Below are positions 1 through 18,015 of a stretch of 18,015 nucleotides of DNA, in pieces; within the stretch, counting starts at the first letter, position 1; each line of letters begins with the position of its first letter. The notes below the pieces were generated by a model. It saw only the letters and a list, made by a program, of their open reading frames with translations. It searched no databases and was not told the origin of the DNA. The position numbers and the translations under genes were made by a program. Source of the DNA: Anaerolineae bacterium (GTDB lineage Bacteria; Chloroflexota; Anaerolineae; S140-20); assembly GCA_027021705.1 (NCBI GenBank), contig JALUTT010000014.1, positions 1-18,015 on the forward strand, in the 5' to 3' direction.

Positions 1-1
1 C

Positions 2-514
2 TATGGTGCGGACTACGCCGAGACCCATCCGGAGGCCGAGGCCCTGAAGGGGAAGATCTACCACATCTTCGAGGCCAAGACCAAACGCACGGCGCAGAAG
101 CGGTACGAAGCGGTGATGGCCTTGCGGAAGCGCTATGTGAAAGAGAGGCCTGGGGCTGTGGTCATCTTTGAGTTTCTAGAGCGGCATTGGCCTACCCTGG
201 TCAATGGCATCGAGAGCCGGGTGATTCCCAAGACCAACAATGCGGTGGAATTGGTCATCAGGCGGTTTGACCGGCACTACCAGAACTTCTGTGGCTTTGA
301 CTCCCTCGAGAGTGCGCAGCGCTTCCTGGGGGTCTTTGAGAAGATCTATCGCTTCACCCCCTTCTCGCAGGATGCTCAGCCCAGGATTCGGGGCAAGTGC
401 CCGCTGGAGTTGGCCGGCTACGACATCAGCCAGGTGCCGATGGCTTCCCTTTGCGCCGGCCTGAGCGTCGTCTGGCCTTTGGAGGTCACTCAGAATGAGG
501 TCCCAAACTCGTGA
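2..514 (+). mobile_element. 3' part of a DDE-type IS transposase gene (truncated by the window start; family uncertain, IS6/ISH6/IS256-like)
   Basis: The reading frame of ORF 113..514 is open back to base 2 (YGADYAETHPEAEALKGKIYHIF...). It carries TNNAVELVIRRFDRHYQNFCGFDSLESAQRFL, resembling the 'T/N-N-x-x-E...GF-x-S-x-x-x-A' helix that holds the last catalytic Glu of DDE transposases. Confidence 0.7.
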
Positions 515-531
515 CGGTCGCCCCAGCCCAG

Positions 532-560
532 TTGTAGGGGACGGATGATTGTGCTATAAT
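532..560 (+). promoter_or_regulatory. sigma70-type promoter for the XRE regulator
   Basis: TTGTAG (532-537), 17 bp spacer, TATAAT (555-560) preceded by an extended -10 TG (TGCTATAAT). Confidence 0.7.
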
Positions 561-638
561 GGCAGGCGTGTGACGCTGAGTTGCCGGGAAGGGAGGAACA
601 GGCTCTGGCGCGTACTCTCAACGAGACGAGGAGGTGCT

Positions 639-1319
639 ATGATCAACGAAGAGACCCGGGCGATCCGGCGCAAGATCATGGGTGTGCTGCTCCGCCAGGC
701 CCGACTGGAGGCGGGCAAGTCGCTGAAGGAGTGCGCGGCCTTCCTGGGCATCTCCTCCAGCACCCTCTCCGCCTACGAGCACGGTCGGCGGGAGATCTCC
801 CTGCCGGAACTGGAGCTGCTCGCCTACTTGCTGAAAGTGCCCCTGGAGCATTTTCTGGACGTCGAGCCGGAGAACCCGGACCGTCCGTCGGAAACAATCT
901 CCTCCGGCGCCGATCTCCTCCTGGTGCGCCAGCGGATCGTGGGAGCGCTGCTGCGGCAGGCCCGTCAGGATGCCGGCATCAGCCAGAAGGAGCTGGCCCA
1001 AATCATCGGCTGCTCCCCCGGACGCATCGCCCAGTACGAATACGGCCAGCGCCCTATCCCCATCCTGGAACTGGAGGCCATCGCCAACTACCTGGGCCTC
1101 TCCCTCTCCTACTTCCAGGACGAGGAGACCGGTCCCGTCGCCGAGCAACTCCGGCTCTACCGAGAATGGCGTCAGTTCCAGCAACTTCCCCCTGAGGTCC
1201 GGGCCTTTGTCCTGGACCCACTGAACCGGCACTACATCGAGGTGGCCCGTCAGTTGTCGGAGATGCCGGCCGGCGCTCTCCGGGACCTGGCCGCCGGGCT
1301 CCTGGAGATCACCCTTTAG
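639..1319 (+). CDS. XRE-family transcriptional regulator with two tandem HTH domains (226 aa)
   Basis: RBS GAGGAGG precedes ATG 639. Two Cro/C1 HTH repeats: GVLLRQARLEAGKSLKECAAFLGISSSTLSAYEHG and GALLRQARQDAGISQKELAQIIGCSPGRIAQYEYG. Confidence 0.9.
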   Translation: MINEETRAIRRKIMGVLLRQARLEAGKSLKECAAFLGISSSTLSAYEHGRREISLPELELLAYLLKVPLEHFLDVEPENPDRPSETISSGADLLLVRQRIVGALLRQARQDAGISQKELAQIIGCSPGRIAQYEYGQRPIPILELEAIANYLGLSLSYFQDEETGPVAEQLRLYREWRQFQQLPPEVRAFVLDPLNRHYIEVARQLSEMPAGALRDLAAGLLEITL

Positions 1320-2038
1320 CCCTCCTCCCCCCTGTTCCCCTCCCGCCGCTCCATCCAGCCGACCAGCCGATCCTGGTAGCGGGTGGCCAGGAGGGCACCG
1401 GCGACGACCAGGAGCACCAGGCTGACCAGCCAGGGCCAGCTCAGGTGGCCGGCCTGGGCCCCCAGCCAACTGCTGAACACCAACCCCGGCAGCCGCCCCA
1501 GCGTCGCCAGCAGCAGCAGGTAGGGGATGGGCAGGGGGCTGAGGCCGATGACGAAGCAGGTGATGTCGTCGGGGAGCAGAGGAAGCAGGAAGACGAGGAA
1601 GAAGAAGAGCAGGCTCCCCCGGCGGCTCAGCAGCCGGTCCCACCGCTCCAACTGGTCCGGCGGGACGAGGCGGACGACGACCCGACGGCCCAGCCAGCGC
1701 CCGATCCCCATCGCCGCCAGGGAGCCCAGCGTCAGGCCGACGAGGCTGTAGAGGGTTCCCCAGAAGACCCCGAAGAGGTAGCCGTTGGCGAGGCCCAGGA
1801 ACTGGCCCGGGATGGGGGCCAGGACGACCTGAAGGACGTTGAGGCCGATGCTGACCAGCGGGGCCAGGGGGCCGAAGCCGGCCAGCCACCGGCGCACCCC
1901 TTCTTGATCCCCCAGCAGTGCTACCCACCGGGCCAGGGGCAGGTCTCCCCCGGCCAGCCCCGGCCCCAGGTAGAGCAGCCCTCCCAGGAAGAGCCCCAGT
2001 CCACCGGCGAGGACGTGACCGAAGCGGTTGCGTTTCAT
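1316..2038 (-). CDS. TVP38/TMEM64 (DedA superfamily, VTT domain) membrane protein
   Basis: Hydrophobic 240 aa ORF with LQVVLAPIPGQ...GYLFGVFWG...G..LG and LLPLLPDDITCFVIGLS...LGRLPG motifs typical of the family. Its 3' end overlaps the XRE stop codon. Confidence 0.88.
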   Translation of the reverse strand: MKRNRFGHVLAGGLGLFLGGLLYLGPGLAGGDLPLARWVALLGDQEGVRRWLAGFGPLAPLVSIGLNVLQVVLAPIPGQFLGLANGYLFGVFWGTLYSLVGLTLGSLAAMGIGRWLGRRVVVRLVPPDQLERWDRLLSRRGSLLFFFLVFLLPLLPDDITCFVIGLSPLPIPYLLLLATLGRLPGLVFSSWLGAQAGHLSWPWLVSLVLLVVAGALLATRYQDRLVGWMERREGNRGEEG

Positions 2039-2245
2039 TTCGTGACCAACGACCGACGGTTGAGTCGGTTATCGCCAATCATAGAGGTCATCATTCTGGA
2101 TGACTTCGCCCCGTCTGCTGCCTCCTTGGGAAGTCCTCAATAGTCTACGCTCCACCTCCGGGCTGGGCGAGCGAAGCCCCTCGGACCGCCCTTTGGCCCC
2201 TGAAGAGAGCCCTCCCCGCTCAGCCGGACGCTATACTTCTGGCTT

Positions 2246-3343
2246 CTAAGCCTGGACTGCGGACCCGCCGGGAGCCCTATCGAGGCCTCCCATTTGCCGG
2301 GCCACGGCGAAGGGATCGCTGGCGATGACGCTCTGGGCGTAGAGCTCCATCGCCCCGAAATCGGTCGTCGGCGAGGCCGGATCCCCCCGGTCCACCAGCC
2401 GGAAGAGGGTGGGGAACCCCGACCAGTCCTCCGGCGCGCCGGGGAAGAGGGGAGGTCCGATGAGGGCCACGTTGAAGGCCCGCACCCCCAGCCGGTCCAC
2501 GAAGCGACGCAGCACCTCGTAGAGGGCGTCCACCAGCGCCTCGGTGAGGGCGGGGGCCAGCAACAGCACCTCCTTTTCCTTGATCGGGGTGAGGTAGGCC
2601 AGCCCCTGGACCTCCCCTTCTCGAAAGCGGAGCCCCAGATCGGCGTGGGCGGCTACCAGGTCGTCGAAGTAGCTGCACCCGTGGGTCTGCCGATAGGCGA
2701 GGGCCGCCCGGCGCAGCCCTTCGATGCGGGCGTAGTGGGCCCCCCGGCCCAGCAGCATCTGGGCGTGGCCGTGGGCGACCGAGGCCCCCGCCTTCCAGTG
2801 GCTGTTCCAAAGGAAGAAGAAGTAGCGGGCCTGGGGGTCGGTGGCGTTGGCCTGGCGGGCCCAGGCCAACGCCGTCGCCACGTAGTCGTGGACCGCCTCC
2901 CGGCTGAAGCGGAGAGGGTCGGGCTCGTCGAAGATGAGGACGCCGTGGAACCCGTCGGCCTTGGCCACGTTGCTGGCCGTCAGGCAGTGGCGACCGTGCA
3001 CCCGTCCGAAGGGGTCGGCCGGCGTCAGGCGCAGGGGCTGCCGGAAGGGGGGGTAGGTGGCAGCCGGCGCCCCCGCCCCTTCCCGGCGGGAGGGGGTGGG
3101 CCGCCGGCCCCGCAGCGGGTTGAAGAGCGCCCCTTCGCCGGTGACCCGGTTGGTCACCTTGACGATGGTCTGGGAGCGCACCGCCTGGACGGACCCGAAG
3201 TGGCGCTCGATCCAGCCCTCCATCTCCGGCGGAGGGCTGAGCTCCCCCTGACTCCGGTGCACCTGGAAGAGGCGCTCGAACCGGTGTCGGCGGTCGGCCG
3301 GCAGCGCGGCCACCCGTTCTGGCAGGTCGAGGATCGTCGCCAC
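2246..3343 (-). CDS. GalT-like / HIT-superfamily nucleotidyltransferase (365 aa)
   Basis: FFFLWNSHWKAGASVAHGHAQ matches the GalT-type N-x-x-x-x-A-G-A-S-x-x-H-x-H-x-Q catalytic motif. GTG start follows GGAG; substrate unknown. Confidence 0.7.
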   Translation of the reverse strand: MATILDLPERVAALPADRRHRFERLFQVHRSQGELSPPPEMEGWIERHFGSVQAVRSQTIVKVTNRVTGEGALFNPLRGRRPTPSRREGAGAPAATYPPFRQPLRLTPADPFGRVHGRHCLTASNVAKADGFHGVLIFDEPDPLRFSREAVHDYVATALAWARQANATDPQARYFFFLWNSHWKAGASVAHGHAQMLLGRGAHYARIEGLRRAALAYRQTHGCSYFDDLVAAHADLGLRFREGEVQGLAYLTPIKEKEVLLLAPALTEALVDALYEVLRRFVDRLGVRAFNVALIGPPLFPGAPEDWSGFPTLFRLVDRGDPASPTTDFGAMELYAQSVIASDPFAVARQMGGLDRAPGGSAVQA

Positions 3344-3347
3344 CGCC

Positions 3348-3404
3348 CTACTCCGCCTCGAACCACCGACGGCCTATGCGCCGGACCTCCTTCGTGAACT
3401 CCAT
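3348..3404 (-). CDS. putative 18-aa small ORF (MEFTKEVRRIGRRWFEAE), leader peptide or gene remnant
   Basis: Strong RBS GGAGGG (3411-3416, minus strand) 6 nt before ATG 3404. It stops 4 nt before the GalT-like start and lies just downstream of the leftward promoter. Confidence 0.4.
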   Translation of the reverse strand: MEFTKEVRRIGRRWFEAE

Positions 3405-3425
3405 CGCTATCCCTCCGAGGCAGCA

Positions 3426-3604
3426 TCCTCCCGCAGGTTGTGCGGTGGGGGGAGCCTGCGGGAGGAGCCCACGGGGATTATAGCATCTCGACGGGAGAGG
3501 ACAAGCGTTACCCTCCCGCAGGCCACGCGGTGCCCGGCGACAGCGATGGTGTATCGCAGGCCGCCTGGGACGCGATTCAGGCCGTGGGGAGCCTGCGGGA
3601 GGGT
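3426..3604. repeat. two related inverted-repeat pairs (core CCTCCCGCAGG / CCTGCGGGAGG)
   Basis: TCCTCCCGCAGG 3426-3437 pairs with CCTGCGGGAGGA 3455-3466. ACCCTCCCGCAGGC 3510-3523 pairs with GCCTGCGGGAGGGT 3591-3604. Confidence 0.8.
3477..3504 (-). promoter_or_regulatory. leftward sigma70-type promoter (small ORF / galT-like gene)
   Basis: Minus strand TTGTCC (3504-3499), 16 bp spacer, TATAAT (3482-3477) with extended -10 TG. Confidence 0.65.
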
Positions 3605-3614
3605 CCTCATTTCC

Positions 3615-3643
3615 TTGACAGCGGTCCAAAACCGGGCTATACT
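3615..3643 (+). promoter_or_regulatory. rightward sigma70-type promoter for the acylase-GH13 genes
   Basis: TTGACA (3615-3620), 17 bp spacer, TATACT (3638-3643): near consensus. Confidence 0.8.
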
Positions 3644-3725
3644 GAGGCCGCTTCCCGGCCATCGCCGCCCGGCCACCCCGCCGACATCTCCCCCGATGCC
3701 GGGCCACCGCCAAGGAGGGAGTCCG

Positions 3726-6059
3726 ATGAACCTCTCCCGCTTTCTCTTCCGTCTGCTGATGGGGCGCTGCCTCCCCATTACCTCGGGGGCGCTGGAGGTC
3801 CCCGGCGTCACCGAGCGGGTGGTGATCCGACGGGACCGCTACGGCATCCCCCACATCGAGGCCACCAACGAGGCCGATGCCTGGTACGCCCTGGGGTTCT
3901 GCCAAGGGCAGGACCGTACCTTTCAACTCGAAGGGCTGCTCCGGGTCGTGCGCGGCACGCTCTCCGAGCTGGTCGGGCCCGCCGGATTGCCCGTGGACCG
4001 CCTCTCCCGGCGCATCGGCTTCTACCGCACCGCCCAAGAGCAACTGGACCACCTGGACGACGAGGTCCGCACGATGCTGGAGGCTTACGCCCAGGGCGTC
4101 TCCGACGGGGCGCGGTTGGGATGCCCTAAGCCGCCCCACGAGTTCGCCTTCCTGCAGACCCGGCCCACCCCCTACAGCGCTGCCGACGCCCTGGCCGTCC
4201 TCAAGCTGATGGCCTTCTCCCTGTCCTCCAACTGGGACTCGGAGCTGGTCCGCCTCAAGATCCTCACCGAGGATGGGCCGGAAGCGCTGACCGCCCTGGA
4301 CCCCCTCTACCCCGACTGGCTCCCGGTCACCGAGCCGCCCACCGCCCAGGCCGGCCCGGCCCTGGACCGGCTGGCCGAGGACCTGACCATCTTCACGGCC
4401 ACCGTCGGCCAGGGGGGCGGCTCCAACAACTGGGCCCTGGCCGCCTCCCGCACGGCCACCGGACGGCCCATCTTGGCCAACGATCCACACCTGGCCCCGA
4501 CCCTGCCGCCCCACTGGTACCTGGCCCACATCCGCACGCCCGACTGGGCCGTCGCCGGCGCCTCCTTCGTCGGTGCCCCCGGCTTCCCCGTGGGCCACAA
4601 CGGCACCGCCGCTTGGGGCGTGACGGCCGGTCTGGTGGATAACACCGACCTCTTCATCGAGGAGGTCGGCCCCGATGGGGAGAGCGTCCGCCAGGGAGAC
4701 CGGTTCATCCCCTGCACGGTCCTAGAGGAGACGATCCCGGTGAAAGGGGGCGAGCCGGTCAAGGAGCGGGTGCTGATCACCCCTCGCGGCCCCATCGTCG
4801 GGCCGGCGCTGGTAGGGGAGGTGGGGGCCATCTCGATGCAGGCCACCTGGCTGGCCCCCCGGCCCCTGCGTGGGCTCTTCGTCCTCCACAAGGTCCGCTC
4901 CTTCGAGGAGTTCCGCCGCGCCTTCGAGCAGTGGCCCGCCCTCTCCCTCAACATGGTCTACGCCGACACCGCCGGCACCATCGGCTGGCAACTGATCGGT
5001 GAGGTTCCCCGCCGGCGCAAGGGGTGGGGGCTCCTTCCGCTCCCCGGCTGGGACCCGGAGGTGGGGTGGGAAGCGGACCCGCTCCCCTTCGAGGAGGTGC
5101 CCCACCTGGCCAACCCGGAGACGGGCTTCGTCGCCACGGCCAACAACAAGCCGATCCAGGACGGGGAGGGCCCCTGGCTGGGGGCGGATTGGATAGACGG
5201 CTACCGCCTGACCCGCATCGTGGAGGCCCTCCAGGAGCGGAACGACTGGGACCTGGCCGACACGATGGCCCTCCAGATGGACCAGCAATCCCTCCCCTGG
5301 CGGGAGATGCGCGACCTGGTCCTGGGCGTGCCGGCCGAGACGGAAGAGGCCCGCCAGGCGCTGGAGCTGCTGCGGGCGTGGGACGGGGTGGTGGCCGCCG
5401 ATTCGCCGGCCGCTGCGGTCTACGAGAGCTTCGTGGCCGAGATGGCCCGGCGGATCGTGGAGGCCAAGGCCCCCCGGGCCGCCCGATGGGCGCTGGGCCA
5501 CGGCTTCACCCCCATCGCCCCCCACGCCCTCTTCGGCGTGCGTCGCGTCGGTCACCTGGTCCGCCTCCTGCGGGAGCAGCCCGAGGGCTGGTTCGAGCGG
5601 CCCTGGCCCCAGGAGGTGGCCGACGCCCTGACCGTTGCGGTCCGTCGGCTGCGGGAGCAGGGAGGGGCGGACCCGGAGCAGTGGGCCTGGGGCCGCCTGC
5701 GCCCCCTCATCCTGCACCACGCCGTGGGCGAGCAGGCTCCCCTCGACCGCATCTTCAACCTAGGCCCCTTCCCCTGGGGTGGGGATGCCAACACGGTGGC
5801 CCAGGCGGCCTCCCTGCCGACGGACCCGATGGGCAACCCGCCCTTCATCGCCTCCCTGCGGATGGTGGTGGACGTGGGGAACTGGGAGGCGAGCCGCTTC
5901 GTCCTGCCCGGCGGACAGTCGGGCAACCCCCTCTCGCCTCACTACGACGACCAACTCCCCCTGTGGCGGCGGGGCGAAGGGGTGCCTATCGCCTGGTCGC
6001 CGGAGGCGGTGGAGCGGGCGACCCGTCAGGTCTTGGAACTGCGCCCATCTCACGGCTGA
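3726..6059 (+). CDS. penicillin acylase / AHL-acylase family Ntn-hydrolase (peptidase S45), 777 aa
   Basis: RBS AAGGAGG before ATG 3726. Motifs RDRYGIPHI, QDRTFQLE, GSNNW (catalytic Ser codon 4422), ILANDPHL, ATANNK and PGGQSGNPLSPHYDDQ. Confidence 0.95.
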   Translation: MNLSRFLFRLLMGRCLPITSGALEVPGVTERVVIRRDRYGIPHIEATNEADAWYALGFCQGQDRTFQLEGLLRVVRGTLSELVGPAGLPVDRLSRRIGFYRTAQEQLDHLDDEVRTMLEAYAQGVSDGARLGCPKPPHEFAFLQTRPTPYSAADALAVLKLMAFSLSSNWDSELVRLKILTEDGPEALTALDPLYPDWLPVTEPPTAQAGPALDRLAEDLTIFTATVGQGGGSNNWALAASRTATGRPILANDPHLAPTLPPHWYLAHIRTPDWAVAGASFVGAPGFPVGHNGTAAWGVTAGLVDNTDLFIEEVGPDGESVRQGDRFIPCTVLEETIPVKGGEPVKERVLITPRGPIVGPALVGEVGAISMQATWLAPRPLRGLFVLHKVRSFEEFRRAFEQWPALSLNMVYADTAGTIGWQLIGEVPRRRKGWGLLPLPGWDPEVGWEADPLPFEEVPHLANPETGFVATANNKPIQDGEGPWLGADWIDGYRLTRIVEALQERNDWDLADTMALQMDQQSLPWREMRDLVLGVPAETEEARQALELLRAWDGVVAADSPAAAVYESFVAEMARRIVEAKAPRAARWALGHGFTPIAPHALFGVRRVGHLVRLLREQPEGWFERPWPQEVADALTVAVRRLREQGGADPEQWAWGRLRPLILHHAVGEQAPLDRIFNLGPFPWGGDANTVAQAASLPTDPMGNPPFIASLRMVVDVGNWEASRFVLPGGQSGNPLSPHYDDQLPLWRRGEGVPIAWSPEAVERATRQVLELRPSHG

Positions 6060-6165
6060 GGGCCGATTGGTCCTGCCGGAGGTCCTGGACGCCGGCCGTT
6101 TCCCGGCTTCGCTGCTTCAAGGGGCTCTGCGCGGAGAAGAAGAGATCGCCGTGGGAAGGTGAGGT

Positions 6166-9100
6166 ATGGAATTTCACATCTCCCGTGAAGCGAGGGATCG
6201 CTACCGGTTCGACGAAAGGCTTTTCTCCCTGCGCGGCAACGTCATCTTCCCCAACTTCCACGCCGCCCGCCTCTTCGCGCAGCGGATGAACGAGAAGCGG
6301 GACCTGGCCCGCTTCCCCGAACGGGCGGTGCAGGCGGGGCAGATCAACGCGCTGGGGCTCATAGACGAACTCCTCCACTACGTCGCCGCCCTCTACCGGC
6401 AGCAGCGGAACCCCCAGGCCCTGGCCCGCGCCCTGGACTACCTGGACGCGGCGCTGGGCCGGGAGGCGGTGGACGAAACGCTGCGCCGCTTCGTGGAGGC
6501 GTTCCCCCCCGTGGCCGTCTACCGGGGGGAACTCAGCCCTGAAGCCTACCTGGAGGGCGAGACGGAGGGGATGCCCAACCGCCAGGCCACCCTGGAAGAG
6601 CTGATGATGCTCTGGCTGGCCAACGCCAACCCGGCCTGCACCCCCTTCCAGGAGCTCTTCGACGACGCCCCACTGGAGGAGGAGACCGCCTACCGCCAGA
6701 TCATCGCCCACCTGCACGACTTCTTCGACACCCAGCCCCCCTTCGGCCCCGACGAGCAGAACCTGCTCGACATGCTCCAGAGCCCCGCCCGCGCCGTGCC
6801 CGATTCCCTCTTCGGCCAACTGGAGTACATCCGGGAGCGGTGGGGCTACCTCCTGGGCCGCTACATCCACCGCCTGCTCAGAAGCCTCGACCTGCTCCGG
6901 GAGGAGGCGAAAGGCGCGCCCCCCGGCCCCGGCCCGGCCCGCGTCTACGACTTCGCCGGCCTGGAACTGGAGCCGGAGCGCTTCAGCCCCGATCTGGACT
7001 GGATGCCCCAGTTGGTGCTCCTGGCCAAGCACACCTACGTCTGGCTGGACCAGCTCTCCCGAACCTACCAGCGCCCCATCCAGCGCCTGGACCAGATTCC
7101 CGACGAGGAGCTGGACCGGTTGGCCCGCTGGGGCTTCACCGGCCTCTGGCTGATCGGCCTTTGGGAGCGCAGCCCCGCCTCCCGGCGGATCAAGCACCTC
7201 TGCGGCAACCCCAAGGCGGCGGCCTCGGCCTACGCCATCTTCGACTACCAGATCGCCGCCGAGCTGGGGGGCGAAGCGGCCCTCCAGAACCTGAAGGCCC
7301 GCGCCCAACGGCGGGGCATCCGCCTGGCCAGCGATATGGTGCCCAACCATATGGGCATTGACTCCCGCTGGGTGATCGAGCATCCCGAACGCTTCCTCTC
7401 GGTGGATACCTGCCCCTTCCCCTCCTACACCTTCACCGGCCCCGACCTCTCCTGGCACCCCGAGGTGGGCATCTACCTGGAGGACCACTACTACGACCGG
7501 ACCGACGCTGCTGTCGTCTTCAAGCGGGTGGACCGCCGGACCGGCCGGGCGCTCTACATCTACCACGGCAACGACGGCACCAGCACGCCCTGGAACGACA
7601 CGGCCCAACTGGACTACCTCAACCCGGAGACCCGCGAGGCGGTCATCCAGACCATCCTCCGGGTCGCCCGCCAGTTCCCCATCATCCGCTTCGACGCGGC
7701 GATGACCTTGACCAAGCGCCACTACCAACGGCTCTGGTTCCCCGAGCCGGGGACGGGCGGGGCCATCCCCTCGCGGGCCGAGCACGGGATGACCCGGGCC
7801 GAGTTCGACGCGCGGATGCCCCAGGAGTTCTGGCGGGAGGTGGTGGACCGGGTGGCGGCGGAAGCGCCCGACACCCTGCTCCTGGCCGAGGCCTTCTGGC
7901 TGATGGAGGGCTACTTCGTCCGCACCCTGGGGATGCACCGGGTCTACAACAGCGCCTTTATGAACATGCTCCGGGACGAGGAGAACGCCAACTACCGCAC
8001 GGTGATGAAGAACACGCTGGCCTTCGACCCGGAGGTGCTGAAGCGGTTCGTCAACTTTATGAACAACCCGGATGAGGAGACGGCCGTCGTCCAGTTCGGC
8101 AAGGAGGACAAGTACTTCGGCGTCTGCACGATGATGGTGACGATGCCCGGCCTGCCTATGTTCGGCCACGGGCAGGTCGAAGGCTTCGCCGAGAAGTACG
8201 GGATGGAGTACCGCCACGCCGAGTGGGACGAGCAGCCCGACCCCTACCTGATCGCCCGGCACGAGCGGGAGATCTTCCCCCTGCTGCGCCGGCGGCACCT
8301 CTTCGCCGAGGTGGAGCACTTCCTGCTCTACGACTGCGAGACGCCGGAGGGCCACGTCAACGAGGATGTCTTCGCCTACTCCAACCGCGCCGGCGACGAG
8401 CGGAGCCTGGTGATCTACCACAACCGCTACGCCACGGCCCGGGGGTGGATCCGCACCTCCGTCGCCTACCGGGACAAACGGACCGACCGGCTGGTGCGCA
8501 AGAGCCTGGGGGAGGGGCTGGGGCTGCGGAAGGACGAGCGCTACTTCTGCATCTTCCGAGACCACGTGACCGGCCTGGAGTACATCCGCAACAACCGGGA
8601 GTTGCACGAGAAGGGGCTCTACGTCGAGCTGGGGGCCTACAAGTACCACGTCTTCCTGGACTTCCGCGAGGTGGAGGACAATCAATGGCACCAGTACGCT
8701 CGCCTGGCCGCCCACCTGAACGGGCGCGGGGTGCCCAGCATCGAAGAGGCCCTGCACGAACTCCTCCTCCAGCCCATCCACACCCCCTTCCGGGAGCTGG
8801 TCAGCGCCGACGCCTTCCGCTGGCTGATGGCGGCCCGCGTCGTCGAGCCGGAGGCCCTGGAGGAGATCACCCCCCTGCTGGAGGAGGTCGAGGGGAAGCT
8901 GGTCCGCCTCTTCCGGGCGGTTCGGGAGCACGCCGGCGGTGAAGGGGATGAGGCTGCGCTGGCCCGGGCGGTCCGGCGCAAGCTGGCCGCCCTCCTGCAC
9001 CTGCCCATCCTGGGGCGCGAGGGTGACCCCCTCACCGAGGCGGTTCCGCCGGCCCAACGGGAGCGCTGGCAGGCCCTGACCCGCTACCTGGTCACCCCGC

Positions 9101-9648
9101 CGGACGGTGACCCCTTCGTCTGGGGCACCCTCTTCGGCTGGCTCTTCGTCCACGCCCTGGGGGAGGTGGTCGGGCCGGAGGACGCCGCCGAGCGGAGCCG
9201 GAGCTGGCTGGACGAATGGCTGCTGGGCAAGATCGTCGCCCGCACGCTGACGGGGTTGAGCCTGGACGAGGGGCCGGCCCAGCAGGCGGTCACTCTCATC
9301 AAGCTCCTCATCGTCCACCGGCTACGGTGCACCGAGGGGGAAGCGCCCGACCTCGCCCGGATGCTGGAGGGCTGGTTGCAGGACGAAGCGGTCCGGCGCT
9401 TCCTCCAGGTCAACCGCTACCAGGGGATCCTCTGGTTCAACAAGGAAGCCTTTGAACGGCTGCTCTGGTGGATGCTGGTCGTCGCCGTCGTGATGATCCT
9501 CGCCGATGCCGACCGCTCGGCTGCCGAGAAGGTCGAGGCCATCTTCGCCTGCTACACCCTCGTCGAAAGACTTCAGCAGGCCGAAGAGGCGTCGGGGTAT
9601 CAGGTGGAAAAGCTCATCGCGGCGGCCGGGGCGGAAACGGCGGCGTAG
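6166..9648 (+). CDS. large GH13 alpha-amylase-family glycosidase (1160 aa)
   Basis: GH13 conserved regions: ASDMVPNH (I), IIRFDAAM (II, nucleophile Asp), LLLAEAFW (III, acid/base Glu) and FMNNPDE (IV). Long N- and C-terminal extensions; GAGGT precedes the ATG. Confidence 0.9.
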   Translation: MEFHISREARDRYRFDERLFSLRGNVIFPNFHAARLFAQRMNEKRDLARFPERAVQAGQINALGLIDELLHYVAALYRQQRNPQALARALDYLDAALGREAVDETLRRFVEAFPPVAVYRGELSPEAYLEGETEGMPNRQATLEELMMLWLANANPACTPFQELFDDAPLEEETAYRQIIAHLHDFFDTQPPFGPDEQNLLDMLQSPARAVPDSLFGQLEYIRERWGYLLGRYIHRLLRSLDLLREEAKGAPPGPGPARVYDFAGLELEPERFSPDLDWMPQLVLLAKHTYVWLDQLSRTYQRPIQRLDQIPDEELDRLARWGFTGLWLIGLWERSPASRRIKHLCGNPKAAASAYAIFDYQIAAELGGEAALQNLKARAQRRGIRLASDMVPNHMGIDSRWVIEHPERFLSVDTCPFPSYTFTGPDLSWHPEVGIYLEDHYYDRTDAAVVFKRVDRRTGRALYIYHGNDGTSTPWNDTAQLDYLNPETREAVIQTILRVARQFPIIRFDAAMTLTKRHYQRLWFPEPGTGGAIPSRAEHGMTRAEFDARMPQEFWREVVDRVAAEAPDTLLLAEAFWLMEGYFVRTLGMHRVYNSAFMNMLRDEENANYRTVMKNTLAFDPEVLKRFVNFMNNPDEETAVVQFGKEDKYFGVCTMMVTMPGLPMFGHGQVEGFAEKYGMEYRHAEWDEQPDPYLIARHEREIFPLLRRRHLFAEVEHFLLYDCETPEGHVNEDVFAYSNRAGDERSLVIYHNRYATARGWIRTSVAYRDKRTDRLVRKSLGEGLGLRKDERYFCIFRDHVTGLEYIRNNRELHEKGLYVELGAYKYHVFLDFREVEDNQWHQYARLAAHLNGRGVPSIEEALHELLLQPIHTPFRELVSADAFRWLMAARVVEPEALEEITPLLEEVEGKLVRLFRAVREHAGGEGDEAALARAVRRKLAALLHLPILGREGDPLTEAVPPAQRERWQALTRYLVTPPDGDPFVWGTLFGWLFVHALGEVVGPEDAAERSRSWLDEWLLGKIVARTLTGLSLDEGPAQQAVTLIKLLIVHRLRCTEGEAPDLARMLEGWLQDEAVRRFLQVNRYQGILWFNKEAFERLLWWMLVVAVVMILADADRSAAEKVEAIFACYTLVERLQQAEEASGYQVEKLIAAAGAETAA

Positions 9649-9722
9649 CGGCATAGCGACGTAGCGGCGTGGCGGCGTGGCGGCATAGCGACGTAGCGAC
9701 GTAGCGATATAGCGGCATAGCG
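9643..9722. repeat. 8-bp tandem repeat, 10 degenerate units (consensus RYRTRGCG)
   Basis: gcgtagcg gcatagcg acgtagcg gcgtggcg gcgtggcg gcatagcg acgtagcg acgtagcg atatagcg gcatagcg. It includes the GH13 stop codon and fills the intergenic space up to the next RBS. Confidence 0.95.
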
Positions 9723-9738
9723 CAACGGGAGGTCTACG

Positions 9739-12141
9739 ATGTTCCACCGCCGAGGGGTGTTCGGGTTCCTGGCAGGAGCCGTCGCCGGCGTGGTCGGCGC
9801 AGCCTACTACACCCTCTTCCGCCGTCCCCTGCCCCAGACCCGGGGACGGGTCCGGCTGTCCGGCCTGGAAGAGGAGGTACTGGTCGTCCGAGACCGGTGG
9901 GGCATTCCCCACATCTACGCCCGCAGCCTGCGCGACCTCTTCTTTGCCCAGGGCTTCGTCCACGCCCAGGACCGCTTCTTCCAGATGGAGTTCCAGCGCC
10001 GGCTCGCCTCCGGTCGGCTCTCCGAAGTGCTGGGCCCCAAGGCGCTGGAGGTGGACCGCTGGATGCGCATCGTCGGGCTGCGCCGCGTCGCCGACCAGGA
10101 GGTCGCCACCCTCTCCGACCGGGCCCGTGAGGCCCTGCTGGCCTACGCCGAGGGGGTCAACGCCTTCCTGAGCCGGGGCCGGCTGCCCGCCGAGTTCTCC
10201 TTCCTCCGCTACCGCCCCGAGCACTGGGTCATCGCCGACAGCCTGGCCTGGCTCAAGATGATGGCCTGGATGCTTTCCATCAACTGGGAGGCGGAGGTGC
10301 TGCGGGCCCGGCTCATCGCCCGCCTGGGGCCGGAGAAGGCCGCCCGGCTGGACCCCTCCTCCGCCGCCGACTTCCCCACCATCCTCCCGCCGGGGGTGGA
10401 TTACAGCCGGGTGGGGCGCGGGGCGCTGGACCGGGCCGAGGCCGCCCGCCCCTTCACCGGCCCCCCCGCCAAGGCCGGCCTGGGCAGCAACAGTTGGGTC
10501 CTCAGCGGCCGCCACACCCCCGACGGCCACCCCATCCTGGCCAACGATATGCACCTTCCCCTCCAGGCTCCCTCCATCTGGTACGAAAATCACCTGGTGG
10601 CCGATGAACGGTTCAACGCCGTCGGCGTCTCTCTCCCCGGCCTGCCCGGCATCATCGTCGGCCACAACGGGTACGTCGCCTGGGGCTTCACCGCCACCCT
10701 GCCCGACACCCAGGACCTCTACATCGAGCGGCTCCACCCGGAGAACGCCCGGCTGGTCGAGTACCAGGGCCAATGGTACGAGGCGGAGGTCTACTACGAG
10801 GAGATCGCGATCAAGGGGGGCGGGTCCGTCATCGAAGAGGTTCTGGTCACCCGCCACGGCCCCATCATCACCCCCCTGGTCGAGGCGGCCGGCGGCCACG
10901 AAGCCCCCCTCGCCCTGGCCTGGCCGGTGCTGCGGCCCGGTCGGACGGCCGAGACGCTTATCCTGCTGGGGGAGGCCCGCGACTGCGAGAGCTTCCACGA
11001 GGGGCTCCGCTACCTGGAGGCCCCCGTCCTCAACGTCGTCTACGCCGACATCCACGGCAACATCGGCTACACCCTGGCCGGCGCCATCCCCCGGCGCAAG
11101 CCCGGCCACACCGGCCTCGTTCCCGTGCCCGGCTGGACCGACGAGTACGAGTGGGAGGGGATGATCCCCTTCGACGAGCTCCCCCACGTGATCAACCCGC
11201 CCGAGGGGGTCATCGTCACGGCCAACAACCGGCCTGTCTCCGACGACTTCCCCCACTTCCTGGGGGCCGACTGGCTCCCCGGCTACCGGGCCGAGCGCAT
11301 CCGGGAGATGCTGGAGGAGGCGCATCCCATCGGCATCGCCGACTGCCAGCGGATCCAGCGGGATCAGGTCTCCGTCCTGGCCCGGGAGATCGGTCGCCAC
11401 CTGGCCGCCCTCACCACCGACGATCCCCGGCTGGAGACGGTCATCGCCCTCTTCCAGGGGTGGGATGGTCGGCTGAGCGCCACCAGCCCCCAGGCCGCCG
11501 TCTACGAGGTCTTCCTGCGCCGGATGATCTACAACACCTTCGGCCCCGAGGTGGGTGACCTGATCCACCGGGTCGCCGGGGAAGGCCCCCATCCGGTCCT
11601 GGCCGGCTCCAGCGCCTCCGGCTGGCGGATCCGCCTCCTGCTCCAGGAGCTCCTGCGCCGGCCCGACGCCCCCTGGTTCGCCGAGCGGTCGCGGGAAGCG
11701 CTGATCCACCAGAGCCTGCGGGAGGCGGTGGATTTCCTGGAGGCGACGCTGGGGCCGGAGGCGGGCGACTGGCAGTGGGGCCGGCTCCATCGGGTCACCT
11801 TCAACCACCCGCTGGGGCGGGTCAAGCCGCTGGACCGCCTCTTCAACCGAGGGAGCTGGCCCCTGGGCGGTGACGAGACGACGCCCTGGGCGTCCGGCAC
11901 CTCCTACCACGACCTGGACACCGAGGAGATGATCGGCCCGCCCTACCGGCAGATCATCCCCCTGGGGGACCTGAGCCGGGCGATGGCGGTGAACGCGCCG
12001 GGGCAGTCGGGCCACGTGGGCAGCCCCCACTACGCCGACCAGGTCCGCCTCTGGCTCAACGGCGAGTACCGCCCCATCCTCTACCGTCAGGACGAGGTGA
12101 TGCGCCACAGCGAGGCCGTCCTGCACCTGGAGCCTCGGTAG
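9739..12141 (+). CDS. second penicillin acylase family Ntn-hydrolase (peptidase S45), 800 aa, with N-terminal signal/anchor
   Basis: RBS GGAGG. Motifs RDRWGIPHIYA, AQDRFFQME, GSNSW (Ser codon 10486), ILANDMHL, VTANNR and PGQSGHVGSPHYADQ. N-terminus MFHRRGVFGFLAGAVAGVVGAAYY. Confidence 0.95.
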   Translation: MFHRRGVFGFLAGAVAGVVGAAYYTLFRRPLPQTRGRVRLSGLEEEVLVVRDRWGIPHIYARSLRDLFFAQGFVHAQDRFFQMEFQRRLASGRLSEVLGPKALEVDRWMRIVGLRRVADQEVATLSDRAREALLAYAEGVNAFLSRGRLPAEFSFLRYRPEHWVIADSLAWLKMMAWMLSINWEAEVLRARLIARLGPEKAARLDPSSAADFPTILPPGVDYSRVGRGALDRAEAARPFTGPPAKAGLGSNSWVLSGRHTPDGHPILANDMHLPLQAPSIWYENHLVADERFNAVGVSLPGLPGIIVGHNGYVAWGFTATLPDTQDLYIERLHPENARLVEYQGQWYEAEVYYEEIAIKGGGSVIEEVLVTRHGPIITPLVEAAGGHEAPLALAWPVLRPGRTAETLILLGEARDCESFHEGLRYLEAPVLNVVYADIHGNIGYTLAGAIPRRKPGHTGLVPVPGWTDEYEWEGMIPFDELPHVINPPEGVIVTANNRPVSDDFPHFLGADWLPGYRAERIREMLEEAHPIGIADCQRIQRDQVSVLAREIGRHLAALTTDDPRLETVIALFQGWDGRLSATSPQAAVYEVFLRRMIYNTFGPEVGDLIHRVAGEGPHPVLAGSSASGWRIRLLLQELLRRPDAPWFAERSREALIHQSLREAVDFLEATLGPEAGDWQWGRLHRVTFNHPLGRVKPLDRLFNRGSWPLGGDETTPWASGTSYHDLDTEEMIGPPYRQIIPLGDLSRAMAVNAPGQSGHVGSPHYADQVRLWLNGEYRPILYRQDEVMRHSEAVLHLEPR

Positions 12142-12169
12142 GCCGCGCAGCACGCACCACGCGAGCCCT

Positions 12170-12475
12170 ATGAAACCCAAGACCGTCGTCGAAACCTACG
12201 ACTACCTGCGCCGGATCGCCCCCGATTTCACCCGGCGGATCGCTCAGGCTGCGGCCCAGGCCCACAACGAGGCCGAGTTCGAGCGGGAGATGAACAACGC
12301 CATCGCCGGCATCGCCGAGGCGCTGGGGGTGGGCCTGCTCTTTCGCCAGCAGTACACCCTGGCCACGGGCCGCGCCGACGCCGTCTACAACCGCTTCATC
12401 ATCGAGTACGAGAACCCCGGCACGCTGCGCCCCAACCTGAGCCAGCGGAGATTCAAAGGAGTCTGGAGGAGTTAA
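12170..12475 (+). pseudogene. N-terminal stump of a probable type IIG restriction-modification (REase-N6 methylase) protein
   Basis: NEAEFE...ATGRADAVYNRFIIEYENPG resembles the PD-(D/E)xK-like nuclease at the start of large IIG enzymes. The ORF ends after 101 aa, where host-like codon usage breaks (~12447); no methylase motifs follow. Confidence 0.6.
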
Positions 12476-12489
12476 GAGGTTGGAGGTGA
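12448..12489 (+). pseudogene. orphan 3' tail copy 1 (EIQRSLEELRGWR*) of the same probable RM gene family
   Basis: Out of frame with ORF 12170. Its peptide matches tail copy 2 (EIRRSSEELR*) at 8 of 10 residues. The terminal GGAGGTGA doubles as the RBS of darTG. Confidence 0.55.
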
Positions 12490-12491
12490 CT

Positions 12492-13655
12492 ATGACTAGA
12501 CGTTTGCGCGAATTCTATTACATCACCCATATCCTCAATCTGCCCTCTATCCTTCGTGAGGGAATTCTCTCCCACGCCGAGGTTGAACGGCGAGGCATTG
12601 AGCCAGTTACGGTTTACGATGTGGGGGTGGTATCCTGGCGTCAAGAGAAGATCACGCCCGATGGTCATTCCCTTTGGGAATACGCTAACTTGTATTTCAA
12701 CCCTCGCAATCCTATGCTGTACCGTCTGCTTATGGAGCACAAGAACACCGAGATCGCGGTGTTGGGAGTACGCAAAAGCATCCTAAACACACCTGGTTCG
12801 TTCGTAACAACGGGCAATGCGGCGCGCTCGGAAACTGAGATTCTGCCCAAGGAGAAATGGACGGAGCGCGCTGATGAGATACTCAAAGGGATTGACGTTG
12901 AGTACTGGAGCGAGGCCGATGGGAGCAAACGGCGCATTATGGCCGAAGTATTGATACCGCAATGTATCCCGCCAGAGACAATTGATGCTATCTATGTGGC
13001 TAATGATGAAGCCCGTGAAGCAGTTCTGAAGCTTGTGAGGAGCTCTGGCCCACCTGTAGTACTGGAACCTCGTATGTTTTTTGCCCCCACTCGCATGTAT
13101 AGCCTCACGACAAGGCTGCAATTGGTCGAAGGGGATATGTTCTTCTCCAGGATGCAGACGCTCACCATCAGCGTCAACACTGTGGGAGTGATGGGGAAGG
13201 GACTGGCTTCACGAGCCAAATACCAGTTCCCAGATGCCTACGTTGTCTACCAGGACGCTTGTCGTAAGAGATTGCTCCTCCCAGGAAAACCTTATTTGTA
13301 CAAGCGTGAAGCATCATTGGATGCTGCACTTGCTGATGATACGTTCCCCTTACCATTGACGAACCGGCGCACATGGTTCCTCTTCTTTCCCACCAAGCGA
13401 CACTGGCGCGAACGGTCCCGCATCGAGGACATCGAGGCCGGGCTGGTCTGGCTCGTTCAGCATTACCAGCAGGAAGGCATTGAGTCTCTCGCTTTACCTG
13501 CTCTAGGGTGTGGCCTCGGCGGGCTGAAATGGGCAGATGTGGGACCCTTGATGTGTCGCTATCTATCACGCCTTGAGATCCCAGTGCATATTCATCTACC
13601 CCTTGAGCGCAGCGTGCCAGAAGAGCAGCTTGGCCGAGAATTCTTGTTGAAGTAG
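12492..13655 (+). CDS. darTG: fused DarT (DUF4433 ssDNA ADP-ribosyltransferase) - DarG macrodomain protein, 387 aa
   Basis: N-half: YYITHILNLPSILREGILS, YANLYFNPRNPMLY, TTGNAA and RRIMAEVLIP (catalytic Glu position). C-half: GDMF, VNTVGVMGKGLA, FPTKRHWR (DarG Lys) and SLALPALGCGLGGLKW. RBS GGAGG before ATG 12492; visibly AT-richer than the flanks. Confidence 0.92.
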   Translation: MTRRLREFYYITHILNLPSILREGILSHAEVERRGIEPVTVYDVGVVSWRQEKITPDGHSLWEYANLYFNPRNPMLYRLLMEHKNTEIAVLGVRKSILNTPGSFVTTGNAARSETEILPKEKWTERADEILKGIDVEYWSEADGSKRRIMAEVLIPQCIPPETIDAIYVANDEAREAVLKLVRSSGPPVVLEPRMFFAPTRMYSLTTRLQLVEGDMFFSRMQTLTISVNTVGVMGKGLASRAKYQFPDAYVVYQDACRKRLLLPGKPYLYKREASLDAALADDTFPLPLTNRRTWFLFFPTKRHWRERSRIEDIEAGLVWLVQHYQQEGIESLALPALGCGLGGLKWADVGPLMCRYLSRLEIPVHIHLPLERSVPEEQLGREFLLK

Positions 13656-13720
13656 AAAGCAACGAGATTTCTGAACAGGCATTAAAGCCGATCTCGTACG
13701 ACAACGGTAGGCAAGCTATC

Positions 13721-13912
13721 CTCCACCAGCGCCTGGCGGCCCTCTCGCGGCGGGCGCACGAACTGGCGCTGGCGGCCTACGGCGGGGACGGGGCGGCGCA
13801 GGCGGATCTGCGCCGGGTGGAGGACGAGGTGGACCGCGCCGCAGCGGCCCTGTGGGGGCTGACGGAGGAGGAACTGGTGGAGATCCGGCGGAGTTCGGAG
13901 GAACTGAGGTGA
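13721..13912 (+). pseudogene. orphan C-terminal fragment (63 aa, tail copy 2) of a probable type IIG RM protein
   Basis: LHQRLAALSRRAHELALAAYGGDGAAQADLRRVEDEVDRAAAALWGLTEEELVEIRRSSEELR* resembles the 'EID..V..LYGLT.EE' terminal helix of IIG methylases. Codons are host-like and GC-rich. No start codon lies between the in-frame stop at 13604 and this segment. Confidence 0.65.
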
Positions 13913-13916
13913 TGCT

Positions 13917-14198
13917 ATGCCTTCCCTGATGCTGGAGCGGGTTGTGGTCCAAGGGTATAAGTCCTTTCGGGAGCTGGACCTACCCCTGGAGCGGATCAAC
14001 GTGCTCATTGGAGCCAACGGGTCCGGCAAATCCAACTTCATCAGCCTGTTCCAAATGATGAACCGGCTCGTCAACCAGGGGTTGCAAACCTACGTCGCCC
14101 AATCCGGCGGGGCCGACCAATTGCTGCACTACGGGCGGAAGACGACGGAAAGGCTGCACGTTGAGTTCTGGTTCCAGAGGGACACCACCGCCGGATAG
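13917..14198 (+). pseudogene. truncated AAA_21/ABC-type ATPase (N-terminal 93 aa only)
   Basis: LERVVVQGYKSF...INVLIGANGSGKSNF (Walker A)...GGADQLLHYGRK. It stops before any ABC signature or Walker B. Confidence 0.8.
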
Positions 14199-14251
14199 GG
14201 TTGCAGACCATCCGGGACAGATGCCCTCACTTCGATGAGTGGGTGAGCAAA
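14189..14251 (+). pseudogene. C-terminal remnant of a DUF4276-like protein
   Basis: RRIGLQTIRDRCPHFDEWVSK resembles the 'IGL..IR..CPHF..W' end of DUF4276 proteins, which normally follow such ATPases. It is joined out of frame to the ATPase stump. Confidence 0.6.
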
Positions 14252-14320
14252 TCAGATGGACCTTTATGCCCTATCCCACCCTGCCGACATCTTTCGTTTC
14301 TTCCAGCAGCATCCTTCCCT

Positions 14321-16069
14321 GGGCGGCATCGGCTGGAAGCCGACGCCGCCCATTGGGAAGCCCGCTCTGCGGGCTTGATAAACAGAGCCGGGGGATTCCA
14401 TCCCACGGCGGAGGACGGCCGGGCAAACGAAGGGCGGCATTGGCTGGAAGCCCACGCCGCCCATTGGGAAGCCAGCTCTGCAGGCTTGATAAACAGAGCC
14501 GGGGGATTCCATCCCACGGCAGAGGGCGGCCGGGCAAACGAAGGGCGGCATCGGCTGGAAGCCGACGCCGCCCATTGGGAAGCCCGCTCTGCGGGCTCGA
14601 CAAACAGCGCCGGGGGATTCCATCCTCCGGCGGAGGGCCGGCCGAGCAAACGAAGGGCGGCATCGGCTGGAAGCCGACGTCGCCTGGTGGGAAGCCCGCT
14701 TCGCGGGCTCGACAAACGGCGCCGGGGGATTCCATCCTCCGGCGGAGGGCCGGCCGAGCAAACGAAGGGCGGCATCGGCTGGAAGCCGACGTCGCCTGGT
14801 GGGAAGCCCGCTTCGCGGGCTCGACAAACGGCGCCGGGGGATTCCATCCCACGGCGGAGGGCGGCCGGGCAAACGAAGGGCATCGGCTGGAAGCCCACGC
14901 CGCCCATTGGGAAGCCCGCTTCGCGGGCTTGACAAACAGCGCCGGGGGATTCCATCCCACGGCGGAAGGCCGGCCGGGCAAACGAAGGGCATTGGCTGGA
15001 AGCCGACGCCGCCCATTGGGAAGCCCGCTTCGCGGGCTCGACAAACGGCGCCGGGGGATTCCATCCCACAGTGGCACGCCCAGGCAAACGAAGGGCGGCA
15101 TTGGCTGGAAGCCGACGTCGCCTATTGTCAAGCCCGCTTCGCGGGCTCGACAAACGGCGCCGGGGGATTCCATCCCACAGTGGCACGCCCAGGCAAACGA
15201 AGGGCGGCATTGGCTGGAAGCCCACGCCGCCCATTGGGAAGCCCGCTCTGCGGGCTTGATAAACAGAGCCGGGGGATTCCATCCCACAGTGGCACGCCCA
15301 GGCAAACGAAGGGCGGCATTGGCTGGAAGCCGACGCCGCCCATTGGGAAGCCCGCTTCGCGGGCTCGACAAACAGAGCCGGGGGATTCCATCCCACGGCG
15401 ACACGCCCAGGCAAACGAAGGGCATCGGCTGGAAGCCGACGCCGCCCATTGGGAAGCCCGCTTCGCGGGCTTGACAAACAGAGCCGGGGGATTCCATCCC
15501 CCGGCGGAGGGCCGGCCGGGCAAACGAAGGGCATTGGCTGGAAGCCCACGCCGCCCATTGGGAAGCCCACTCTGCGGGCTTGATAAACAGAGCCGGGGGA
15601 TTCCATCCCACAGTGGCACGCCCAGGCAAACGAAGGGCGGCATTGGCTGGAAGCCGACGCCGCCCATTGGGAAGCCCGCTTCGCGGGCTCGACAAACAGA
15701 GCCGGGGGATTCCATCCCACGGCGACACGCCCAGGCAAACGAAGGGCATCGGCTGGAAGCCGACGCCGCCCATTGGGAAGCCCGCTTCGCGGGCTTGACA
15801 AACAGAGCCGGGGGATTCCATCCCCCGGCGGAGGGCCGGCCGGGCAAACGAAGGGCATTGGCTGGAAGCCCACGCCGCCCATTGGGAAGCCCACTCTGCG
15901 GGCTTGATAAACAGAGCCGGGGGATTCCATCCCACAGTGGCACGCCCAGGCAAACGAAGGGCGGCATTGGCTGGAAGCCCACGCCGCCCATTGGGAAGCC
16001 CGCTTCGCGGGCTTGATAAACAGAGCCGGGGGATTCCATCCTCCGGCGGAGGGCCGGCCGGGCAAACGA
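14321..16069. repeat. tandem array of 16 units (106-112 bp), each with three GC-rich hairpins (REP/BIME-like)
   Basis: The anchor GGCTGGAAGCC recurs at 14331, 14442, 14553, 14665, 14777, 14885, 14994, 15103, 15212, 15321, 15427, 15536, 15645, 15751, 15860 and 15969. Hairpins: GGCGGCATCGGCT-GGA-AGCCGACGCCGCC, AAGCCCGC-TTC-GCGGGCTT and GCCGGGGGAT-TCC-ATCCCCCGGC (with variants). Confidence 0.97.
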
Positions 16070-16090
16070 GCGAACGAGAAGGGCAACATT

Positions 16091-16507
16091 ATGAAGCGTG
16101 CAGGGGCTTTCTATCAACTGGTCTATCATTTCACCTGGAGCACCAAAAACCGCCTTCCCCTGATCACAAAGGAAGTCAGGCCGCGTTTGTATGCGTACAT
16201 CGGTCATAAATGCAAGGAACTGGGCTACCGCTTGTACGCTGTTGGCGGAACCGAAGACCACATCCATGTGTTGCTGAGCCTGCGCCCCACGGACGTGGTT
16301 GCCGACGTAGCCCGCCGTCTGAAGGGTGCTTCATCGCACTACATCAATCACGAAAGCGGCCTGGATGCCACGTTGTACTGGCAGGACGGCTATGGTGTAG
16401 TCACATTGCGCCACGCAGAAATCCCAAAGGTTGTACAATACATTCGCAATCAACAGGAACATCACCGCAAAAAGATATTGATGGAGGCCTTGGAGCCAGG
16501 AAGCTGA
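16091..16507 (+). CDS. tnpA: IS200/IS605-family HUH (Y1) transposase, stand-alone, RAYT-like (138 aa)
   Basis: YHFTWSTKNR, DHIH (HUH motif), LKGASS, WQDGYG and YIRNQQEHH (catalytic Tyr with YxxxQ). ATG 16091 follows GAAGGG; no tnpB downstream. Confidence 0.93.
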   Translation: MKRAGAFYQLVYHFTWSTKNRLPLITKEVRPRLYAYIGHKCKELGYRLYAVGGTEDHIHVLLSLRPTDVVADVARRLKGASSHYINHESGLDATLYWQDGYGVVTLRHAEIPKVVQYIRNQQEHHRKKILMEALEPGS

Positions 16508-16524
16508 AGAACCCTTTTTCAAGG

Positions 16525-16614
16525 ATTCTGCTCAATCCGCTCTCCCAATCCGTTGACAGCAGTCCGTTAGGGAGCGGATAGCTGTCAGCGGATTCGGGAA
16601 CGGATTGAGCGGAT
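16525..16614. repeat. palindromic repeat family 2, inverted arms just after tnpA
   Basis: The arm ...CTCAATCCGCTCTCCCAATCCGTTGACAGC (to 16560) and the arm GCTGTCAGCGGATTCGGGAACGGATTGAGCGGAT (16581-16614) are imperfect reverse complements. The same arms recur at 17704-18015. Confidence 0.9.
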
Positions 16615-16730
16615 TTGGAGCGGATGGCCGTCGGTGGATGGGGGGCCACGACTGCCAAAGCGGCCAATCGAAATCCGGGTTTTCGTACCGCTTTGTGTCC
16701 TTTGAGCCCTTGGTGTCCTTCGTGTTCCCC
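16597..16730. repeat. 134-bp direct repeat, left copy
   Basis: GGAACGGATTGAGCGG...CGTGTTCCCC, identical to 17537-17670 at 132 of 134 positions. Confidence 0.97.
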
Positions 16731-16745
16731 TAATCTGCTGCCCCG

Positions 16746-17201
16746 CTATCGCGCTACCCAATCCCCTAGTTGAAAGTCTTCGGCAAAAGGGTTCACGAAG
16801 CGGACTCCTTCTGTCACTTGACCTACGTTGAAGTCCTCGCTGAAAACAACCGGGATCTGGTTCAGTCGCGCCGCAGCCCATATCTGGGCGTCCCAAAAGT
16901 TGAACTGATGGTCACGCACGCCACGCGCCGCCTCCAGGACGATCATGCCGGTCACGTCCAGCACGGTCCAGCTCTGGAGGTAGTTCTTCACCCGATCGTA
17001 GGCCTCCGCCATGGACAGGGGAGCAGGAATCTTGCGGGTGATGGCGACAAAAAACTCGGCGAGCACCTGGGTGCTGATCACACCTGCTCCGCTGACCGCC
17101 AGGTGATCCAGGACTTCCAGGGCACGCCGTTGCTTCTCGGGCTCCGAGCGGTCGTAGGCATAGACCAGGACGTTGGTGTCCACCAGCACCCTATCGGTCA
17201 T
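16746..17201 (-). CDS. vapC: PIN-domain VapC-family toxin (151 aa)
   Basis: VLVDTNVLVYA, ISTQVLAEF, NFWDAQIWAAA and VFSEDF show the acidic PIN active-site residues. Confidence 0.93.
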   Translation of the reverse strand: MTDRVLVDTNVLVYAYDRSEPEKQRRALEVLDHLAVSGAGVISTQVLAEFFVAITRKIPAPLSMAEAYDRVKNYLQSWTVLDVTGMIVLEAARGVRDHQFNFWDAQIWAAARLNQIPVVFSEDFNVGQVTEGVRFVNPFAEDFQLGDWVAR

Positions 17202-17448
17202 ACAGGTCCTCCCGCCGCCAGGCCCGTTTGCCGGGCACAGGCCCCTGCTGGATCAGGCTCTGGATGAACGCCCGCTCCTTTTCCCAGGCTGTCAGGTCAC
17301 GCCGGGGGAAACGCAATACCCGGGTATGTTGGTCAATGGCCCGACGGATGATCTCGGCCTCGGTGATGCCTTGCTCCCGTGCCAGCCGTTTGAGGATCGC
17401 CTCTTGATGGGGTTCGATGTACACCTGCTTGCGCACCTTGGTGGCCAT
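17191..17448 (-). CDS. ribbon-helix-helix (CopG-like) antitoxin, VapB role (85 aa)
   Basis: MATKVRKQVYIEPHQEAILKRLAREQGITEAEIIRRAID is an RHH pattern, and the protein ends WRREDLYDR. RBS GAGGAGG precedes ATG 17448; it overlaps the vapC start by 11 nt. Confidence 0.88.
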   Translation of the reverse strand: MATKVRKQVYIEPHQEAILKRLAREQGITEAEIIRRAIDQHTRVLRFPRRDLTAWEKERAFIQSLIQQGPVPGKRAWRREDLYDR

Positions 17449-17483
17449 GTTACCGTCTTCCTCCTCGTTCACGATCCGCCTTG

Positions 17484-17519
17484 TACATCACATTATACAT
17501 CATCTTGCCGGGCCGTCAA
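17484..17519 (-). promoter_or_regulatory. vapBC promoter with candidate operator repeats
   Basis: Minus strand TTGACG (17519-17514), 16 bp spacer, TATAAT (17497-17492). TGATGTA occurs twice (17502-17496 and 17490-17484), straddling the -10 box. Confidence 0.75.
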
Positions 17520-17536
17520 GGTTGCCTGCCGAAGCA

Positions 17537-17670
17537 GGAACGGATTGAGCGGATTTGGAGCGGATGGCCGCCGGAGGATGGGGGGCCACGACTGCCAAAG
17601 CGGCCAATCGAAATCCGGGTTTTCGTACCGCTTTGTGTCCTTTGAGCCCTTGGTGTCCTTCGTGTTCCCC
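17537..17670. repeat. 134-bp direct repeat, right copy
   Basis: 940 bp downstream of the left copy. It differs only at tcggtgg vs ccggagg (2 positions). Confidence 0.97.
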
Positions 17671-17703
17671 ACCGGGGCCGGATCGAGTAGCTGTCAGCAG
17701 ATA

Positions 17704-18015
17704 GCTGTCAGCGGATTCAGGAACGGATTGAGCGGATGAGAGGGCACCCTCTCCGTTCAATCCGCTCCCTCAATCCGTTGACAGCAATCCGTTGGGGAGC
17801 GGATGGCTGTCAACGGATTTGAGAACGGATTGAGCGGATGGAAGAGCACCCCTATCCGTTCAATCCGCTCCCCTAATCCGTTGACAGCAATCCGTTGACA
17901 GCAATCCGTTGACAGCAGTCCGTTGGGGAGCGGATGGCTGTCAACGGATTTGAGAACGGATTGAGCGGATGGAAGAGCACCCCCATCCGTTCAATCCGCT
18001 CCCCTAATCCGTTGA
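17704..18015. repeat. palindromic repeat family 2 array (REPIN-like inverted doublets), running off the window end
   Basis: Left arms of the type GCTGTCAACGGATTTGAGAACGGATTGAGCGGAT at 17704, 17806 and 17937. Right arms of the type ATCCGTTCAATCCGCTCCCCTAATCCGTTGACAGC at ~17751, 17854 and 17985. AATCCGTTGACAGC is triplicated at 17875-17916. Confidence 0.95.

Follow-up and report, generated by a model that had tools for sequence, protein, structure and literature searches.

In an uncultured Chloroflexota bacterium, a tnpA gene and the hairpin array directly upstream of it appear to form a resident, low-copy, REPtron-like locus, in which a Y1 HUH endonuclease/ligase of subclass 1.2 is accompanied by cognate hairpin modules that undergo BIME-like local amplification; we hold this account with slightly better than even confidence. 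On our best reading, the array in the window (the whole 18,015-nt stretch of DNA that was analysed) is an extreme, one-sided case of such amplification. As far as sequence comparison goes, the related loci settle that the HUH gene is associated with its hairpin units: homologous modules lie within 1 kb of tnpA in 27 of 27 orthologue loci of the Chloroflexota clade. The link between unit and enzyme presumed in an earlier, sequence-only reading of this DNA is thereby borne out.

Organization of the Locus

Table 1. Features of the array, the tnpA gene and their immediate surroundings (positions in the window).
Feature	Position	Strand	Description or basis
Left neighbour	13917..14198	+	93-aa N-terminal fragment of AAA/ABC-type ATPase
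Hairpin array	14321..16069	+	16 head-to-tail units of 106-112 nt
Tandem block of 3 units	15311..15958	+	exactly duplicated, 324 nt x 2, 0 mismatches
H1 of unit 10 (representative)	15311..15341	+	14-pair stem, conserved A.C mismatch, loop GGA; DNA fold
H2 of unit 10	15349..15365	+	7-pair G+C-rich stem, loop TTC (TCT elsewhere); DNA fold
H3 of unit 10	15377..15399	+	9-pair stem, one mismatch, loop TCC; DNA fold
tnpA leader	16070..16090	+	purine-rich RBS-like stretch; read from sequence
tnpA	16091..16507	+	Y1 HUH enzyme, 138 aa (H57, H59, Y117; Y---Q--HH)
Right neighbour	16520..16740	.	second, unrelated family of long nested palindromes

Each unit of the array carries its hairpins in the order H1-H2-H3, followed by a tail of 25-30 nt. 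The earlier count of 16 head-to-tail units agrees with Tandem Repeats Finder (positions 14322-16069, period 109, 16.0 copies, 89% matches, score 2351) and with an 11-nt anchor within the first hairpin, which occurs 16 times at spacings of 106-112. The repeats run to base 16069 and the ATG begins at 16091, which leaves the 21-nt gap between array and gene that had been reported. The tetranucleotide GGGC is present at the left flank of the array, at every unit junction and at its right end, and the unit tails are homologous to the tnpA leader as far as this GGGC.

Folded as single-stranded DNA, typical units form three hairpins with 3-nt loops (GGA, TTC or TCT, TCC) at z-scores of -4.3 to -4.6 against dinucleotide shuffles, equal stability being reached by 0 of 200 shuffles. 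The sequence-only reading had assigned three such hairpins to every unit; this holds for the typical ones and fails for the decayed unit type at 15526-15634, where the three-hairpin fold is absent (z -0.87). Unit-by-unit inspection found several further units with additional mismatches. GTAG is absent from all hairpin feet of the window's units, as had been noted.

The left-neighbour fragment matches positions 1-83 of 374 of the AAA_15 profile, the remainder of the ATPase gene being missing. The second repeat family recurs at 17523-18015, where the contig ends. It was considered as the missing right-hand partner of the array and rejected: neither stretch has a match in any of the 80 related loci, and the family therefore lies outside the conserved tnpA module system.

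TnpA Is a Y1 Enzyme of Subclass 1.2

The protein scores 92.5 bits against Pfam Y1_Tnp (PF01797; cut-off 23), covering profile positions 2-121 of 121. The gene is intact and has no tnpB, as described earlier, nor is there room for one beside it: the array lies upstream, and the downstream side is taken up by different repeats (240 nt), beyond which a PIN/RHH pair lies on the opposite strand. H57-I-H59 and Y117 align with the HIH motif of IS608 TnpA and the Y of its YIENQ. The HUH histidines and Y117 are invariant across 58 sequences; Y117, Q121 and H124 are invariant in the TnpA alignment, and H125 is conserved in at least 90%. The motifs EDHIH, YWQ and YIRNQQEHH correspond to the consensus of subclass 1.2 given in Table 1 of Quentin 2018. 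By these motifs, TnpA is assigned to class 1, TnpA-Y1 subclass 1.2.

The system had been called RAYT-like. The arrangement of the locus is indeed REPtron-like, whereas the enzyme falls outside the RAYTs: its score against the REP-transposase model NF047646 is 31.8 bits, below the cut-off of 80, and it has Y---Q--HH rather than the Y---NP of the class 2 RAYTs. Against the NCBIfam IS200/IS605 TnpA model (NF033573; cut-off 55), it scores 81.9 bits. The AF2 model (pLDDT 88.7) finds its best PDB folds in ISDra2 and IS608 TnpA (E about 1e-10), with the E. coli RAYT 4er8 only at rank 30 (E 6e-6).

TnpA is also predicted to form a homodimer. The model scored 0.87, against 0.00 for the best of three controls; it passes a mark that 20 of 30 solved pairs, and 1 of 23 proteins solved as single chains, also reached, but like dimers have already been solved, so that the pass may reflect likeness only. 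The runs share at least 80% of contacts, with partner pLDDT of at least 86. The predicted interface (residues 5-12, 66-71 and 99-108) contains P66 and T105, which align with IS608 P73 and T115, residues that Messing 2012 names as dimer determinants.

The closest relative in a protein scan of genome contigs is 77% identical. In a tblastn search of 72,556 plasmids, the best matches were 38% and 33% identical, on replicons of ~600 kb, and the remaining matches were classical IS200/IS605 elements; Chloroflexota are hardly represented in that plasmid collection, and this search is therefore uninformative on carriage.

Hairpin Modules Accompany Related tnpA Genes

Modules were searched for with an iterated unit HMM over the tnpA orthologue loci, 10 kb on each side per locus. 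All of its matches (82 places in 29 loci, among them all 27 of the Chloroflexota clade) lie at most 1000 nt from tnpA. Single-hairpin HMMs gave no significant match in the 320,444 nt of flank more than 1.1 kb from tnpA (28 sources), although a dispersed module family below about 1 copy per 100 kb could be compatible with the 10-kb flanks examined.

Most relatives carry inverted modules to either side of tnpA, frequently as tandems of 2-8, whereas in the window's group they are one-sided and direct, with no right-end hairpin in the window, L002, L005 and L006; in the window itself all modules lie upstream. The array had been characterized as one-sided and direct, which is true of this small group and not of most relatives. 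Tandem modules also occur at L005 (7.7 copies), L002 (3.9), L009 (2.5) and other loci, and, among 53 distant loci, within 1.5 kb of the gene in 9. Hairpins that match each other on the two flanks were found at 24 of 46 distant loci from other phyla (0 of 209 shifted windows) and at 9 of 21 loci of the Chloroflexota clade (0 of 103), but the shifted control windows are mostly coding and therefore understate the intergenic hairpin background. Protein clades and hairpin variants co-vary, a pattern that shared descent alone would also give.

Stem conservation was assessed in 27 aligned units from 26 sources. Compensatory changes were found at 14 of the 25 pairs of the three stems. Paired cells make up 96.1% of the aligned stems compared with 83.7% in shuffles, and double-change cells number 72 compared with 20.6, a value reached by 0 of 500 shuffles; slid controls were 27-47% paired. 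H3 has changed in a compensatory manner across loci, and the H2 stem sequence is almost invariant. At the level of this alignment, the module stems have evidently been under selection for pairing.

H1 carries the A.C mismatch in 19 of the 27 units and H3 the mirror-image G.T in 14, and the module flanks GGCTA and TAGCC are likewise mirror images. In relatives, as judged from the aligned units, the module is a BIME/REPIN-like dimer: inverted, related imperfect palindromes (H1 and H3) placed around a central H2, joined by linker and repeated in tandem. The three hairpins had been taken to be different from one another, which does not hold for the relatives, where H1 and H3 form a related inverted pair. 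In the window's units this likeness has eroded, H3 having lost its similarity to the H1 reverse complement. GTAG is found at the H3 foot in 4 of the 27 aligned units (L003, L010, L017 and L024), nTAG being the commonest form.

A Probable Resident Locus rather than an Ordinary Insertion Sequence

The gene could alternatively belong to an ordinary mobile IS200-type element, with H1/H2 and H2/H3 as its subterminal LE/RE hairpins and the array as an accidental tandem duplication of the left end. We consider this unlikely. It would account for the pass of the NCBI IS200/IS605 equivalog, for the IS transposases as nearest solved folds with a similarly predicted dimer, and for hairpins on both sides of the gene in most relatives. 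However, the flanking modules are inverted where those of IS608 are direct, and the four loci devoid of a right-end hairpin have a gene that therefore could not move together with the units. Subclass 1.2 was, moreover, described as lacking IS properties (Quentin 2018).

Genomic context argues against mobility as well. Flanking genes diverge about as much as tnpA in three locus groups: L012/13/16/17/20/23 have both flanking gene sets in common at 62-87% amino acid identity, the upstream gene, with varying spacing, is common to L008/11/18/29, and L001 and L003 have both flanks in common. Homologue clusters are confined to 1-4 contigs each. Four MAGs hold two loci, and no MAG of the Chloroflexota clade has near-identical copies at two diverged sites. 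In favour of mobility, L069 and L072 of one MAG have 641 nt in common at 97%, at contig ends, and a contig end lies within 600 nt of tnpA at 20 of 80 loci, compared with 9.3 expected; this excess could come from copies elsewhere that break assemblies. Judged by gene order, the loci occupy chromosomal sites conserved between species.

The Array as RNA or as Assembly Product

The hairpins might act mainly as RNA, either as a structured 5′ leader or as a small-RNA array controlling the expression or stability of tnpA. The array lies on the tnpA strand and stops just short of the ATG, the RBS-like tnpA leader is repeated in every unit tail, and in relatives H2 abuts the RBS, ending 10-17 nt ahead of the start codon. 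For IS200, repression by 5′UTR structure together with an antisense sRNA is known (PMC4513863). We nevertheless regard an RNA role as doubtful. Most relatives carry the same modules, inverted, downstream of tnpA, which a leader does not explain, and the A.C mismatch conserved in H1 is mirrored by G.T in H3, so that neither strand is favoured as RNA. A known RNA family was rejected for the array: the only Rfam match at E up to 1, to rsmX, scored 25 bits where the gathering score is 56 (E 0.4). Promoter or terminator enrichment was likewise rejected, with no sigma-70-like promoter on the + strand of 13600-17600 and 6 terminator-like sites against 4.5 +/- 2.0, under consensus sequences that may not fit Chloroflexota.

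The array was also considered as a coding repeat, and this was rejected. Its longest ORFs (620 aa on the - strand, 411 aa on the + strand) belong to no Pfam family. The 620-aa frame has no relative but itself among 8000 scored candidates, and that search therefore revealed no other long ORF-called arrays.

Within the array, the block 15311-15634 recurs exactly at 15635-15958, with an exact repeat of 410 nt at offset 324; Tandem Repeats Finder also reports a higher-order period of 324. Because of this repeated three-unit block, the 16 units comprise no more than 13 distinct sequences. If the contig was built from short reads, the count of 16 could therefore be one block off, the duplication being either a recent event or an assembly ambiguity. 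That the array as a whole is a short tandem repeat over-expanded in a metagenomic contig is very improbable: the repeat exceeds short-read resolution and the window is an entire contig ending in another repeat family, but the 13 distinct units stand in a non-periodic order that an assembler loop would not give, and arrays of the same module occur in independent assemblies (L005 on a 456-kb contig, L002 on a 73-kb contig).

Comparison with Known Systems

The closest parallel is provided by the REPtrons of E. coli, Stenotrophomonas and Marinomonas, in which TnpA-REP/RAYT proteins are combined with REP/BIME sequences. In REPtrons (Ton-Hoang 2012, Corneloup 2021), the Y1 HUH gene is of low copy number and occupies a conserved site. 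Its cognate imperfect palindromes lie on its borders in inverted pairs with a linker, which may stand in tandem at the locus (BIME-2); the present locus resembles them in these respects. Modules border the gene in all 27 Chloroflexota-clade loci, on both sides in most and on one side in the window. Tandem BIME-2 and a local-amplification model have a precedent in Ton-Hoang 2012, and the REPs of Marinomonas are concentrated next to the tnpA gene (Corneloup 2021).

Several features set the present loci apart. RAYTs belong to class 2, while the enzyme described here is of class 1 by its motifs and fails the REP-transposase model. E. coli TnpA-REP is a monomer (Messing 2012), whereas our TnpA is predicted to dimerise through the IS608 determinants. 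The module adds a third, central hairpin. The RAYT-type GT[AG]G foot is missing from the window's units, with GTAG confined to the four aligned units listed above. Finally, RAYT-associated REPs are dispersed and of high copy number, and the modules found here gave no match in the farther flanks.

With subclass 1.2 of Quentin, Siguier, Chandler and Fichant 2018 the enzyme shares DH[IV]H, WQ and Y---Q--HH, low copy number and an un-IS-like character; it has 138 aa compared with a median of 148 given there. That study, in its text sections, describes the subclass as having no REPs, and its REP table (supplement 2) has no row for subclass 1.2 and none for Chloroflexi. In contrast, we find members from Chloroflexota and other phyla flanked by matching hairpins. 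The literature searched, including those text sections and supplement 2, mentions no hairpin modules for subclass 1.2 or Chloroflexota.

IS200/IS605 elements (IS608, ISDra2, IS200) resemble the locus in fold, catalytic motifs, predicted dimer features and tnpA-bordering hairpins read as ssDNA. The locus differs from them in its lack of tnpB, low copy number, conserved synteny and tandem arrays, and in its inverted, composite modules of two or three hairpins, where the ends of these elements have like hairpins in direct orientation on one strand.

The CGTC-tagged REPs of Di Nocera 2013 were compared too. In relatives H3 starts with CGTC and H1 ends with its complement, and head-to-head dimers predominate in both families. 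However, the tagged REPs have an unpaired tag, stems of 8-9 bp, loops of 4-5 nt and no associated transposase (Di Nocera 2013), whereas here CGTC lies within the stems of hairpins that have loops of about 3 nt and invariably neighbour a Y1 gene. Membership was rejected on these grounds.

Proposed Mechanism of Array Growth

We hypothesize that TnpA, as a predicted IS200/IS608-type dimer, would bind the module hairpins while the DNA is single-stranded. Within one unit H1 and H3 are inverted, and on a single strand a dimer of identical subunits would meet two different hairpins there. In a tandem array, by contrast, successive copies of one hairpin share the same orientation on a given strand, as do the two ends of IS608, so that cleavage and rejoining by the dimer at two unit borders is conceivable. 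It may in this way excise or reinsert whole numbers of units, which, together with ordinary slippage and unequal exchange, would expand the module beside tnpA, here to 13-16 copies, all upstream. For BIMEs, a model in which the enzyme amplifies them in place has been put forward before (Ton-Hoang 2012).

The GGGC borders also fit a microhomology-mediated duplication that involves no enzyme; duplication at a 4-nt microhomology and subsequent unequal exchange would account for the unit borders equally well. The exact three-unit block would be the expected product of unequal exchange or of an assembler loop. Several units carry decayed stems, and the array most likely arose as a by-product when modules were amplified locally, rather than as a device with a function of its own.

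Significance

The locus would represent a REPtron-like partnership in a branch of the enzyme family for which no such case had been described. Subclass 1.2 has been presented in print as free of associated palindromes, a view that the comparative result corrects. The range of REPtron-like loci also widens, to Chloroflexota and, with less resolution, to Acidobacteriota, Planctomycetota, Armatimonadota and Bacteroidota.

Going further, subclass 1.2 might constitute a widespread, vertically inherited 'cis-REPtron' in several phyla, whose dimeric enzyme keeps the modules beside its own gene and expands or contracts them via whole-unit ssDNA circles. We offer this as a speculative extension with a low chance of being right. 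If true, the locus would be a programmed copy-number-variable region instead of a selfish dispersing repeat, and could serve either as a rheostat, acting on tnpA or on defence genes nearby, or as a source of ssDNA minicircles.

The locus bears on two general questions, how REPs and BIMEs multiply and what role domesticated Y1 transposases play. Since the E. coli enzyme is monomeric (Messing 2012), coordinated reactions at two ends are hard to explain in that system. The locus described here is useful in this respect: it retains IS608-type dimer features, as predicted, and occupies one chromosomal site, and its local accumulation of modules can be counted, so that local amplification becomes directly testable.

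The array and its surroundings

Tandem Repeats Finder recovers the array with a period of 109 nt, 16.0 copies and 89% matches, along with a higher-order period of 324 nt, and an 11-nt anchor occurs in it 16 times at a spacing of 106–112 nt. Folded as ssDNA, typical units form three stem-loops with z-scores of −4.3 to −4.6; one decayed unit type scores −0.87, and several units carry additional mismatches. These results agree with the sequence-only reading, which had described 16 units of three hairpins with 3-nt loops. Between the last repeat and the ATG of tnpA, an intact ORF of 138 aa, lie 21 nt. For the ORFs running through the array neither a protein family nor relatives were found, and no Rfam family matches it.

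Thirteen different sequences occur among the 16 units, so that no fewer than 13 units are each vouched for by a sequence not shared with another. Units 13–15 repeat units 10–12 exactly, and these last three could stem from recent duplication or from looping during assembly. Unit likeness indicates duplications of neighbours (units 7 and 8; 3 and 4) as well as of higher order (6, 11 and 14; 9, 12 and 15). Upstream, the array–tnpA segment may have replaced the remainder of a truncated ATPase gene.

Features of the window, a complete contig of 18,015 nt
Feature	Position (strand)	Description
IS66-family transposase, C-terminal part	2–514 (+)	Weak match at left contig end; E 8.7e-4, below Pfam cut-off
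8-nt tandem repeat	9639–9722	About 10 copies; higher orders 16 and 32 nt; covers 3′ end of 1160-aa alpha-amylase-domain ORF and spacer to next gene
DarT–macro ORF	12480–13655 (+)	Single 391-aa ORF, DarT domain (residues 13–201) then macro domain (232–355); would place the DarTG toxin and antitoxin parts in a single frame; 52–53% G+C vs about 70% in the window
AAA/ABC-type ATPase fragment	13917–14198 (+)	Only first 93 residues (AAA_15 positions 1–83 of 374); weak likeness to MADS3 and PtuA defence ATPases; stops 122 nt ahead of array
Hairpin array	14322–16069	Direct repeats of H1–H2–H3 plus tail
H1 (typical units)		14 pairs, one A.C mismatch, loop GGA
H2 (typical units)		7–8 G+C-rich pairs, loop TTC or TCT
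H3 (typical units)		9–10 pairs, loop TCC
tnpA	16091–16507 (+)	Y1 HUH enzyme
Second, unrelated nested-palindrome family	16520–16740, 17523–18015	Units about 100–131 nt; DNA folds −32 to −37 kcal/mol; begins 13 nt past tnpA stop, contig ends inside it; no match in any of 80 related loci
148-nt direct repeat	16583–16730, 17523–17670	95% identical; brackets PIN/RHH (VapBC-like) pair

Linkage of the modules to tnpA

A genome scan with the window protein gave 273 relatives, of which 80 loci (L numbers below) were retained with 10 kb on each side of tnpA; the best relatives, 60–77% identical, come from Chloroflexota MAGs (Anaerolineae and allies). In blastn, three window units match directly upstream of tnpA in L002, L005, L006 and others. 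An iterated unit HMM finds 82 places in 29 loci, every one within 1000 nt of tnpA, and detects modules in 27/27 loci of the Chloroflexota clade, so the proposed linkage of unit copies to tnpA orthologues holds. Farther out, beyond 1.1 kb from tnpA, 320,444 nt of flank hold no significant match to separate HMMs of H1, H2 and H3, the sole far matches being in L009 (E 0.3–0.95) and L056 (E 0.28). The modules are thus tightly linked to tnpA and, within 10 kb on either side, are not dispersed like classical REPs. A contig end lies within 600 nt of tnpA in 20/80 loci vs 9.3 expected; MAG assemblies may collapse or break arrays.

Selection on hairpin structure

RNAalifold, given an alignment of 27 units (26 sources), returns all three stems, with changes on both sides at 14/25 pairs. 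Cells are paired in 96.1% of cases vs 83.7% in column shuffles, double-change cells number 72 vs 20.6, and none of 500 shuffles matches the observed value on any of five measures; slid registers are only 27–47% paired. Such covariation shows that H1–H3 are selected structures. The A.C mismatch of H1 is present in 19/27 units, its mirror image, a G.T in H3, in 14/27, and the H1 3′ flank GGCTA mirrors the H3 5′ flank TAGCC. By this mirroring, the unit of most relatives consists of two related imperfect palindromes, inverted to each other, with a hairpin between them, the design of a REP–iREP pair (BIME/REPIN). In the window lineage H3 has drifted from likeness to its H1 partner.

The TnpA protein

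With 92.5 bits on Pfam Y1_Tnp, and H57/H59 and Y117 aligning to IS608 TnpA, the window TnpA is a Y1 HUH enzyme. On the NCBI IS200/IS605 model it reaches 81.9 bits (above the cut-off of 55), and on the REP-associated transposase model 31.8 bits (below the cut-off of 80). The motifs EDHIH, YWQ and YIRNQQEHH correspond to DH[IV]H, WQ and YIKNQKEHH of subclass 1.2, described as low-copy, non-IS-like and "REP: no", with members chiefly from Cyanobacteria and Bacteroidetes (Quentin et al. 2018). By motifs the protein fits TnpA-Y1 subclass 1.2; the locus lies outside the RAYT clade.

The AF2 model (pLDDT 88.7) comes nearest to ISDra2 and IS608 TnpA (E about 1e-10), and the solved RAYT of E. coli ranks only 30th. 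A homodimer model scores 0.87 (best control 0.00), with at least 80% contact agreement between runs and pLDDT of at least 86; the mark was reached by 20/30 proteins solved as pairs and 1/23 solved as single chains, and a pass may reflect only likeness to dimers already solved. The predicted interface includes P66 and T105, aligned with IS608 P73 and T115, dimer determinants missing from monomeric TnpA-REP (Messing et al. 2012).

The family counts 8026 representatives at E ≤1e-3, 2820 at ≤1e-10 and 29 at ≤1e-30. Many best-scoring ones (P0122–P0144 and others) have 270–300 aa and give two matches each to the query, apparently as fusions of two Y1 domains into a single polypeptide, possibly a built-in dimer.

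Architecture and inheritance of the loci

In most relatives modules flank tnpA on both sides: typically H1–H2 upstream, ending 10–17 nt ahead of the start codon, and inverted H2 then H3 downstream, starting 11–30 nt past the stop. Upstream-only arrays (window, L002, L004, L005, L006) branch first in the TnpA tree, built with 5 truncated rows left out (Chloroflexota clade support 99/97). The "atypical, one-sided, direct" array is a peculiarity of the window's lineage, most relatives being two-sided and inverted. Tandem multiplication of modules next to tnpA is common, with examples in L005 (7.7 × 93 nt), L002 (3.9 × 106), L009 (2.5 × 100) and six further loci among 31 scanned, and in 9/53 more distant loci from other phyla. 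In distant relatives, perfect upstream and downstream hairpins share the same inner stem, often with reverse-complement loops, in 24/46 evaluable loci vs 0/209 shifted control windows; the Chloroflexota clade gives 9/21 vs 0/103. The control windows are mostly coding DNA.

Genes on both sides are conserved among L012/13/16/17/20/23 (62–87% aa identity) and in L001/L003, and the upstream gene among L008/11/18/29, where its distance varies with module number; homologue clusters occupy 1–4 contigs each. Such a pattern is that of a resident gene and not of an active IS. Gene contexts vary, some loci lying near a two-component system and gyrA and others near restriction-modification genes. In L001 (1–4855), L003 (7794–13246), L010 and L019, tnpA and hairpins sit between N6_N4_Mtase methylase and ResIII helicase-nuclease genes, apparently within a Type III restriction-modification operon; in L002 and L006 restriction-modification genes lie directly upstream. 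L016 and L023, from one MAG, are collinear (98% over 13 kb); the L023 tnpA is shortened (119 aa), and both keep the downstream modules.

Possible routes of array growth

The left flank joins the first unit at GGGC, all junctions read tail–GGGC–H1, and after the last tail GGGC leads on into the tnpA leader; every tail carries a copy of the RBS-like stretch of this leader. The amplified segment is therefore everything upstream of tnpA from H1 as far as the leader. A first duplication at the 4-nt microhomology followed by unequal exchange, or site-specific cutting and rejoining next to GGGC, would fit the borders equally well. From unit to unit, the same hairpin recurs along one strand as a direct repeat, like the two ends of IS608; in principle this would let a dimeric enzyme cut out or insert units as wholes. 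Tandem BIME building by a Y1 enzyme via strand transfer has been proposed (Ton-Hoang 2012), and in Marinomonas REPs cluster next to tnpA (Corneloup 2021).

Standing among known systems

By those insertion-sequence criteria that could be tested, the window locus does not qualify as an IS; by analogy it would work like a REPtron. An HUH enzyme with its own predicted hairpin substrate, as first read from the sequence, is supported by the tight linkage and the selection on the stems. The REP table of Quentin et al. (2018) includes no row for subclass 1.2 or for Chloroflexi, and our literature search found no paper on four features of these loci: cognate hairpin modules of conserved structure bordering subclass 1.2 genes, their composite make-up of three hairpins, their staying adjacent to the gene, and their capacity to reach an array of 13–16 units.
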